Source of the DNA: an uncultured Anaerolineales bacterium
GTDB lineage: Bacteria > Chloroflexota > Anaerolineae > CG2-30-64-16
Length of the DNA stretch: 64,000 nt
Direction of reading: 5' to 3'
NCBI GenBank assembly: GCA_964513075.1
Contig: CAZELR010000007.1
Location: 22,208-86,207, forward strand
Shown here: positions 1-64,000 of the stretch, piece by piece
How positions within the stretch are numbered: position 1 is the stretch's first letter
Layout: every line of letters begins with the position of its first letter
The notes under the pieces: generated by a model
Database searches by the model: none
What the model was told of the DNA's origin: nothing
The model's input: the letters and a program-made list of their open reading frames with translations, nothing else
Program-made: the position numbers and the translations under genes

Positions 1-1150
1 ACGTTGTAACGAGAACGATGAGGGTGACGATTGAGAACAGCTCGGTCTTGATCAGGCCGGCGTTTACCCCCACGCTGGCGACGATGAGGCCCACTTCCCC
101 GCGGCTGATCATCCCCACGCCCACGCGCAGTGCCGAGCGATTCGTGAAGCCGCCCAGCCGCGCGCCGAGGCCGCTGCCCAGCACTTTTGTGATCACGGCG
201 ACGATGATCAGCACCAGCGCCAGTAACAGGCCCGATCCGGTCAACAGCCGCGCATCCGTTTTGAGGCCGATGCTCACGAAGAAGATCGGCACCAGAAACG
301 CGTACGTGATGGTGTGCATCGAGCGGCCGATGGTCGAATGCAGGTGGCTGCGGCCGAATCCCAGCCCGGCGATGAACGCGCCGGTGATCGCAGCCAGCCC
401 ACCGCCCATTTCGGCGATCCAGGCATACGCCAGGGTCACCACCAGGACGAGCGCGGTGAGCCCTTCGCTGATCGGCTGTTCATTGATCCAGTCGGCCAGC
501 CGCGGCAGCACCAGGAAGGCGGCCGCAATCGCCAGGCCCAGGTAGAGCAGCATGCGCACGAGCACCAGCGCGATGGCGCCCGCGCCCGCGCCGCTCGAAG
601 CGACCGCGATGAAGATCGACAGCAGCAGGATCACCAGGACATCGTCGACTACGGCAGCGCCCAACAGCGCGACCCCCTCCTTGCTGCGCAGCACGCCCAG
701 CTCAAGCAGCGTCTGCGCGCTGATGCTGACGCTGGTCGCGGTCAAAATCATGCCCACGAACAGGGCCGCCTGGCCTTGGTACCCGAACGGCAGCACGATC
801 AGCGCGCCCAGCGTCAACGGGAGGACCACCCCGCTGACGCCCGCCAACATCGCCACGCGTCCGGTCCGGCGCATCTCGCGCACATCCACTTCCAGGCCGG
901 CCAGGAACATCAAACAGATGACCCCCAGCTCTGCCAGCTCGTAGATCGCCTCGGTCAGCAGGTGCGGCTCGGCCGCATTCGTCAGCAGCGGCCAGTGCAA
1001 CAGGTCGAGCAGGCTGGGACCCAGCAGGACGCCGACCAGCAGCTCGCCCAATACGGCAGGTTGGCGCAAGCGCACCGCCAGCCACCCGCCGGCCTTGGCG
1101 GCGGTGATGATCACCATCAGAGAAAAGACCAATTGAAGAAACGGTGTCAT
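1..1150 (-). CDS. Cation:proton antiporter (CPA2/Kef-NapA type), 5' part; truncated by window start
   Basis: Reverse-complement from the ATG at 1150 reads MTPFLQLVFSLMVIITAAKAGGWLAVRLRQPAVLGELLVGVLLGPSLL... and stays open to position 1 with multiple TM helices. Absent from the ORF track because no stop lies inside the window. Confidence 0.7.
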   Translation of the reverse strand, partial: MTPFLQLVFSLMVIITAAKAGGWLAVRLRQPAVLGELLVGVLLGPSLLDLLHWPLLTNAAEPHLLTEAIYELAELGVICLMFLAGLEVDVREMRRTGRVAMLAGVSGVVLPLTLGALIVLPFGYQGQAALFVGMILTATSVSISAQTLLELGVLRSKEGVALLGAAVVDDVLVILLLSIFIAVASSGAGAGAIALVLVRMLLYLGLAIAAAFLVLPRLADWINEQPISEGLTALVLVVTLAYAWIAEMGGGLAAITGAFIAGLGFGRSHLHSTIGRSMHTITYAFLVPIFFVSIGLKTDARLLTGSGLLLALVLIIVAVITKVLGSGLGARLGGFTNRSALRVGVGMISRGEVGLIVASVGVNAGLIKTELFSIVTLIVLVTT

Positions 1151-1385
1151 AAGTGTGCGCCTAACCGCGCTTGGCCTCCGGAGGCTGTCTGCGCTGCATA
1201 CAGGTGCCTCGGTTGTTGTGACTCTCAACAGGTATGATCCGGTCATCAGAGCGCCGGCTGGCACGTCGTATGCGGTTGAGGTCGTGCATCAGGCTGCCAA
1301 GTGCGTCTGGATTCGAGGCTTTAGCCGGTCTGGCATGCGGCCCCAATGGCGGACAACCCGGCTGAAGCCTCCATTCCAGTACGCC

Positions 1386-2510
1386 TCAGATTCGGTTTCG
1401 ATCGCGAAGCAGCTCGGCCACGCGGTCCAGCGGCAGCGCCTCGACTGTGTTTCCGCGATAGCCGGTCATTGTGGTCGCCATGCACAGCGCGTTGTAGATT
1501 GCCTCTTCGGTCGCCTCGATCACGGCCTCGAACAGGGGCGACAGACGAGCATTCGGCAGCTCGGTCACGGTGGCAGGGCCGTTCCGTCGCGCCGGCGTGC
1601 GCCGCACCGCCTCGGCCGTCGAGAACGCGATCGCGTAGTCGCCCGACCCATCGGCCATCGCTGCGCCGGTGCGCGCCAGCCCGGCCAACCCACGCCGCGC
1701 TAGCCGCGACAGGTTGCGGTCGGAGAGCGGCGCGTCGGTCGCGATGATGATCATGATCGAGCCGTCCGCGTCGCCGCGCTCGACGACATCCCGCAAATAG
1801 TAGCGTCCCAGCACCTGTCCGACCGGAATGCCGGCCATCTGCAGCACGCCCCCGAAGTTGGCCTGGACCAGTACGCCGGCCGTGTAACCGCCCTCCACAG
1901 CAGGCAGGCGCCGCGAGCTGGTTCCGATGCCACCCTTCCACCCGAACGCGACCGTGCCCGCACCCGCACCGACGCAGCCCTCGGCGACCGGCCCGTCCTG
2001 GGCGTTTTCAATCGCTTGCCGCACGTGTTCGGGTGTGATGCTGTGGCGTCGGATATCATTCAGCCGGCTGTCGTTTGTTTCGCCCACCACGGGGTTGACG
2101 GACACAACTTCCTCGTTGCCCCGCTGGGCCAGGGTCCAGGCGACGATCGCCTCCGCCGCCTGGGGTGCGGCCAGGGTGTTTGTCAGCACGATCGGGGTCT
2201 CGATCTCGCCCAACTCGACCAGTTGCGTGCCTCCCATCAGCTTGCCGAAGCCGTTTCCCACCGCCAGGCCGGCCGGGACGCGGTTCTGGTATAGGTTGCC
2301 GCCGTGGGGCAGGATCGCAGTAACCCCGGTGCGGACCGCGTCCCCTTCGATGAGGGTGACGTGGCCCGCGCGCACACCGGCTATGTCGGTGATGGCATTG
2401 AGAGGGCCGGGCGGCAGCACGCCGGGCGCGATCCCCAGCGACCGGGCCCGGCAGCGGGTGGCGGCGCGCTGCGGAGTGCCATCTGGGGTGGAGGAGAGAA
2501 TGTCTGTCAT
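1386..2510 (-). CDS. DmpA/S58 (P1) family L-aminopeptidase/D-esterase (Ntn hydrolase)
   Basis: 374 aa; GVRAGHVTLIEG... and GGTQ/GxG motifs typical of the DmpA-ArgJ-like fold; downstream of xdhC in the same orientation (9-nt gap). Confidence 0.7.
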   Translation of the reverse strand: MTDILSSTPDGTPQRAATRCRARSLGIAPGVLPPGPLNAITDIAGVRAGHVTLIEGDAVRTGVTAILPHGGNLYQNRVPAGLAVGNGFGKLMGGTQLVELGEIETPIVLTNTLAAPQAAEAIVAWTLAQRGNEEVVSVNPVVGETNDSRLNDIRRHSITPEHVRQAIENAQDGPVAEGCVGAGAGTVAFGWKGGIGTSSRRLPAVEGGYTAGVLVQANFGGVLQMAGIPVGQVLGRYYLRDVVERGDADGSIMIIIATDAPLSDRNLSRLARRGLAGLARTGAAMADGSGDYAIAFSTAEAVRRTPARRNGPATVTELPNARLSPLFEAVIEATEEAIYNALCMATTMTGYRGNTVEALPLDRVAELLRDRNRI

Positions 2511-2518
2511 GGCTGGAG

Positions 2519-3649
2519 CTACCTTAAACCCGTCCCTTGCTTCTCCGTTCCCCGGTTCCTTCGTCTTTGCTCCCGTTCCCGCCGCTTTTCTGAAATGGAT
2601 GGGGCAGGTCCGCCGCGCAACACGTTGATCAGCTCGGCCAGGATGCAGATGGCGATCTCGGCCGGGGTGCGCGCGCCGATGGCGATCCCGATCGGTGCAT
2701 AGATGCGGTCGAACTTAGCGGGGTCGATGCCTTGCTCTTCTGCTAGCAGCTTAAACACGGCATCCACCCGGCGCTGCGAGCCGATCATGCCGATATAGGC
2801 CACGGGCCGGTCGAGTACTTCCAGCAGGCATTCGACATCGTGGCTGTGTCCGCGCGTCACCAGCACGATGAAGGTGTCGGAGTCCATCGGCAGATCGCGC
2901 ACGGTTTCAGCCAGTGGCGCGGCAATGACTTTCTGGGCAGTGGGGAAGCGCTCACGACTGGCGAAGCTGGGCCGGTCGTCCAGCACGATGACCGCGAACT
3001 CGCATAACGAGGCCATCTGTGCCAGCGGCACCGCGATGTGCCCGCCGCCGACGATGATCAGCTCGGGCGCGCGGCGCTGCACCTCGATGAATACCGACAG
3101 GCCTGAAGTGGGGTAGCGCAGAAGTTTGTGCTGTCGGGTGCGGAGGACTGCTTTGGCATCGGCCATGATCTGTGCTTCTGCTTCGCCCAGGCCGAGATCG
3201 CCCAGCGGCGGCTTGTCAAGCCAGATCACGGCCTCGCGGCCGGCAGATGCACCACTGACGACCGTGGCCAGCGCGACCGGTTCGCGGGCCAGTGTGGATG
3301 TGCGGAGTGCGGCGATAGATTGTAGGGGCGAGGCATTCCGACTACTTCTTTCCACGAACACATCCATGATCCCGCCGCATACGCCCAGCGCCTGCATCGA
3401 GACGTCCTCGGTCAGATCCACGCGCACGGTGGTGGGCGCGCCGGTCTGGATCACGTCGAGCGCGGCACGGATCACGTCCGCTTCGCCGCAGCCGCCCCCC
3501 ACGGTGCCCACGTGTTGCCCCAACGGGTGGATGATCATCTTGGCGCCCACCTCGCGCGGCACCGAGCCCTTCACGTCGATGATGGTGGCGACTGCAACGG
3601 TTTCGCCGGCCTCCGTAAACTCTGTTAACTTTTCGTAGATCATCTCCAT
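2519..3649 (-). CDS. xdhC: XdhC/CoxI-family molybdenum-hydroxylase maturation (Moco insertion) factor
   Basis: 376 aa; N-terminal XdhC_CoxI-like region plus Rossmann-like XdhC_C region (IVGGGHIAVPLAQMA...); 3-nt gap to the proS stop. Confidence 0.8.
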   Translation of the reverse strand: MEMIYEKLTEFTEAGETVAVATIIDVKGSVPREVGAKMIIHPLGQHVGTVGGGCGEADVIRAALDVIQTGAPTTVRVDLTEDVSMQALGVCGGIMDVFVERSSRNASPLQSIAALRTSTLAREPVALATVVSGASAGREAVIWLDKPPLGDLGLGEAEAQIMADAKAVLRTRQHKLLRYPTSGLSVFIEVQRRAPELIIVGGGHIAVPLAQMASLCEFAVIVLDDRPSFASRERFPTAQKVIAAPLAETVRDLPMDSDTFIVLVTRGHSHDVECLLEVLDRPVAYIGMIGSQRRVDAVFKLLAEEQGIDPAKFDRIYAPIGIAIGARTPAEIAICILAELINVLRGGPAPSISEKRREREQRRRNRGTEKQGTGLR

Positions 3650-3652
3650 ACC

Positions 3653-5407
3653 CTATGCCATCCTGTCTTCAGCGATGATGATGCGCGCGTTGATCTCGGC
3701 CTCCAACGCTGCGAGCTCTTGCCGGATGTGCTCGACCGCCTCGTCCAGTGGGATAATGCTCTTCTCAGCCCGGTCGCGGCGCTTGAACTCGACGCCGCCC
3801 TCTTTGAGCGAGCGCTTCCCAAGGGTCAGCCGGATGGGCAGCCCGATCAGGTCGGCATCGTTGAACTTCACGCCCGCCGTATCCGCGCGATCATCGTAAA
3901 GCGTCTCGATCCCGGCTGCCCACAGCGCCGCGTAGAGGCTATCGGCCTCGGCTTCCGCACCCGGCATGCCCACCAGGTGTACATGATACGGCGCGATGGT
4001 GACCGGCCAGATCAGGCCGAACTCGTCGTGATGCTCCTCTGCGACGCATGCCAGCAGACGGCCGCTGCCGATGCCATACGATCCCATCACCACCGGCCTG
4101 GCCTTGCCCTCGCTGTCGAGATAGGAGGCGCCCAGCGCGTCGGTGTAACGTGTGCCGAGCTGGAAGATATTGCCCACCTCCACCCCGCGGGCGGTGCGCA
4201 GGGCCGCACCGCATTCCGGACAGGGATCGCCCTCCCGTGCGGCTGCGATGTCGGCCACAATGGTCGCGGTGTAGTCGCGGCCATAGTTGACGTTCAGCAG
4301 ATGATAGCCCTCTTCGTTAGCGCCGGCGACCAGGTTTGGCGCGACCGGCACCAGGTCATCCGCAATCACCAGGACATCTTTTAGCCCCACCGGCGAGGCG
4401 TAGCCGGGGGTGGCCCCCACCGCGCGGATTTCCGCCTCGACAGCCGGCCGCAGCGCGCGCGCCCTGATGACATTGGCCAACTTGGTTTCGTTGACCTCCA
4501 TATCGCCCCGGATCACCACAAAGATGAAGCGCTCGGCCTCGGTGTCGGCAACCTTAGCCATCATGAAGACCGCCTTCGCCGTGCGGCTCTCGGGCACGCC
4601 CAACAGCGCGGCAAGGTCCGCGATGGTGCTGGTGTGCGGCGTGGCGATCTTCTCGATGGGCCGCGGCGGTTCGGGCGCAGGCTGGGGTTTACGCAGGGTT
4701 GCTACCTGCCGGTTGGCCGTGTAGCCGCATCCGTCGCAGAGGATCAGCGTGTCTTCGCCGATGGGCGCCAGGTACATGAACTCATGGGCCAGCTTGCCGC
4801 CCATCATCCCGGTATCCGACTTGACCGCGAGGGTCGGCAGTCCGCAGTGGCCAAAGATGCGAAAGTAGGCGGCGTAGTGCGCCCGATATTGGGTTGCGAG
4901 CCCATCGGCGTCGGCATCCAGGCTGTAGCTGTCCAGCATGGTGAACTCGCGCACCCGGATCAACCCGGCGCGCGGGCGGGGATCATCGCGCCACTTGGTC
5001 TGGATGTGGTAAACCAGGGCCGGAAGCTGGCGGTAAGAGCGCACTTCGCTCCGTACCAGGTCCGCCACGACCTCTTCGTGCGTCATTGCGAGCACCATGT
5101 CGTGGTCGGACTTGTCCCGGAACCGTCCCATCTCCGAGCCGATCTGATACCAACGGCCAGTCTCCTGCCAGAGGTCGGCCGGGTGGACCACCGGCATAGT
5201 AACCTCCTGTCCGCCGATGGCATTGATCTCTTGTCGCATGATGGCTTCGAGCTTACTTAACGAGCGTCGTGCCAGCGGCAGGTAGCTGAAGATGCCGGCG
5301 CCAAGCTGGCGAATGAAGCCGGCGCGGACCAGGAGCTGATGGCTGATGACCTCAGCATCGGTTGGCGCTTCGCGCAACGTCCGACCGAACAGGCGAGTCA
5401 TACGCAT
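3653..5407 (-). CDS. proS: Prolyl-tRNA synthetase (bacterial type with INS editing domain)
   Basis: 584 aa; class II aaRS motifs, full-length similarity pattern of bacterial ProRS (MRMTRLFGRTLREAP...FRDEIRPRxGLxRxREF-like). Confidence 0.9.
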   Translation of the reverse strand: MRMTRLFGRTLREAPTDAEVISHQLLVRAGFIRQLGAGIFSYLPLARRSLSKLEAIMRQEINAIGGQEVTMPVVHPADLWQETGRWYQIGSEMGRFRDKSDHDMVLAMTHEEVVADLVRSEVRSYRQLPALVYHIQTKWRDDPRPRAGLIRVREFTMLDSYSLDADADGLATQYRAHYAAYFRIFGHCGLPTLAVKSDTGMMGGKLAHEFMYLAPIGEDTLILCDGCGYTANRQVATLRKPQPAPEPPRPIEKIATPHTSTIADLAALLGVPESRTAKAVFMMAKVADTEAERFIFVVIRGDMEVNETKLANVIRARALRPAVEAEIRAVGATPGYASPVGLKDVLVIADDLVPVAPNLVAGANEEGYHLLNVNYGRDYTATIVADIAAAREGDPCPECGAALRTARGVEVGNIFQLGTRYTDALGASYLDSEGKARPVVMGSYGIGSGRLLACVAEEHHDEFGLIWPVTIAPYHVHLVGMPGAEAEADSLYAALWAAGIETLYDDRADTAGVKFNDADLIGLPIRLTLGKRSLKEGGVEFKRRDRAEKSIIPLDEAVEHIRQELAALEAEINARIIIAEDRMA

Positions 5408-6024
5408 GGGGTGCTTTCCTCTCTCTCATAATCTTCCGGCGTGTCCAGGTCCGCCAATACTGAGGCCGTGTCAACGACCAGGTAACGGATCCGGTCACGA
5501 TGGACGGCCATCACGTCGCGCAGGGTGCCGCTGCATGCCAGGATCTCCGGCCAAAGCCAGGCCGGCAGCAGGATGGGATGGCCGGCGCGCATCCGATAGC
5601 TGGGGATCACGATCCGCGTCCAGCCATCCTCGGCGCCGGCAGCTAAAACGGCTTGCACTGTGGCGACCTCCATCTGTGGCTGATCGCCCAGGCAAAGCAG
5701 CGCGGCAGGTGGAGGTAGGGGTGAGGCACTCCGTCGGAAGTTTGTCTCGCCCCTACTCAATGTGCCCAGCCCAACCTGGATCGAGCTGAGCATTTCGCCT
5801 GCAGCGTACTGTGGATTGAAAACAATGTGATTGGTATTGGAGCATAAGACCGCCCGCACGTCATCCGCACGATGGCCGGTGACGGTCACGATTTCGGATA
5901 CGCCGGCGGCTTCTAGCGTCGCCACTACTTGTCCGATGACCGTCGCATCACCCCAGGGCAGGGTGAGCTTGAACCGGCCCATACGGCGCGAAAGTCCGGC
6001 GGCGAGGACGATGGCAGAGATCAT
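5398..6024 (-). CDS. mocA: MobA-like NTP transferase, probable molybdenum cofactor cytidylyltransferase (MocA-like)
   Basis: 208 aa; MISAIVLAAGLSRRMG...KLTLPWGD N-terminus typical of the MobA/MocA nucleotidyltransferase fold; stop overlaps the proS start by 10 nt. Confidence 0.7.
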   Translation of the reverse strand: MISAIVLAAGLSRRMGRFKLTLPWGDATVIGQVVATLEAAGVSEIVTVTGHRADDVRAVLCSNTNHIVFNPQYAAGEMLSSIQVGLGTLSRGETNFRRSASPLPPPAALLCLGDQPQMEVATVQAVLAAGAEDGWTRIVIPSYRMRAGHPILLPAWLWPEILACSGTLRDVMAVHRDRIRYLVVDTASVLADLDTPEDYEREESTPCV

Positions 6025-6032
6025 GGCAGGGA

Positions 6033-6104
6033 TTATAGCACAAATTCGGCCGACCTATTGAGTCGCAAGCAGGTTTTGGAAATTCAACCGTAGGCGCTTA
6101 TAAT
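6033..6104. promoter_or_regulatory. Divergent promoter region: TTGGAA-N17-TATAAT (+ strand, for the 6195 gene) and a TATAAT 7 nt upstream of the mocA ATG (- strand, possibly leaderless)
   Basis: + strand TTGGAA 6076-6081 / 17-nt spacer / TATAAT 6099-6104. - strand TATAAT is the reverse complement of 6033-6038, ending 7 nt before the mocA ATG at 6024. Confidence 0.4.
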
Positions 6105-6194
6105 CCGCTCACTTGGGCTTTTCTCTGCGAAATGATCCTGCGGTTGGCTGAGAGCCGTGTGTGACCACGCCAGGCGCTGTTAGGGAGAGGACTT

Positions 6195-6608
6195 ATGAGA
6201 AACGCACTTGATGACTATCTCTTAGAACTCATCTTAATGGATTCGTTAGTATTCGCCAGCAGCCGGCGCATCCCGGATGCCGATCTGATCATCCGGAGTT
6301 TTCTCCCCTCCGGCTCCTACGATCAGATCATGGAGCACTATGACAGACTGTGCGCAGAGTGGCAAGATGAAGAGACGGAGGTCTGCGCGTATTGGCAGAG
6401 GTGCGCAGCCAGAAAGAGTTCCGCGTGGAAACAGATGATCATCGAGCGCTTGTTGGGGATCGTCTGTCATGCCGGATGCGTTGATTGCGGCGGCCCAGCC
6501 GATGTTGCCGCACTGGCTCACGGAATGGGCGCGGAATTGGAGTGCCGCCAGGTATTCGCGCGCGCTCTCGGCAACTGTTGTGTCATGCAGAAGTCTTATT
6601 TCTTATAA
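6195..6608 (+). CDS. Hypothetical Cys-rich protein (CHAGCVDCGG motif)
   Basis: 137-aa ORF with a GGGAGAGG SD 6-8 nt upstream, an upstream sigma70-like promoter and a downstream hairpin terminator; no recognisable family. Confidence 0.5.
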   Translation: MRNALDDYLLELILMDSLVFASSRRIPDADLIIRSFLPSGSYDQIMEHYDRLCAEWQDEETEVCAYWQRCAARKSSAWKQMIIERLLGIVCHAGCVDCGGPADVAALAHGMGAELECRQVFARALGNCCVMQKSYFL

Positions 6609-6609
6609 C

Positions 6610-6645
6610 AAGAAACCAGGTTTCCCGGGGAAGCCTGGTTTCTGT
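6610..6645. terminator. Bidirectional intrinsic-terminator hairpin between convergent genes
   Basis: AGAAACCAGGTTTCCC-GGG-GAAGCCTGGTTTCT: ~16-bp stem with one G.U-type mismatch, located between the 6608 (+) stop and the 6667 (-) stop. Confidence 0.55.
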
Positions 6646-6666
6646 TGCTCCTAAGATGACGACAGC

Positions 6667-7770
6667 TTATTGTGGCTGAGGGCTTGGTGTGGTATTCACT
6701 GTGGGCGTCACACCTGACCCCGACACGATGATGGTCGGCATCGTCCCTGCGGGCGTGAAGATAAGCTTATCGGTGGCCTTGAGTGCGCTGGCGTTTGCCA
6801 GGGCCGTCTGTAACGCCAGATAGGCAGGGCTGTCGGTATAGAGCTGAGCTTTGGCGAGCTCAAGGGCCAGGTCGGCTTTGGCTTTTTCGGCCGCAGCCTT
6901 GGCCTGCGCCTGGCTGATCGCGAAATCGCGCTCGGCTGTCAGCAGTTCGTTGGCCTTGGTTGCCTCGATGACCTCTTTTTGCGCCAGCACCTTCTCCCGT
7001 TCAAGCTGCGCCAGGATCGTCTGCTGGCGCGCCTCTTCTTGCACGCGGCTTTGGGCCACGCGCACCTCACCTTCCTGGCGGGCCTGCTCGGCAGCAGCCT
7101 CGGCATCGGCCTTCAGCTTGTCCTGCGCGGCTTTCTCGGTGTTCAGACGGCTCTGGGTGATGGCGTCCAATAGCGCCTGAGCCTCGTTCGACAGGATTAC
7201 GTTGGGCACGGTCACATTGGCGATCTGCAGGCCGTAGTTCTGGGCAAGGTTGCTCAACTCCTCGTCGATGCACTCGCGCAGCACATCGCGCGCGGTGCCG
7301 ATGACGTTGTCGTTGAAGGTCCGTTCGCCGATGCACACCTTCGCAGCCTGCCGGGCCAGGTTCTCGACGCGGTCCTGCAGGATCTGTTCGCGCAGGTATA
7401 ACTCGCTGTACTGGGCCCAGTTGGCCTTCAGCATATCGGCTTGCGAGAGGTTGGGGCGGAAGATATCGCCCGACACCACGATCCCCAACCGCTGCTTGTC
7501 TTTGGTGATGATCTCGTCATCCTCGACCGTGAACGACACCGCGGAACTAGGCACCTTTTTCAGCTCCACGTACAGGCCGACGTCGGTGTAGAGGCCGGGC
7601 CCTACGACGTTGGCGATGCGACCACCGCGAAACTGAACGCCGACTTCCTGTTGCTCGACCCGGGCCATGATGTAGAACAGGTTGCTGCTGGTCAGCACGA
7701 TCACGACGATCAGCGCGAAAACGGCAAGCAGGATGCCGCGCAACAGATTTATGTTGAAGGCTCGTTTCAT
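6667..7770 (-). CDS. SPFH/band-7 (prohibitin/HflC-K-like) membrane protein with a long Ala/Gln-rich coiled-coil tail
   Basis: Start moved to the ATG at 7770 (MKRAFNINLLRGILLAVFALIVVIV TM anchor) with an AGGAG SD 11 nt upstream; SPFH core follows; the ORF-track start at 7863 adds 31 unlikely residues. Confidence 0.8.
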   Translation of the reverse strand: MKRAFNINLLRGILLAVFALIVVIVLTSSNLFYIMARVEQQEVGVQFRGGRIANVVGPGLYTDVGLYVELKKVPSSAVSFTVEDDEIITKDKQRLGIVVSGDIFRPNLSQADMLKANWAQYSELYLREQILQDRVENLARQAAKVCIGERTFNDNVIGTARDVLRECIDEELSNLAQNYGLQIANVTVPNVILSNEAQALLDAITQSRLNTEKAAQDKLKADAEAAAEQARQEGEVRVAQSRVQEEARQQTILAQLEREKVLAQKEVIEATKANELLTAERDFAISQAQAKAAAEKAKADLALELAKAQLYTDSPAYLALQTALANASALKATDKLIFTPAGTMPTIIVSGSGVTPTVNTTPSPQPQ

Positions 7771-7937
7771 GGGTTCAATGCTCCTGGCCTCTTGGGCCTC
7801 GAACTCGAAATCGAAGTTGATACGAATACATTCTACACGGCGTGCAACTTGGAATGCTGACACGAGGGTGACAAACGACGCCTAAATAAAGAACCGGGGT
7901 TCTGACTTCAGAAACCCGGTTCTTGTAGACGTCTGGT

Positions 7938-9107
7938 CTAGTACAGGAACATCGGCTTGCCGAGCATGTTAGCGACTTTGGGACGATACTTCTCCCGGTC
8001 GTACAACTCATCTACGTCGACCCGCTTGATGCCGGAGATGACCGTGCTGAGGGGCAAGTGCGTGTACTTGCCATCGCGCAGCGCAACCATGCGGCCCGAG
8101 CGACCCTGGGAGATCAGATCGGTGGCCAGGTTGGCATAGCTCAACGCGACCATGCGGTCCAGCGAGTCAGGCGCGCCCGCGCGCATCAAGTAACCGAGCT
8201 GCTGATAGATGATGTTCTCGCCGCTGATCTTCTTGACCAGATCCGCTGTTTGTTGTCCGACGCCGCCCAGCTTGCGATGGCCGTAGGCGTCCGCTTCGCC
8301 TGTTTCCACGATATCTCCGCCCAGCATCGTGGCGCCTTCCGAAATGGTCATGACGGCATAGTTGCTGGGGTTTGCGCGCTTGTCCTCTACCAGGAAGGCA
8401 GAGAGCTTCTCCACATCGAACGGCACTTCGGAAATGATTGCCCGATCGACGTTGCTCAGGTAGGCTGCAAACAGTGACGTTTCGCCGGAGTTGCGTCCGA
8501 AGAGCTCCACAATGGCAATGCGTTCGTGTGATCCGCTAGGGGTGCGCAGCGCAGTGATCAGATCGACGCTGCGGGTCACTGCAGTGCTGAAGCCGATACA
8601 ATAATCGGTGCCGTACACGTCGTTGTCCATCGTTTTGGGGATAGCAACGACCGGAAAACCTTCTTGGTGCAGCCGTGCAGCATAGCTCAACGTATCGTCG
8701 CCGCCGATGGCGATCAGACCATCGACGCCCAAATGGTGCATCACGCGCAACACATGTGGAGTCAGATCCAGCGTATCGGCCTGGGCTGGGGCGCTGAAAC
8801 TGCTGCGCAGGAACTCCGGGACTTCGTTGGGCTTGACGTGCGAGGGGCGGGTGCGCGAGGTGTGCAGGAAAGTGCCGCCAGAGCGGTCGATCTTGCGCAC
8901 CACGGCCTTGTTGAGCCGCATCACCCAGCGCCAATCCTCGGACGGATCGTCCGGATTGATGTTGACCGGCCCGGCCCAGCCGCGTCGAAAACCGATGATC
9001 TCCATGCCATCGTCGATAGCTCGGTCCACTACTGCCTTGATGCATGGGTTCAAGCCCGGCACATCCCCACCACCGGTCAGGATGCCCAGGGTTTTCATTG
9101 GTGCCAT
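7938..9107 (-). CDS. pfkA: 6-phosphofructokinase (ATP/PPi-dependent PFK family)
   Basis: [20 protein letters not shown]...GGDDT...MGR motifs; start at 9107 preceded by AGGAG with an 8-nt spacer (the ORF-track start at 9179 is an extension). Confidence 0.85.
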
Positions 9108-9333
9108 GAAATGTACTCCTAAACTATCAGGGATAAGACCACAACATATAAGTTTAGCGCGCGGCGTGCCTTTTGGCAAGTTTGGGCCCTGGTTTTAAAG
9201 ACGTAGAGGCAAGACGCCCCCCGCCAACTTCTGCCGCCACCCCAGTAATGGCGCCCGCTGAAGCCTCGATCCTAAGGGAGGCCACGCGTGCGCCGCGACA
9301 GATTCAGGCTGAAGTGCCTTGCCCCTACCGTGG

Positions 9334-9369
9334 CCTTTATCATGGACCCGATCGGGTCCATGATAAAGG
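9334..9369. promoter_or_regulatory. 36-bp perfect palindrome (possible operator and/or terminator)
   Basis: CCTTTATCATGGACCC-GATC-GGGTCCATGATAAAGG equals its own reverse complement; sits 14 nt downstream of the 9383 stop and ~220 nt upstream of the pfk start. Confidence 0.4.
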
Positions 9370-9382
9370 GTGTTCAGTTCAG

Positions 9383-9673
9383 CTATTCAGACCGGCCGGC
9401 CAGCGCGCGGGTATTCTCCTCGATGTCGATCAGCAGCGACAGGATGCTGCCGAACACAAAGAGTTGAACGAACCAGATGACACAGAGCAGCAACACACCG
9501 ACCGAGCCTGCGCCCGGCAGCCAGGCGGGTAAGTTCAGGCTTTCCAGAAGGCCCCCGAGAGATGTTCTGGACACGATGGCGCCGACGATGCCGCCCACAA
9601 GCGCCAGCCAGGCCAGGAGCTTCAGGATGAGTGCCACGACGCGCAAAAAGCCGTACTTGCGTGGTACGTTCAT
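9383..9673 (-). CDS. Small two-TM membrane protein, hypothetical
   Basis: ORF 9383..9724; probable start MNVPRKYGF (9673); two hydrophobic helices; no recognisable family. Confidence 0.45.
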   Translation of the reverse strand: MNVPRKYGFLRVVALILKLLAWLALVGGIVGAIVSRTSLGGLLESLNLPAWLPGAGSVGVLLLCVIWFVQLFVFGSILSLLIDIEENTRALAGRSE

Positions 9674-9752
9674 AAATGCTTCGTCCTTTCTGATGGTGGT
9701 ATCCGAGTATTCACCGGAGGTCACAGACCTCCGGTGAATACTTGTTTTGGTG

Positions 9753-10736
9753 CTATTGCATCTTGGCCGGGATTACTTCAGCCCCCGGCGCAACCGGGAA
9801 ATGCACCATGACCGACACGTCGGATTTCCCCAACATCGGCACGAACATTTTCACCAGGTTAATTACTTCTGCGGGTGCAGCGGCGTTCATCTTTGCGTAA
9901 ACGTCAATCGCGTTTTCCAGCGTCGTGCCATCCCAAGCCAATGTGGGCAGCGGTGTGCTGTTGACGAACAGGTGCAGCCCGTCGGACTGGGTGTGGATCT
10001 GGAAGTTCTGGACGTTGTTGGCCTGCAGCAACTGCAGATAGTTGGGCGCCATGGCCAAAGGCGCATTGCCGATCAGCCCTTGCAAGTCGCGAGCTGAGAT
10101 GCCGAGCACGGATGGGACTCCCTGCTCGTCGTACTTGATCTCGAACTGCACGACGGCCGTGGCCGGGTCACTTGACGGGGCCATCGCGGCCAGCTTGACA
10201 TTGATATCGCCATACGGGATCGGTTCGGCCCCTTCTCGCAGCGGGAACTTGGCCACCAGCGAGAGGCCCAGCCGCTGGACCATCGGCGCAAACTTCACGA
10301 CCAGGTCCTGGATCAGGGCCACGTTGGCGGTCGGGCCCAAGAGCGGGGCCAGGTCACCCACGCGCTCCAGCGAGCCATCTTTGAAGGATAGGCTGGGCAT
10401 CAGCGCGCCGTTCACCAGCACGGCGAGGCCGTCACCGGTGGAGCGCAGCTCGATGTGCTGGATGTTAGATGCGGCCATCCAGGTGGGGTAGTAGGGATCG
10501 ATGCGGTACTGCTCGAGGTTGAGCTCCATGCCCAGGGTTTTGGCAATATCCTCTACCGCGACCCCTTCGATCCCGGGTTTGCCTTGCTCATCGAATGAAA
10601 TGACGATTCGCGGCAACGCAACGACGAACGTCTCACCACTTTCGGTTTCCGGGGCAGCCGCAGGCACGATCGCCGGACCACATGCGGCGAGCAACAGCCC
10701 CACGATCAACAACAGAACTACGACAGAACTACGCAT
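9753..10736 (-). CDS. Lipoprotein, paralog A, internally duplicated domain (unknown function)
   Basis: Signal peptide plus lipobox LLAAC; two internal repeat halves (NIQHIELRSTGDGLAVLVNGALMPSL / NVQNFQIHTQSDGLHLFVNSTPLPTLAWD); paralogous to the next gene. Confidence 0.65.
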   Translation of the reverse strand: MRSSVVVLLLIVGLLLAACGPAIVPAAAPETESGETFVVALPRIVISFDEQGKPGIEGVAVEDIAKTLGMELNLEQYRIDPYYPTWMAASNIQHIELRSTGDGLAVLVNGALMPSLSFKDGSLERVGDLAPLLGPTANVALIQDLVVKFAPMVQRLGLSLVAKFPLREGAEPIPYGDINVKLAAMAPSSDPATAVVQFEIKYDEQGVPSVLGISARDLQGLIGNAPLAMAPNYLQLLQANNVQNFQIHTQSDGLHLFVNSTPLPTLAWDGTTLENAIDVYAKMNAAAPAEVINLVKMFVPMLGKSDVSVMVHFPVAPGAEVIPAKMQ

Positions 10737-10799
10737 TTTGACCCTCCATGTGAAGTTTGATGAAAAACTCAGATCGATAGGGCGGCCCAGGGCGCGCCC

Positions 10800-11759
10800 T
10801 TAATCGTGCATTTGGACTGGGATCGCCGCAGCGCCCGCGGCTGGCGGGAAGTGCAGCATGATCCCGACGTCGGCCCGATCCAGGGTCGGCAAGAACGCGT
10901 CCACTAGCGGCTTGAAAGCGCCCTCCGGTTGAAGCTGGCCGTAAACCTCGACCATGTTGGCCAGCAATTGGCTGTCCCAGGCCAGTGTGGGCAGCGGCTC
11001 ACCATTGGCATACAGATGCAGGCCGTCCGGCTTGTTCCGTATTTCCAGGTGTTGGATGTTGCCGGCCTGTAGCTGGGCTACTGTTGCGGGGGCCAGGCCG
11101 CCGATGCCGGCGCCGGTGAGGTTGGCCAGGTCCTGGGTGGTGACTCCCAGGATGCCGGGTTGACCGGCCTGATCAAACGTGACTTCGAATTTAGTGATCA
11201 GGGAAGCCGGGTCGGTGATGGGTGAGATCGTCAGTGCTTTGGCCGTGCCGGGTTTGCTGAGAGGAATCTCGGCCGCGTCGCCGCGTGGGAAGCGGAGCAC
11301 GACGTTCAGGCCCAGGCGCGTCACCCACGGCACTAGCTTGGCAATGGTGTCGGTGTTTTGGACGTTGAAAGCAGCCGCCAGGTCCAATGCACGCTGCATG
11401 CTGCCCTGGCTGAAGCCGAGCTGGGGCATCGGCTTGCCGTTCACCAGAATCACCAGGCGGTCACCCACTGCGGCGAGTTCGATGTGTTGGATGCCGGCCT
11501 TTGTCATGGTGTTGACCAGGTCCGGCGGCACTGCAAAGCTGGACACATCGACGCCCACTGCCTTCAGGAAGAGCGGGTTGATGCCTATGATACTGGGCAC
11601 GCCGCTCTCGTCCACGTCGACAACCAGGCGCGGCAGCGCAATTTGAAAAACCTCACCCGAGGGGGTTGCCGCGGCGCCGGAAGGTTGTGTCGGTTCGCCA
11701 CTGCACGCGGTCAGAAAAGCCAGCAGGACGACCAACGTGAGCCAAAAGGTTCGCTTCAT
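10800..11759 (-). CDS. Lipoprotein, paralog B, internally duplicated domain (unknown function)
   Basis: Start at ATG 11759 (MKRTFWLTLVVLLAFLTACSG; GGAGG SD with a 7-nt spacer); same two-repeat architecture (GIQHIELAAVGDRLVILVNGKPMPQLGF / NIQHLEIRNKPDGLHLYANGEPLPTLAWD). Confidence 0.65.
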   Translation of the reverse strand: MKRTFWLTLVVLLAFLTACSGEPTQPSGAAATPSGEVFQIALPRLVVDVDESGVPSIIGINPLFLKAVGVDVSSFAVPPDLVNTMTKAGIQHIELAAVGDRLVILVNGKPMPQLGFSQGSMQRALDLAAAFNVQNTDTIAKLVPWVTRLGLNVVLRFPRGDAAEIPLSKPGTAKALTISPITDPASLITKFEVTFDQAGQPGILGVTTQDLANLTGAGIGGLAPATVAQLQAGNIQHLEIRNKPDGLHLYANGEPLPTLAWDSQLLANMVEVYGQLQPEGAFKPLVDAFLPTLDRADVGIMLHFPPAAGAAAIPVQMHD

Positions 11760-11884
11760 TGAGCACCTCCGCACAGAGACGTATTGCCCGATGCTGACAG
11801 GGCCGTAGACTGCTTGTATCCCTTAGGAACAACTCATTGACAAGTCTACCACAGTTCAGCACGTTTTACAAGGGGGAAAATCCC

Positions 11885-14269
11885 CTACTTCTGTAATGCC
11901 CGCCACACCTTCTCACTGGTGATGGGCATGCTGTCGATGCGGACACCGACAGCGTTGAAGACCGCATTGGCGATAGCGGGCGCAGTGGGCACCATGGGGT
12001 GTTCGCCCACGCCGCGCGCCCCGAAGGGGCCATCATCCTGTGGCACTTCCACGATGATGCTCTCGGTTTCGAGCGGCGCGTCCACCGCGGTGGCAATCCG
12101 GTAGTCGGTGAAGTTCGGGTTGCGCGGCACGCCGTTTTGTAGGATGATGCCTTCTAGTAGTGCGGTGCTCATGCCCTGCACCGCGCCGCCCTCCATTTGC
12201 GTCCGCACCATCTCCGGGTTGATGGCCCGCCCTACATCGTAGGCCGACACGATCTTCAGCACTTGGACCTCACCGGTTTCATCGTCCACTTCGACCTCGA
12301 CCGCCTGGCAGCCGGTGGTGAAGTGCACCACGGCACGCGGCCCCTGGCCGGTCTCCGGATCCAGCGGCGTCACGTATTCCGGCATGAACTTGCCTTGGGC
12401 CACCACTGGTCCGCCGACCCAAGTGCCATCTGGCCGCTGCATGCCGTAGATGACGATGTCCTTGAGGGCCACGGACTCCTCGCTTCTGTAACTGACGACC
12501 TCGCCGTCGATGATGTCCAGGTCGTCGATCTCTTCGCCCCACGCCTGGGCCACGGTTTGCAGGATCTGGGCCCTGGCGTTCTCGGCGGCCTGCAGCACGG
12601 CGTTGCCCATGCTCCAGGTGAGGCGGCTCGCCACCGTTTGCCACTCGTAGGGACTGTAGTCGGTGTCTACAGTATTGACGCGCACGTCTGCCACCTTAAC
12701 GCCCAGCCCTTCAGCCGCGAGCTGGGCCATGGCGGTGAGCGCGCCCTGGCCGATATCGACGCCGCCAATGCTGACCGTGGCGGTGCCATCCTCGTTCAGT
12801 CGGACGACCGCACTGGAGCCGGGATTGGGCGGCATGGCCGGCGCCTTCCACATGGCTGCCAGCCCTTTGCCTCGACGTTTGTGGTCCCCTTCTCCGGGGC
12901 GGACAGAGGTTGGGGGTGAGGTCCACCCGATCGCTTCGGCGGCCTTGCGGATGCACTGGCTGAGCCCGGTGGGATGCATCTTCATGCCAGTCAGCGTCTC
13001 ATCGCCATCTTTCAGGCAGTTAATCAATCGCACTTGCACCGGGTCGAGCCCCAGCTTCTGGGCCATCTGGTCGATGTGCTGCTCGATGCCCCAATGGATC
13101 TCGGGCATGCCGAAGCCGCGCATCGCACCGCCGATCGGATGGTTGGTGTAGACGCACATGCTGTCTACGTGGATGTTGGGCACGTAGTACGGGCCGGTGC
13201 CGCTGTAACCGGCCGCGCGGGTGATGTTGGTGCCGTACTCGGTGCTGGCGCCGCCATCCCAGTAGAAGCGATTGTGCATCGCCGTGATGCGCCCATCCCT
13301 GGTCATGCCCATCTTGATGTGGGCTACCAGCCCTTGGCGTACGAAGGTGGTGTAGAATTCCTCCTCCCGCGTCATGCGCAGCTTGACTGGCCGGCCTTTG
13401 GCGTGCATCGCCAGCGCGACAGCCGCGCCTTCTATGCTGATGCCTGCCTTGCAGCCGAAGCCGCCGCCCACGTAGGGCGTGATCACGCGCAGCTTGCTGT
13501 GGCCGATGTGCAGCGCTTTAGCGATCAGGTTGCGCTGGGCAAACGGCGACTGGCTGGAGGACCACAGCGTGATCTTGCCGTTGACATCCTGCTGGGCGAC
13601 GCAGACGTGGGTTTCCAGCGGCACGTGCTGGATGTGAGGCACGCGGTATTTGTGTTCGTAGATCAGGTCCGCCTCACCCCAGCCCTTCTCCATGTCGCCC
13701 TTACGCACTTTCATCCAGTTGGAGATGTTGGTGCCGGGTTGGGGGAAGATGAACGGCACGGCCTCATAGCTGGCCAGTTCTGGATGCACTAACGGCGCTT
13801 CCGGGCTGGCTCCGTATTCGGGATCGAACACGCCGGGCAGCGGCTCGTATTCGACTTCGATCAGCTCCAGTGCCTGCTGCGCGATCTCCGGCGTGTCGGC
13901 CGCAACCGCGGCCACTGCGTCGCCCACGTAGCGGACACGATCCAGGGCAAAGATGCGTCGATCCTTCAGGTACAGCCCGGTGTAGCCGGGGAAATCTTGC
14001 CCGGTCACCACAACCCGAACGCCCGGCAGTGCTCTGGCCCGGCTCACATCGATCCGTTTGATCAGACCATGGGGGATCGGGCTGTGCTTCAGCATGCCGT
14101 GCAGCAGGTTTTGGCCGAACTGCATATCGTCCACGTACGTGGCCGCGCCCGTCACCTTCTCGCGGCCCTCGATGCGTTGAGGGCTTGTGCCAATGAGTGA
14201 GTGTTTGGCGTGCTGCGTGCCAGGTGTCGCGTGTTCTGGTTCCGCTGATTTGCTGATTCGCTGGCTCAT
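11885..14269 (-). CDS. Xanthine-dehydrogenase-family molybdopterin-binding large subunit (CoxL/XdhA-like Mo-hydroxylase)
   Basis: 794 aa; aldehyde oxidase/xanthine dehydrogenase a/b hammerhead plus Mo-binding domains; active-site loop GGAMRGFGMPE (XDH-like, not the CODH AYRCSFR/AYRGAGR); overlaps the small-subunit stop by 4 nt. Confidence 0.9.
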   Translation of the reverse strand: MSQRISKSAEPEHATPGTQHAKHSLIGTSPQRIEGREKVTGAATYVDDMQFGQNLLHGMLKHSPIPHGLIKRIDVSRARALPGVRVVVTGQDFPGYTGLYLKDRRIFALDRVRYVGDAVAAVAADTPEIAQQALELIEVEYEPLPGVFDPEYGASPEAPLVHPELASYEAVPFIFPQPGTNISNWMKVRKGDMEKGWGEADLIYEHKYRVPHIQHVPLETHVCVAQQDVNGKITLWSSSQSPFAQRNLIAKALHIGHSKLRVITPYVGGGFGCKAGISIEGAAVALAMHAKGRPVKLRMTREEEFYTTFVRQGLVAHIKMGMTRDGRITAMHNRFYWDGGASTEYGTNITRAAGYSGTGPYYVPNIHVDSMCVYTNHPIGGAMRGFGMPEIHWGIEQHIDQMAQKLGLDPVQVRLINCLKDGDETLTGMKMHPTGLSQCIRKAAEAIGWTSPPTSVRPGEGDHKRRGKGLAAMWKAPAMPPNPGSSAVVRLNEDGTATVSIGGVDIGQGALTAMAQLAAEGLGVKVADVRVNTVDTDYSPYEWQTVASRLTWSMGNAVLQAAENARAQILQTVAQAWGEEIDDLDIIDGEVVSYRSEESVALKDIVIYGMQRPDGTWVGGPVVAQGKFMPEYVTPLDPETGQGPRAVVHFTTGCQAVEVEVDDETGEVQVLKIVSAYDVGRAINPEMVRTQMEGGAVQGMSTALLEGIILQNGVPRNPNFTDYRIATAVDAPLETESIIVEVPQDDGPFGARGVGEHPMVPTAPAIANAVFNAVGVRIDSMPITSEKVWRALQK

Positions 14270-14763
14270 AGTGCCGCCTCCCGTCCCGCACGTGCTGCCA
14301 TCTTGATCGCGTCGATGATGCGGATGTAGCCGGTGCAGCGGCAGAGGTTGCCCACCAGCGCCTCGCGGATCTCCGTGTCGGTGGGGTTAGGGTTGCGGTC
14401 CAGCAGCGCACGGGCATTCACCAGGATCCCCGGAGTGCAGAAGCCGCACTGCGTGGCGCCGGTGGCGATGAAGGCCTCTTGCAGTGGGTCGAGCTGGCTA
14501 TCCTGTGCCAGGCCTTCGATGGTAACGATCGTTGCCCCGTCGGCTTCCGGGGCCAGCACCATGCACGAGTTAACCGGTTCGGCATGGTCCGCGCCCGGCC
14601 AACGGAGCAGGACGGCGCACGCGCCGCATTCGCCGGCTTCGCAGCCATTCTTCGTGCCGGTGAGCACCAATTGTTCGCGCAGCACCTGAAGCAAAGTGTG
14701 GTGCGACGCCACGTCGAGGGTGTACGGCTCGCCGTTGACGGTGAGGTGTATGGTGTGGTTCAT
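14266..14763 (-). CDS. (2Fe-2S)-binding small subunit of Mo-hydroxylase (CoxS-like)
   Basis: 165 aa; CxxGxCGxC ferredoxin-like plus second 2Fe-2S helical-bundle cysteine motifs (CEAGECGACAV...CGFCTPG). Confidence 0.9.
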   Translation of the reverse strand: MNHTIHLTVNGEPYTLDVASHHTLLQVLREQLVLTGTKNGCEAGECGACAVLLRWPGADHAEPVNSCMVLAPEADGATIVTIEGLAQDSQLDPLQEAFIATGATQCGFCTPGILVNARALLDRNPNPTDTEIREALVGNLCRCTGYIRIIDAIKMAARAGREAAL

Positions 14764-15725
14764 GCGGCGCCTCCGGCGGACGAAGGACGAAGCGATCCTG
14801 CGGATCGGACGGAGGACGGAGTAGCTGCCAGTACGGCCTCGATTCCACGGCGAGCCAGCACCGCCACCATTGCCCGCCGGTAATCGGCGCTGGCGCGGAT
14901 ATCGGTGATCGGTCGGGCAGCGGCGGCAGCAAGCGCCGCGGCGCGCTGCACGCCCGCCGGCGAAGCATCGGCTGCCAGAGCTGCCTCAGCCTCCGGCGCA
15001 CGCAGGGGGGTCGGGGCCACCGCACCCAGGGCGATACGGACACTTTTGATTTTTGATTTTTGATTTCTGATTGCTTGCGGCTCTTCAAATCCGAAATCGG
15101 CAATCGGCAATCCGAAATCGATCCACACCGCCACACTGACCATCGAAATATCGCCGATCTTGGTGCGGCCCAGCTTGTTGAACGCGCCGCGTGCGCCGGC
15201 CGGGGCGGGGGGCAGGTGGATGGTGGTCAGGAACTCACCAGGCTGGAGCGCAGTGCGGCCCGGCCCGGCGAAGAAGTCCGCGATGGCGATGCGGCGGACG
15301 CCGGCGGGGCCGAAGGTCTCCGCGACCGCGTCCAGGCAGTAGAGCGCCGGCGCGGTGTCGGCCGCCGGGCTGGCGTTGCAGCAGTTGCCGCCGATGGTGG
15401 CCCGGTTACGGAGCTGGTAGGAGGCGACCGAGTTGCACGCTTGCGCCAGCAGATCGTAATGCTGAGCCACCAGCGGGTCAGTGGCCACCTGGTTCATGGT
15501 GCACGCGGCGCCGATGATCAGCCAGCCGTCCGCGCTTTGGCTGATCTCACGCATGCCGGGCAGGGACTTGAGGTCAACGACCCGCTGCGGTTTCACGAAC
15601 CCGCCGCGAGCCCGGATCAGCAGATCGGTGCCGCCCGAAAGAGGCCTGGTCACGCCGTTGCCGGTTGCTAACAGCGCGCTGGCCTCGGCGTAATCCTTAG
15701 GAATGATGTAATCGAAGGGTTGCAA
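14760..15725 (-). CDS. FAD-binding medium subunit of Mo-hydroxylase (CoxM-like), carrying an unusual in-frame repeat insertion
   Basis: FAD_binding_5 pattern (LQPFDYIIPKDY...GGTDLL); likely TTG start at 15725 with a GGAGG SD 8 nt upstream (the ORF-track start at 15791 is an extension); 4-nt overlap with coxS. Confidence 0.8.
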   Translation of the reverse strand: MQPFDYIIPKDYAEASALLATGNGVTRPLSGGTDLLIRARGGFVKPQRVVDLKSLPGMREISQSADGWLIIGAACTMNQVATDPLVAQHYDLLAQACNSVASYQLRNRATIGGNCCNASPAADTAPALYCLDAVAETFGPAGVRRIAIADFFAGPGRTALQPGEFLTTIHLPPAPAGARGAFNKLGRTKIGDISMVSVAVWIDFGLPIADFGFEEPQAIRNQKSKIKSVRIALGAVAPTPLRAPEAEAALAADASPAGVQRAAALAAAAARPITDIRASADYRRAMVAVLARRGIEAVLAATPSSVRSAGSLRPSSAGGAA

Positions 15726-15812
15726 CGTTGCGACCTCCGGACAGATTGGGTTGTAGTCTCGGGCCTTGTGCCCGCTGCAGGTAGTGTCCACGCCTCCAGG
15801 TGCTAGGCTGCG

Positions 15813-16244
15813 TTACTCCAGATCAGGCTTGGGCACGACCACCGTCACGTTTGGGAGCCGTGCAAAGTGCGATCGGTCGAAAGTGTAAGCTGTCGTCAAC
15901 CCTTGCACCGCCAACCAGGCTCCATTATATGCATCGATAAAGTCCACGTTCTTTTCAACAAATCCATTGATGCCTTGCAGCACCAAGTCGCCATTCGCGA
16001 TCTCCAGGCCGGGTGTGTTGAGGATAGCGAGCACTTTTTCCTGGATAGAGGCTTTGGACAGCTTATAGAACGATTCCAGCGTCCAGACGATCTCGGCGAT
16101 GACCAGGCTGTTGGTCACCAGGGTCAGTTCCCGGTTTGCGGCGCGTTTCAGCAGCGCGTCCACGGCATCGGCTTGCACGGGCACATCGTTCGTCAGATAG
16201 CGCAAGAATAGGTTCGTATCGGCGAAAACGCGTTCAGGCCGCAC
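15813..16244 (-). CDS. vapC: PIN-domain toxin (VapC family)
   Basis: 143 aa; MRPERVFADTNLFLRYL... PIN acidic residues (D9, E, D); overlaps the upstream antitoxin gene by 11 nt. Confidence 0.8.
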   Translation of the reverse strand: MRPERVFADTNLFLRYLTNDVPVQADAVDALLKRAANRELTLVTNSLVIAEIVWTLESFYKLSKASIQEKVLAILNTPGLEIANGDLVLQGINGFVEKNVDFIDAYNGAWLAVQGLTTAYTFDRSHFARLPNVTVVVPKPDLE

Positions 16245-16485
16245 CGTTCGCCACCTTTCGGGCGTGCGCCTCGATTACCTGTCGCCGGATGACGTCGAAA
16301 TCCTGTTCTCCGCTCACCGGTACGCTGCCGCGCAAATCGGTCAGCGTCTGCTGGAGCGGCTGCAGGATGATCTCGTCGCCGCGCCGCGTGAAGATGACGC
16401 GATCGCCTTCTTGCAGCTTCAAGAATTGACGGACCGGGCGCGGCAGCGTGATTTGACCACGACGTCCTACGGTGCTAGCGATCAT
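16234..16485 (-). CDS. vapB: AbrB/MazE/SpoVT-type antitoxin (VapB family)
   Basis: 83 aa; N-terminal swapped-hairpin motif (RRGQITLPRPVRQFLKLQEGDRV); classic toxin-antitoxin gene overlap with vapC. Confidence 0.75.
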   Translation of the reverse strand: MIASTVGRRGQITLPRPVRQFLKLQEGDRVIFTRRGDEIILQPLQQTLTDLRGSVPVSGEQDFDVIRRQVIEAHARKVANGAA

Positions 16486-16498
16486 TGGATAATCCCCT

Positions 16499-16564
16499 TC
16501 TTGACTGACGTTTCATGATTTGCCAGTCAGGAAGCATTCTACACGGCAGTTACGCAAATGTCAA
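16499..16564 (-). promoter_or_regulatory. Consensus sigma70-type promoter TTGACA-N17-TAGAAT for vapBC, plus a CTGACTG-containing palindromic putative operator between the -10 and the start
   Basis: On the - strand: TTGACA (reverse complement of 16559-16564), 17-nt spacer, TAGAAT (reverse complement of 16536-16541); imperfect inverted repeat CTTGACTGACG...GCCAGTCAG at 16499-16530. Confidence 0.5.
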
Positions 16565-16576
16565 TAGCGTCTCAAA

Positions 16577-16625
16577 GGGTTGGATGCCGGACGCTGGATC
16601 CAACTTCCAGCATCCAACCCCCAAA
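16577..16625 (-). terminator. Hairpin downstream of the permease gene (candidate terminator)
   Basis: GGTTGGATGC...GCATCCAACC 10-11-bp stem immediately 3' of the 16629 stop, followed by TTTGAGA on the - strand (weak U-tract). Confidence 0.35.
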
Positions 16626-16628
16626 CGC

Positions 16629-18011
16629 CTAGAACTCGATATTGCTTCGTTCCTTCACGCCGAACTTCGACGGCGGCAGCAGCACGAATACAAGGTTCAA
16701 CAGAATGCCGACGATAGCCGAGAACACGATCGCCGGAATGCCATTCGGGAACAGTACGGGGATCTGGAATGGGTAGAGACCGTCTTTCAAACCCATCGCA
16801 CCCCCGATGCCCAGCACCAGGATTGTTGCGCCGATGGCCAGGTTCTTCGGATCGAACAGGTTCACGCGCTCGCTCTGAATGAGTGCGACGCCTTGCTTGC
16901 CGATGACGCCGAACAGGTAGATCGACAGGCCCCCGATCACCGCCAGCGGGATGGTGTTGATCAAAGCGGCGAGCTTGCCGATGAAGCCTAGCAGGATGGC
17001 CATTGCGCCTGCTGCAAAGAGCACCGGCACCGAATAGTTGCGGGTGATGGCCATGAGTGAGTTGTTTTCGCCGTAGTTGGTCCCCGGGCAGCCGCCCAAC
17101 AGACCGACCACAATGTCATCTGCACCATCGGCCACCAGGTTCAGGCCGATCAGGTTTTTGATGGACGTGGGCTTGCGGCCCAGGTCCTTAGCGAGCTGGT
17201 CGATGTAGAGGCTCATCTGGTACAGGTGGGCCGTAGATTCAGGGATCGTTGCGATGGCAATCAGTGCAACGCTGACCACCACCGACCAGGCCCGCGGATC
17301 GGTGAAGGCCGGGAACGTGATGTTGGGCACCCGGAACCAGTCAGCCTGCAGGACAGACGCGAATTTGACCAATCCGAACGGGATCGCGACCAGATAACCG
17401 ACGATGGCGCCGAGCAGAATGGGGATCATGCCGAGCAGACCTCTGCCCTGCAGATAGACCGAGAAGATGACGGTGGCGATCAGTGTAATAAAGGCCACCG
17501 GCCAGTTCGACGAGGCTTCGCCCAGGGCAGTGCCTGCAAGTGCGATACCGATGACGATAGCGACACTGCCTGTTACGATGGGCGGTAGGATACGATCGAG
17601 GGCCGCCTTGCCGACCCGCTGAATCAACAGGCCAAACAGGATTTCGACGACTGCGGTGCCGAGAATGCCGACCTGGGCTAATCTTACGCCATCAGGGCAG
17701 TATACGGTGGTGGGATCGCCGAAGCAGGCCGGTGCATACAGGGACATTACCGTAATGATGACGCTGATATAGCTGAAGCTGGATCCGTAGTACATCGGGA
17801 TGCGTCGGTTGGTCACCAGCAGGGCGATGATCGTGCCCAGGCCGCTGGCCAGCAGCGTCACGCCGACGTCGAACTTGGTGAGGACGGCAACCAGGACCGT
17901 TGCCGGGAACATAGTCAGCATCTGCTGAAAGCCGAGGCTCAACATAGCGCCGATGGGTGGGGTGTCGTCCGGCATGTAACCGAGGACAGCTTTCTTGGTT
18001 TCGACGGCCAT
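16629..18011 (-). CDS. Nucleobase:cation symporter-2 (NCS2) family permease (xanthine/uracil permease type)
   Basis: 460 aa, ~13 TM segments, NCS2 signature regions; GGAAGGAG SD upstream of the ATG at 18011. Confidence 0.85.
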   Translation of the reverse strand: MAVETKKAVLGYMPDDTPPIGAMLSLGFQQMLTMFPATVLVAVLTKFDVGVTLLASGLGTIIALLVTNRRIPMYYGSSFSYISVIITVMSLYAPACFGDPTTVYCPDGVRLAQVGILGTAVVEILFGLLIQRVGKAALDRILPPIVTGSVAIVIGIALAGTALGEASSNWPVAFITLIATVIFSVYLQGRGLLGMIPILLGAIVGYLVAIPFGLVKFASVLQADWFRVPNITFPAFTDPRAWSVVVSVALIAIATIPESTAHLYQMSLYIDQLAKDLGRKPTSIKNLIGLNLVADGADDIVVGLLGGCPGTNYGENNSLMAITRNYSVPVLFAAGAMAILLGFIGKLAALINTIPLAVIGGLSIYLFGVIGKQGVALIQSERVNLFDPKNLAIGATILVLGIGGAMGLKDGLYPFQIPVLFPNGIPAIVFSAIVGILLNLVFVLLPPSKFGVKERSNIEF

Positions 18012-18295
18012 CTTGGATCACTCCTTCCACTGAATGAATGGGTGGGATAAAGATGCAACGAACGTATGAATGATCGGGGAGTGCCGGGCTCCCAATCTAT
18101 CAGGCCCCGAGCTGTCGGGTCCCGGTGGGTCTCTGGCGGTTACCTCCCTTTGCGCGTCAAGACGGCCAAAACGATTTACTATCTTGACGAGCAATCATAG
18201 CATAGGTTACGGGCATTTGCTCTACGCTTGCATGGCGCTAAGCCAACGCTAGCGTTGTGACCCGACTCCGAGCCACATAGCGCAATCCCCATCTT

Positions 18296-18326
18296 GACCT
18301 TTGAGGTCTCGCAGACCTCAAAGGTC
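18296..18326. repeat. Palindromic hairpin element, copy 1 (GACCTTTGAGGTCT-CGC-AGACCTCAAAGGTC)
   Basis: 14-bp perfect stem with a 3-nt loop, 3' of the DUF1116 gene; a second copy at 19614-19644 differs by one compensatory base pair. Confidence 0.5.
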
Positions 18327-18336
18327 TTCGCCCAGT

Positions 18337-19602
18337 TCAGTATCCGTACGCTTCTGCAAATGCCACCAACGCATCCTCAAACACACTCATGGGGGCCGTC
18401 ACGATGCCCGCCCCCACCTGGCCGATGCCCGGGTCCTTGTGGGCGACGCCGGTGTTGACGCGGGGCGAGATGCCCTTTTCCACCACCTTGCGGATGTCGA
18501 TCCCCGTCGGGGTGCCGCGAAAGTCCAGGGGCGGCATGGTGAAGAACTTGTGCTCGGCGTACGTGATCTCGTACATATCCAGCGTGGTGTTGATCGCGTC
18601 GCGCGCTGAGCCGCCGACGAACGATACGATGGCCGGCGCGGATGCCATCGCGAACCCGCCGATGCCCGCCGTCTCGGTGATGGTGCTGTCGCCGATATCG
18701 GGGTTGGCGTCAGCCTCGGTGAATCCTGAGAAGTACAACGCCTTCACCTTGCCGGCCGGGGCCGTGAACCAGCGGTCGCCCAGGCCGCTGACGCGGATGC
18801 CGAAGTCCGTGCCGTTGCGGGCCATGGTGGTGACGATGGTGCTGCCCGGAATCCCGTGACCAGCCAGCGTCATGAGCTTGCACGCGGCCATGCCCGGGTT
18901 CAACACGGCCAATGGGTTGTCGCCGAGCAGCCGCAGGATATCGGAGGCGATGTCGGCGGAGGGGGCCACCTTGACCACGGACGCGTCTAAGCTCTTGAGG
19001 AAGAGCAGCGTGCCGGCCTGCATCCGGTTGTGGCCGTCATCGCCCATGTGGAGCGACTGCGCCAACAGCGAGCGCAGGTCGATGCCGCCGCTGGTGCCGC
19101 CGGCCAGGCGGACCGCTGCATCCAGCACGGGCGCCATCACCTCGTTCAGCCAGCGCAGGCGGTCCAGCACGTCCTCGCTATATGCGCCCATGCGCAGCAC
19201 CTTGCCGCGGCCTTCGTTGATGCTCGAGAAGGCACGCGGACCGCCCGGTCCGCCGGCCTGGTCCTCGACGATGTAGACCATCATCGAGGGCGAGATCAGG
19301 CCTGCCATCGGGCCGGCAGCCGAGTAATGGTGGCAGGGCGCGAAGTCGATTGCCCCCGCTGTGATCAGCGCCTCCGCGTCGTCCCAGCCCCTGGCCTTGC
19401 CTTCGAAGATCAGTGCGCCCACGGCCGCGCCTTTCATCGGGCCGGCCATGCGCTCCCAGGTGATCGGTGGGCCCGCGTGCAGCAGCAGATTGTCGCGCAT
19501 CCCAGGAATCACATCCCGCGCTCGTCCCAGCCCGATCAGCACCGGCCTGGATGCCATCATACGTTCAACGGTTGTGCGATTGGCTTGCTCGATGTCTATC
19601 AT
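18337..19602 (-). CDS. DUF1116-family protein (YlbE/AllG-like; partner of FdrA)
   Basis: Start at ATG 19602 (MIDIEQANR; AAGGAG SD); the ORF-track extension to 19653 reads through the hairpin element; conserved DUF1116 length (~420 aa) and FdrA adjacency. Confidence 0.75.
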   Translation of the reverse strand: MIDIEQANRTTVERMMASRPVLIGLGRARDVIPGMRDNLLLHAGPPITWERMAGPMKGAAVGALIFEGKARGWDDAEALITAGAIDFAPCHHYSAAGPMAGLISPSMMVYIVEDQAGGPGGPRAFSSINEGRGKVLRMGAYSEDVLDRLRWLNEVMAPVLDAAVRLAGGTSGGIDLRSLLAQSLHMGDDGHNRMQAGTLLFLKSLDASVVKVAPSADIASDILRLLGDNPLAVLNPGMAACKLMTLAGHGIPGSTIVTTMARNGTDFGIRVSGLGDRWFTAPAGKVKALYFSGFTEADANPDIGDSTITETAGIGGFAMASAPAIVSFVGGSARDAINTTLDMYEITYAEHKFFTMPPLDFRGTPTGIDIRKVVEKGISPRVNTGVAHKDPGIGQVGAGIVTAPMSVFEDALVAFAEAYGY

Positions 19603-19613
19603 GGCCTCTCCTT

Positions 19614-19644
19614 CAGACCTTCGAGGTCTCGCAGACCTCGAAGG
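19614..19644. repeat. Palindromic hairpin element, copy 2 (GACCTTCGAGGTCT-CGC-AGACCTCGAAGGTC), intercistronic between fdrA and the DUF1116 gene
   Basis: Same 31-nt element as 18296-18326 with a T/A to C/G compensatory change that preserves the stem. Confidence 0.5.
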
Positions 19645-19652
19645 TCTCCACA

Positions 19653-21446
19653 TCAGGATGACAGGCGACTGGCCCCTTTCATTCGTGCGAGGATCGCGGC
19701 CAGCTTCTCGTTTCCCCCGGCGGGCGGCCGCCAGTCCACCTGGATGGCCTGGCTGCCCTGGGCGATCAGGTTCTCGGCGAACGACTCCAGGCCGACGTTG
19801 ATGGCGGAGAGCGGCTTTTGCAGGGTCGCGAGGTCCACCGGTGCGGCAGATCGGGACAAAGCAGATTGGGATTCTGGATTGAGGCTGCGCACCAACTGGC
19901 CGGCGTAGCGGATCGTTGCCTCATTATTCGTATCAACCCACGCGCCCGCGTTTCTGAGCTGCTCGATCTGGCTGGCCAAGCCTTGCGGATCTTCGTCTGT
20001 GCCCGTGACGACAGCGACGATTTCCAGGTAACGACCGCTCGCCTGGGCTGCGGCTCTGGCCCTGGCGATGGCAGGGGCCAGCTCGCTGGCGGGGTCGGGG
20101 TGCGATCCGTAGCCGAGAACCACGTCCAGCATGATTACGGCCGTCTCCGGATCCGCGGCTTCTTGATCCAGCCGGCGGATGCGCAGCTCATTGTTCATCA
20201 TCGGATGCAGTCGTCCAACGGTGAACTCGTCCTCGCCCAGGTCGATGATGGTATGCTCCTGGCTCGTCAACGCGTTGGGAATCCGGTTTGCCTTATTGAG
20301 AGGCGCGTTGGCCCACACGCGGGGCAGGTAGTCCTGGAGCAGGTATTGCGCTTCGTAGGCCAGCGTGCCGCCTGAAAACAGACCGCGCAGATAACGTTGT
20401 CCAGGCGCAAACCTCCCCCCCTCCTCGATTCCCCCCCCTCTCCGGACGGCAGAACTGTCGCCGTCGGGAGAGGGGGGCAGGGGGGTGAGGTCAACCGCCA
20501 AGCGCGCCGCATCGTCCAGCCCCGTTGCGAAGTAGAGATTGTCGATTTGCCGGGCCGACGCGGCACGACCGATGAAATTCACGACCACCGGCTTCTGCGC
20601 CTGGCGGGCCAGCGCCAACATCTCCTCGGCGACCCTGGGCGCGGGCGGCTTGGACACCAGGACGATGACCCGTGTCTCGGGGTCGCGTGCCAGCACATCG
20701 ATGGCCTGCCGGAAAGTGACCGCGCCGACCTGCTCCGTGAGATCGCGACCGCCCGTGCCGATGCCGTGGGTGAGGCCTCCGCCCAACTGGTGGATGCGCG
20801 CAGTAACGTGCTGCAAGCCTGTGCCGGCCGCGGCCACGACGCCGATCGGTCCGCGGCGCACCCCGTTGGCGAAGCCGAGGCCGATCCCATTGATGATGGC
20901 GGTCCCGCAGTCCGGACCCATCACCAGCAGACCGCGCGCCGACGACATCTCCTTGAGCGCTATCTCGTCTTCGATCGACACGTTGTCGCTGAACAGGAAG
21001 ACGTGCTTGCCCAGCTCCAGCGCCGCGCGCGCGACCCCGGCAGCATAGCGGCCTGCAACCGAGACCAGCACCCAAGAGGCGTCAGGAAGCAGCGCGGCCG
21101 CGGTCTCCAGGCTTTGCGGCCGGTAGTCTTGCTGAAGGGTCGAAGCGCGCCGGGTGAGCAGCCCATCGACCTGCGCCAGCGCGGCGCGGGCTGACGCCTT
21201 GTCGAGTGCCTTGACGGTGATGATCAGGTCGTCGGACCTGATATCGCGCACTTCCGGCGGCAGCAGGCCGCTCTGGGCCAGCAGCTCAAGATTGGCAGGC
21301 GTGCCCATCATCACCCCGGCGTCGACGACATTGGGGAGTGCAGCGAGGGAAGCGCGCAATTGCATCAGGACGATAGAGTCGTAGTAGGCGCTGCGCCTTA
21401 GCTCGGCTTGAGTAACTGTCATGGGCATTTCATGCTTGGGCATCAT
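19653..21446 (-). CDS. fdrA: FdrA-family protein (succinyl-CoA-synthetase-alpha-like CoA-binding/ligase fold; AllF-like)
   Basis: 597 aa; CoA-binding Rossmann plus ligase-CoA domains (GIGTGGRDL...; VSKPPAP...); GGAG SD 9 nt upstream of the ATG pair. Confidence 0.8.
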   Translation of the reverse strand: MMPKHEMPMTVTQAELRRSAYYDSIVLMQLRASLAALPNVVDAGVMMGTPANLELLAQSGLLPPEVRDIRSDDLIITVKALDKASARAALAQVDGLLTRRASTLQQDYRPQSLETAAALLPDASWVLVSVAGRYAAGVARAALELGKHVFLFSDNVSIEDEIALKEMSSARGLLVMGPDCGTAIINGIGLGFANGVRRGPIGVVAAAGTGLQHVTARIHQLGGGLTHGIGTGGRDLTEQVGAVTFRQAIDVLARDPETRVIVLVSKPPAPRVAEEMLALARQAQKPVVVNFIGRAASARQIDNLYFATGLDDAARLAVDLTPLPPSPDGDSSAVRRGGGIEEGGRFAPGQRYLRGLFSGGTLAYEAQYLLQDYLPRVWANAPLNKANRIPNALTSQEHTIIDLGEDEFTVGRLHPMMNNELRIRRLDQEAADPETAVIMLDVVLGYGSHPDPASELAPAIARARAAAQASGRYLEIVAVVTGTDEDPQGLASQIEQLRNAGAWVDTNNEATIRYAGQLVRSLNPESQSALSRSAAPVDLATLQKPLSAINVGLESFAENLIAQGSQAIQVDWRPPAGGNEKLAAILARMKGASRLSS

Positions 21447-21470
21447 GATGCGTGGCTCCGATTCGGGTGC

Positions 21471-22661
21471 TCAGATCACTCCCTGGGCCTTGAGCTGTTG
21501 GACTTGTTCCTGGGTATAGCCCAGGTCTGCCAGGATCTCTCCGGTGTGCTGCCCCAATGTTGGCGACGGCAGGCGGTAGCTGACGGGCGTGGCGCTCAGA
21601 TGCACCGGGTTGCCCACCGAGCGCACCAGGCCGGCGGTGGGGTGCAACTGCTCCACAATCATCTCGCGGGCGATGATCTGGGGATCATTGAGTGCTTCGT
21701 CCACTTCGTTGATCGGCCCGCAGGGGATATCGGCCGCGCGCAATCTCTCCAGCCAGAACGCCGCATCCTGGGTCGCAAAGACCTGCTCCAGCAGTGGAAT
21801 CAGCGCGCTGCGATTGCGGATGCGGTCCGGGTTGGTGGCGAAGCGCGGATCAGCACCCACAGTCTCGACGATATTGAGCGCCTGGCAGAACCGCGTCCAG
21901 AGCCGCTCCGTGCCTACCGCGACGGTCAGGTGCTTATCGCGCGCGCGAAACGGTTGGTAAGGCACAATGGTTGCGTGGGCGTTTCCGATCTTCTGCGGAC
22001 GTTCGCCGGTGGCGAAGTACGCGCCGGCCATGTGCGTCATCCAGGCGAGCTGGCTATCGAGCAGCGCCATGTCCAATACCTGGCCCTGTCCCGTCCGGTC
22101 GCGGGCCACGAGCGCCGACAGGATGCCGATCATGCAATACAGGCTGCAGGTGGCATCGGCGAGTGGGATCGGAAAGCGGATCGGCCCCATGCCCGGCTCG
22201 CCGGTCTGCGCCATGAGCCCGGCGCGTGCCTGCGCCACTACATCATAGCCGCCCTGGCCCGCCTCCGGCCCGGTCATGCCGAAGCCGCTGATGAGGCAAC
22301 AGATCAAGCGCGGGTTGATCCCACGCAGGGTGTCCGGGTCCGCGCGCAGCCTGCGCAACGACTCCAGGCTGGGCTGGTTGACCATGAAGACGTCGGCCTC
22401 GGCGATCAGCCGATGCAGGATGGCTTGCCCCTCCGGCTCTTTCAGATTGAGCGTGATCCCGCGCTTGTTGCGGTTGACGCTCATGAAGTAGGCGCTTTCC
22501 TTTTTGACATAAGGAGGCGCCCAGCCGCGGGTCATGTCGCCCGCGCCGGGACGCTCGATCTTGATGACATCGGCCCCTAAATCGCCCAGCATCATGGCGC
22601 AAAACGGCCCAGCCAGCGCCTCAGTCATTTCGATGACACGAATTCCGTCGAGTGGCTCCAT
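21471..22661 (-). CDS. Family III CoA-transferase (CaiB/BaiF/formyl-CoA transferase type)
   Basis: 396 aa; MEPLDGIRVIEMTEALAGPFCAMMLGDLGADVIKIERPGAGDMTRGW is the canonical family-III N-terminus. Confidence 0.85.
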   Translation of the reverse strand: MEPLDGIRVIEMTEALAGPFCAMMLGDLGADVIKIERPGAGDMTRGWAPPYVKKESAYFMSVNRNKRGITLNLKEPEGQAILHRLIAEADVFMVNQPSLESLRRLRADPDTLRGINPRLICCLISGFGMTGPEAGQGGYDVVAQARAGLMAQTGEPGMGPIRFPIPLADATCSLYCMIGILSALVARDRTGQGQVLDMALLDSQLAWMTHMAGAYFATGERPQKIGNAHATIVPYQPFRARDKHLTVAVGTERLWTRFCQALNIVETVGADPRFATNPDRIRNRSALIPLLEQVFATQDAAFWLERLRAADIPCGPINEVDEALNDPQIIAREMIVEQLHPTAGLVRSVGNPVHLSATPVSYRLPSPTLGQHTGEILADLGYTQEQVQQLKAQGVI

Positions 22662-22706
22662 GGAGTACCTCTTAGTCTTCAGAACTCGAGATTGCGTCCG
22701 GGACTT

Positions 22707-23924
22707 TTAACCCCGTGATCCTTGATCCCCAATCCCTGGTCTGGGCATATCGCGGCCGAATAGGGCGAAGAACACCGTTCCGGCTGCGCCGAAGGCAGCC
22801 GCCACCAGGAAGTTGGTCTGCGGCGAGATTTCCCACAGGAACGCGCCGCCGAACGCGGCGAGCGAGACGATGACATCGCGTATGAGATAGTATAGCCCGA
22901 ACATCGCCGCCTTTTTGTCCTCGGGCGCCAGGTCCATGATCAGCGCCTTGCGAGTCGGTTCACCGAACTCCTTGAGCCCGCGCACGATGAACGCAACGAC
23001 GAGCATCCAGAAAGAGTGCGAAAACAGCAAGACCACAGGAAAGAGGGTGAAGTTCAGAAACGTGATCGCCACATAAGGCTTCTTGCCGTTCCGGTCGGCC
23101 AGGTAGGCGACTGGAATGTAGACCAGCATTGCCACGATCATCTCGATGGTGGTCAGCAAGCCGAATTGCGGCGCTGAGACGCCGACCACCTTCATGGCCC
23201 AGATGACGGCGAACGCGTAGGGAATCTGCTCGCAGAAGCGCACCAAGATGTCGGAGATCAACAGGTTGCGCAGGTCGGGCGTTATGAAGCGGACCAGCCG
23301 CAAGGGGTTACTCTCTGCTTGTTTCTTCTGCTGGCCTTCTTCGATCAGTAACTGTTGGAGCACCAGAGCGATCAGCGCCAGGGCCAGTGCAACGCCGAAC
23401 GCTGCGCGCACGCCATCTCGTTCGCCGTAGGCGGCGATCAGCAGCCCACCGATCACCGGACCGAGCGCCATGGGAATCCGCCGCACCAGGGAGTGGAGCG
23501 ACACGCCCATAGTGCGCTTGTCCTTGGGCAGCGCCGCAGCAACCAGGCTCATGGTCGCGGGCAGCGAGAGAGCATCCCATGAGATGAAGAAGACAGCCCC
23601 GACAATCACCGCCTGCCAGGTGGGAAACAGGATGACGATGATGTAGCCAACCATCGCGACCACATTGAAGATGGCCAGCGCGCGTTTGTAGCCCACGCGA
23701 TCGCTCAGGTAGCCGCCAGGGAACGAGTACAGCGCGCTGAGCAGGTTATCCATCCCGTTCAACAGGCCGATGGCGTAGGAGCTGCCGCCCAGCGCGATCA
23801 AGTAGATGGGTAGGAAGCGCTCACCCAACTTCTCGCCCATCCCCACCAGGACGACCATGACCAGCAGGGTGGCGATGTTGCGGCGGAGGCCCAGGAAGTC
23901 GCTGATGCGACGTTTAAAAGTCAT
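22707..23924 (-). CDS. MFS transporter
   Basis: Probable start MTFKRR at 23924, forming an ATGA stop/start overlap with the upstream CN-hydrolase gene; 12 TM helices; the ORF-track 5' extension (Arg-rich) is rejected. Confidence 0.75.
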   Translation of the reverse strand: MTFKRRISDFLGLRRNIATLLVMVVLVGMGEKLGERFLPIYLIALGGSSYAIGLLNGMDNLLSALYSFPGGYLSDRVGYKRALAIFNVVAMVGYIIVILFPTWQAVIVGAVFFISWDALSLPATMSLVAAALPKDKRTMGVSLHSLVRRIPMALGPVIGGLLIAAYGERDGVRAAFGVALALALIALVLQQLLIEEGQQKKQAESNPLRLVRFITPDLRNLLISDILVRFCEQIPYAFAVIWAMKVVGVSAPQFGLLTTIEMIVAMLVYIPVAYLADRNGKKPYVAITFLNFTLFPVVLLFSHSFWMLVVAFIVRGLKEFGEPTRKALIMDLAPEDKKAAMFGLYYLIRDVIVSLAAFGGAFLWEISPQTNFLVAAAFGAAGTVFFALFGRDMPRPGIGDQGSRG

Positions 23925-24871
23925 AGGGTATCCGGAGGTTTCGCCGGCTCGAACCTGCCTTTTGCTGGCGTCAAGATGTTGCGATAGGCGGCCAGGTTGC
24001 GCTCCCGCAGATGCTCGAAGATCATGGGACTGGCCGCGCCGTAGGTGATGCGCTTGAGCGGATCGGGGTCGAGCTCGGCGAAGCAGACCTCCTCGGTGCC
24101 GCGCGCCTGTGCCAGTTTGTGCGCGATGGGATCGACGATCATGCTGTGGCCGAAGTAGTAGTTGCCGCCTGCGTCGGGACCCACGTAGTTGCAACCAATC
24201 AGGTAAACATGGTTGTCATACGCGCGCGCCCGGTTGGTCAGCTCCCAGATTTCGAACGAGCGGAGCAGGGCGCTGGTGCGGATGATCACTTCTGCGCCCA
24301 TGATGGCCTCCGCGCGATACAGCTCCGGGAAGTCGCCATCGAAGCAAATGGTCAGACCGATATTCGCCAGCGGCGTCTCGATCACCACGGGGTCCATCCC
24401 GGGGGTCGACCATCCGCTGACTTCTACCTCCCCTTGCCTGTGCATGGGAGAGGTGGGCGAGCTTCGCTCGCGCGGGGTGAGTGCCCTCATGCGTTCGGTG
24501 GGGAACAGGTGCGTCTTGCGGTACACCCCCAGCACATCGCCGCTTGGCCCGATCAACGCGGCCGAGTTGAATACGACGCCGCGCGTCTCCCCGCGTTCGT
24601 AGGCGCCGAAGGCCAGATGAATGCCCAGCTCCTGCGCCACTGCCTGCAGCGGCTCGGTTTGGCGCCCTGGCAGGGTGTCCACCGTATCCCAGAGATCGCC
24701 TGGTCCAACGCCGGGTGCGAAGCCGGTGGTGATCGTCTCCGGCAGCACGATGAGCTGGGCGCCCGATTCGTCAAACGCGCGGCGGGTCCAGGCGACCGAT
24801 TTGGCGACATTGGCCGCGATATCCATCGGCGTGATCGCGTACTGGGCGCAAGCGGCGGTGAAGCGTTGCAT
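23921..24871 (-). CDS. Carbon-nitrogen hydrolase (nitrilase-superfamily amidase)
   Basis: 316 aa; E-K-C catalytic-triad context (...LIVLPE..., ...RKTHLF..., ...ICFDGDFPE...). Confidence 0.8.
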   Translation of the reverse strand: MQRFTAACAQYAITPMDIAANVAKSVAWTRRAFDESGAQLIVLPETITTGFAPGVGPGDLWDTVDTLPGRQTEPLQAVAQELGIHLAFGAYERGETRGVVFNSAALIGPSGDVLGVYRKTHLFPTERMRALTPRERSSPTSPMHRQGEVEVSGWSTPGMDPVVIETPLANIGLTICFDGDFPELYRAEAIMGAEVIIRTSALLRSFEIWELTNRARAYDNHVYLIGCNYVGPDAGGNYYFGHSMIVDPIAHKLAQARGTEEVCFAELDPDPLKRITYGAASPMIFEHLRERNLAAYRNILTPAKGRFEPAKPPDTL

Positions 24872-24949
24872 CGTTGCTCCTGGGGGCCGGTTCCAGGTTG
24901 GCGGGTTGCAGGTTGCAGATCACAACCTTTGACCTGCAACCTGTAACCT

Positions 24950-25822
24950 TCAACCGCGCGACAGTGCGTTGATCCGATCGACGTGCGCCGGGTTGAACGC
25001 ATCACCGAACTTCGTCATGCCCATCGTCTCTTTGAGCTCCATCAGCTCGTCGTATTCAGCATCTTCCACGAACGCGACGCAGCGGCCGATCGAGCTTTCG
25101 CCGTCCACAAAGCGCCAGGGGAAGAATCCCACCGTGGCGCGACGGTTAAGCAGTAAGTCGATCTCGCCGCCGATGCACTCCGCGTGGATGATGTGATGCG
25201 GGAACATCTCGATGTGCATGAGCTGATACTTGGAATCGTCGAAGCACTCTTCCAGGCTTTGGCCGTACTTCTTGCGGAAGTGCGCGTCCGCCTCTTTGGC
25301 CTGGCGCGGCATCCACTGCCGGATGATGGTGTTCATAGGATGATCCGCGCTGCCGCAATCCACGCCGATCCATTTGATCTGCTTCCGTTTGGCCCATTCC
25401 GCAAACTCCCGATCGGGCCCGGGGTGCTGCACCATATAGCGGATCTCATCCGCCGTGGGCATGTCCCAGCCGAAGTGGTGATAACCGGTGTGAATGATCA
25501 GGATGTCGCCCTGGCGCACCTCGACGCGCTCCTCGATCATTTTGGCAGTGTAGACGTCGTAGTTGCCGCAGACATCCGAGAGGTCCACGATGGCTCCGGG
25601 CCCGACCAGGAAATCCATCTCCAGGCTGGCAATATCTTTGCCTGGCGTGAAGAAGTGGATCTCGCCGTCGAGATGCGTGCCCAGGTGGTTGGAGTGGGTG
25701 AGCAGCTGGCCGTTAGCCCCATTGGGAGCCAGTCGTTTGAAGTACTTTACCTGCAGCGGCTCATAGGTGGGCCACGCCGGCGTGCCGATGCCCAGAGGGA
25801 TGGTGAGGTCGATGATCTTCAT
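24950..25822 (-). CDS. Putative cyclase family protein (kynurenine-formamidase/isatin-hydrolase-like metal-dependent amidohydrolase)
   Basis: 290 aa; HxGTHxDxxxH-type motif (SNHLGTHLDGEIHF) characteristic of the cyclase/arylformamidase family. Confidence 0.75.
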   Translation of the reverse strand: MKIIDLTIPLGIGTPAWPTYEPLQVKYFKRLAPNGANGQLLTHSNHLGTHLDGEIHFFTPGKDIASLEMDFLVGPGAIVDLSDVCGNYDVYTAKMIEERVEVRQGDILIIHTGYHHFGWDMPTADEIRYMVQHPGPDREFAEWAKRKQIKWIGVDCGSADHPMNTIIRQWMPRQAKEADAHFRKKYGQSLEECFDDSKYQLMHIEMFPHHIIHAECIGGEIDLLLNRRATVGFFPWRFVDGESSIGRCVAFVEDAEYDELMELKETMGMTKFGDAFNPAHVDRINALSRG

Positions 25823-25839
25823 GGTGGTAATATGCCTCC

Positions 25840-26808
25840 TTATTGATCTCCAAAGTCCGCTATGAAGTAGATGCCCCAGGCGCCTCGCGCCACGCCGATG
25901 CCGATCTCGGTGGCGCGATCTGCCATGATGTTCCGCACATGGGGGTCCGCCCCGGGCGGTTCATTCCACCACATTGCCAGTGCGTGTTCTACGCTCTGCG
26001 CGTTGGCCCAATTCTCACCGGACCAGGTCGGGACATAGCCTGCTCGCTGCAGCCGCGCGGCTAACCGTGCGCCGTCGGAGCCGACATGACTGCCGCGGTT
26101 GCGCCGAGCGCAGTCGTCGGCATGCGCTTGGGCCGCGGCCGCCAGCGTGTCGTTCCAGGTGAGGGCCGCGCGGCCGCCGGCCAGGCGTTTTTCATTGATC
26201 CGGTTCAGCAGATCAAGGGCCATGGGGTCGATTTCCGAAGCGGACGCCGCAGCTTGCTCTGGTGCAGGCGCTGATTCGGCCTGCAGCGCCGGTTCCGGCG
26301 CGGCAGATTGCTGCGCTGGGGCACTCACTTGCACTGCTGCCAGGGCATTCTGCGTCATTCCCGGGATGCGCAGTTGTTGGCCCACCGCGAGACGTCGGGG
26401 ATCCACCCCGGAATTGGCGGCAAGCAGGTCATCGACAGAAAGACCGTAGTTGGCGGCAATATCCCACAGGGTGTCATCCACCCGCACGGTATACGTCGCG
26501 CTGACCGCTGCAGGTGACACAGTGGTTGTTACAGGGCTGCTGGGCACGCGGATAATTTGTCCGGGCCGCAGCAGCTTGGGATCGCCCAGGCTGTTGTTGA
26601 GCGCGAGCAGTTCCTGCAGAGTGATGCCGTGAGCTGCGGCGATCTTCCAAAGCGTATCGCCGGGTTGGATCGTGTAGAGATAGCTGGTTTCCGCTTCCGT
26701 TGCGGTGTCGGTGAGTCCGGTTGCGGTTGCGTTGAAGGGCAAGTATAGCGTTAGCGAGAGGAACAGTACACAGAGCAACCGGTATCGTTGAATACGTTGG
26801 TTGTGCAT
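25840..26808 (-). CDS. Secreted protein with two LysM domains and a C-terminal CAP/SCP/PR-1-like domain
   Basis: Start at ATG 26808 (MHNQRIQRYRLLCVLFLSL signal peptide); two LysM repeats (YTIQPGDTLWKIAAAHG..., YTVRVDDTLWDIAANYG...); CAP-like end (GHYTQVVW-like ...MWWNEPPG...). Confidence 0.75.
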   Translation of the reverse strand: MHNQRIQRYRLLCVLFLSLTLYLPFNATATGLTDTATEAETSYLYTIQPGDTLWKIAAAHGITLQELLALNNSLGDPKLLRPGQIIRVPSSPVTTTVSPAAVSATYTVRVDDTLWDIAANYGLSVDDLLAANSGVDPRRLAVGQQLRIPGMTQNALAAVQVSAPAQQSAAPEPALQAESAPAPEQAAASASEIDPMALDLLNRINEKRLAGGRAALTWNDTLAAAAQAHADDCARRNRGSHVGSDGARLAARLQRAGYVPTWSGENWANAQSVEHALAMWWNEPPGADPHVRNIMADRATEIGIGVARGAWGIYFIADFGDQ

Positions 26809-26814
26809 GGGGCC

Positions 26815-26891
26815 AGTATAGCATCGTCTCTGCGTTTTCGGCAAGTAGCGCGCGGAAGGAATTGTCAAGCCGGTTTATATTTGCTATACTC
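26815..26891. promoter_or_regulatory. Divergent overlapping promoters: + strand TTGTCA-N17-TATACT for the giant gene; - strand TTGCCG-N18-TATACT ending 6 nt before the LysM-CAP ATG (leaderless?)
   Basis: + strand: TTGTCA 26863-26868, 17-nt spacer, TATACT 26886-26891. - strand: TATACT is the reverse complement of 26815-26820. The TTGTCAAGCCGGT...TATACTCAT module recurs at 33200-33231. Confidence 0.45.
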
Positions 26892-26992
26892 ATTCGCGCC
26901 TTATGGTGACGCGTGCAGCACCGGCGTCTAACCACTGACCCTCCTCGTGCCGTTCGCGCCGCGTTGTCTGTTCCTGGACAAAGGAGGCGCAT

Positions 26993-29900
26993 ATGATCTC
27001 TGATCCGCAGGATCGCATTCGCTCCGTCATGCTTCATGCCATTGTCTCTGTAGCAGCCATGTGCTTGATCGGTTTGTTGCCGGCTTTACTCGTGAGCGCC
27101 GGCTTTCCGGCCACGACCCCCGCACCGCTTTCGCTCCTCACGTTGCCTGATCCGATCACGATTATCGGCAGCCCGCTGCGTGTTGCCGTTGGATCGGACA
27201 GCAGTATCCAGGCCTACTACAATGGCCTTGGCCAGGTGTACGGCTGGCAGGATGGCAGCGCGGATAGTGGAGTCTGGCTGCACATCGGCAGCGATGTCTA
27301 TGGGCCGGACGCCTGTTTCAGCGGACGCTTAGCCACCAACATGGTCACCGTGCGGCCGTGGACTGCGTTAAGCCATAGCGGACCCACCGGCTCCGGCGCC
27401 GCCGCCGATCCGTGGGTCATCACGACGGTCCTGGGCGCGGGATCGAGCGGCGTACAGGTGACCCAGCGCGTCTCCTACGTCAACGGCCAGGACTACTTCC
27501 GCCTGAAATGGGATGTTGCCAACGCTTCCGGGGCGCCCATTACAGCCAACCTGTTTCATGCCGCGGACAGTTACTTTGGTAACGATGACTATGGTCGCGG
27601 CTACTATGACCCGGTCAGCGGCGCCGTGGGCGGCTATATTCCCAGCGGCCCGTGGTACATGCTGTTCGTGCCCGCGACGCCCGCCACTGCTTACAAAGAG
27701 GACTGGTACTTCAACATCTGGGCGGGTATCGGGTATTGCGGCGACACCGTCTCGTGTCCGGTCTCGGGAGCTTGCTCCCCTGGGTCGGGGTTTGACAACA
27801 CCATCGACACCAGCCCGGCTGGCGTTGACAACGGTTTCGGGCTGCAATGGCAGCGGACGATCGCGTCGGGCGCTGGCGCAACAGTCGGAGACTGGTGGAC
27901 GTTCGGCAGCATTCCCACCCTGCCCGGCGAGGAGCCGACGCCCACCCCTACAGCCACGCGCACGCCGACGGCGACCAACACCAGCACATATACCCCTACG
28001 CGGACGCCCACCGCGACGGTAACGCCTACCGCAACCGTCACCCCTGGCGGCTGCGGTGCACCGACCGAGACGGGAACGATCGTCAGAACGTTGGCCTATC
28101 ACCAGCTTACAGCCTTCGCCAGCCGGCCGGGCGTGCATACCCGGGGCAATAGCCCTTCGATCCTGAGCGTAGATGGCAGCCGGGCCGCGTTTTTGGTGGG
28201 CGGGTCACCGGCGCATGTCTGGGTAATCGATGCGGACGGCACAGGATTGCGCGAGATTAATACCCAGCCCGGTGGGGATTATACGAACGTCGATATCAGC
28301 GCTGACGGCTCGAAGGTGCTCTCCTGGGATGAAAGTGACGGCGGAGAGGTTCGCATGGTCAACGCCGACGGCAGCGACGCGCATGTCGTCTTATCGTACT
28401 CGAGTGGACGCGGTTACTTTCGCCTCTCGCCCGACGGTACGAAGGTTTATTTTGCGTTCACCTGGTATCTCAGCTACGGCGGGCAGAGCTACAACCCCGG
28501 TCTGTTTGTCATCAACGCCGACGGCACCGGCCTGCGCCAGATCTTAGATCGCGCCAGCGTCCATGCGCTCTTCGGCAAGCCGGTGCCTGAGCTGCAGTTT
28601 TACTGGCATGGCCCGCCCTTCGATGTGTCGGACGACGGCAGCCATATCGTGCTTCAGGTGCTCGTGCCGGATGTCGGTTGGCCCATCATGCGCGTGAACG
28701 GTGACGGAAGCGATTTGCAGGCGTACGCTTTGTTCCCGAATAACGCACATCCCGATGTGGGGAACCTGGGCATCAGCGGCGACGGTCGGGTGGCCTTCTA
28801 TGAAGTGATGACCGACCCGTGGGAGCTGGGCGTGTTCAACTGGGATGGCTCGGGCAAGCGCGCACTGGCCAGTGGCCTGGGCGGGCTCAACACCCAGGGC
28901 GAGGTCGTTCAGTTGACATATGATGGCACGAAGCTGTCCTATGGCTCGTTGAATCGCCTCTACAACACCGATGGCTCCGCTGTGCTGCAGTTGGCGGCCA
29001 CCGGCCCCACCTTGAGTGGCGACCCTCCCCTGATGGTCGGCAACTGGGGGATGTACCGCAGCAGCATGAACCGCGACGCCACGCGCTTCCTGTTCACCTT
29101 CGACAACAACACCTGGGTGGACGGCGCGCTCGTGCCTGAGCAGTTGGGTATTCTGGCGCTGAACCCGGCCAGCCTGGGGCAAGCGCCCACCCTTGCAGAT
29201 CCCAAGATCGCGCCGTTCTACTTGGTGCGCGGAGATGGCTCGACGACCACCTTCAGCGCCCGATCGAGTTCGGCTAACATGCATCTGCGCACCAACGCCG
29301 TCGTGTTTCGAAGCGGGCTGGAGGTGAACAGCAATATCGTCAACGATGCCGTGTTGTACGATGATGGCAGCAACGGTGACATCACCGCAGGGGATGGCCG
29401 CTTCACCAACAGCTTTGTCCGAGCCAACTCCGACGCTGTGATCGGTCCGCACACGGTGCGCATGAAGACCGAGGTGCGCGCTTCCGACGGCCGGCGCCAC
29501 GCCACCGCGCTCGATGTGGCGCAGCTCGACGTCGTCCTTGCCGTGCCGCCGGGGGTGGGTCCCTGCACGCCCACGCCGACGCCTACCGTAACCGTCACCC
29601 CTGCCGCGTGCGGCCTACCGACCGAGGCGGGAACGGTCGTGCGCACGCTGGCCTATCACCAGCTCACATCCTTTACCGCCCAGCCGGGTGTGCACCCCGG
29701 CAAGAGGGCCTCCATCCTCTCTGCAGATGGCAGCCGCGCCGCCTTTGTTGTGAAGAGTGCTCCTTCCCACGTTTACGTCGTCAATGCGGATGGCACGGGG
29801 CTGCGCGAGGTAGACACGCTCTCCGGAGACTGGGACCCAAAAGTGGACATCAGCGCCGACGGGTCAAGGGTGCTCTACTGGGACGGCGTTGTGGCGTACA

Positions 29901-32900
29901 CGATCAACGCCGACGGCAGCAACCGGCGCCAGGTCATTGAGCTTGGCGCCTATCCGTACTTCCGCCTTTCTGCCGACGGTGCGCAGGTTTTCTTTGCGAT
30001 TGACAGGGATGTGCGACCGAACGTGACGTACAATGCCGGACTGTACGTGATAAATGCCGATGGCAGCGGCCTCCGCCGGATCGTGGACCCGGCTCAGGTG
30101 CACGCGCTTTTCGGCAAGCCGATCCCTGGACTGCCGTTCTCTTGGTGGGGTGCGGCGTTTGACGTCTCCAGTGATGGGAGTCGCATCGTCTTCAACGTGA
30201 TCGACTACGATGGGCATGACCGGATCCTGCGCGTGAACAGCGACGGCAGCGGTTTGCAGGAATACTCGCTGTCAACGACCTCCTCCGTGAACAACCTGGG
30301 GATCAGCGGTGATGGCAGGATCGTGTTTTACCAGGTGTGGAGGATCGACCACGACGAACTGGGTGTGTTCAACTGGGACGGCTCAGGCCAGCGGGTGCTC
30401 GACACCGTGGGGGGCTGGAACGGCACCGAGGGTGAGGTTGTGCAGCTATCATACGACGGTTTGAAGCTCAACCATGGCTCCCGGAACCGCCTCTACAACA
30501 CCGACGGCAGCGGCGTGCTGCAACTGGCGGCCTACGGAGCCACCTCGACCGGCGATCCGCCGCTGATGGTGGGCTCGGGTGACGGGGGCTTCCAAAGAAG
30601 CAGCATGAGCCGCGACGCCACACGGTTCCTCTTTTTCTTCAACCTGGGCTACGTAGATGGCGCGCCGACGCCAGCGCAACTGGGCTTGCTGGAGCTGAAC
30701 CCGGCCAGCCTGGGCCAGGCGCCCGCCCTGGCCGATCCTAAGATCGCACCCTCTTACGTGGTGATCGGGGACTCGAAGACCAGCATCAGCGTCCGTATGA
30801 ACACGACCAACCCCCACGTCCGCACCAACAGCGTGGCATTACGCAACGGGGTGGAGGTGAACAGCAACGTTGTCTATCAGGCCGTGCTCTACGATGACGG
30901 CAGCTACGGCGACGTAACGGCGGGCGACGGCCGCTTCACCAACAATACGGTTGGGGCCAGCGCCAGCGCGCTGCTCGGCCCACACATTGTGCGCGTGAAG
31001 ACTGAGGTGCGTGCGGCCGATGGCCGCCGCTACGCCACTGCGCTTGACGTAGCCCAGCTCGACGTCGTCACTGAGATCCCCCCGGGCATGGGCCCCTGCA
31101 CGCCCACGCCGACGCCCACAAGCACGCGTACGCCAACGCACACCCCCACTCCGACGCGTACGCCGACGCGCACGCCGATGCCTACGGCCACATCCACCCC
31201 GACCCGAACGTCTACACCCACCGTGGGTCTGCCCGACCTGACCGTAAGTCGGCTGGAGGTGAATCAGGCCATCCAGAACGACGCCAACAGCATCCCGCTG
31301 ATTGCGTCCAAGCGGACGGTCGTACGCGCCTACTTGGGGTTGAGCGCTTCCATGCCCATTGGCACGGTTACCGGCCGGTTGCGGGGCTATCGCGGGAGCA
31401 CGTCCTTGGGCACGGTCGCGCCGTTCAACCCAAGCGGCCGTATCACGGTAGTCCAGCCGGCCGACTGGCGGCAGATCAACCACACCCTGAACTTTGAAGT
31501 GCCGTTCGGATGGCTGACCGGGGCTGTGCGGCTGGAAGTTGAAGTCAATAACGACCGCGCGGTGCCGGAGAACAACTACGGCAACAACACGACGTCGGTG
31601 GACGTCACCTTCGTGGACGGCGGCGACCTGCGCATTGCCTGGCTGCCCATCCGCTACGTCACCCCTGGCTACACTGGGCCGGCCGAACCTTCCGCCCGCA
31701 TCGCCAAGGGCCAGGCCTGGCTGGTCGCGACCTACCCGGTCAGCCACACGCGCGTTAAATACTACCCCTGGCCGGGCATCACCTGGGGCGGCGACGTGAA
31801 TTTCGGCACCGGCGGCATCAAGCTGCTTAACTATCTAAACCGGTTGCTTCAGCTCAGCCAGACCAGCCCTCGACCCGACCATGTCTACGGCTGGCTGCCC
31901 CCCGGTGTCTTTGGAGGCAACGGCCTGGCGTGGCTGCCCGGTCAGACCGCCTTCGGCAACGACACCGATGGCCGTTGGCGGCGCACCTTGACACACGAGA
32001 TCGGGCACAACCGCAACATCGGCCACTGGGATGCGACGATCCGGCTTCATGGCTTTGATGTCGCCGCGCGTGAGGTGCGCGAGGACACCCGGCTCGACTT
32101 CATGGTGCCCGGTCGATTGGAGAGTGAAGCATGGGTCGCGCCGGAGATATACACCTACCTGCATGAGCACATGAGCATGGCCGCTGACCAGGACGCGAGC
32201 CCAACGCGGGCCGTGGCTAACGAATACCTCCTGACTTCCGGCTTGATCAATCAGGATGGTACGGCCAGCTTCGATGTATTCTACCGCCAGGCGCAGACTG
32301 ACCCGTTGGACAACCCGCTGGCCGGGACGGCCTACTGTCTGGAGCTGTACGACGCTGGAAGCCTGCAGGCGACGGCACATCGTCTGCTGTCAAGCACCTG
32401 CTTCGATATCTCGTACGACTTTGGTGACAGTGCAACCCCCATGACGACCGCGCCCTTCGCATTGACCGTGCCCTTCCCTCCCACAACCCGGCAGATCGTG
32501 CTGAAACATGGACCTGCGGTTGTCGCCACGCGCACGGTCAGCAACAGCGGTCCGGTGATCTGGGTCTCTCTATCTGGCGGAGGCATGGTCAGGACGGTCA
32601 ACTGGACGGCAAACGACTTCGACGGCGATCCCCTGAGCTACTCGGTGCTCTATAGCAATGACAACAAGCAATCGTGGTTCGCCGTGGCGACCGATCTCGC
32701 CGCCACCACATACGGCCTGGACACGAGCACGCTGCCCGGCGGGACGAATGCCTTTGTGCGCATTCTGGCCAGTGATGGCGTCAACACGGGCCAGGCGGAC
32801 GCAGGGCCGTTTGCTGTCAACGACAAAGAGCCCACCCCTTTGATCAGTGCGCCGGCCGATGGGAGTACCTTCGCCCCCGGTGAGAACGTGCTGCTGGTGG

Positions 32901-33130
32901 GTGATGGCTTCGACCTGGAGGATGGTTCGCTGCCGGATAGCCGTCTTATCTGGTCTTCCGATCGGGATGGCGTGCTGGGCATTGGCCGCACGGTGGAACG
33001 AAACGATCTCAGCGCAGGAACACATCATGTCACCCTGACGGTGGGAGATAGCGCCGGCAACCAGGCGACTGCCACCATCATGCTAACAATCCGTCGGCCG
33101 GCGACGTATCTTCCACTGATCCTGCGATGA
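26993..33130 (+). CDS. Giant (2045-aa) modular surface/secreted protein: N-terminal anchor, unknown domain, PT linker, two tandem ~500-aa PD40/TolB-like beta-propeller plus beta-sandwich modules, PT linker, CARDB-like domain, Zn-metalloprotease-like domain (HEIGHNRNIGH), C-terminal beta domains
   Basis: Single uninterrupted ORF with an AAGGAGG SD; Pro/Thr linkers at ~27931-28044, ~29563-29602 and 31093-31224; repeated xDGS propeller blades; HExxHxxxxxH at 31995-32027; PDLTV...ENNYGNN CARDB-like signature. Confidence 0.85.
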   Translation: MISDPQDRIRSVMLHAIVSVAAMCLIGLLPALLVSAGFPATTPAPLSLLTLPDPITIIGSPLRVAVGSDSSIQAYYNGLGQVYGWQDGSADSGVWLHIGSDVYGPDACFSGRLATNMVTVRPWTALSHSGPTGSGAAADPWVITTVLGAGSSGVQVTQRVSYVNGQDYFRLKWDVANASGAPITANLFHAADSYFGNDDYGRGYYDPVSGAVGGYIPSGPWYMLFVPATPATAYKEDWYFNIWAGIGYCGDTVSCPVSGACSPGSGFDNTIDTSPAGVDNGFGLQWQRTIASGAGATVGDWWTFGSIPTLPGEEPTPTPTATRTPTATNTSTYTPTRTPTATVTPTATVTPGGCGAPTETGTIVRTLAYHQLTAFASRPGVHTRGNSPSILSVDGSRAAFLVGGSPAHVWVIDADGTGLREINTQPGGDYTNVDISADGSKVLSWDESDGGEVRMVNADGSDAHVVLSYSSGRGYFRLSPDGTKVYFAFTWYLSYGGQSYNPGLFVINADGTGLRQILDRASVHALFGKPVPELQFYWHGPPFDVSDDGSHIVLQVLVPDVGWPIMRVNGDGSDLQAYALFPNNAHPDVGNLGISGDGRVAFYEVMTDPWELGVFNWDGSGKRALASGLGGLNTQGEVVQLTYDGTKLSYGSLNRLYNTDGSAVLQLAATGPTLSGDPPLMVGNWGMYRSSMNRDATRFLFTFDNNTWVDGALVPEQLGILALNPASLGQAPTLADPKIAPFYLVRGDGSTTTFSARSSSANMHLRTNAVVFRSGLEVNSNIVNDAVLYDDGSNGDITAGDGRFTNSFVRANSDAVIGPHTVRMKTEVRASDGRRHATALDVAQLDVVLAVPPGVGPCTPTPTPTVTVTPAACGLPTEAGTVVRTLAYHQLTSFTAQPGVHPGKRASILSADGSRAAFVVKSAPSHVYVVNADGTGLREVDTLSGDWDPKVDISADGSRVLYWDGVVAYTINADGSNRRQVIELGAYPYFRLSADGAQVFFAIDRDVRPNVTYNAGLYVINADGSGLRRIVDPAQVHALFGKPIPGLPFSWWGAAFDVSSDGSRIVFNVIDYDGHDRILRVNSDGSGLQEYSLSTTSSVNNLGISGDGRIVFYQVWRIDHDELGVFNWDGSGQRVLDTVGGWNGTEGEVVQLSYDGLKLNHGSRNRLYNTDGSGVLQLAAYGATSTGDPPLMVGSGDGGFQRSSMSRDATRFLFFFNLGYVDGAPTPAQLGLLELNPASLGQAPALADPKIAPSYVVIGDSKTSISVRMNTTNPHVRTNSVALRNGVEVNSNVVYQAVLYDDGSYGDVTAGDGRFTNNTVGASASALLGPHIVRVKTEVRAADGRRYATALDVAQLDVVTEIPPGMGPCTPTPTPTSTRTPTHTPTPTRTPTRTPMPTATSTPTRTSTPTVGLPDLTVSRLEVNQAIQNDANSIPLIASKRTVVRAYLGLSASMPIGTVTGRLRGYRGSTSLGTVAPFNPSGRITVVQPADWRQINHTLNFEVPFGWLTGAVRLEVEVNNDRAVPENNYGNNTTSVDVTFVDGGDLRIAWLPIRYVTPGYTGPAEPSARIAKGQAWLVATYPVSHTRVKYYPWPGITWGGDVNFGTGGIKLLNYLNRLLQLSQTSPRPDHVYGWLPPGVFGGNGLAWLPGQTAFGNDTDGRWRRTLTHEIGHNRNIGHWDATIRLHGFDVAAREVREDTRLDFMVPGRLESEAWVAPEIYTYLHEHMSMAADQDASPTRAVANEYLLTSGLINQDGTASFDVFYRQAQTDPLDNPLAGTAYCLELYDAGSLQATAHRLLSSTCFDISYDFGDSATPMTTAPFALTVPFPPTTRQIVLKHGPAVVATRTVSNSGPVIWVSLSGGGMVRTVNWTANDFDGDPLSYSVLYSNDNKQSWFAVATDLAATTYGLDTSTLPGGTNAFVRILASDGVNTGQADAGPFAVNDKEPTPLISAPADGSTFAPGENVLLVGDGFDLEDGSLPDSRLIWSSDRDGVLGIGRTVERNDLSAGTHHVTLTVGDSAGNQATATIMLTIRRPATYLPLILR
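28046..31100 (+). repeat. Intragenic tandem duplication: two ~1.5-kb modules (28046-29602 and 29603-31100) at roughly two-thirds aa identity by eye
   Basis: Both copies start GCGAPTETGTIVRTLAYHQLT / ACGLPTEAGTVVRTLAYHQLT and end TALDVAQLDVV..PPG.GPCTPTPTPT; collinear throughout. Confidence 0.75.
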
Positions 33131-33199
33131 GACGGGAGCTTTGGGCTCAGATCTTGCCAGCGTATCGCCAGCGTATCGCCAGGGCATCGGTCGAAGGTG

Positions 33200-33228
33200 T
33201 TGTCAAGCCGGTCGAAGCTTGATATACT
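33200..33228 (+). promoter_or_regulatory. Promoter TTGTCA-N17-TATACT, 7 nt upstream of the ATG (leaderless mRNA likely)
   Basis: TTGTCA 33200-33205, 17-nt spacer, TATACT 33223-33228, ATG 33236; shares the 13-nt TTGTCAAGCCGGT and the TATACTCAT with the 26863 promoter. Confidence 0.5.
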
Positions 33229-33235
33229 CATAATC

Positions 33236-34531
33236 ATGCATTCACCTTTGTTTCATTCCCGCATCCGCACCCAGTCACAGATCTGGGTGGTGCCGGCTGG
33301 TTATGTGCTGGCTGCTCTCGCGTGTGGCTGGTTCTTGCCCCAAGTCGCTGCCCGGCTCTTCGGCAGCGGCGCCTGGACGGCGCTCTTTTCGGCAAACGCC
33401 GCAACTGTCATCCTGTCGTCGGTTGTCTCGGGCATGCTGGCTTTTACGGGATTCGTTTTCACGATGGCCTTCGTAATGGTGCAGTTTGGCAGCAGCCAAT
33501 ACACGCCTCGCCTTTCCAACTATTTACTGCGTGATCGCATCTTTCGTCATGCGCTGGGCATGTTCACTGCTACTTTTGTCTACGCATTAGTGGCGCTGCC
33601 TGTTGTGGATCGTAGAGGTTCAGGCGCGGCCAGTGACCTGATGGTGATCTCTGTCTTGGCAGCCGTCCTGGGCAGCGTGACCCTTTTCCTGGCGCTTATC
33701 CAGCGCGTCACTGCCCTTCAGGTGACCAACGTGCTTCACCAGGTCGGCTCGTTGGGCCGTACTGTGATCGAGCATTTATACCCGTTGACGGATGCGGCCG
33801 CGGCCAGTGCGGTCTCCGGCCCAGCACCCGAGGCCGCACTGCCGCCCGTGATGCAGACGACGCACTATCATGGCGGTCCGATGGCCATCATCGAATTGGA
33901 CGTGCCGGGATTAGTCCGGTTAGCGCAGCATCACAACGCAATCATCGAGCTGGAATACGCAGTGGGTGATACCCTGACCGATGGCGCAGCGTTGTTGCGC
34001 GTAAGAGGTGCAGCAACGCCCATCGCCAAGCGACGGCTGTGGCGCCAAGTCGTTATCGGTCCGCAGCGCACGATCGAGCAGGACCCCAAATATGCTATCC
34101 GCCTGATTGTTGATATCGCAATTCGGGCGCTTTCGCCCGCGATCAATGACCCAACTACGGCCGTCCAGGCGCTGGATGAGTTGGAGGATTTGCTGCATCG
34201 TATCGGAACACGGCGGCTGGATGTGGGGTACGCCTACGACAATACCCACCAATTACGGATTGTTTACCCAACGCCGGACTGGGACGACTTTGTGGCGCTG
34301 GCGGTCAGCGAGATCAGGCAGTATGGCGCCTCGTCGTTGCAAGTGATGCGTCGCCTGCACGCGTTGTTGAACGATCTGATTGAAGCCGTGCCGCCCACGC
34401 GCCGCGGCGCGGTTGAATTTCAGTTGCTCCAACTGATCGAGGCTGTCCCGCGTCAGTTCGTCGACCCGGACGACCAGGCCCAGGCATTGCAAGTGGATCG
34501 CCAGGGCATGGGTCTCGCTCGTCCCTCTTGA
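33236..34531 (+). CDS. DUF2254-family membrane protein
   Basis: Start taken at MHSPLFHSRI (33236) directly after the promoter; N-terminal TM helices and a conserved DUF2254-like cytoplasmic region. Confidence 0.65.
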   Translation: MHSPLFHSRIRTQSQIWVVPAGYVLAALACGWFLPQVAARLFGSGAWTALFSANAATVILSSVVSGMLAFTGFVFTMAFVMVQFGSSQYTPRLSNYLLRDRIFRHALGMFTATFVYALVALPVVDRRGSGAASDLMVISVLAAVLGSVTLFLALIQRVTALQVTNVLHQVGSLGRTVIEHLYPLTDAAAASAVSGPAPEAALPPVMQTTHYHGGPMAIIELDVPGLVRLAQHHNAIIELEYAVGDTLTDGAALLRVRGAATPIAKRRLWRQVVIGPQRTIEQDPKYAIRLIVDIAIRALSPAINDPTTAVQALDELEDLLHRIGTRRLDVGYAYDNTHQLRIVYPTPDWDDFVALAVSEIRQYGASSLQVMRRLHALLNDLIEAVPPTRRGAVEFQLLQLIEAVPRQFVDPDDQAQALQVDRQGMGLARPS

Positions 34532-34562
34532 CTTTTGTCTATATACCCGCGCGGAGTAGCTC

Positions 34563-36704
34563 ATGTTTCAGACCTACCTCGCCTTCTTCACTCGGCCCCT
34601 ACGGGTCTTACAAGATTTCCGCAAGGAAAACCTGCGGCCTGACCTGATCGCCGGGCTGACCGTGGCGGTCATCCTGCTGCCGCAGGCGATCGCCTATGCC
34701 TCCATTGCCCAGCTGCCGCCCCAGATGGGTCTTTACACCGCCGTCATCGCCGCCATCGTTGGTGCACTGTGGGGGTCGTCGAAACAACTACACACCGGAC
34801 CAACCAGCACCGCCTCGCTGCTGATGTTCGCTACGCTGTTGACTATCGCTGACCCAGGATCACCGCGCTATCTGGCCGCTGCCGGCGTGTTGGCCGTCCT
34901 GGTCGGAATCTTCCGCCTGCTGCTGGGGCTGGCTCGCCTTGGCATGCTGGTCAACTTTGTCTCCGATTCCGTCATCATCGGGTTCACCTCCGGGGCCGCG
35001 GTGCTCATTTGGGGCAGCCAGCTCAGCGCGCTGCTCCGGCTGAGCGTCCCCACTTCGTCCAGCCTGACCACCACCCTGGCCAACGTCATCCACCATGTCC
35101 ATGAAACGCACGTGCCGAGCTTGATCATGGGCGTGGCCGTTGTTGTGCTGATCGCGGTGCTGCGCCGGATCAACCGCAAATTGCCAGGACCGCTGATCGC
35201 CATGGTCCTGGCTGCAGCGGCTATCAGTGTCTTTGGGTTGAGCCAGCAGGGCTTCAAGGTCATCGGCCAGGTGCCGGCCGGCCTGCCCCCGTTCACCGGC
35301 CTGCCGCTCTTCGACCTCGACCTCATCGGCCAGCTTGCCGGAGCCGCACTGGCTATCGGGTCTATCGGGCTGGTGGAGGCCATGTCGGCCGCCCGCTCGA
35401 TGGCCAGCCAGACCGGCCAGCGACTCGACAGCAACCAGGAATTCGTCGGGCAGGGCCTGGCCAACATTGTTTCAGGCTTCTTTTCGGGCTATGCTGGCAA
35501 CGGATCGTTCTCGCGTTCGGCGCTGAATTTTGCATCCGGCGCACAAACGCCCATGGCCAGCGTCTTCTCCGGCGTTTTCGTCTTGATCGGCGCCTTTCTC
35601 CTGTCCCCGGCAGCCGCCAATGTGCCCAAAGCCGCCCTGGCCGGAGTACTGCTGATGATCGCCTACGGGATGATTGACCGCAAGGAAATCATCCGCATCT
35701 GGCGCGGCGCTCCCGGTGATGTCTTGATCATGCTCATCACGTTCGTCGGGACGCTGCTTCTGCCGCTGCAGTTTGCAGTCCTGGCGGGCATGCTGGTCTC
35801 GTTTGCGGTGTATATCGTGCGCACCAGTGTGCCGCGAGTAGTGCCGGTGCTGCCCGATGAGAACTACAGGCATCTCGTTCGCCGGCCGAGCCAGGCGCCT
35901 TGCCCGCAGTTGGCGCTCTTCGATGTTCTGGGCGACCTGTACTTCGGGGCGGTCAGCAACGTCGAAAAGACCATCGACGAGCACCTGGCCAGGCATCCCG
36001 GCCAGCGTTTTGTCCTGCTGCGCATGCAAAGCGTCAACCAGTGCGACATCAGCGGCATCCACGTGTTGGAGAGCATCATGCACCGGCTGCGAGACCGTGG
36101 CGGTGATCTGTTTCTCTTCCGGGTGCAGGAACCCGTCCGGCAGATCATGGACGCGACGGGCTTCCATCGCCAACTGGGCGCCGGTCCCGGGGTCGCCGAT
36201 CCCGTGGATCGCGAGCACTTCCTTCCGGATGATGGCGCGATTTCGTATCTGTACCATCGCATCCTCGACCCGGGAGTGTGCATCTACGAGTGCGAAGTGC
36301 GTGTTTTCCTGGAATGCCAGAACTTGCCGAAGCAGCTTGCCGCCGAGTCGGAGCGCATTCCCCTGCGCACGCAGATTCCTACCGGGCAGGTGGCTGAGAT
36401 TTCGCCTCGGGAGTTGTGGCGTCAGCTTGGTGGCGCCTCGCCTCCGTTGGTCATCGACGTGCGCGAGCCGCGCGAATTTGAGCGTGGCCACATCCCCCAG
36501 GCACAGTTGATTCCGCTGCGGCAACTGCTGTCCGAAACGACGGACTTGCCCCGCGATCGTGAGATCGTCTTTGTCTGCCAGGGCGGGCAGCGCGGTACGC
36601 GCGCAGCGTACGCCCTCAGCCGCGCGGGCTACGCCAAGGCGATGGCGCTGCAAGGCGGCATGCTGGCCTGGGAAGCGGCGGGACTGTTGGAGGCCGTCAG
36701 TTGA
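34563..36704 (+). CDS. SulP-family anion transporter with STAS domain fused to a C-terminal rhodanese domain
   Basis: 713 aa; SulP TM core, STAS (...FVLLRMQSVNQCDISGIHVL...), then a rhodanese-like end (VIDVREPREFERGHIPQAQLIP...VFVCQGGQRG). Confidence 0.85.
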   Translation: MFQTYLAFFTRPLRVLQDFRKENLRPDLIAGLTVAVILLPQAIAYASIAQLPPQMGLYTAVIAAIVGALWGSSKQLHTGPTSTASLLMFATLLTIADPGSPRYLAAAGVLAVLVGIFRLLLGLARLGMLVNFVSDSVIIGFTSGAAVLIWGSQLSALLRLSVPTSSSLTTTLANVIHHVHETHVPSLIMGVAVVVLIAVLRRINRKLPGPLIAMVLAAAAISVFGLSQQGFKVIGQVPAGLPPFTGLPLFDLDLIGQLAGAALAIGSIGLVEAMSAARSMASQTGQRLDSNQEFVGQGLANIVSGFFSGYAGNGSFSRSALNFASGAQTPMASVFSGVFVLIGAFLLSPAAANVPKAALAGVLLMIAYGMIDRKEIIRIWRGAPGDVLIMLITFVGTLLLPLQFAVLAGMLVSFAVYIVRTSVPRVVPVLPDENYRHLVRRPSQAPCPQLALFDVLGDLYFGAVSNVEKTIDEHLARHPGQRFVLLRMQSVNQCDISGIHVLESIMHRLRDRGGDLFLFRVQEPVRQIMDATGFHRQLGAGPGVADPVDREHFLPDDGAISYLYHRILDPGVCIYECEVRVFLECQNLPKQLAAESERIPLRTQIPTGQVAEISPRELWRQLGGASPPLVIDVREPREFERGHIPQAQLIPLRQLLSETTDLPRDREIVFVCQGGQRGTRAAYALSRAGYAKAMALQGGMLAWEAAGLLEAVS

Positions 36705-36733
36705 AACCGTTCTGCGGATGAGGAGACAAGACG

Positions 36734-37702
36734 ATGCAGGAAACGCTCTCTCGTAATCTGGGCCTCGACCTGGTCAGGGTCACCGAAGCCGCAGCCCTGG
36801 CGGCTGGGCGCTGGATGGGGTTCGGCGATCCCGATGCAGCCGATCACGCCGCGACCGAGGCGATGGTCGCGGCGTTCGCTGGGGTCGATATCGATGGTCA
36901 TATCGTGATCGGCGAGGAAACCAAGCTGGGCGTCCACTCGCCGCTCGACACCGGCAACCGGGTGGGCAGCCGCAACGGCCCGGAGCTGGATGTGGTGGTC
37001 GATGCCATAGACGGGGCGCGCATCCTGGCCAAGTCGCACCCCGGCGCGATGAGCGTGATCGGCGCCGCGGCGCGCGGCTCGATGTTGTCGCTCTATCCGG
37101 CGGCCTATATGGATAAGATCATCGTTGGCCGTGATGCTGCCGCCGCGTTGGTGCCGGAGTGCATGGACGCTCCGGCCGCCTGGATTTTGGCGCTGGTTGC
37201 CCGCGTGAAAAAGAAGAGTGTGCGCGACCTGGTGGTGTTCGTGCTCGATCGCCCGCGGCATCAACACCTGATCGAGGAAATTCGCACCGCGGGCGCGCGC
37301 ATCTTGCTGCGCTCCGAAGGCGACGTCTCCGGCGCGTTGGCCGCTGCGGCTTCTCCTATGGTGGATATTCTGATGGGCAGCGGCGGCGTGCCCGAGGGCC
37401 TCATCGCGGCGTGCGCCGCCAAAGCGGTGGGCGGGGCGATGTTGGCTCGCCTGGCGCCGCAGAGCGCCGAGGAACGCGCAGCAGTGGCCGCAGCCGGACT
37501 GGATACCAAGAGAGTCTACACCTGCGAGGATCTGGTTGCCGGCAGCCAGGTCCTTTTTGTCGCCACCGGGATCACCGACGGCGTGCTGCTCTCGGGTGTC
37601 ACCTACCAGGGCAACGAAGGCCACACTGAGTCCCTCGTGCTGCGCTGCGCGACGGGGAGCCGGAGAGTGATCCAGGCGGTGCATACCATCGATGGAGCAT
37701 AA
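36734..37702 (+). CDS. glpX: Fructose-1,6-bisphosphatase class II
   Basis: 322 aa; GlpX motifs (VVVDAIDGARILAKSHPGAMSVIG...; GGVPEG). Confidence 0.85.
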   Translation: MQETLSRNLGLDLVRVTEAAALAAGRWMGFGDPDAADHAATEAMVAAFAGVDIDGHIVIGEETKLGVHSPLDTGNRVGSRNGPELDVVVDAIDGARILAKSHPGAMSVIGAAARGSMLSLYPAAYMDKIIVGRDAAAALVPECMDAPAAWILALVARVKKKSVRDLVVFVLDRPRHQHLIEEIRTAGARILLRSEGDVSGALAAAASPMVDILMGSGGVPEGLIAACAAKAVGGAMLARLAPQSAEERAAVAAAGLDTKRVYTCEDLVAGSQVLFVATGITDGVLLSGVTYQGNEGHTESLVLRCATGSRRVIQAVHTIDGA

Positions 37703-37795
37703 AAGGCGTATTCCAGCTTCCTCAGTCTTGACCTCTACTCTCTGTTGTGATAGAATTAGTTGCGTATACATCGAATCAATTGCACGGAGGGAAGC

Positions 37796-38416
37796 ATGGA
37801 GACCGAGACACAAACCGAGGAGCTGTTGGAGTTCTTTAAGGCGTTGGCTGATCCCAACCGCCTGAAGATCATCGGGGTGCTGGCGCAGCAGCCGAGCACG
37901 GTCGAGCAGTTGGCCGCGATGCTGGGGCTGCAGCCCTCGACGACCTCGCGCCATCTGTCATACCTGGTGCACGTCGGCCTGGCCAGTGCGCGCCCCGAGG
38001 GGTACTACAACATCTATCGCTTCGAAGCCGCCGCGTTGGAGGGATTGGCGAAGCGCCTGTTGGCGCGCGAGACGCTGCCCGCGATCGCCGCGAACGTCGA
38101 CTTGGACGCATTCGATCGCAAGGTGCTGCGCGATTTCACGGGTCCGGATGGCCGCTTGAAGCAGTTGCCGGCGCAGCAGAAGAAGTTCATCGCCGTGCTG
38201 CGCCACGCGGTCACGCTGTTCGAGTTCGACACGGAATACAATGAGAAGCAGGTCAACGAGATCCTGGTGCGTCTGCACGACGACACCGCCATGCTGCGCC
38301 GCGGGCTGATCGACGTCAAGTTGATGGCGCGCGACCACGGCATCTACTGGCGGTTGCCTGACGTATCCAACTCACCGGCATTGGATCTTCACGCTGAGAG
38401 GAGGCCAGCTTCTTAG
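37796..38416 (+). CDS. ArsR-family HTH transcriptional regulator with C-terminal DUF2087-like domain
   Basis: Start METETQ (37796); ADPNRLKIIGVLAQQPSTVEQLAAMLGLQPSTTSRHL is a canonical ArsR wHTH. Confidence 0.65.
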   Translation: METETQTEELLEFFKALADPNRLKIIGVLAQQPSTVEQLAAMLGLQPSTTSRHLSYLVHVGLASARPEGYYNIYRFEAAALEGLAKRLLARETLPAIAANVDLDAFDRKVLRDFTGPDGRLKQLPAQQKKFIAVLRHAVTLFEFDTEYNEKQVNEILVRLHDDTAMLRRGLIDVKLMARDHGIYWRLPDVSNSPALDLHAERRPAS

Positions 38417-38488
38417 TTGCCACCGTTGTACAAGTGTGGTACGATCTTGGGTGTGCTTTATCTGCGCTAAACATTCATAGGAGGGCGC

Positions 38489-40411
38489 ATGAATGACAGA
38501 GAAAAGCAGACGCCCCCGGCCCTGCTCTTTAGGATCCTGGATGCAGCAGCCGACGCGATCATTGCCATCGACGAGGATCAGGCGATTCTCATCTTTAGCC
38601 CTGCTGCCGAGCGCATGTTTGGCTACGGTGCCGATGAGGTGCTTGGCCGGTCGCTCGCGCTTCTTCTGCCCTTCGGCACAGCCGCCGCACACCTGCGCAG
38701 CATCCGCCACTTTGCAGCGGCCGAGGATGCCGGACGCCCGATGTCCAGCCGCGTGCCGGCCCGGGGCCGCCGCAAGGACGGCACTGAGTTCCCCATCGAG
38801 ACCAGCATCGCCTCTCTCGTCCATGAAGGCCGGACCCTCTTTGTGGCGATCGCACGCGATATTACCCAGCGGCGCCACGCCGAAGCAGCGCTCGCTGAGA
38901 GCGAGGAGCGTTACCGTTCGCTTTTCGAGAACAGCATCGACGGCATTCTGCTGACCGCGCCCAACGGCGATATTCTGGCCGCAAACCCCGAGGCCTGCCG
39001 CTTGTTGGGGCGGACTGAGGAAGAGATCTGCCAGGCCGGCAGGGCAGGCATCGTGGACCTGGAAGATTCCCGGCTGCCGGCGCTGCTGGACGCGCGGGAG
39101 CAGGCAGGCAGACACCGTGGCGAGCTCACGCTGGTGCGGGGTGATGGCGCCCGGTTTCCGGCAGAGATGGCCTCGGGACTGTTCAAAGACCGCGATGGCA
39201 ACCTCAGGACCAGCATGGTCTTTCGCGATATCACCGAGCGTGTTCGAACCCGCCAGCTGTTGGAGCAGCGGGTCGCGGAGCGCACCCGCGAGCTTGCCGC
39301 GCTGCTGGAAGTGGGCCGGGAAGTTGCGTCAACCCTGACGCTTGAGCCCTTGCTTGACACGGTCCTGACCAGCCTTGAGACTGTGATAGGCTACACAGGC
39401 GCCGGCGTCGCGATCCTCAGAGACGGTGAACTGGAAGTGGCCGACTATCGGGGCCCGGTCCCCTGCCACAAAATCGTTGGCGTCCGCATCGCCCTGGAGC
39501 GCGATACCGGCTATCAACGCGTCGCGCGTACACGAGCGCCCGTGATGATCGATGATTTGGGAGACGAGATCCCGTGGCTGCAGACCGCGTGGGAGGGCTG
39601 GGACAAGGAATGGGTCGAGTCCGTACGTAGCTGGCTTGGCGTGCCGTTGATCGCGAAGGGGGAGTTGGCCGGCATGCTCTGGCTCGATCACGTCGAGCCG
39701 GGCCACTTCACCGAACACCACGCGCAGCAGGCACTAGCCTTTGCCAACCAGGCTGCGGTCGCCATCGAGAATGCCCGGCTCTACGAGCAGGCGCAGCGGG
39801 CCGCGACGATGGAGGAGCGGCAGCGGCTGTCGCGTGAGTTGCACGACTCGATCTCACAAGCGCTCTACGGCATCGTGCTGGGCGCGCGCACCGCGACCAG
39901 GCTGCTCGAACACGATCTGCCAGCAGCGGCCGAGCCACTGCAGTACGTGCTGAACCTTGCCGAGACCGCCCTGGCCGAGATGCGCGCCATGATCTTCGAG
40001 CTGCGGCCTGACTCCCTGAAGACAGACGGACTGATCCCGGCGCTTTCGAGGCAGATGGACCTGATCAGCGCCCGGCATGGATTGGTGATGAGTGCCGAAC
40101 TGGGCGAGGAGCCCGCGCTGCCCCTGCCGGCCAAAGAGGCGCTCTATCGCATAGCGCAGCAGGCGCTGCACAACACTGCCAGCCACGCGCAGGCCCGCTG
40201 CGTTTCCGTACGCCTGGCCGCGGAGCCGGAGGGCGTAACGCTTGAGATCAGCGATGACGGCTGCGGATTCGATCCCACTGCGTTGCATCCGGGCCACATG
40301 GGGCTGCAATCGATGCAGGAACGCGCGGAAAGCGTGCAAGGCGCCTGCCTGATCGAGAGCAGTCCTGGTCAAGGCACCACCGTCAGGGTACATATCCCGA
40401 CGAAAGGCTGA
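38489..40411 (+). CDS. Sensor histidine kinase (2xPAS-GAF-HisKA_3-HATPase; NarL-type partner)
   Basis: 640 aa; PAS motifs, GAF, H-box ERQRLSRELHDSISQAL, C-terminal GxGxG ATPase. Confidence 0.85.
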   Translation: MNDREKQTPPALLFRILDAAADAIIAIDEDQAILIFSPAAERMFGYGADEVLGRSLALLLPFGTAAAHLRSIRHFAAAEDAGRPMSSRVPARGRRKDGTEFPIETSIASLVHEGRTLFVAIARDITQRRHAEAALAESEERYRSLFENSIDGILLTAPNGDILAANPEACRLLGRTEEEICQAGRAGIVDLEDSRLPALLDAREQAGRHRGELTLVRGDGARFPAEMASGLFKDRDGNLRTSMVFRDITERVRTRQLLEQRVAERTRELAALLEVGREVASTLTLEPLLDTVLTSLETVIGYTGAGVAILRDGELEVADYRGPVPCHKIVGVRIALERDTGYQRVARTRAPVMIDDLGDEIPWLQTAWEGWDKEWVESVRSWLGVPLIAKGELAGMLWLDHVEPGHFTEHHAQQALAFANQAAVAIENARLYEQAQRAATMEERQRLSRELHDSISQALYGIVLGARTATRLLEHDLPAAAEPLQYVLNLAETALAEMRAMIFELRPDSLKTDGLIPALSRQMDLISARHGLVMSAELGEEPALPLPAKEALYRIAQQALHNTASHAQARCVSVRLAAEPEGVTLEISDDGCGFDPTALHPGHMGLQSMQERAESVQGACLIESSPGQGTTVRVHIPTKG

Positions 40412-40417
40412 TAAAGC

Positions 40418-41050
40418 ATGGTCACACGCATCCTCCTTGTCGATGATCACAGTATCGTGCGCCGGGGTCTTCGCATGTTCCTCAGCCTGGAGCCTGATTT
40501 TGAAATCGTGGGCGAGGCCGCTGACGGCGCGCAGGCGGTGGAGTTGGCCCGACAATTGAAGCCCGATGTCATTTTGATGGACCTGTTGATGCCGGTGATG
40601 GACGGCATCGAAGCGACGGCCGCCATCCGGCGCGAGCTTCCTGACATCGAGATCATCGCGCTCACGAGCGTGCTGGAGGATGCATCCGTCATCGGCGCTG
40701 TGCGCGCCGGCGCTATCGGGTATCTCCTGAAGGATGCAGAGGCTGAGGATCTGTGTCGCGCCATCCGGGCCGCGGCAGCGGGGCAAGTTCAGTTGGCGCC
40801 CGAGGCGGTCGAACGTCTGATGCGTGAAGTGCGGGCGCCGGAGAACCCCGAGGCGCTGACGGAGCGGGAAACCGACGTGCTGCGGCTTGTGGCGCAGGGG
40901 CTGGCGAACAAAGAAATCGCCCGCGCACTGGATATCGGTGAAAAGACCGTCAAGAGCCACGTCAGCAATATCCTGGCCAAGCTCGGTGTACCCAGCCGGA
41001 CGCAAGCTGCGCTGTACGCTGCTCGCATCGGGTTGATCAGCCTGAAGTGA
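40418..41050 (+). CDS. Response regulator, NarL/FixJ (LuxR-HTH) family
   Basis: 210 aa; REC domain (LLVDDH...D...K) plus a GerE HTH ([23 protein letters not shown]...). Confidence 0.9.
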
Positions 41051-41286
41051 TCCGACGGCCGCGTGATCCAGGGTCATCCGATCTGGAATCGTCTCCGGAC
41101 CGCTCCCAACCTGCGACCCCGATAGACAATCTCCTCCCTTTGGCGGATATCGTCTCCGTCCAAGGTCCCCCTCCAGGTTCCTCCCAGCGCACGTAGCACG
41201 GCGTCGCTTTTGAGCGCATACTGGCTTCAGTTTGATCGACATGCGGACGGCATGAAACCAGGTTGCGTTGAAAGGGAGATGAGGGA

Positions 41287-41892
41287 ATGGAGACCAAACG
41301 AGGTTCGAACAGCGGAGCGCGCTGGATCCAGCGCGGCGTGATCGCCATCGCAGTCGTGGCCCTGTTGGCGGGGGCGGCTTATATGTGGGGCAACCGCTTG
41401 AGCGCTGACACACTACCAGCGAGCAGCCAGAGAGCGGCGGAAGCTTCGGCTTCGAGTTACGGCAGTTTGCGCGGGATGTCGGCCGTGCGGGCGCTCGATG
41501 CCGCAGCCGCATTGTCAGCCAATGCCTCGGCCTCCCGGTGGGCTGGGCTGGGCGCGCAGTATCAGAAACTGAACGCAGCGAACCTGCAACGCGGGCTCGC
41601 GGCCTCGGCGGCGCGCTGGACGGCGCTGGGCGCGCAGCATGAGAAACTGGAAGCAGCGAATCTGCAACGCGGGCTCGCGGCCTCGGCGGCGCGCTGGACG
41701 GCGCTGGGTGAGCATTATCAGAAACTGGAAGCTGCGCAGCCCGCCATGGGTGTGCCACTCGAATTAGGGCAGCAATACCTCCACGAGGGAGCATCAGTCA
41801 ACATGGCGGCCCTCAAGGCCGTTGCGCCGGGCCTCTCGACCGTTGCGCCGGCCAGCGGAGAGGCCGCACGAATGGTAATCGGGTTGCCGTGA
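41287..41892 (+). CDS. Membrane-anchored hypothetical protein with 3x26-aa tandem repeats
   Basis: N-terminal TM; repeats RWxxLGxQ(Y/H)(Q/E)KLxAANLQRGLAASAA encoded by ~2.9 copies of a 78-bp DNA repeat (41527-41753). Confidence 0.5.
   Translation: METKRGSNSGARWIQRGVIAIAVVALLAGAAYMWGNRLSADTLPASSQRAAEASASSYGSLRGMSAVRALDAAAALSANASASRWAGLGAQYQKLNAANLQRGLAASAARWTALGAQHEKLEAANLQRGLAASAARWTALGEHYQKLEAAQPAMGVPLELGQQYLHEGASVNMAALKAVAPGLSTVAPASGEAARMVIGLP
41527..41753 (+). repeat. 78-bp tandem repeat (~2.9 copies) inside the CDS
   Basis: Direct visual alignment of three consecutive 78-nt units with few substitutions. Confidence 0.7.
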
Positions 41893-41994
41893 CCGGCATA
41901 GCCGCTACGCTGCGTCTTCAAATGCACACTCTGCCCGGGTCCCCAAGAACGGGCAGAGTGTGCTCATTTTCATTTTCGGATCAGGCGTCCACCA

Positions 41995-44499
41995 TCACCG
42001 CAACACCGCATCCACCTGCACCTCAGCCTGGCCGGCAGGCGGTAACGGCACGATGTCGCCCGCCACCGGACGGCCGTCCACGGTCAGACTGACAGCGTTG
42101 CCGGGGCCGCGGCGCTCCACCGTAATGCGATACGTGACCCCGCGGAAGACGCGTGTGGCGCTGAAGCCGGGCCACTCCGCCGGGATGACCGGCGCGACGC
42201 GCAGGCCCTGGTGTTCCGGCCGGATGCCCAGGATCCACTGGGTGATAGCGACGTAGTTCCACGCGGCCGTGCCGCTCAGCCACGAGTTCTTGGCCTCGCC
42301 GTGGGTCGGCGCATCCCGCCCTGCGATCATCTGGGCATAGACATAAGGTTCGCAGCGGTGCACCTCACTGATCGCCTCGCGCTTGGATGGATTGATCCGC
42401 AGATAGTAGTCCAGCGCTCGGTCGCCGCGACCCAGCTTCGCCTCCGCGGCCATGATCCACGGATTGGTGTGGCAGAAGACCCCGGCGTTTTCTTTGTAGC
42501 CGGGGGGATAACTGGAGATCTCGCCCAGGTTCAGGTAGTAATGCGAGTATGCCGGCTGCTGCAGCACGATGCCGTGAGGCGTTGCCAGCCGCTCGGCCAC
42601 TGCATCCAACGCCTGCCGCGCCCGTCCATCGGCGACCCCGATCCCCGCCAGCACGCACATCCCCTGCGGCTCGATGAAAATCTGTCCCTCGGTGCACTGC
42701 GCAGACCCTACCGGCTCTCCGAACGCATCGTACGCGCGGCGGAACCACGCGCCATCCCAACCATGCGCATCCACTACCGCTGTCATCTGCGCCGCGAGCG
42801 ACCGGTAAAAGGTTGAAGGTTCAAGATTGAAAGATAGTGGTCCTGCACCTTCAACTTTAGGCCTTGAACCCTCAATCGTCTCACCAATTCCTGCCATCTC
42901 CTGCGCAGCGAGCACGAACAAGCCCGCGATAAACACCGATTCGGCCACCGTGCCTTCCCGGTTGGTCGTGGTTTGAAACGACTCGCCGGGGGTCTCAGAG
43001 AAGCAATTGAGATTCAGGCAATCGTTCCAGTCGGCGCGGCCGATGAGGGGTAAGCCGTGCGGCCCCAGGCGATCCAGCGTATATTGGATGCATCGTTCGA
43101 GGTGTTCATAGAGCGGCGTCTCGGTGCCGGGCTGATTGTCATAAGGCACAGGCTCGGCCAGGATGCCCAGGTCTCCCGTCTCCTTCAGATAGGCTGCCAC
43201 GGCCAGGATGAGCCAGAGCGGGTCGTCGTTGAAGTTGGAGCCCACCGCATCGTTTCCGCGCTTGGTGAGCGGCTGGTATTGGTGATACGCGCCGCCGGTG
43301 GGCAGTTGGGTCGCGGCCAGGTCCAGGATGCGTTCGCGCGCTCGGGCAGGAATCATGTGCACGAAGCCCAACAGGTCCTGGTTGGAGTCGCGGAAGCCCA
43401 TGCCGCGGCCGATGCCCGATTCGAAGTACGATGCTGACCGCGACATGTTGAACGTGATCATGCACTGGTACGCGTTCCAGATATTTACCATGCGGTTGGT
43501 GTGGGGGTCGGGCGTATCTGCCTGGTACTTATTGAGCAGCGCCTCCCAATAGCCGCGCAACTCGTCTAGGGCCGCGGCCACAGCATCGGGGTCCAGGAAC
43601 CTGCGCAAGATCGGCAGCACACCCTGCTTGTTGAGGGTCTGCGAACCCGGCGGGTCGAACTTGGCGTCGCGCTGGTTCTCGTGATAGCCCAACACGAACA
43701 CGATGGTGCGGCTGGCGCCCGGCGCCAGGGTCAGCCGGACATGGTGCGAGCCGATGGGCGCCCAGCCATGCGCGATGGAATTAGCGGATGTCCCGCGTTC
43801 CACTGCCAGCGGCTCGTGCCAGCCCCGGTAGGGACCCAGGAACGCCTCGCGCTGCGTGTCGAACCCGGCCAGTGGCTCGGAACAGGCGAAGTAAGCGAAA
43901 TGGTCCCGCCGCTCTCGGTATTCAGTCTTGTGATAGATGACCCCGTCGACGACCTCGACCTGGCCGGTGGAGAAGTTGCGCTGGAAATTGGTCGCGTCGT
44001 CCCACGCCTCCCACAGGCAAAACTCCACCGCCGAAAAGATGCTGAGTTCGGCAGCGGTCTCTCGCGTGTTGGTCACGGTCAGCCGCCACACCTCCAGGTT
44101 ACAGCCCAGCGGCACGAAATAGGTCGTTTCCGCGCGGATGCCGGCATGAGATGAGCCGATGACGGTGTAGCCCAGGCCATGGCGGCATTTATACTCGTCC
44201 AATGGCGTGCGGGTGGGTTGCCACGAAGGCGACCAGTAGGGGCGGGCCTCGCACCCGCCCGCGTCATCATCCTCCCGGATGTAAATGTAACGTCCGCCGG
44301 AGTCGAGAGGGACGTTGTTGTAGCGATAGCGGGTGATGCGGCGCAGCCGCGCGTCGCGATAGAACGAATAGCCGCCGGCCGTGTTGGAGATCAGGCCGAA
44401 GTAGGCCTGGTCGCCCAGGTAGTTGATCCAGGGCAGTGGGGTATCGGGGCGGGTGATCACATACTCGCGACGACCGTCATCGAAGTGTCCGTAACGCAT
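41995..44499 (-). CDS. GH94 glycoside phosphorylase (cellobiose/cellodextrin/chitobiose phosphorylase)
   Basis: 834 aa; full-length GH94 (GT36) architecture, N-terminal MRYGHFDDGRREYVIT..PDTPLPWINYL. Confidence 0.9.
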   Translation of the reverse strand: MRYGHFDDGRREYVITRPDTPLPWINYLGDQAYFGLISNTAGGYSFYRDARLRRITRYRYNNVPLDSGGRYIYIREDDDAGGCEARPYWSPSWQPTRTPLDEYKCRHGLGYTVIGSSHAGIRAETTYFVPLGCNLEVWRLTVTNTRETAAELSIFSAVEFCLWEAWDDATNFQRNFSTGQVEVVDGVIYHKTEYRERRDHFAYFACSEPLAGFDTQREAFLGPYRGWHEPLAVERGTSANSIAHGWAPIGSHHVRLTLAPGASRTIVFVLGYHENQRDAKFDPPGSQTLNKQGVLPILRRFLDPDAVAAALDELRGYWEALLNKYQADTPDPHTNRMVNIWNAYQCMITFNMSRSASYFESGIGRGMGFRDSNQDLLGFVHMIPARARERILDLAATQLPTGGAYHQYQPLTKRGNDAVGSNFNDDPLWLILAVAAYLKETGDLGILAEPVPYDNQPGTETPLYEHLERCIQYTLDRLGPHGLPLIGRADWNDCLNLNCFSETPGESFQTTTNREGTVAESVFIAGLFVLAAQEMAGIGETIEGSRPKVEGAGPLSFNLEPSTFYRSLAAQMTAVVDAHGWDGAWFRRAYDAFGEPVGSAQCTEGQIFIEPQGMCVLAGIGVADGRARQALDAVAERLATPHGIVLQQPAYSHYYLNLGEISSYPPGYKENAGVFCHTNPWIMAAEAKLGRGDRALDYYLRINPSKREAISEVHRCEPYVYAQMIAGRDAPTHGEAKNSWLSGTAAWNYVAITQWILGIRPEHQGLRVAPVIPAEWPGFSATRVFRGVTYRITVERRGPGNAVSLTVDGRPVAGDIVPLPPAGQAEVQVDAVLR

Positions 44500-44510
44500 G
44501 GTTGCCTTCC

Positions 44511-45497
44511 TTAGTGATTTTCTGCAAGGAGTCTCTGGATGGAGGTCACGAGCGCCGGGCGCAATGCTGCCGTCGCCAGGCCCTTCTGCTGCATCCCCAG
44601 CAGCACGGCGCCCGCCACCGGCGGCGCTGTCAGGCGCACCAGGCAGGCGCCCGGCGCCTCAGCCTGGATCGTTTCGCGCATGGGCGCGATCAGCCGCTCG
44701 CCGCCGTTGTAGACGCTGCCCACCAACACCACTTCGAACGTCTCTCCGGCCAGGTCGAGCTGGCGGATGACGCCCAGGGCCATCTCTCCCAGTTCGCAGC
44801 CGATCCAGCGGATGATCCCCGCCGCCACGACATCGCCCGCCTCTGCAGCCTGAAAGACGAGCGGCGCCGCGTCAGCGCCCACGTACAGGGCGCCCTGGCT
44901 GAGCCCTTCCAACAGCGCCCCGGCCGTTGTGGCGCCCGTGCGCCTCAGCAGCGTCTCGGTCAGCGCAGTTTCAGGGCCGCGGCGCGACCAGGCCTTCGCG
45001 ACCGCACGCACCGCGGCGGCCACGATGTCTCCCGCGCCGCCGTATTCGGCAAAAGCCTCACCACAACCGGTCAGTTGGGCAATGCGCCTTTGCCGGTCGA
45101 GCCCCAGGCAGTTGCTGCCGGTGCCCGCCACGACCGCCACGCCCCAGCCTGCCTCAGCGCCCACCAGCAGTCCGATGAGCGTGTCGTTCGCTGCCTCCAC
45201 TGCCGCGTCCAGGCCCAACGTGGCGATGGCCGCCAGGGTGTCGGCGCGCTCGGAGGGCCAGTCGTACCCGGCCACACCGAAGCCGGCGCCGGCGATTTGT
45301 TGCCGCCGGATGCCGGCTGACGCCAGCGCCGCGGTCGTAATTTGCTCGAGCACGGCAATCAGGCCCGGATAGCCGACGACCTCGTGGTTGCCGGGCCCGG
45401 CCTGGCCGAATCCAACGGCGCGGCCCGCGGCATCCGCGATCAGTGCGTGGCTCTTTGTAGCGCCGATGTCCACACCGAGGAAGTATTGCCCGGTCAC
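44511..45497 (-). CDS. BadF/BadG/BcrA/BcrD-type ATPase, probable N-acetylglucosamine kinase
   Basis: LGVDIGATKSH...ASKHD fold; likely GTG start at 45497 (GGGGGA SD); the ORF-track start at 45590 overlaps the GH4 stop and is probably an over-extension. Confidence 0.65.
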   Translation of the reverse strand: MTGQYFLGVDIGATKSHALIADAAGRAVGFGQAGPGNHEVVGYPGLIAVLEQITTAALASAGIRRQQIAGAGFGVAGYDWPSERADTLAAIATLGLDAAVEAANDTLIGLLVGAEAGWGVAVVAGTGSNCLGLDRQRRIAQLTGCGEAFAEYGGAGDIVAAAVRAVAKAWSRRGPETALTETLLRRTGATTAGALLEGLSQGALYVGADAAPLVFQAAEAGDVVAAGIIRWIGCELGEMALGVIRQLDLAGETFEVVLVGSVYNGGERLIAPMRETIQAEAPGACLVRLTAPPVAGAVLLGMQQKGLATAALRPALVTSIQRLLAENH

Positions 45498-45507
45498 GGC
45501 GTCCCCC

Positions 45508-46797
45508 TTATCCGAATTGCGGCAGATACCGCCGGTTCGTTTCCAACATGTCATCCAGGACGGTTTGTACCTGCCCGGCTGGCGGCCCAAGCGGGTGCAC
45601 CAGCAGCGCCTGGTACGCGGCGTCGCGATCGCCGAGCACCGCCGCTTCGACCGTCAGCAGTTCGTACGCCTTGACGGCGGCCAGCAGCCCAAAGCAGGCA
45701 GGCGGTAGCGGCGCCGTAGGCAACGGCTCGAACCCGGCGCGCGACACTCGTGCGGGCATCTCCAGCACCCAATCGGCGGGCCAGCCGGGCGCCGCGCCGC
45801 GGTGGGGGATGTTGACGACATGTTTTTCATGCAAATCGTTGTAGTGCGCGTTGAGCAGTTGCGTCGCTAACGTGGAATAGTACGCACCCCCGCGCTTCAT
45901 CAAGTCAGCAGGCGGCTCTGCGCGGTCCGGCTCGGCGTACTGCCGGAGTAGATCTGCCTCGATCGCCATAACCTGCTCGGCGCGGGAGGGCGGCCACTGC
46001 TCCTGCTCCGCCAGCTTGCGGGCGGTGGTGTAGAAATAGGCCAGATAGTAGTTCGGGATCATCCCCAGCACTTCGACCAGCCGGGGGTCGAACGGCGGGT
46101 GCGGGTCGGCGCGGAGCTCAGCCAGGGTGGCGGCGAAGATCTCCGGCCAGAAGTCCTCCCCTTCGTAGGTGAACCCGCGGTGCCACGAGAGGTGGTTGAG
46201 GCCCAGGGTGTCCAGGTCCGCCCGGTTCGGGTCGAGTTTGTGTCCGGTGCGGCGCTCCAACACCTCGACCATGCCCATCTTTGTGGTGATCGGCGCGTTG
46301 CACACGCCCACTGCGGACACCTGCGGCATGGTGCGGCTCAGGGCCTCTGTAACCAGCCCGGATGGGTTGGTGAAGTTGATCAGGGGCGCGGCAGGCGCCA
46401 GCTCAAACATGTCGTGCGCGATGTCCAGGATCACCGGGATGGTGCGCAGCGCCTTGGCCATCCCGCCGACACCGGTGGTCTCCTGGCCGATCAGGCCGTG
46501 TCGTTTGCCCAGGTATTCGTCGTTGCGCCGCGCTTCCATGCCCCCCACGCGCAACTGCGTGGTGACATAACTGGCGCCGTGCACCGCCTCCCGCTGGTTC
46601 GTGGTCAGCACGATCCGGAATGGGTTGCCGCGCGCGGCGACGATGCGCTGTGCAAAGCCGCCCACCACGTCCAGCCGCGCCTGGTCGATGTCAGCCAGCC
46701 AGAGCTCCGTCAGGGGGAAGCTCTCGATCCGCTCCAGGAAGCCCATGATCAATTCCGGGGTATAGCTGGAGCCGCCGCCGAAGACTGTGACTTTCAT
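45508..46797 (-). CDS. GH4 family NAD+/Mn2+-dependent glycosidase (6-phospho-beta-glucosidase type)
   Basis: MKVTVFGGGSSYTPELI... Rossmann N-terminus typical of GH4; ATG at 46797 with an AGAGGT SD. Confidence 0.8.
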   Translation of the reverse strand: MKVTVFGGGSSYTPELIMGFLERIESFPLTELWLADIDQARLDVVGGFAQRIVAARGNPFRIVLTTNQREAVHGASYVTTQLRVGGMEARRNDEYLGKRHGLIGQETTGVGGMAKALRTIPVILDIAHDMFELAPAAPLINFTNPSGLVTEALSRTMPQVSAVGVCNAPITTKMGMVEVLERRTGHKLDPNRADLDTLGLNHLSWHRGFTYEGEDFWPEIFAATLAELRADPHPPFDPRLVEVLGMIPNYYLAYFYTTARKLAEQEQWPPSRAEQVMAIEADLLRQYAEPDRAEPPADLMKRGGAYYSTLATQLLNAHYNDLHEKHVVNIPHRGAAPGWPADWVLEMPARVSRAGFEPLPTAPLPPACFGLLAAVKAYELLTVEAAVLGDRDAAYQALLVHPLGPPAGQVQTVLDDMLETNRRYLPQFG

Positions 46798-46844
46798 GCC
46801 CAAATACCTCTTTTCGAAATCCGCCCTATCTGCGCATCACAGAA

Positions 46845-48608
46845 TCAGTGAAAGCGCGCCATGAAATACGGATAAAGTTGGTTTGCATTGGTGACCTTGG
46901 TGACATCCAGGGGTGCGTCGGGAGGAGTCAGAAAGAAAGGGTAATCCTCCGGACCGCCTGCGCCACCGTGGGTCGCCGCCTGATCCTCGAAGGTAACGAC
47001 CCGGCCCAGGGAGTTCCACGCCCCCAGAAGCACCAGGTCACCGGAGTGCGGAAAGCTGAGCAGCCGCGCCAGATCGGCCGCGGTTTGCTCCGGCTCCGGC
47101 AGCCCGGGCGGCAGGCGTTCGGGTGTCAGGGCAACGGTGCCGCGCGGGGTTACGATTACCGGGCATTCAGCCTCCAATCCTAGTACCATGCCGATCCCAG
47201 GATGGCTGTTGAGCCCATCCAGCAGCTCGGAGTAGAGCAGAGCCATCTCGCTGACATCCATGCGCTCGGACGTCACGTTGAAATAGAGATGCGCCAGGCT
47301 GCCCGAGACACGCACCACCACGTCGCTCTCGCGGCCCAGGTCGTAGCCTGAGTCAGGATCGGGGGATCCTTTTGTAGGATCGCCCGATCCCGCGGCGGAT
47401 CGCGGCAGCCGTTTGAGCAGTCGACGGCGCAGTGCGGCGGCCAGCCGTTGACCGCGGCGAGTCAGATGCGCCTCGATGCCGTCGAGTTCATCTAACAGCC
47501 AGCGCACGCTCTCTTCTGCCCGTTCACCCTCCGAGAGGGCGCCCGATCCTGCAGGATCGCCCGATCCCGCAGGATCGCCCGACCCCCAGACCACCGACGC
47601 TTGAACGCGCTCCGCAACGAGTTGGCCCAACGACTGCTTCGGATCGATCCGTTGCAGTGGTGTGGCCGGGGTCAGGCCGTGATCGGAGCAAATGTACAGC
47701 TCGGTGGCGGGATAGTAGATGCGGCGCAGGCGCTCGATCTGGCCGATGTAGCCGTCGATGCGGCGGAGGGCGCGCAGCGCCTCCTTGCCCAGTGGACCAT
47801 CGTGATGGGCGATCTCGTCGTAGCCGTAGAAGTTGGTGTAAATTGCCGGTATGCCGCGATAGATGTCCAACAGCACGCCGAAGGTCTGGATCTCACCGAA
47901 GATCACGTTGGTCAGCACCTGTAACACGGGGTTGACCAGCGTCAGACGGCTGCGAAATCGGCTCTGAACCCATAGTCCGAACGTACGCGCCACATCGCGC
48001 GTGAGCTCCCACGCGCTGAGCGCCACGATGCGAACGATACGCCAGGGGATCAGGGCGAAGAGAAACGCCCAGCCCAGCCCGCGGAGGTGCTCCGAGAAGC
48101 GGCTGCGGCCCATTGCGGACAGCGTAAAGAGGGCCAGGTGGGCATCACCATCCAGTAAGTTCGTATAGCTTGATCCGCCGGTCAGGATGCCGGGCCGGCC
48201 GCCTGCGACCTGGGTCTTCAAGCGCGCGGCATGGAGGGGCGATTTGCAGTGGGGAGCATATCCGGTGTCCTTTTCATACCAGCGAAACGCAGGAATGTCC
48301 CAGTTGTTGCCGTACATAAGGCCTGCCTGAACAGCGGGCGTGCTGCTGGGAAGGCCGCATCGCCAACGCTGCAGGCGGTGGCCGTTGGCGATCAGCCGTC
48401 GCAGGTCCGGTGCGTGGCCCCTGGCCATGGCCTGCATCAAGTATTCGTGGGCCAGCCCATCGATCTGGATCACGATGAACCGGGGTAAGTCGTGGCCAGT
48501 TGTGTCGCTCGTGCTCTGGCGCTGGGCAAGCGACCGGTACCGGCGGCCGGTCATCCAGGCGGTCAGCAAGAGGAACAGATCGACGACATCGCGCATCCAG
48601 TGGGGCAC
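46845..48608 (-). CDS. Membrane-associated type I phosphodiesterase/nucleotide pyrophosphatase (alkaline-phosphatase superfamily) with low-complexity GSGDPAGSG inserts
   Basis: 587 aa; metal-ligand regions (IQIDGL..., DHG) of the NPP family; N-terminal hydrophobic segment. Confidence 0.65.
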   Translation of the reverse strand: MPHWMRDVVDLFLLLTAWMTGRRYRSLAQRQSTSDTTGHDLPRFIVIQIDGLAHEYLMQAMARGHAPDLRRLIANGHRLQRWRCGLPSSTPAVQAGLMYGNNWDIPAFRWYEKDTGYAPHCKSPLHAARLKTQVAGGRPGILTGGSSYTNLLDGDAHLALFTLSAMGRSRFSEHLRGLGWAFLFALIPWRIVRIVALSAWELTRDVARTFGLWVQSRFRSRLTLVNPVLQVLTNVIFGEIQTFGVLLDIYRGIPAIYTNFYGYDEIAHHDGPLGKEALRALRRIDGYIGQIERLRRIYYPATELYICSDHGLTPATPLQRIDPKQSLGQLVAERVQASVVWGSGDPAGSGDPAGSGALSEGERAEESVRWLLDELDGIEAHLTRRGQRLAAALRRRLLKRLPRSAAGSGDPTKGSPDPDSGYDLGRESDVVVRVSGSLAHLYFNVTSERMDVSEMALLYSELLDGLNSHPGIGMVLGLEAECPVIVTPRGTVALTPERLPPGLPEPEQTAADLARLLSFPHSGDLVLLGAWNSLGRVVTFEDQAATHGGAGGPEDYPFFLTPPDAPLDVTKVTNANQLYPYFMARFH

Positions 48609-48615
48609 GGCGTTG

Positions 48616-49758
48616 TCATTGGCCTCCGGTTTTTTTGGACAGGGACTGCCTGGAGACCTCCATGAGTTCGGCCACGCGTGTCAGATCTGCCGTGCTCAGG
48701 AGGCCTACTGCCTGGCCGTTTTCGACTACCACAAGCGCCTGTCGGAATTGTAGCTGCTCCTGAGCTTCGGTCAACAATACATCAGGAGCGATGACGATGG
48801 TTTTCGTCGGCACATGCGCGCCCAACCGGGCAGCCGAGCCGGCTCGCCGCGCCGCGGCCAGCAGTTCGCCCCGCGTGATAACACCCACCAGCCGGCCGCC
48901 GTCCACCACGGGATAGGTCGACTGCGGCGATGACACCATTTGATTCAGCACTTCGCCCAGGGTTTGCAGCGGATGCAGGCGGTCCCCAAGCGGCTGCATG
49001 GCTTGACGCGCGCGCAGATCGCGCAGTGCAGCGGCCGTCGCAGCTCCCTGCCGCTCTTGCCAGGCTGCCACAAACACAAAGACGGCTACCAGCCCCAAGA
49101 AGAAGCTGCCTGTCAATAAAGCTGCCAGACCCATCCCAACGGCCAGGATCTGACCCGCGACCGACGCAATGCGCGTGGCCGTACCGAACGGCAGCACTGC
49201 TGCCAACAGCGCGCGCAGCAGACGACCGCCGTCCATGGGGAAGGCTGGCAGTAGATTGAACAGCGCCAGCAGCGCATTGTTGGCCGTCAGTAGCAGCACG
49301 AGCGCCTGGCCGCTCATGGATGAGGCCAGGTTCTCCAGCTCCCAGGGCGAGGTAAACAACCGGATCAGCGCGGATGGACCGATCCAGATTAACGCCACTG
49401 CGGCCAGGCCGATGGCGAGCAGGATGTTGACAGCCGGCCCGGCCGCGGTGATCAGGAACTCCTGATAGGGCCGTTCAGGCAGTTTGGCAAGCCGCGCCAC
49501 CCCGCCGATGGGCCACAACGTGATATCATGCACCTTCACGCCGAAGAGTTGCGCCACCAGGCTGTGGCCCAACTCGTGCAGCACCACACAGAGGAACAGC
49601 AACAGCGTAAAGATGACCATGAACGCAGCCCCGCGCAGCCATTCACTGCTGCCGCCGGACAGCCCGATATACGCTGCCCACAGCACGATCAGCAGAAAGC
49701 TCAGATGCACCCGGATCGGAATGCCGTGAACCGTGATAATTTTCAGTGACCAGGACAT
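48616..49758 (-). CDS. Site-2 protease family (M50) zinc metalloprotease with CBS pair
   Basis: HELGH plus downstream NxxPxxxxDGG motif; C-terminal CBS domains. Confidence 0.85.
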   Translation of the reverse strand: MSWSLKIITVHGIPIRVHLSFLLIVLWAAYIGLSGGSSEWLRGAAFMVIFTLLLFLCVVLHELGHSLVAQLFGVKVHDITLWPIGGVARLAKLPERPYQEFLITAAGPAVNILLAIGLAAVALIWIGPSALIRLFTSPWELENLASSMSGQALVLLLTANNALLALFNLLPAFPMDGGRLLRALLAAVLPFGTATRIASVAGQILAVGMGLAALLTGSFFLGLVAVFVFVAAWQERQGAATAAALRDLRARQAMQPLGDRLHPLQTLGEVLNQMVSSPQSTYPVVDGGRLVGVITRGELLAAARRAGSAARLGAHVPTKTIVIAPDVLLTEAQEQLQFRQALVVVENGQAVGLLSTADLTRVAELMEVSRQSLSKKTGGQ

Positions 49759-49860
49759 AGGACCTCGTGAATAGGACCTCGTGATGCGTGGTGCGTAGTG
49801 CGTAGTGCGTAGTGCGCCGTCATTCTGAGCGGGTTAAAGGCGCAACGCTCGTCACGGCGC

Positions 49861-49975
49861 AACTCCAGCGAAGAATCTCGTCATTCGTCATTCGTCATTC
49901 GTCATTCGTCATTCGTCATTCGCCATTCGCCATCCGCCATCCGCCATTCGCCATTCGCTATCCGCTATCCACCGC
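49861..49975. repeat. Heptanucleotide microsatellite: (TCATTCG)5 followed by CCATTCG/CCATCCG/CTATCCG variants, ~14 units
   Basis: Read directly from the sequence; located in the 200-nt gap upstream of the M50 protease start (49758) and downstream of the ABC exporter stop (49958). Confidence 0.8.
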
Positions 49976-51805
49976 TTCTTCCCACCTGAACTGCAATGCG
50001 ACCATCTTGCGATAGAGGCCGTCGGGCCGGGTCAACAGCTCGGCGTGGGTGCCTTGTTCGGCGACGCGGCCAGCGTCGAGCACCACAATCCAGTCGGCAT
50101 TCACAATGGTGCTCAGCCGGTGCGCGATCACGAACGTGGTGCGGTCGCGCATCAGCCGGTCTAGCGCTTCCTGCACTGCCTGCTCCGACTCGCTGTCCAG
50201 AGACGAGGTGGCCTCATCAAGGATCAGGATGCGTGGGTTTTTCAGGAGGGCGCGGGCGATGGCGACGCGCTGGCGCTGGCCGCCGCTGAGCTTCACGCCT
50301 CGCTCGCCTACCAGCGTCTCGTAGCCATCCGCCAGCGTGCTGATGAAATCGTGCGCGTTGGCCGCACGCGCAGCCGCTTCGATCTCAGCCTGCGTCGCGT
50401 CCAGCTTGCCGTACGCGATGTTGTTGCGTACGCTGCCGCTGAATAACGCTGTCTCCTGCGGCACGATGCCGATCTGTTCCCGTAGGCCGCGGAGTTTGAC
50501 CTCGCGGATATCGTGGCCATCGATCAGGATCCGGCCGCAATTCGGATCGTAGAAACGTGGGATCAGGTTCACCAGGGTTGTTTTGCCTGCACCGCTGGCC
50601 CCCACCAGGGCGACGACCTGACCGGGCCGAGCCGCCAGATCGATGTCACTCAACACGATGCGCGTCTCGGCTGTATCGCCGTAATCGAAGCAGACCCCTT
50701 CGAAGCGGACCTCGCCGCGGATGGGCGGCAGGTCGTTCGCGTCCGGCGCATCTTGCATCTCCGGCGCGGTGTCCAAAAGCTGGAATACCCGCTCGCTGGC
50801 GCCCAGTGCGCGCTGAAGCTGGGCATAGAGACTGGTGAAGCTCGCAATGGGCGAGGCGATCATCATCGTGTACAGCAGGAACGAGACCAGTTGCCCCGGC
50901 GTCAGTCGGCCGGCGATCACCTCGCGGCTGCCCACCCACAGCACCAGAGCGATGCTGCTGAACGCCAGCAGCCCGATGACCGGGCCCAGGATGGCGCTCA
51001 GGCGCACGCGCTTGATAGCGATCCCGAACAGGCGCTCGACGCCATCGCCGTAGCGCCCGATCTCATACGGCTCGCGCGCAAACGACTTCACGATGCGCAC
51101 TCCGCTGAGCGCTTCTTCGGCGGTCGCGCTGATGTCCGCCAGCGCATCCTGCACTTGCCGGCTGTAGCGGCGCACCCAGCGGCCCAGCACGATCATGCCG
51201 ATCACAGCCAGCGGCACCACGGCCAGCATCACCAGCGCCAACCGCCACGCCATGACGAAGATGATGATCACCCCGCCCACCAGCATGATCGCGTTGGAAA
51301 GCAGGCTCAACAGCGTATCGGTCACTGCGTTTTGGATCGTGCTGACGTCGTTGCCCAGTCGCGACAATAGCTCGCCGGTGCGTGTGCCGGCAAAGAAGCG
51401 CAGCGGCATGTTCTGGAGATGTGCATAAAGCATCTCGCGCAGGTTGGCGACCACCCGTTCACCCACCCAACCCAGCAGATAGCTCTGGCCGAAGCCCAGG
51501 ACCGCCTGCAGCACGAAGAGCGCCAGCAGCAGGCCGATCACGCGATTGAGTATTTCGAGGCTGGCCTCCAGCAGCGCACCATCCACCACTTTGCTGATGA
51601 TCAGCGGCAGCGCCAGGCCGGCCAGGCTGTTGAGGGTCAGGATGATCCCAGCCGCAGCCAGCAGCCGCCAGTATGGCTGTACGAAGCGCAGCAGCCGCCG
51701 GTAATGGGTGAACATCCCGCGGAAGAACGTGCGATCGGGCAGCGGTATGTCGGCCAGCGATCGGCGCGTATCAGAACTTGAGCCTGTGGAAGTAGTCATC
51801 GTCAT
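49958..51805 (-). CDS. ABC exporter, fused permease/ATPase (MsbA/type-I exporter family)
   Basis: 615 aa; 6 TM plus Walker A (GASGAGKTT), LSGGQRQR signature, Walker B ILILDEATS. Confidence 0.9.
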   Translation of the reverse strand: MTMTTSTGSSSDTRRSLADIPLPDRTFFRGMFTHYRRLLRFVQPYWRLLAAAGIILTLNSLAGLALPLIISKVVDGALLEASLEILNRVIGLLLALFVLQAVLGFGQSYLLGWVGERVVANLREMLYAHLQNMPLRFFAGTRTGELLSRLGNDVSTIQNAVTDTLLSLLSNAIMLVGGVIIIFVMAWRLALVMLAVVPLAVIGMIVLGRWVRRYSRQVQDALADISATAEEALSGVRIVKSFAREPYEIGRYGDGVERLFGIAIKRVRLSAILGPVIGLLAFSSIALVLWVGSREVIAGRLTPGQLVSFLLYTMMIASPIASFTSLYAQLQRALGASERVFQLLDTAPEMQDAPDANDLPPIRGEVRFEGVCFDYGDTAETRIVLSDIDLAARPGQVVALVGASGAGKTTLVNLIPRFYDPNCGRILIDGHDIREVKLRGLREQIGIVPQETALFSGSVRNNIAYGKLDATQAEIEAAARAANAHDFISTLADGYETLVGERGVKLSGGQRQRVAIARALLKNPRILILDEATSSLDSESEQAVQEALDRLMRDRTTFVIAHRLSTIVNADWIVVLDAGRVAEQGTHAELLTRPDGLYRKMVALQFRWEEAVDSG

Positions 51806-51945
51806 AAACCTCAGGGCAGTATAACCTCAGAAGGGGCGGGAGGTCAAAGGGAGAACTTTCCAAACACAGCGCATGCCGGTTATAATAGCAGCACCTGCCA
51901 TGTCCCCAAGACCTGACAGGTCTACACACAGACAGGAGCCCATCC

Positions 51946-52308
51946 ATGACCGAACCCGTAGCTAAGGCCATCCACTACACCGATGTTCCGGCCCAAGTCT
52001 TCGGCGACCAGGCGCCCGGCGTCACCATTCGTTGGGTGATCGACGAGCAGCACGATGGCGCGCCCCACTACGCGCTGCGTGTCATCGAGGTCGCGGCCGG
52101 CGGCAACACCCCCAGGCACGCGCACCCCTACGAGCACGAGAATTTCGTCATCGAGGGCCAGGGCCGGGTGCTGATCGCTGACACCTGGCATGCTGTCGGC
52201 CCCGGGAGCGTGATCTTCGTGCCGGCTAACATCCTTCACACCTACGAAAATACCGGCGAGACGTCGTTCAAGTTCCTGTGTGGCATCCCCACCTCGCGCC
52301 ATATGTAA
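51946..52308 (+). CDS. Cupin-domain protein
   Basis: 120 aa; HAHPYEHENFVIEGQG two-His cupin motif. Confidence 0.7.
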   Translation: MTEPVAKAIHYTDVPAQVFGDQAPGVTIRWVIDEQHDGAPHYALRVIEVAAGGNTPRHAHPYEHENFVIEGQGRVLIADTWHAVGPGSVIFVPANILHTYENTGETSFKFLCGIPTSRHM

Positions 52309-52331
52309 CGCAATCCGCCGGATTGCGACTT

Positions 52332-52400
52332 TCATTGCTGTGGCCGGTTTTAGTCATTGCCGTCGCCGGTCTTAGTCATTGCTGTGGCCGGTCTGAGACC
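52332..52400 (+). repeat. 3 x 22-bp direct repeats (KTCATTGCYGTSGCCGGTYTKA) upstream of the GH13 gene, the last unit forming a hairpin with the following GAGACCGAGCCACAG
   Basis: Visual alignment of three consecutive units between the cupin stop (52308) and the GH13 start (52433). Confidence 0.6.
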
Positions 52401-52432
52401 GAGCCACAGTAGAGTTTATTGGAGTCAAGAGT

Positions 52433-53878
52433 ATGTCATCTATTCAAACCCCTGATTGGGTCAGGGATGCGGTCTTTTATCAGATCTTCCCGGATCGTTT
52501 TGCCCGCTCGGCGCGCGTGCCCAAGGCATCGAACCTGCAGCCGTGGGGCGCAGCCCCCACCGGGCATGCTTACCAGGGTGGTGATCTGTTGGGCGTGGTC
52601 GAGCATCTCGACTATCTGGTCGACCTCGGCATCAACGCAATCTACTTCAACCCGGTCTTTCAATCGGGCTCCAACCATCGCTACCACACCCATGACTACT
52701 TTCAGGTCGACCCGATGTTGGGCGGCAACGCGGCGCTGCGCGAGCTGTTAGACGCGGCCCATGCACGCGGTATTCGTGTGATGTTGGATGGTGTGTTCAA
52801 CCATGCCAGCCGCGGCTTCTTCCAGTTTCATGATGTCTTGGAAAACGGCCCCGAGTCGGCCTACATCGACTGGTTCACCGTCACCGACTGGCCCCTGCGG
52901 CCCTATGGCAGCAAACAGCACAATTACAGTGCGTGGTGGGGCAACCCCGCGCTGCCCAAGCTCAACACCCAAACGCCCGCAGTGCGCCAATTCATCTTCG
53001 ACGTAGCACGCTACTGGATCGAATTCGGCATCGATGGGTGGCGGCTGGATGTGCCGGCCGAGATCGATGACGACAGCTTCTGGCAGGAGTTCCGCCGGGT
53101 CGTGCGAGCCGCTAACCCCGAGGCTTACATTGTCGGTGAGATCTGGCACGATGCGGAGCGTTGGTTGCAGGGCGACCAGTTTGACGCAGTGATGAACTAC
53201 GGCATCTCACGGGCTGCGTTGGGGCTGTTTGGCCGCGAGACGTTCGATCGTAACTACCGGCCGGGTGGATTCCGACTGGCGCCGTTGGGCGCGCGCGCAT
53301 TTGCCAACGAGATCGAGCGGCTGATGGGCCTCTATCCCTGGCCGATCACGCAGGTGCAGTTCAACCTCCTGGACAGCCACGACACCGCGCGTTTCATCCA
53401 TCAGGCAGGCGGCGACGGGGACGCGCTGAAGCTCTCGCTGCTCTTCCTGCTGACGATCCCGGGCGCGCCGTGCATCTACTATGGCACCGAGATCGGCATG
53501 GCCGGCGGGCACGATCCCGACTGTCGCCGCGCCTTCCCCTGGCATGATCCGGGCGCGTGGGACCGAGAGTTATTGACGTTTACTAAGCGGGCCGTCGACT
53601 TGCGCCGCAACCATGCGGCGCTCCGTCGCGGCAACTATACCACCCTCTACATGCACGATGAGGTGGTTGCCTTCGGCCGCCAGGCCGATGATCAGGCGGC
53701 TGTAGTGTTGTTCAATGCAGGAGCCGAGACGCGCACGGTGAGCCTGGATGTCGAGGGCCTGTTGCCCGATGGCATGCTGACCGATGTCTGGGGCGGGTTG
53801 CCAGGCCGCGTCTCGCGGGGCACGCTTCGTCAGATGGAACTGCCTGCGCGCTGCGCGGCGGTGTTCATCAGCGGATGA
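52433..53878 (+). CDS. GH13 alpha-amylase-family glycosidase (cyclomaltodextrinase/neopullulanase/alpha-glucosidase type)
   Basis: 481 aa; GH13 regions I-IV (DGVFNH, GWRLDV, EIW, FLDSHD). Confidence 0.85.
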   Translation: MSSIQTPDWVRDAVFYQIFPDRFARSARVPKASNLQPWGAAPTGHAYQGGDLLGVVEHLDYLVDLGINAIYFNPVFQSGSNHRYHTHDYFQVDPMLGGNAALRELLDAAHARGIRVMLDGVFNHASRGFFQFHDVLENGPESAYIDWFTVTDWPLRPYGSKQHNYSAWWGNPALPKLNTQTPAVRQFIFDVARYWIEFGIDGWRLDVPAEIDDDSFWQEFRRVVRAANPEAYIVGEIWHDAERWLQGDQFDAVMNYGISRAALGLFGRETFDRNYRPGGFRLAPLGARAFANEIERLMGLYPWPITQVQFNLLDSHDTARFIHQAGGDGDALKLSLLFLLTIPGAPCIYYGTEIGMAGGHDPDCRRAFPWHDPGAWDRELLTFTKRAVDLRRNHAALRRGNYTTLYMHDEVVAFGRQADDQAAVVLFNAGAETRTVSLDVEGLLPDGMLTDVWGGLPGRVSRGTLRQMELPARCAAVFISG

Positions 53879-53896
53879 TGTTGGGGGAGGCTGTGT

Positions 53897-54091
53897 ATGT
53901 ATCGTTACCGCCGTATGCGGCCGAAGGTCAGCTTCGCTCTGGCCACGGCGATGATCGTCACCCTGGGCCTGGCGCTCACCGGCATCCTGAAGATCGAGTT
54001 TGACCTGACGCCGCTGGACACCAACCCGCAGGCCGTGATCGTCGCGATCGTCTTTTCTTTGTTGGCGGGACTGCTGCTCTACGAGTGGTGA
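53897..54091 (+). CDS. Small 2-TM membrane protein, hypothetical
   Basis: 64-aa ORF directly after the GH13 gene, followed by a strong hairpin; weak evidence. Confidence 0.35.
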   Translation: MYRYRRMRPKVSFALATAMIVTLGLALTGILKIEFDLTPLDTNPQAVIVAIVFSLLAGLLLYEW

Positions 54092-54100
54092 TGAGCTTGC

Positions 54101-54157
54101 TTCACAAACCAGGTTTCGCGTCCTTCGGTGTTGCAGAAACCTGGTTTGTGAAGTGAT
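54101..54157. terminator. Long perfect hairpin (18-bp stem) between convergent genes, bidirectional terminator
   Basis: CTTCACAAACCAGGTTTC...GAAACCTGGTTTGTGAAG; shares the AAACCAGGTTTC core with the 6610 hairpin. Confidence 0.55.
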
Positions 54158-54171
54158 GCCTTCAAAAGGTC

Positions 54172-55494
54172 CTAGACCGTCTCCCACGTCTCCACAAACT
54201 TGATCCCCAACGCCTCCAACTCCGCCAGCACCGGCTCATAGATCTCCGGCACCACGGGCACCTGCACGCCGGTCAGGGCGATCTTGCCTTCCAGGATCAG
54301 CCGGACGCCGATGGCCGCAGGCAGGCCCACGGTGCGCGCCATCGAGGAGTCGCCGTGCGGAATGCCGAAGTCCACCAGGGTGGAGGTGATTTTCTCTTTC
54401 CGATCCGGGTACTCGGCCAGGAACTGGTGCTGCATGATCAGCAGGTCGCGCTCGCCGGGTGCATACTGCATCTTCGCCAACATGCGCGCACACAGGATAT
54501 CGATGGGGCTGTTGACGCCGGCCGGCAGCGGGTCGTCGCTCAACAGGCCCAGCCACGTCAAATCCGAGATGACCTTCGAGTCGGTCGCGACGTTCAGGAA
54601 CGCGGCCAGGTCGGCCCGCAGGTCGCCGTGGGAGCCGGTCAGCTTCCGCGTGAGGCCGGCCCAGGTGGCGTCGGCCAGATCGGACCGCGGGGCTTCGTCC
54701 AGTAGGCCCAGGTCTGCGATTTTGCGCAGGGTGTCGCACCAGCCGGTGTTGCGCAGCGTGCCGCGGAACATCGTGCGCGTGTCCTCGATGCCGTAGGGCT
54801 TCATGTAGGACAGGCTGTCGCGGTTCGGGTAGCCTTCGAAGTCGGTGAGCTTACCCTCGACCACCACCGGCACGGTGACGTGGTGATCGAACAGCTCGCC
54901 GTTCGGAATGACCACCATCTCGCCGTCCCACAGATATTGGGCCGAGTTCTTGCCGGCCAGCAGCACCCCGCGCGGGCTCCACGAAAACTTGTAGCCGAAC
55001 GGATTGTCGTTGGCCTCGGGCGCGGGCAGGCCCCCGCACCAGGAGACGAACTTGGCGATCTTGCCGCCCTGTCCCTGCACCGTGTGGATCACCCGCATCG
55101 CGGTCATGTGATCGATGCCCGGATCGACGCCGATCTCGTTGAGCAGGATCACGCCCGCGGCCTTGGCCTCAGCGTCCATGTCGGCCATCACCTGCTTGAC
55201 GTAAGACGTGGTGACCATGTGCACGCCGTGCTTGATGCAGAGCCGGGCCACGACGGGATGGTAGGCGTAGGGCAACAGGCTCACGGCCAGGTCGTGTTGC
55301 CTGATCAGGGCCTCCAACGCGGCGGTGTCATCGGAGTTCACGGCCACGGCGCGGCCGTTCGGATGCCCCTTGACCAGTTCTTCAGCCTTGCTGACGGTCC
55401 GGCTGGCGACAGTGACCTGGAGGCCGTGATCGAGCAGGTAGCGCACATGCGCGCCGGCCACCATGCCGGCGCCAAAGACGACGACTTTCTTCAT
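54172..55494 (-). CDS. Saccharopine dehydrogenase, NADP+/L-glutamate-forming type (Lys9-like)
   Basis: 440 aa; MKKVVVFGAGMVAG Rossmann, GVDPGIDHMTAM motif typical of the Lys9/saccharopine-reductase family. Confidence 0.8.
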   Translation of the reverse strand: MKKVVVFGAGMVAGAHVRYLLDHGLQVTVASRTVSKAEELVKGHPNGRAVAVNSDDTAALEALIRQHDLAVSLLPYAYHPVVARLCIKHGVHMVTTSYVKQVMADMDAEAKAAGVILLNEIGVDPGIDHMTAMRVIHTVQGQGGKIAKFVSWCGGLPAPEANDNPFGYKFSWSPRGVLLAGKNSAQYLWDGEMVVIPNGELFDHHVTVPVVVEGKLTDFEGYPNRDSLSYMKPYGIEDTRTMFRGTLRNTGWCDTLRKIADLGLLDEAPRSDLADATWAGLTRKLTGSHGDLRADLAAFLNVATDSKVISDLTWLGLLSDDPLPAGVNSPIDILCARMLAKMQYAPGERDLLIMQHQFLAEYPDRKEKITSTLVDFGIPHGDSSMARTVGLPAAIGVRLILEGKIALTGVQVPVVPEIYEPVLAELEALGIKFVETWETV

Positions 55495-55508
55495 AGGTGA
55501 GAGTCTCC

Positions 55509-56822
55509 TTAAGCTAAATCAAGATACTGCTGTAAATGTCGATAGGCCGGCGTTAGTTCCCCGCGGTGAACGATGACCGCACGCTTGATCGCGGGCGGCA
55601 GCGCCAGCTCCTCGAACGGCGCAGTAAAATCGGCTGCAGCAATGCTGGGAATAAATTCGGCCAGCACCGCGCTGAACGTCTCCGATGCGTCCCGCGGCAG
55701 CGCACTGGGCAGGATGTCCACGGCCATGACGGTTACGCCCTCCCCCGCATCGCCATCGGACACGCTGCCGGTCAGTGGGTCGTAGACGAAGGTGGGCGCA
55801 TCCAGCTCGGTGGCCTTGACGGTGCACTCGATCCCGCCTTCGATATCGCAACTGATGTCGCCGATGACCTGCAGCTTGCGTTGACCATTCTCGAAGTGCC
55901 GGCGCAGCCCGGCCACGCTCACCAGTCGCGGGTAGCGCGCGTCCCAGTAGGCGCCGTTGATCAGCACGGTCAGGTGGGGCAGATGGTTCTCAAAGATGGG
56001 AAGGAAGTTGTCTGGGCAGTCGTAGTAGCGCTGGCAGTCGAACGGCTCCAGGTCGTTTCTGGGCGTCACGATGTGCTGCTCGCGAAACGTGGTGGCATAG
56101 ATGACATGCCGTGAGGCGTCAGACCCGCCCGTGACGGCGGCCAATTCCTGCGGTTCGATGACCTGCACCGGCAGCAGGTTCAGGATTTCCCAGGCGCCTG
56201 TAGAGACGTTGCCATAGCCAACCACACCGATCGTCAACGGGGCAATTGCCAGGGGCAGCCCTTCGGCTCGGATCTTGACGCCGGCCTGTGCCACCGCGTC
56301 CTTGGCTTCCGCCAGGTCGTGATACTCATAGGCGTGGCGTATCTCAGCGAACGGGGTCGTGATTCCCTGGGCCGCCAGCCGCTGCCCCAGCGCCCGCAGC
56401 GTTTCGATGGCGCCGGCCAGCCCCGCGTGTCGGCCAAAGAAGATCAGTCGGCGGCCGTTTTCGTCGGTGACCCTCTCGTAGTCGATCAGCGTGCAGCCTA
56501 GCTCCAGCATCCGCCTGAGCATGGGCATGTTATAGGCCTGGCCCTTGATCACATGGGCAAAGAACATGTAGGCGCCGCCAGCGCGGAGCAATGCGGGTGG
56601 GACCTCCTTGACGGCGAAGACTACCGGGCAGTTGCTCAGATCTTCCTCCATCAGCGCGCCCGCCGCCGTAAATTCGTCTTCAGGGAAGGCGCGGATCGGC
56701 GAGGGTTGAACGTGGATGTGGATGCCTTGCTCGACCAGGGCGCGCGCGATGTGCGGGGTCACGGGCACGCGGCGTTCCCAGCGGCTTTTATCTTCTCGGC
56801 GAACTCCAATGCGTCGTTGCAT
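55509..56822 (-). CDS. Alanine-dehydrogenase/PNT-fold lysine-ketoglutarate-reductase-like enzyme (Lys1/LKR-like)
   Basis: 437 aa; N-terminus IGVRREDK...ERRVPVTP is the AlaDh_PNT_N / LKR hallmark; adjacent to the Lys9-like gene. Confidence 0.7.
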   Translation of the reverse strand: MQRRIGVRREDKSRWERRVPVTPHIARALVEQGIHIHVQPSPIRAFPEDEFTAAGALMEEDLSNCPVVFAVKEVPPALLRAGGAYMFFAHVIKGQAYNMPMLRRMLELGCTLIDYERVTDENGRRLIFFGRHAGLAGAIETLRALGQRLAAQGITTPFAEIRHAYEYHDLAEAKDAVAQAGVKIRAEGLPLAIAPLTIGVVGYGNVSTGAWEILNLLPVQVIEPQELAAVTGGSDASRHVIYATTFREQHIVTPRNDLEPFDCQRYYDCPDNFLPIFENHLPHLTVLINGAYWDARYPRLVSVAGLRRHFENGQRKLQVIGDISCDIEGGIECTVKATELDAPTFVYDPLTGSVSDGDAGEGVTVMAVDILPSALPRDASETFSAVLAEFIPSIAAADFTAPFEELALPPAIKRAVIVHRGELTPAYRHLQQYLDLA

Positions 56823-56848
56823 TACGATTCTCCTTTACCATCTTTACA

Positions 56849-57193
56849 TTACACATCCGCGCGGCGCAAGCTGTCCTCGGATGTATACCCGTTCGGATAA
56901 CGCACTCTTAATTTCTCGATGTTGGCTTGCATGATGGCCGACAAGTCCAAGCCCAGTGTGGTGCAGAGCGCAGCCACGTACCAGAGCGTATCGCCTAACT
57001 CTTTTTCCAGCTTTGGCAGGTCAATGCCGTGCCGGTGAAATACGCCCTTCTTGATGTGGTCGGCAACTTCACCGGCTTCTCCCGCCAGGCCGATGGCGTC
57101 CCAAACCGCCATGATTTCAGTGTCGGAGATGGCGAAATTCGGCCGATCGATCAATGTACGCGCGGCCAGTTTTTGATATTCATCTGCATCCAT
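56849..57193 (-). CDS. MazG-like nucleotide pyrophosphohydrolase (small all-alpha NTP-PPase)
   Basis: 114 aa; EAGEVAD...ELGDTLWY motif pair. Confidence 0.7.
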   Translation of the reverse strand: MDADEYQKLAARTLIDRPNFAISDTEIMAVWDAIGLAGEAGEVADHIKKGVFHRHGIDLPKLEKELGDTLWYVAALCTTLGLDLSAIMQANIEKLRVRYPNGYTSEDSLRRADV

Positions 57194-57265
57194 GGGCTCT
57201 CCGAAGGCGTACGCTGAGCAGTAAATGACTCCCTGCCCGTCGGCTTGGCTTCAACTGGTGGCGGG

Positions 57266-58081
57266 TCAAGCCTTGTCTTTGTCGCCTCGTTTGGCTTTGC
57301 CTGCCGGCTTGGCTGCTGCGATCGCTGCCAGGCCGCGTTCGGCCTCCTGCAGCAGGTCCGCCATGCAAGCCAGCCGGGCCTGCCGCTTGTCCTCGGCCTC
57401 GATGACGCGCCAGGGATAGGGTTCCCCCGTGCGTGCCAGGATTGTCTGCCGCACCTCTGCCACCGGCATCGGCGCAGCCGCATCCTTGCCCGCCGCGTGG
57501 ATTGCACCGGCCTTGCGGAGGTCCTCGAGGTGGGCGCGGAAGCGGGCATCCTGGGTCTCATCGCCTGCCGTAAACCAGTACTTGATCAGCGTGACCCCCG
57601 AAGCGGCCAGCCCACGTTCGAACTCGACGCACTTGTCAAGGAACGCTGCGAATTCCTCGGGCTTCATCATGCCGCGCGCGGTGTCCATCGCCGCCAGGTG
57701 ATACCAGCTCCCGTCCAGGATCAGCAGCTTGCGGCCTTGGGCTATCTGGTCGGCGAAGTGCCGGAAGTGCTGCTTCGCGCTGTCCCGCTTGCTGTCATGC
57801 TCCAGCGTGAGCACTTCGCAAGCCGACCGCTGCAGGCTCTCGTCGATGCGTTTCGCTGTGGCGCCCTTCCCGGCCGGCCCCAGCCCTTCCAGCAGCACTG
57901 CCACGTGCATGTGCTTATGAGTGGCCCACTCCTGCAGCTTGACCAGCCGCATTTGCAGGGTTGCCAGCTCCTCGCGGTAGCTCTCTTTATCCAGGGCGGC
58001 CGAGGGGTGCGCACCGGCTTCCGGCTGCCCCGGCGCGCCTTCGGCGGACGGCGCGGCAGTCGCTTTGTTCTTCTTGCTCAT
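57266..58081 (-). CDS. Polyphosphate kinase 2 (PPK2) family phosphotransferase
   Basis: 271 aa; Walker A-like EGLGPAGKG and PPK2 lid region; AAGGAG SD. Confidence 0.7.
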   Translation of the reverse strand: MSKKNKATAAPSAEGAPGQPEAGAHPSAALDKESYREELATLQMRLVKLQEWATHKHMHVAVLLEGLGPAGKGATAKRIDESLQRSACEVLTLEHDSKRDSAKQHFRHFADQIAQGRKLLILDGSWYHLAAMDTARGMMKPEEFAAFLDKCVEFERGLAASGVTLIKYWFTAGDETQDARFRAHLEDLRKAGAIHAAGKDAAAPMPVAEVRQTILARTGEPYPWRVIEAEDKRQARLACMADLLQEAERGLAAIAAAKPAGKAKRGDKDKA

Positions 58082-58146
58082 CGGGACTCCTTTTAATTCT
58101 CTTGCTTCCCCAGGCTTTTGTTTGCCCAGCTATTATATTATACCAG

Positions 58147-58632
58147 TCAATACTTCTCCCAATGAAGCACCTGCTCTAGTGGCTTTTTCGCCGGCGCCGG
58201 CTCTTCTGCCGGTGCGCCCACAGGGATCAGCGCCATCAGGCGCTTCTCTGGCGGCACGCCCAAGAGCATCTTGAACTGCTTCTCGCGCGGTAAGGCATCG
58301 CCTTCCACCCAGCACGCCCCATAGCCCAATGCAGTGCTTGCCAGCAGCATATTCTCGATTGCAGCCGCGCCGTCTTCCACCCACCAGCGGGATGCCGGAT
58401 CCATGACGACCGCGATCACTGCGCCGGCTTGCTCCATCCAGGGGCCGGCCACCTTGAACTGCTCGATCATCGTCCGGTCGGTCACCACGATGAAATCCCA
58501 GGGTTGCCGATTGCTCCCCGTCGCCGCCAATCGGCCGGCATCGACGATGGCCTCCAGATCCGCCACAGGAACGGCATCCCCCGTGTACCTGCGGATGCTT
58601 CTTCGCTTGCGAATTGCTTCCAGTGTGTCCAT
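58147..58632 (-). CDS. Nitroreductase-family (FMN) protein
   Basis: Start MDTLEAIRKRRSIRRY (58632); RRSxRxY FMN-binding motif. Confidence 0.8.
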   Translation of the reverse strand: MDTLEAIRKRRSIRRYTGDAVPVADLEAIVDAGRLAATGSNRQPWDFIVVTDRTMIEQFKVAGPWMEQAGAVIAVVMDPASRWWVEDGAAAIENMLLASTALGYGACWVEGDALPREKQFKMLLGVPPEKRLMALIPVGAPAEEPAPAKKPLEQVLHWEKY

Positions 58633-58655
58633 TTTACTCACTCCATATCCCATCA

Positions 58656-58925
58656 TCACGTTGCACGCGTTCGAATAGACTCTCGACTAGCGCGGCCTGC
58701 GTCGAGCCTCCTTGGCAATGTCATTCTAAAATAGGTCTGCAACACAAACGCCATGTTGATGTCGCTTGTGCGCAGCCGGGGATCATCGAGTGACCAGGGA
58801 TTCACGCGCCAAACATCGTCCCCGTCAAGCCAGGCGGAGTTGTCCAGGCGCTTGAAGAGTATCTCAGCGCAGGTGCTCTTGCCGGTCCAGGCTTCGCCTC
58901 CTATCAGGATCAGCTTGGGTTTCAT
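58656..58925 (-). pseudogene. Short P-loop NTPase/kinase-like ORF, possibly truncated or frameshifted
   Basis: MKPKLILIGGEAWTGKST Walker A, but only ~90 aa with an atypical C-terminus; normal family members are ~170-190 aa. Confidence 0.3.
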
Positions 58926-58990
58926 GCCGTTATCATCACATTTCAATCCCTGGCGACGCCAGCCGGCCGGCTTCACCCTTCGGGCTGAGC

Positions 58991-59287
58991 CTAATGCCGC
59001 CGTGACGACGCCCGGCCGCCTCCGCCCCAGATCGCCGTGATTCCCAACAGAAAGCCGGCGACATACCAATTCCCGTTGTTGTGCACCTCCCACACGTGCA
59101 CCTTGTCCGAGAAGAGCGAAATGACGAACGTCACCGGCGCAATGATCCCGTGCCAGAGGCCCTGCCAGAAGCCCGCGACCTTGCCCTCTTCGTTCGGCGT
59201 GTTGACCTGCGGGTTTGGACCGGCCACGCAGCCCGCTAACACGACGAGCGCCAGCACCAACAGCGTCACCCTGAGCATGGTCTTCAT
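58991..59287 (-). CDS. Small lipoprotein/membrane protein, hypothetical
   Basis: 98 aa; signal peptide plus lipobox LAGC, then a hydrophobic helix. Confidence 0.5.
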   Translation of the reverse strand: MKTMLRVTLLVLALVVLAGCVAGPNPQVNTPNEEGKVAGFWQGLWHGIIAPVTFVISLFSDKVHVWEVHNNGNWYVAGFLLGITAIWGGGGRASSRRH

Positions 59288-59799
59288 TGGATAATCTCCT
59301 GCGACCTAAGTATCCTGATCATCGTCCACGAGGCAGCGACTGCCGCGTGCCGGACGAAGCCGAAACGCTCGTACAACCGCAGCGCCGGGTTGTCGCCCTC
59401 GACGCTGAGACTCAAGCGGCCGATGCCAAGGTTGGTCGCCTGATCGATCAGCGCCGCCAGAAGCGCGGTCCCGACGCCGCGGCCGCGCCAGCGCGGGTCC
59501 ACCCCGATGCCCAGCTCCGGGCAGTCTGCGTCGACGTAGCCGTAGGAGTGCTGGGTGTCGCTCCAGTATCGGCGCCACGCCGCACCGACAGGGCCCTGGG
59601 CCGTCTCAGCCACGACGGCAGCGTCCCCGGCCCGGCCCCATCCTTCCAGCAGATACGCGTGCCTCGTCTTTTGGATCACGTCTTCGGGATCGGATGCCGG
59701 CTCTGGCGAGCGCCAATCGATTGCCCAGGCCAGCGCCGAGCGCAGTGCGCCAAGGTCGTCCGCGGTCCCAAGCCGAACGCGGAAGTCGGGAGCTGACAT
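59284..59799 (-). CDS. GNAT-family N-acetyltransferase
   Basis: 171 aa; motif A RGRGVGTALL...; 4-nt overlap with the downstream gene. Confidence 0.8.
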   Translation of the reverse strand: MSAPDFRVRLGTADDLGALRSALAWAIDWRSPEPASDPEDVIQKTRHAYLLEGWGRAGDAAVVAETAQGPVGAAWRRYWSDTQHSYGYVDADCPELGIGVDPRWRGRGVGTALLAALIDQATNLGIGRLSLSVEGDNPALRLYERFGFVRHAAVAASWTMIRILRSQEIIQ

Positions 59800-59820
59800 T
59801 TGGGTATCTTCCTCCCCTGT

Positions 59821-60426
59821 TCAAGACACCCATACCATCACAATTGCCAAGAATCCAAGGATGGCTGTTGCTGCTGGAAAGGTGGTAGACGTCAAGCGCT
59901 TAGCCAATGTGAGAGTGTCCGTGGGGTAGTGGTCGGTCCACCAATGTTCAGGGAGAATAGCAGTTTCTTCTGCCGAATCAAAGAAACCCTTATCGTAGTA
60001 GTGGAGCAATCGGTCGATTCTCTGAATTACGGCGCCATTCTCCCTTTGCCACCTGCGATTTCGATTTTGCCATCGTATCGAGAACCAGACCAAGACTAAT
60101 ACTGTCATTGACGCGATAGTCTTCCCCCATACGCCATACGCCAGCCAAACGGCGCCTTCAGAGGGTTTGACGATAAGGAGAGCCCCAATTAGCACTAATA
60201 GGATATTGCTTGACCAACTGAAAACGTTTTGCTCGCGCTCGTGCCGACTTCTTACTTCGGCACGCTGTATGAGTTCCATGTGCTTGAGTAGATCAATCTT
60301 GTCTCCTATGCTAAGGCTTTCGGATTCATTCATTCTGTTGCCCCCATTTCGCACATATTGTTCGGTGGACATGACTCTTGAGTGCTTGCCCATAATTCGA
60401 CAACCGTCCGGACGATTAGGGTTCAC
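59821..60426 (-). CDS. Hypothetical 3-TM membrane protein (low-GC islet, gene 2)
   Basis: ORF in a ~49% GC segment; start uncertain (MSTEQYV or MNESESL); TM helices at LLVLIGALLIV, MTVLVLVWF, AILGFLAIVMVWV. Confidence 0.45.
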   Translation of the reverse strand: MNPNRPDGCRIMGKHSRVMSTEQYVRNGGNRMNESESLSIGDKIDLLKHMELIQRAEVRSRHEREQNVFSWSSNILLVLIGALLIVKPSEGAVWLAYGVWGKTIASMTVLVLVWFSIRWQNRNRRWQRENGAVIQRIDRLLHYYDKGFFDSAEETAILPEHWWTDHYPTDTLTLAKRLTSTTFPAATAILGFLAIVMVWVS

Positions 60427-60569
60427 TTGCGGCTGCGTCAGCGAGCTTGCCGCGGCTCACAGTGCGATCGGGGCGACTGCCAGGAGGATGGCGAGGTTAG
60501 GCCCCCGCTCCTAACCACACCCAACTCATGCCGCCGCGATGTGCGGCATGATGGCTGAGCAGAAACGCA

Positions 60570-61016
60570 TCAAGTTAGGGCTTCGGCTAACTCGAAGACA
60601 GTGTCGTAGAATTTCAGCAGAGTTGTGAAAGAAGGCTTATCGTACAAGAGTAGCGTTCCGGGAAAGCCAGATACGCGACCGTGCTCAAGCTCTCGTTGCA
60701 TCTGTGCGATTCTTTGCTTTAGCATGGGGATTGACAGTTCAGCCATCTTGTCCAAAGACTCAGCCCACGTGGCAAGGGGAACCGCTCCCTGATTGAGTAC
60801 CAAGTCTCTCACATTTCGGTTGCCTTTGATCAAATCGCGAATGCCGTCGGTTATTTGACGCGTTATCTCGATTGCCTCCAATCGCAAGAGATGGTCACGC
60901 TCGGTGTCTGATTTACAGTCCGTCAACGCATCCATCAGCGCTTCACGGTAGGCGGCAACAGCCACATCTGTAGTCTGTCTCGCTTTGTAGAACTTCTCGT
61001 GGAATACTGGAGTCAT
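60570..61016 (-). CDS. Hypothetical all-helical cytoplasmic protein (low-GC islet, gene 1)
   Basis: 148-aa ORF in the low-GC segment, downstream of the consensus promoter at 61190-61218 via a ~167-nt leader containing a 5-codon uORF (MGIRT) whose TGA overlaps the ATG. Confidence 0.45.
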   Translation of the reverse strand: MTPVFHEKFYKARQTTDVAVAAYREALMDALTDCKSDTERDHLLRLEAIEITRQITDGIRDLIKGNRNVRDLVLNQGAVPLATWAESLDKMAELSIPMLKQRIAQMQRELEHGRVSGFPGTLLLYDKPSFTTLLKFYDTVFELAEALT

Positions 61017-61189
61017 GTCCTAATGCCCATGATTTTGTGCCCCTCCAAACGCGGTCTTGGCCTAACGAATTAAGGATTTCACGCGGCGCACCGTGGGTCC
61101 TGCGTCGTGCTGCCCAGGGGCGGACCGCCCATAACACATCACAGCCAGACATGCGGTCGAAAGCCGCAAGCTTGTTTGCCACGGTTGCC

Positions 61190-61218
61190 ATTGTAAGCCA
61201 GCGTCCCGAGGCTGTCAA
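61190..61218 (-). promoter_or_regulatory. Consensus promoter TTGACA-N17-TACAAT (- strand), near-identical copy of the flotillin promoter
   Basis: TTGACA is the reverse complement of 61213-61218, 17-nt spacer, TACAAT is the reverse complement of 61190-61195; ~30/33 nt identical to 63654-63686 (CTTGACAGCCTYGGGACG..GGCTTACAATG). Confidence 0.55.
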
Positions 61219-61329
61219 GAGATTTCCCGCGGCAAGCAAATTGACGCCTTTCCGAAGCACCAAGACTATCACAATAATCAAAACTATCCGGACGCAATAA
61301 CAGGCAGCATCATCAGGAAGCAAGATGGG

Positions 61330-61425
61330 GATGACGCTTAAGCATAAGTAACCTTATCTTGCCTATCTTGCCCATCTTGCTATGCAGGTCGTTAGGGGCA
61401 AGATAGGCAAGATGGGCAAGGTGAG
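61330..61425. repeat. Imperfect inverted repeat built from ATCTTGCC/GGCAAGAT heptamer-like units (3 direct units facing 4 inverted units)
   Basis: CTTATCTTGCCTATCTTGCCCATCTTGC ... GGCAAGATAGGCAAGATGGGCAAGGTGAGGATGAGCAAGATGGGCAAC; lies just 3' of the flotillin stop (61570) and 5' of the islet promoter. Confidence 0.6.
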
Positions 61426-61569
61426 GATGAGCAAGATGGGCAACCATCCTATGGCATGGAGTCGGAGGCTTGTATTGTCGTTTGGGTTGCGGTGCACCGA
61501 CAAGAGGCCCTGGAAATCAAAGATGAAATCCAAGGCCTCTCTGTTTCTGCTTTCGTTCCGGGAGTCGAG

Positions 61570-63573
61570 CTAAGCCGGCTTCCCCTCCGACGACGTTGGC
61601 CCGGCCCCCTGCCGGCTCTCCTTGAGGCCCTCGAGGATCTGAGCCCGCAACTGGTCCGCCTGCGGGTTCGGTTCTCGCTGCCCAGCGGCGCTCACTTCCA
61701 GGCCCAGCTTATCGGATAGCAGGAGCGTCAACAACCCTTCCATCACGCCGCTGCTGGTCGCAGTGCCCCCCGCGCCGCCGATCACCACGCGCGGCACCAC
61801 GTCCACTCTCGACTGTTGCACTGCTTCGGCAAAGCGGTTCATCACCTGCTGCGTGACCTGGAACTGCGGGCCGCCGTAGGCCGCCACCTGCTCCTCGATG
61901 GCGATGGCCTGGCCGATGCCGACGCGGGCGGTCTTTTCGGCCTCTGCCTCGGCCAGGGCGCGTATTTGGGCCGCCTGCTGCAGCGCCCGGGCATATTCGG
62001 CCTTGCCCTGGTTGCTCTGTACCGTGATGCTCAGCTCAGATTCGGTGATGTTGCGCTGCTGGTCTGCGCGCGCCTGTGCCTCGCGCAGATCTCGTTCCTT
62101 CGCTGCCGCTGATTGCTGCCGGGCATAGGTCTCGATCTGCTCGACAGCGATCTGCCGGGAGCGCAGTTGGTTCAGGATAAGCTCGAACTGTTTGTCCTCG
62201 GCCATCGCGACCGGCGTGCCGATCAACACCTCTTCCAGTTCCAGGTTATAGTGTGCGAACCTTTCCTTCATCTCCTGGCTCGAAATCTGCTGGATGTTGC
62301 CGCGCTCCTGGATGAGCTGGATCAGCGTGCGCGTCTGGCCGATGTTCTTGAAGTAGGCCGACACCATGGGGTCGAGGGTCTGCTCGACCAGCCGTTTCAC
62401 GTCGCCGAAGCGCTGGACCACCAGGGGCGCCTTGCGGTAGTCGATGTGCATGACCACCGACAGCGGCAGCGACGGCTCGAAGGCGTCCTTGGTGATCAAT
62501 GAGATCTCCGCCAGGTTTTCGTCGAAGTGGTGCGAGCCGACCTGGCCGCGGATCCACTTCAGGATGACGTTGGTGGTGGGCACCGGCACGACCTTGCCGG
62601 CGTAGGTGTTGAACGCGTACTTGCCCGGCATGAGCGGCGCATCCCACACGCCGCGATGGCCTCTCTCCACCAACTCGCCATGCCGATAGTCATCGCCCGA
62701 CAGGTCACGGCCGGCCTCGCCGGTGTAGAAGACCACCACGCCGACGGTCCCGATTTCGATGATGGTCTTGGGGATCATCTCCACCGTGGCAAACAGCCGG
62801 TTGAGATAGTAGGTGCCTTCGACCAGGACCTGCAACTGGCGCCCTCGCAGGCCGCCGGCCTTCAGGAACCGGTCGGGCGCCTGGAAGTTATTGTGATACG
62901 TCTCCACCTCGGTTGGGTCACCGCCCACGATGGGCGCGATGATCTCGCCCGGCGACAACGAGGGTCCGTCGTGAACCGTCACAATGCCGGTCTTGTCGTC
63001 CTGATCCTTGAGCACCACCGGCCGAAAGCCGTCACGCTCGCCGATCACCTTGGCCATATTCTGGATGACCCCTTCTTCGGCGCGGTTGAGCGGCAGGTAG
63101 TAGACTTTTTCCTCGGTGATCACGATGAACTGCGCCAGGTTGATGGCGTAGGTGCCCTCGCGCAGGATTTGACGCTGTGGTCCGCGCTGGCCGCCGTCTT
63201 GCAGGAACGCAGCGACATCCTGAAAGTCATTGGCGGTAACGTTCGAAGCCAGCACCTGCATCGGCTCCAGTGGATGTCCATCGCGCGCAAAGACGTAGCC
63301 GATCTTGCCCTGGGTGATGGTCACCAGGGGCGAGCGGTGGACGACATACTGGATCGGCATCAGGTAGTGCAGGCCCCCGCGCAGCAGCTTAGGCTGGAAG
63401 CCGGCCTCTCCCTTGAGCGCGATAAAGCCGGTTTTGATGGATTTGGCGCCGAAACGCTTTTCGACGATGCCAACGCGGTTGTTGGGGATGAAGCGAATGC
63501 CCGACAAGGCGAGCAACACCAGCGCAGCTAACACCGCCAACGCGAGGATGAGAAGAATTGTTCCGATATCCAT
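61570..63573 (-). CDS. Flotillin-family SPFH-domain protein (YqiK/FloT-like)
   Basis: Start at ATG 63573 (MDIGTILLILALAVLAA; AAGGAGG SD with a 7-nt spacer); SPFH core plus long EA-rich coiled-coil region; the ORF-track start at 63606 adds 11 aa. Confidence 0.85.
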   Translation of the reverse strand: MDIGTILLILALAVLAALVLLALSGIRFIPNNRVGIVEKRFGAKSIKTGFIALKGEAGFQPKLLRGGLHYLMPIQYVVHRSPLVTITQGKIGYVFARDGHPLEPMQVLASNVTANDFQDVAAFLQDGGQRGPQRQILREGTYAINLAQFIVITEEKVYYLPLNRAEEGVIQNMAKVIGERDGFRPVVLKDQDDKTGIVTVHDGPSLSPGEIIAPIVGGDPTEVETYHNNFQAPDRFLKAGGLRGRQLQVLVEGTYYLNRLFATVEMIPKTIIEIGTVGVVVFYTGEAGRDLSGDDYRHGELVERGHRGVWDAPLMPGKYAFNTYAGKVVPVPTTNVILKWIRGQVGSHHFDENLAEISLITKDAFEPSLPLSVVMHIDYRKAPLVVQRFGDVKRLVEQTLDPMVSAYFKNIGQTRTLIQLIQERGNIQQISSQEMKERFAHYNLELEEVLIGTPVAMAEDKQFELILNQLRSRQIAVEQIETYARQQSAAAKERDLREAQARADQQRNITESELSITVQSNQGKAEYARALQQAAQIRALAEAEAEKTARVGIGQAIAIEEQVAAYGGPQFQVTQQVMNRFAEAVQQSRVDVVPRVVIGGAGGTATSSGVMEGLLTLLLSDKLGLEVSAAGQREPNPQADQLRAQILEGLKESRQGAGPTSSEGKPA

Positions 63574-63653
63574 GATCCTACCTCCTTGGGACACATGATC
63601 CGTCATAGTTGGATATGTGATTGAAAGTTGCGATCTTTTTTGCCACCACTGAC

Positions 63654-63682
63654 ATTGTAAGCCGCCGTCCCAAGGCTGTCAA
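63654..63682 (-). promoter_or_regulatory. Consensus promoter TTGACA-N17-TACAAT for the flotillin gene
   Basis: TTGACA is the reverse complement of 63677-63682, 17-nt spacer, TACAAT is the reverse complement of 63654-63659; ~70-nt leader to the SD. Confidence 0.55.
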
Positions 63683-63708
63683 GCGGTTTTGCTGACACCC
63701 GGCCCCCG

Positions 63709-64000
63709 CTACCGCCCTAATCCCCCCAACGCCGCAACTCCGAACCCGACGATGATCCCCCCCGAGACCCGGTTGACCCACAGCAGATGCCGGCCATCCA
63801 GCCTGCCGCGCAGCAGGCTGACCCCCGCGCTGAGCATGAACCACCACGATGCCGAGCCCAGGAATACGCCGAGCACCACCGCAGCCGCGGCCGCGTAGCC
63901 GTTGACCGTGCGGCCCACGCCCAGGCCGGCAAAGACCGCCATGAATGCCAAGATCGTCATGGGGTTGGTGAGGGTCAGCAGCAGGGTGGAGAGGTACGCG
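63709..64000 (-). CDS. LysE/RhtB-type translocator, 3' (C-terminal) part; continues beyond the window
   Basis: Hydrophobic multi-TM sequence with a Gly-rich LysE-like C-terminus; the frame stays open to position 64000 on the minus strand. Confidence 0.5.
   Translation of the reverse strand, partial: AYLSTLLLTLTNPMTILAFMAVFAGLGVGRTVNGYAAAAAVVLGVFLGSASWWFMLSAGVSLLRGRLDGRHLLWVNRVSGGIIVGFGVAALGGLGR

Follow-up and report, generated by a model that had tools for sequence, protein, structure and literature searches.

Two promoters in one genome that resemble each other in the spacer as well as in the hexamers raise the question of what lies behind the likeness, common descent or a factor that recognizes the spacer. 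Such a pair is located on the minus strand of a window of 64 kb, the whole stretch of DNA analysed here, from an Anaerolineae bacterium (Chloroflexota). A sequence-only reading had placed one copy (A) before a flotillin gene and the other (B) before a low-GC "islet operon", and had ascribed the shared spacer either to a recently duplicated promoter cassette or to an additional factor reading the spacer, with co-regulation of the two units. The locus was compared with six syntenic loci of relatives (L098-L103).

Two promoter copies around the flotillin gene

The features around the two copies are as follows.

63709..64000, minus strand: 3' end of a LysE-family translocator gene, with some 26 nt between its stop and the downstream -35 box of copy A
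63594..63689, minus strand: repeat copy A, promoter and about 55 nt of the flotillin 5' leader; orthologues in L098, L099, L100 and L101
63682-63677, 63676-63660 and 63659-63654, minus strand: -35 box TTGACA, spacer and -10 box TACAAT of copy A
near 63646, minus strand: putative transcription start site of copy A
61570..63573, minus strand: flotillin / YqiK-like SPFH protein of 667 aa (PF01145 Band_7)
61130..61225, minus strand: repeat copy B, promoter and proximal leader; orthologues in L099, L101, L102 and L103
61218-61213, 61212-61196 and 61195-61190, minus strand: -35 box, spacer and -10 box of copy B
near 61183, minus strand: putative transcription start site of copy B
61071..61129, minus strand: distal B leader, homologous to the long A leader kept in L099

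Motif, repeat and profile searches all confirmed the two look-alike promoters, each with TTGACA-17-TACAAT and 11 of 12 hexamer positions in agreement with the consensus. The pattern CTTGACAGCCTYGGGACGNNGGCTTACAATG matched exactly twice in the 64-kb window, both times on the minus strand (63653-63683 and 61189-61219). Allowing up to three mismatches yielded no further match in the window, and none of 100 shuffled sequences contained one. A profile of eight copies, run over the 64 kb with filters off, returned the same two sites only, at 73.9 and 73.4 bits, the next best scoring 5.2 bits. The cores of A and B are identical at 28 of 31 positions and the spacers at 14 of 17, a close match for which the earlier figure of about 30/33 was slightly generous.

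The similarity continues without gaps past the core into the transcribed region, where 39 of 64 nt are identical (window background: mean 15.4, sd 3.4, maximum 31). The repeat search reported a direct repeat of 96 nt with 73% identity (61130-61225 and 63594-63689). The repeat is thus real, but it is longer than the cassette of about 33 nt first described, which missed these additional 64 nt or so of leader. Copies A and B are direct repeats 2464 bp apart with one gene, that of the flotillin, between them.

Occurrence of the copies in relatives

The relatives share the layout of LysE gene, copy A, flotillin gene, variable segment and GNAT gene, at 83-95% nucleotide identity, and four of the six syntenic loci also have copy B. 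The promoter is not a general companion of the flotillin gene across Anaerolineae, as the upstream regions were unrelated in 80 GTDB loci and in the closest non-syntenic orthologues.

We also considered that A and B are the window's members of a dispersed, promoter-bearing repeat family of this genome. Close or moderate homologues of the genes downstream of each copy do occur elsewhere, in other contexts where the cassette is missing, and a Logan contig begins inside copy B (about 61216), possibly because the assembly graph branches there. However, wherever relatives carry the copies, there are two per locus at the same two positions. No other copy was found in the 64 kb or in approximately 350 kb of the relatives' loci, and exact-pattern scans of GTDB species representatives, JGI metagenomes and IMG/VR gave zero matches. 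The degenerate pattern TTGACAGNCNNGNNNNGNNGNCNTACAATG-N7-TGNCAAANANGNTNG, which matched seven of the eight known copies and missed only copy A of L101 with its extra A, also gave zero matches on IMG/VR. Terminal inverted repeats or target-site duplications were not seen at the repeat ends, and the LysE coding sequence in the duplicated unit (see below) fits a local segmental duplication rather than a mobile repeat. On the window, the relatives' loci and these collections, we judge a dispersed family highly improbable, though this genome may carry further copies elsewhere.

Constraint on hexamers and spacer

The alignment columns were compared over eight copies, seven of them distinct, from about five independent lineages. 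None of the 12 hexamer columns varied, against 11 of the 17 spacer columns (Fisher p = 4e-4), and the spacing was 17 nt in all eight copies. Past the -10 box, six of the seven columns immediately following were variable, as were six of the next 17. Six spacer positions and the G after the -10 box were invariant across copies. For a sigma-70/SigA-type promoter, A and B have near-consensus hexamers, a 17-nt spacer and hexamers that are conserved relative to the neighbouring bases. The combination of invariant hexamers and variable spacer supports the prediction that both boxes are working housekeeping-type promoters, and the variable spacer columns speak against a spacer-reading factor.

The regulatory reading of the earlier proposal, in which a protein recognizes the shared spacer or the early leader and controls the flotillin gene and the downstream unit together as a small regulon, has some conserved sequence to build on. 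The spacer has six invariant columns out of 17, GGGAC is kept in five of seven distinct spacers, all copies show a fairly conserved block (G/T)TG(G/A)CAAA(A/C)A(A/C)G just past the start site, and both promoters are kept in several lineages. Nevertheless, with about five lineages, each some 10% from the ancestor, roughly half of the columns are estimated to be invariant by chance, and the spacer lies below this. Among the orthologues, spacer conservation did not exceed the neutral expectation: in those of copy A, between 2 and 7 of the 17 spacer positions are different. Those whose flotillin genes are only 8-9% apart at four-fold sites already show 2-4 differences; copy A of L098 departs from that of the window at four. 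A consistent palindrome is absent and no third site was found in the window or in the relatives' loci. The claim of a spacer-reading factor was thus not supported, and we judge such a regulon very unlikely. Co-regulation of both units is still plausible, since they share the same near-consensus promoter and proximal leader; nothing in the sequence points to a dedicated regulator.

The third consensus promoter of the window, at 16564, was examined as another family member and rejected: the family profile gave it no score, and its spacer agreed at 6 of 17 positions, which is chance level. The motif TGGCAAA is also present just downstream of that promoter.

Leader RNA and antisense pairing

A riboswitch or other leader RNA was discarded as an explanation, with no Rfam match, folding signal or covariation. 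At gathering score, Rfam gave zero matches over the whole window, and at E <= 1 only miRNA models, spuriously, on the hairpin of a 9-mer array (see below). The leaders did not fold better than shuffled sequences (z-scores -0.45 to +0.26), and the consensus of seven sequences showed no conserved structure, at -1.4 kcal/mol with an unfavourable covariation term. The fold of two long leaders contained three compensatory pairs, too few to count. Antisense pairing was likewise rejected: complementarity between flotillin codons at 62783-62795 and 13 nt of the B leader is at chance level for the window (E 0.23), and better matches in other loci were explained by 80 homologous genes.

A variable segment between the flotillin and GNAT genes

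Downstream of the flotillin gene the following features were recognized.

61503..61540, minus strand: long hairpin directly 3' of the flotillin stop, read from the sequence and kept in relatives
61352..61426, no strand: inverted array of a 9-mer (ATCTTGCCN), a hairpin with 29-nt arms
59812..61410, minus strand: variable segment of about 50% GC between the flotillin and GNAT genes, which holds the repeat array, copy B and two ORFan genes
60570..61016, minus strand: ORF of 148 aa, first gene downstream of copy B, without family assignment
59821..60426, minus strand: predicted membrane protein ORF of 201 aa, second cargo gene, without family assignment
59284..59799, minus strand: GNAT acetyltransferase, a conserved gene that borders the variable segment on its far side

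The hairpin at 61503..61540 is likely the flotillin terminator. Synteny with L098 and L100 ends inside the 9-mer array, at 61411, and homology with the relatives restarts 12-36 nt upstream of the GNAT ATG. As the restart is so close to this start codon, GNAT probably depends on transcripts begun further upstream. The only large hairpin (61352-61426) is the 9-mer array, which is located upstream of copy B rather than between the cargo genes. The term "islet operon" was also incomplete: B would be the conserved promoter of a unit ending in GNAT, with the low-GC genes as cargo in between.

This cargo differs between the relatives. L098 and L100 hold an XhoI-type restriction-modification pair, and copy B was replaced along with the segment. 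In L099 the segment carries NspV-type restriction-modification genes, and L101 has lost most of it, so that 127 nt separate B from the GNAT start downstream of it, and all that remains of the cargo in between is a 69-nt piece of the 201-aa ORF (window 60279-60211 against L101 5723-5791, 91%). Homologues of the 148-aa ORF show 48-61% identity; in P0122, the one homologue for which contigs (L093-L097) were inspected, the gene is located 22 nt after another gene and lacks the cassette. A Pfam scan of all ORFs from 56849 to 64000 recognized LysE, Band_7, GNAT, nitroreductase, PPK2 and MazG domains and no integrase. The cargo genes of the window had no match in PADLOC, Pfam or NCBIfam, and a defence role for flotillin and cargo together was dropped for want of a PADLOC or NCBIfam match.

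Origin of the duplication

The extent of the duplicated unit is best seen in L099. An internal duplication of 193 nt in this locus (72% identity, E 3e-29) includes about 100 nt of LysE 3' coding sequence, so that a pseudo-copy of the LysE gene end is also found upstream of copy B. The long form of the A leader was kept in L099 and lost from copy A of this genome. Copy B of the window with its distal leader (61225-61071) matches the A cassette and long leader of L099 (2643-2798) at 75.6% over 156 nt (E 1e-24). What was duplicated is hence not promoter-sized as first proposed, but comprises the LysE 3' end and the promoter together with some 150 nt of leader. A duplication did take place as the sequence-only reading suggested, though not recently, given that the copies occupy orthologous positions in diverged relatives.

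Based on the repeat extent, the L099 unit and the orthologous positions, we infer an old segmental duplication and not a portable cassette of 33 nt. With a probability of roughly three in four, A and B are paralogous sigma-70 promoters with leader derived from it, and their spacers are alike by descent. The stretch from the LysE 3' end through promoter and leader would have been duplicated long ago, probably in tandem, so that the flotillin gene came to lie between the two copies. TTGACA and TACAAT at 17-nt spacing would be bound by RNA polymerase carrying the primary sigma factor, and transcription would start about 7 nt downstream. The transcript from copy A would consist of a leader of about 74 nt followed by flotillin, whose start at 63573 is preceded by AAGGAGG and whose N-terminus MDIGT is the same as in the orthologues. 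That from copy B would have a leader of about 165 nt and cover the genes of the flotillin-GNAT interval, probably including GNAT. This interval is the variable part, with two low-GC ORFans here, restriction-modification in two kinds of relatives and next to nothing in a third. The likeness of the spacers would be leftover identity, not a second recognition element.

The same arrangement could have arisen by Campbell-type integration, in which DNA with LysE end, promoter, leader and flotillin, circular or linear, entered by homologous recombination; direct repeats would then surround an acquired flotillin gene, and the original promoter would have been placed before the old downstream gene, GNAT. 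The flotillin gene has the looks of a module. From RBS to stop it occurs in at least six unrelated contexts at 90-95% aa identity, its nucleotide homology begins at the RBS (window 63587/63588), and in the syntenic relatives it is better conserved (94-95% nt) than its flanks (83-92%). The same data fit a tandem duplication followed by loss equally well, however, no integrase, transposase or att-like core adjoins the repeats, and the event is older than the split of all sampled relatives. We consider integration unlikely, while allowing it some weight beside the segmental duplication.

Pairwise distances between the copies are star-like and do not cleanly separate A from B (window A and B 10/51, window A and L099 A 13/51), and a tree of A versus B was uninformative for dating the duplication. 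Gene conversion between the copies may have taken place. Where the B leader ends, a candidate remnant of a flotillin start codon (61030) was not significant (322 of 2000 shuffles), and a reach of the duplication into the flotillin coding sequence was thus not demonstrated. A relic of the 3' end of the 201-aa ORF upstream of B was marginal (29 of 1000 shuffles) and was set aside.

Meaning and comparison with known systems

It is doubtful, though conceivable, that selection has kept copy B as a resident expression platform bordering a gene-exchange hotspot, with flotillin as similar cargo behind copy A. If so, promoterless incoming genes, such as the ORFan pair here and the NspV-type restriction-modification genes in L099, would be expressed without an integrase, and flotillin would be a promoterless RBS-to-stop module behind copy A. 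The locus presents a case of a duplicated promoter kept as the putative driver of a variable gene segment. It also cautions that near-identical promoter spacers within one genome need not imply a hidden regulator; a few relatives were sufficient to see this. To our knowledge, the promoters of uncultured Anaerolineae are essentially unmapped, and a search of literature titles on Chloroflexi TTGACA promoters found none on promoters of this class. The comparison gives rare support for consensus sigma-70-type promoters in this group. Altogether, the feature is ordinary, though its history is neat, and it leaves current understanding unchanged.

Compared to the sigma-70/SigA promoter (TTGACA-N17-TATAAT), A and B have the same -35 box, five of six -10 positions, the 17-nt spacing and the right place and orientation. 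There is no material difference, and activity in Anaerolineae is predicted from the sequence. Invariant hexamers with a freely varying spacer are the textbook constraint pattern of such promoters.

The Correia elements of Neisseria are promoter-carrying dispersed repeats. A and B are likewise short repeated DNA that would supply a promoter to neighbouring genes, but they are just two, occupy orthologous positions in relatives, lack terminal inverted repeats and include host coding sequence. Similar to the Pc promoter of integrons, copy B is a resident promoter at the edge of changing gene content (ORFans, NspV-type restriction-modification genes or almost nothing). We do not count the locus as an integron, however: the Pfam scan of 56849-64000 showed no integrase (intI), no attI or attC site is apparent, and in L098 and L100 the segment has been exchanged together with B. 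Integration hotspots and defence islands between conserved core genes are known from the E. coli pan-genome (PMC10121019); here too, a fixed interval flanked by two conserved genes, flotillin and GNAT, carries different restriction-modification systems or other cargo in close relatives, but this segment is without mobile-element genes, and a defence label for the window cargo would be a guess. Like the relics of segmental or tandem duplications, A and B are direct repeats around one gene, with a decaying LysE fragment in L099; the difference here is that only the promoter part was kept in several lineages, the rest having been deleted or overwritten.

Paired promoters around the flotillin gene

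Two paralogous copies of a canonical sigma-70/SigA-type promoter, each with a look-alike leader, lie on the minus strand of the window on either side of a flotillin gene. Judging by its protein matches, the organism belongs to the Anaerolineae (phylum Chloroflexota). The features are, in the direction of the minus strand:

LysE-family gene, stop ~26 nt upstream of copy A
Minus strand from 63690, copy A, ...AAAACCGCTTGACAGCCTTGGGACGGCGGCTTACAATGTCAGTGGTGGCAAAAAAG...
61570-63573, SPFH/flotillin (YqiK-like) gene, 667 aa, start ~74 nt downstream of copy A
Minus strand from 61226, copy B, ...GAAATCTCTTGACAGCCTCGGGACGCTGGCTTACAATGGCAACCGTGGCAAACAAG..., ~350 nt past the flotillin stop and ~165 nt before the 148-aa ORF
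60570-61016, 148-aa ORF, first gene after copy B
201-aa membrane ORF, next after the 148-aa ORF
GNAT acetyltransferase gene, 21 nt beyond the 201-aa membrane ORF

Both copies carry TTGACA-17-TACAAT; apart from them, just one site in the window matches the consensus in at least 11 of 12 positions. With up to three mismatches allowed, a 31-nt motif was matched in the window only at 63653-63683 and 61189-61219, and not at all in shuffles. The paired promoters proposed by the sequence-only reading are thus real. Their likeness was also confirmed (28/31 positions overall, 14/17 in the spacer), but the proposed ~33-nt box is too small: a repeat search picked up one direct repeat, 96 nt long (61130-61225 and 63594-63689, 73% identity). 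In the 64 nt past TACAATG, in the same register, 39 positions agree, where the background is 15.4 ± 3.4 (maximum 31). The repeated unit therefore comprises the promoter and the first ~55 nt of the transcript. With a sequence profile of eight copies, filters off, the window sites scored 73.9 and 73.4 bits, with no other site above 5.2; across the window and 350 kb from other loci, related or not, only the known copies and no third one were found.

Another look-alike pair, GAAGGnnTTGTCAAGCCGGT...TTGnTATACTCAT, is present on the plus strand (26855-26893 and 33193-33231, 31/39 identical), before two neighbouring genes with the same orientation, a 2045-aa ORF that Pfam does not match and a gene for a DUF2254 membrane protein. 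Unlike in A and B, the likeness ends at the promoter. TGGCAAA has ten occurrences in the window, both strands counted; at 16519-16525, 61175-61181 and 63639-63645 (minus) it lies 9-11 nt past the −10 box of the three best consensus promoters, of which that at 16564 shows no other relation to the A/B family.

Distribution and syntenic relatives

The exact cassette pattern had no match in one genome per GTDB species, in JGI metagenomes or in IMG/VR, and was absent upstream of flotillin in 80 Anaerolineae orthologues, whose upstream regions are unrelated. Within these collections, the cassette is not a widespread element. An identical copy A was found only in a pair of short contigs in Logan (SRR12133403 and SRR12133404). 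Short-read contigs from these accessions (L092 and L001) end at ~61216, the −35 box of B, and at 61352, at a 9-mer hairpin; 61217-61351 is left uncovered, which fits strain-level variation or repeats there.

Six loci from close relatives (L098-L103), reached via members of the 90% cluster of the GNAT protein, are colinear with the window at 83-95% nucleotide identity. All share the order LysE, promoter A, flotillin, variable segment, GNAT and a 98-aa gene.

Content of the variable segment
Window: 9-mer repeat array, copy B, two ORFan genes
L098, L100: XhoI-type endonuclease and N4/N6 methyltransferase, without copy B
L099: copy B, then NspV-like gene, methyltransferase, 355-aa gene
L101, L102, L103: copy B and, before GNAT, what is left of the 201-aa ORF (69 nt, 91% identical to window 60279-60211)

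Since B is kept in relatives, and in L101 only 127 nt separate its −10 box from the GNAT start, copy B is a conserved feature of the locus, probably the promoter of a unit ending in GNAT. The low-GC genes (G+C drops to ~50% across 59800-61500) are cargo between the two. Neither the 148-aa nor the 201-aa ORF matched anything in Pfam, NCBIfam or PADLOC. A homologue of the former (59% identical; L093-L097) lies 22 nt past a 318-aa gene, near AbiEii, NB-ARC/TPR STAND NTPase, NUDIX and TIR-domain genes, a neighbourhood which hints that the cargo may be defence-related.

The 9-mer array (ATCTTGCCN, direct and inverted) spans 61319-61443, with a hairpin of 29-nt arms (61352-61380 and 61398-61426). 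Synteny with L098 and L100 stops within it, at 61411, and L101 lacks it; the array may lie at the border of a recombination or insertion event. A weak direct repeat (21/29) connects 61247-61275, just upstream of B, with 59816-59844 at the 3' end of the 201-aa ORF. Its local alignment barely outperforms shuffles (29/1000), and the repeat could be left over from another cargo duplication. In L100 alone, an IS110-family transposase (10692-11933) separates GNAT from the 98-aa gene, further evidence of a plastic neighbourhood.

A probably unconstrained spacer

Column by column, eight copies (seven distinct) were compared.

Variable columns among the copies
Both hexamers: 0/12
Spacer: 11/17
7 nt after the −10 box: 6/7
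Next 17 nt: 6/17

The spacer measures 17 nt in every copy, and its columns vary significantly more than those of the hexamers (Fisher's test, p = 4e-4). Among A orthologues whose flotillin genes diverge by only 8-9% at four-fold sites, 2-4 of the 17 spacer positions have already changed. With about five independent lineages, each ~10% from the ancestor, we estimate that roughly half of the columns would stay invariant without constraint; six did. The additional factor reading the spacer, suggested from the A/B identity, is accordingly unsupported, and the high identity in this genome is residual similarity by descent. A housekeeping promoter that works and whose spacer is free to change would be expected to show this pattern, which speaks, on comparative grounds, for the function of both promoters and against a spacer-reading factor. 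Co-expression would be plausible from two equivalent strong promoters.

Extent and age of the duplication

In L099 the regions upstream of B and A align over 193 nt (72%, E 3e-29), of which ~100 nt derive from the end (3') of the LysE coding region and have acquired an in-frame stop. Over 156 nt, window copy B with its leader, to 61071, matches copy A of L099 together with the longer leader there (75.6%, E 1e-24); this suggests an ancestral leader of ~150 nt, and ~80 nt would since have been lost from A in the window, L098, L100 and L101. The event was most probably a segmental duplication of at least ~290 nt, covering the LysE end, intergenic DNA, promoter and leader, that would have set one copy on each side of flotillin. 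No extension into the flotillin coding sequence was detected, the look-alike ATGGGCATTAGGACA at 61030 being no better than shuffles. It may have been a tandem duplication after which one of the two flotillin genes, the second, disappeared, or a Campbell-type integration of flotillin-bearing DNA; both give an identical product and fit the present data. Distances among the copies are star-like and A is not cleanly separated from B, so occasional gene conversion may have taken place. The duplication predates the split of all sampled lineages: the earlier suggestion was right in kind, but the event is older and larger than the recent copying of a cassette. The A/B pair is an ordinary feature with a well resolved history.

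Leader RNA

No Rfam family reached the gathering score in the leader, and at E ≤ 1 only miRNA models appeared, matching an unrelated hairpin. Folding energies equalled those of shuffles, and the consensus fold of seven sequences reached −1.4 kcal/mol with an unfavourable covariation term. A predicted fold common to the two long leaders has three compensatory pairs, too few to carry weight. In the A leader, 23 nt (63597-63619, minus; ATCCAACTATGACGGATCATGTG) are identical to L099 2718-2740, within surroundings that differ by ~25%; this block contains a small palindrome, ATGA-CGGA-TCAT, and an ATG that shares the flotillin reading frame.

Flotillin module and comparison with known systems

The closest flotillin genes outside the lineage have wholly different neighbourhoods, and nucleotide homology to them sets in precisely at the ribosome-binding site (window 63587/63588). 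The gene looks like a promoterless module that would be exchanged horizontally. From ribosome-binding site to near the stop (61597-63588), it occurs at 90-95% amino acid identity in at least six unrelated neighbourhoods (L003, L083, L084, L090, L091, L104), with toxin-antitoxin genes, MmeI-type restriction-modification, helicases and two-component systems; the exact start was shown for L003 and L104. Four-fold-site divergence is 0.11 from L003, about equal to the 0.09 from the syntenic relatives.

We consider it improbable that B has been retained as a platform from which newly arriving genes are expressed, the mobile flotillin module being similar cargo behind A. Integron membership was rejected, there being no integrase near copy B. 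In L098 and L100 the segment was replaced together with copy B. In effect, copy B is nevertheless similar to the integron Pc promoter, or to the edge of an integration hotspot (PMC10121019), as a fixed promoter before a gene set that varies among relatives.
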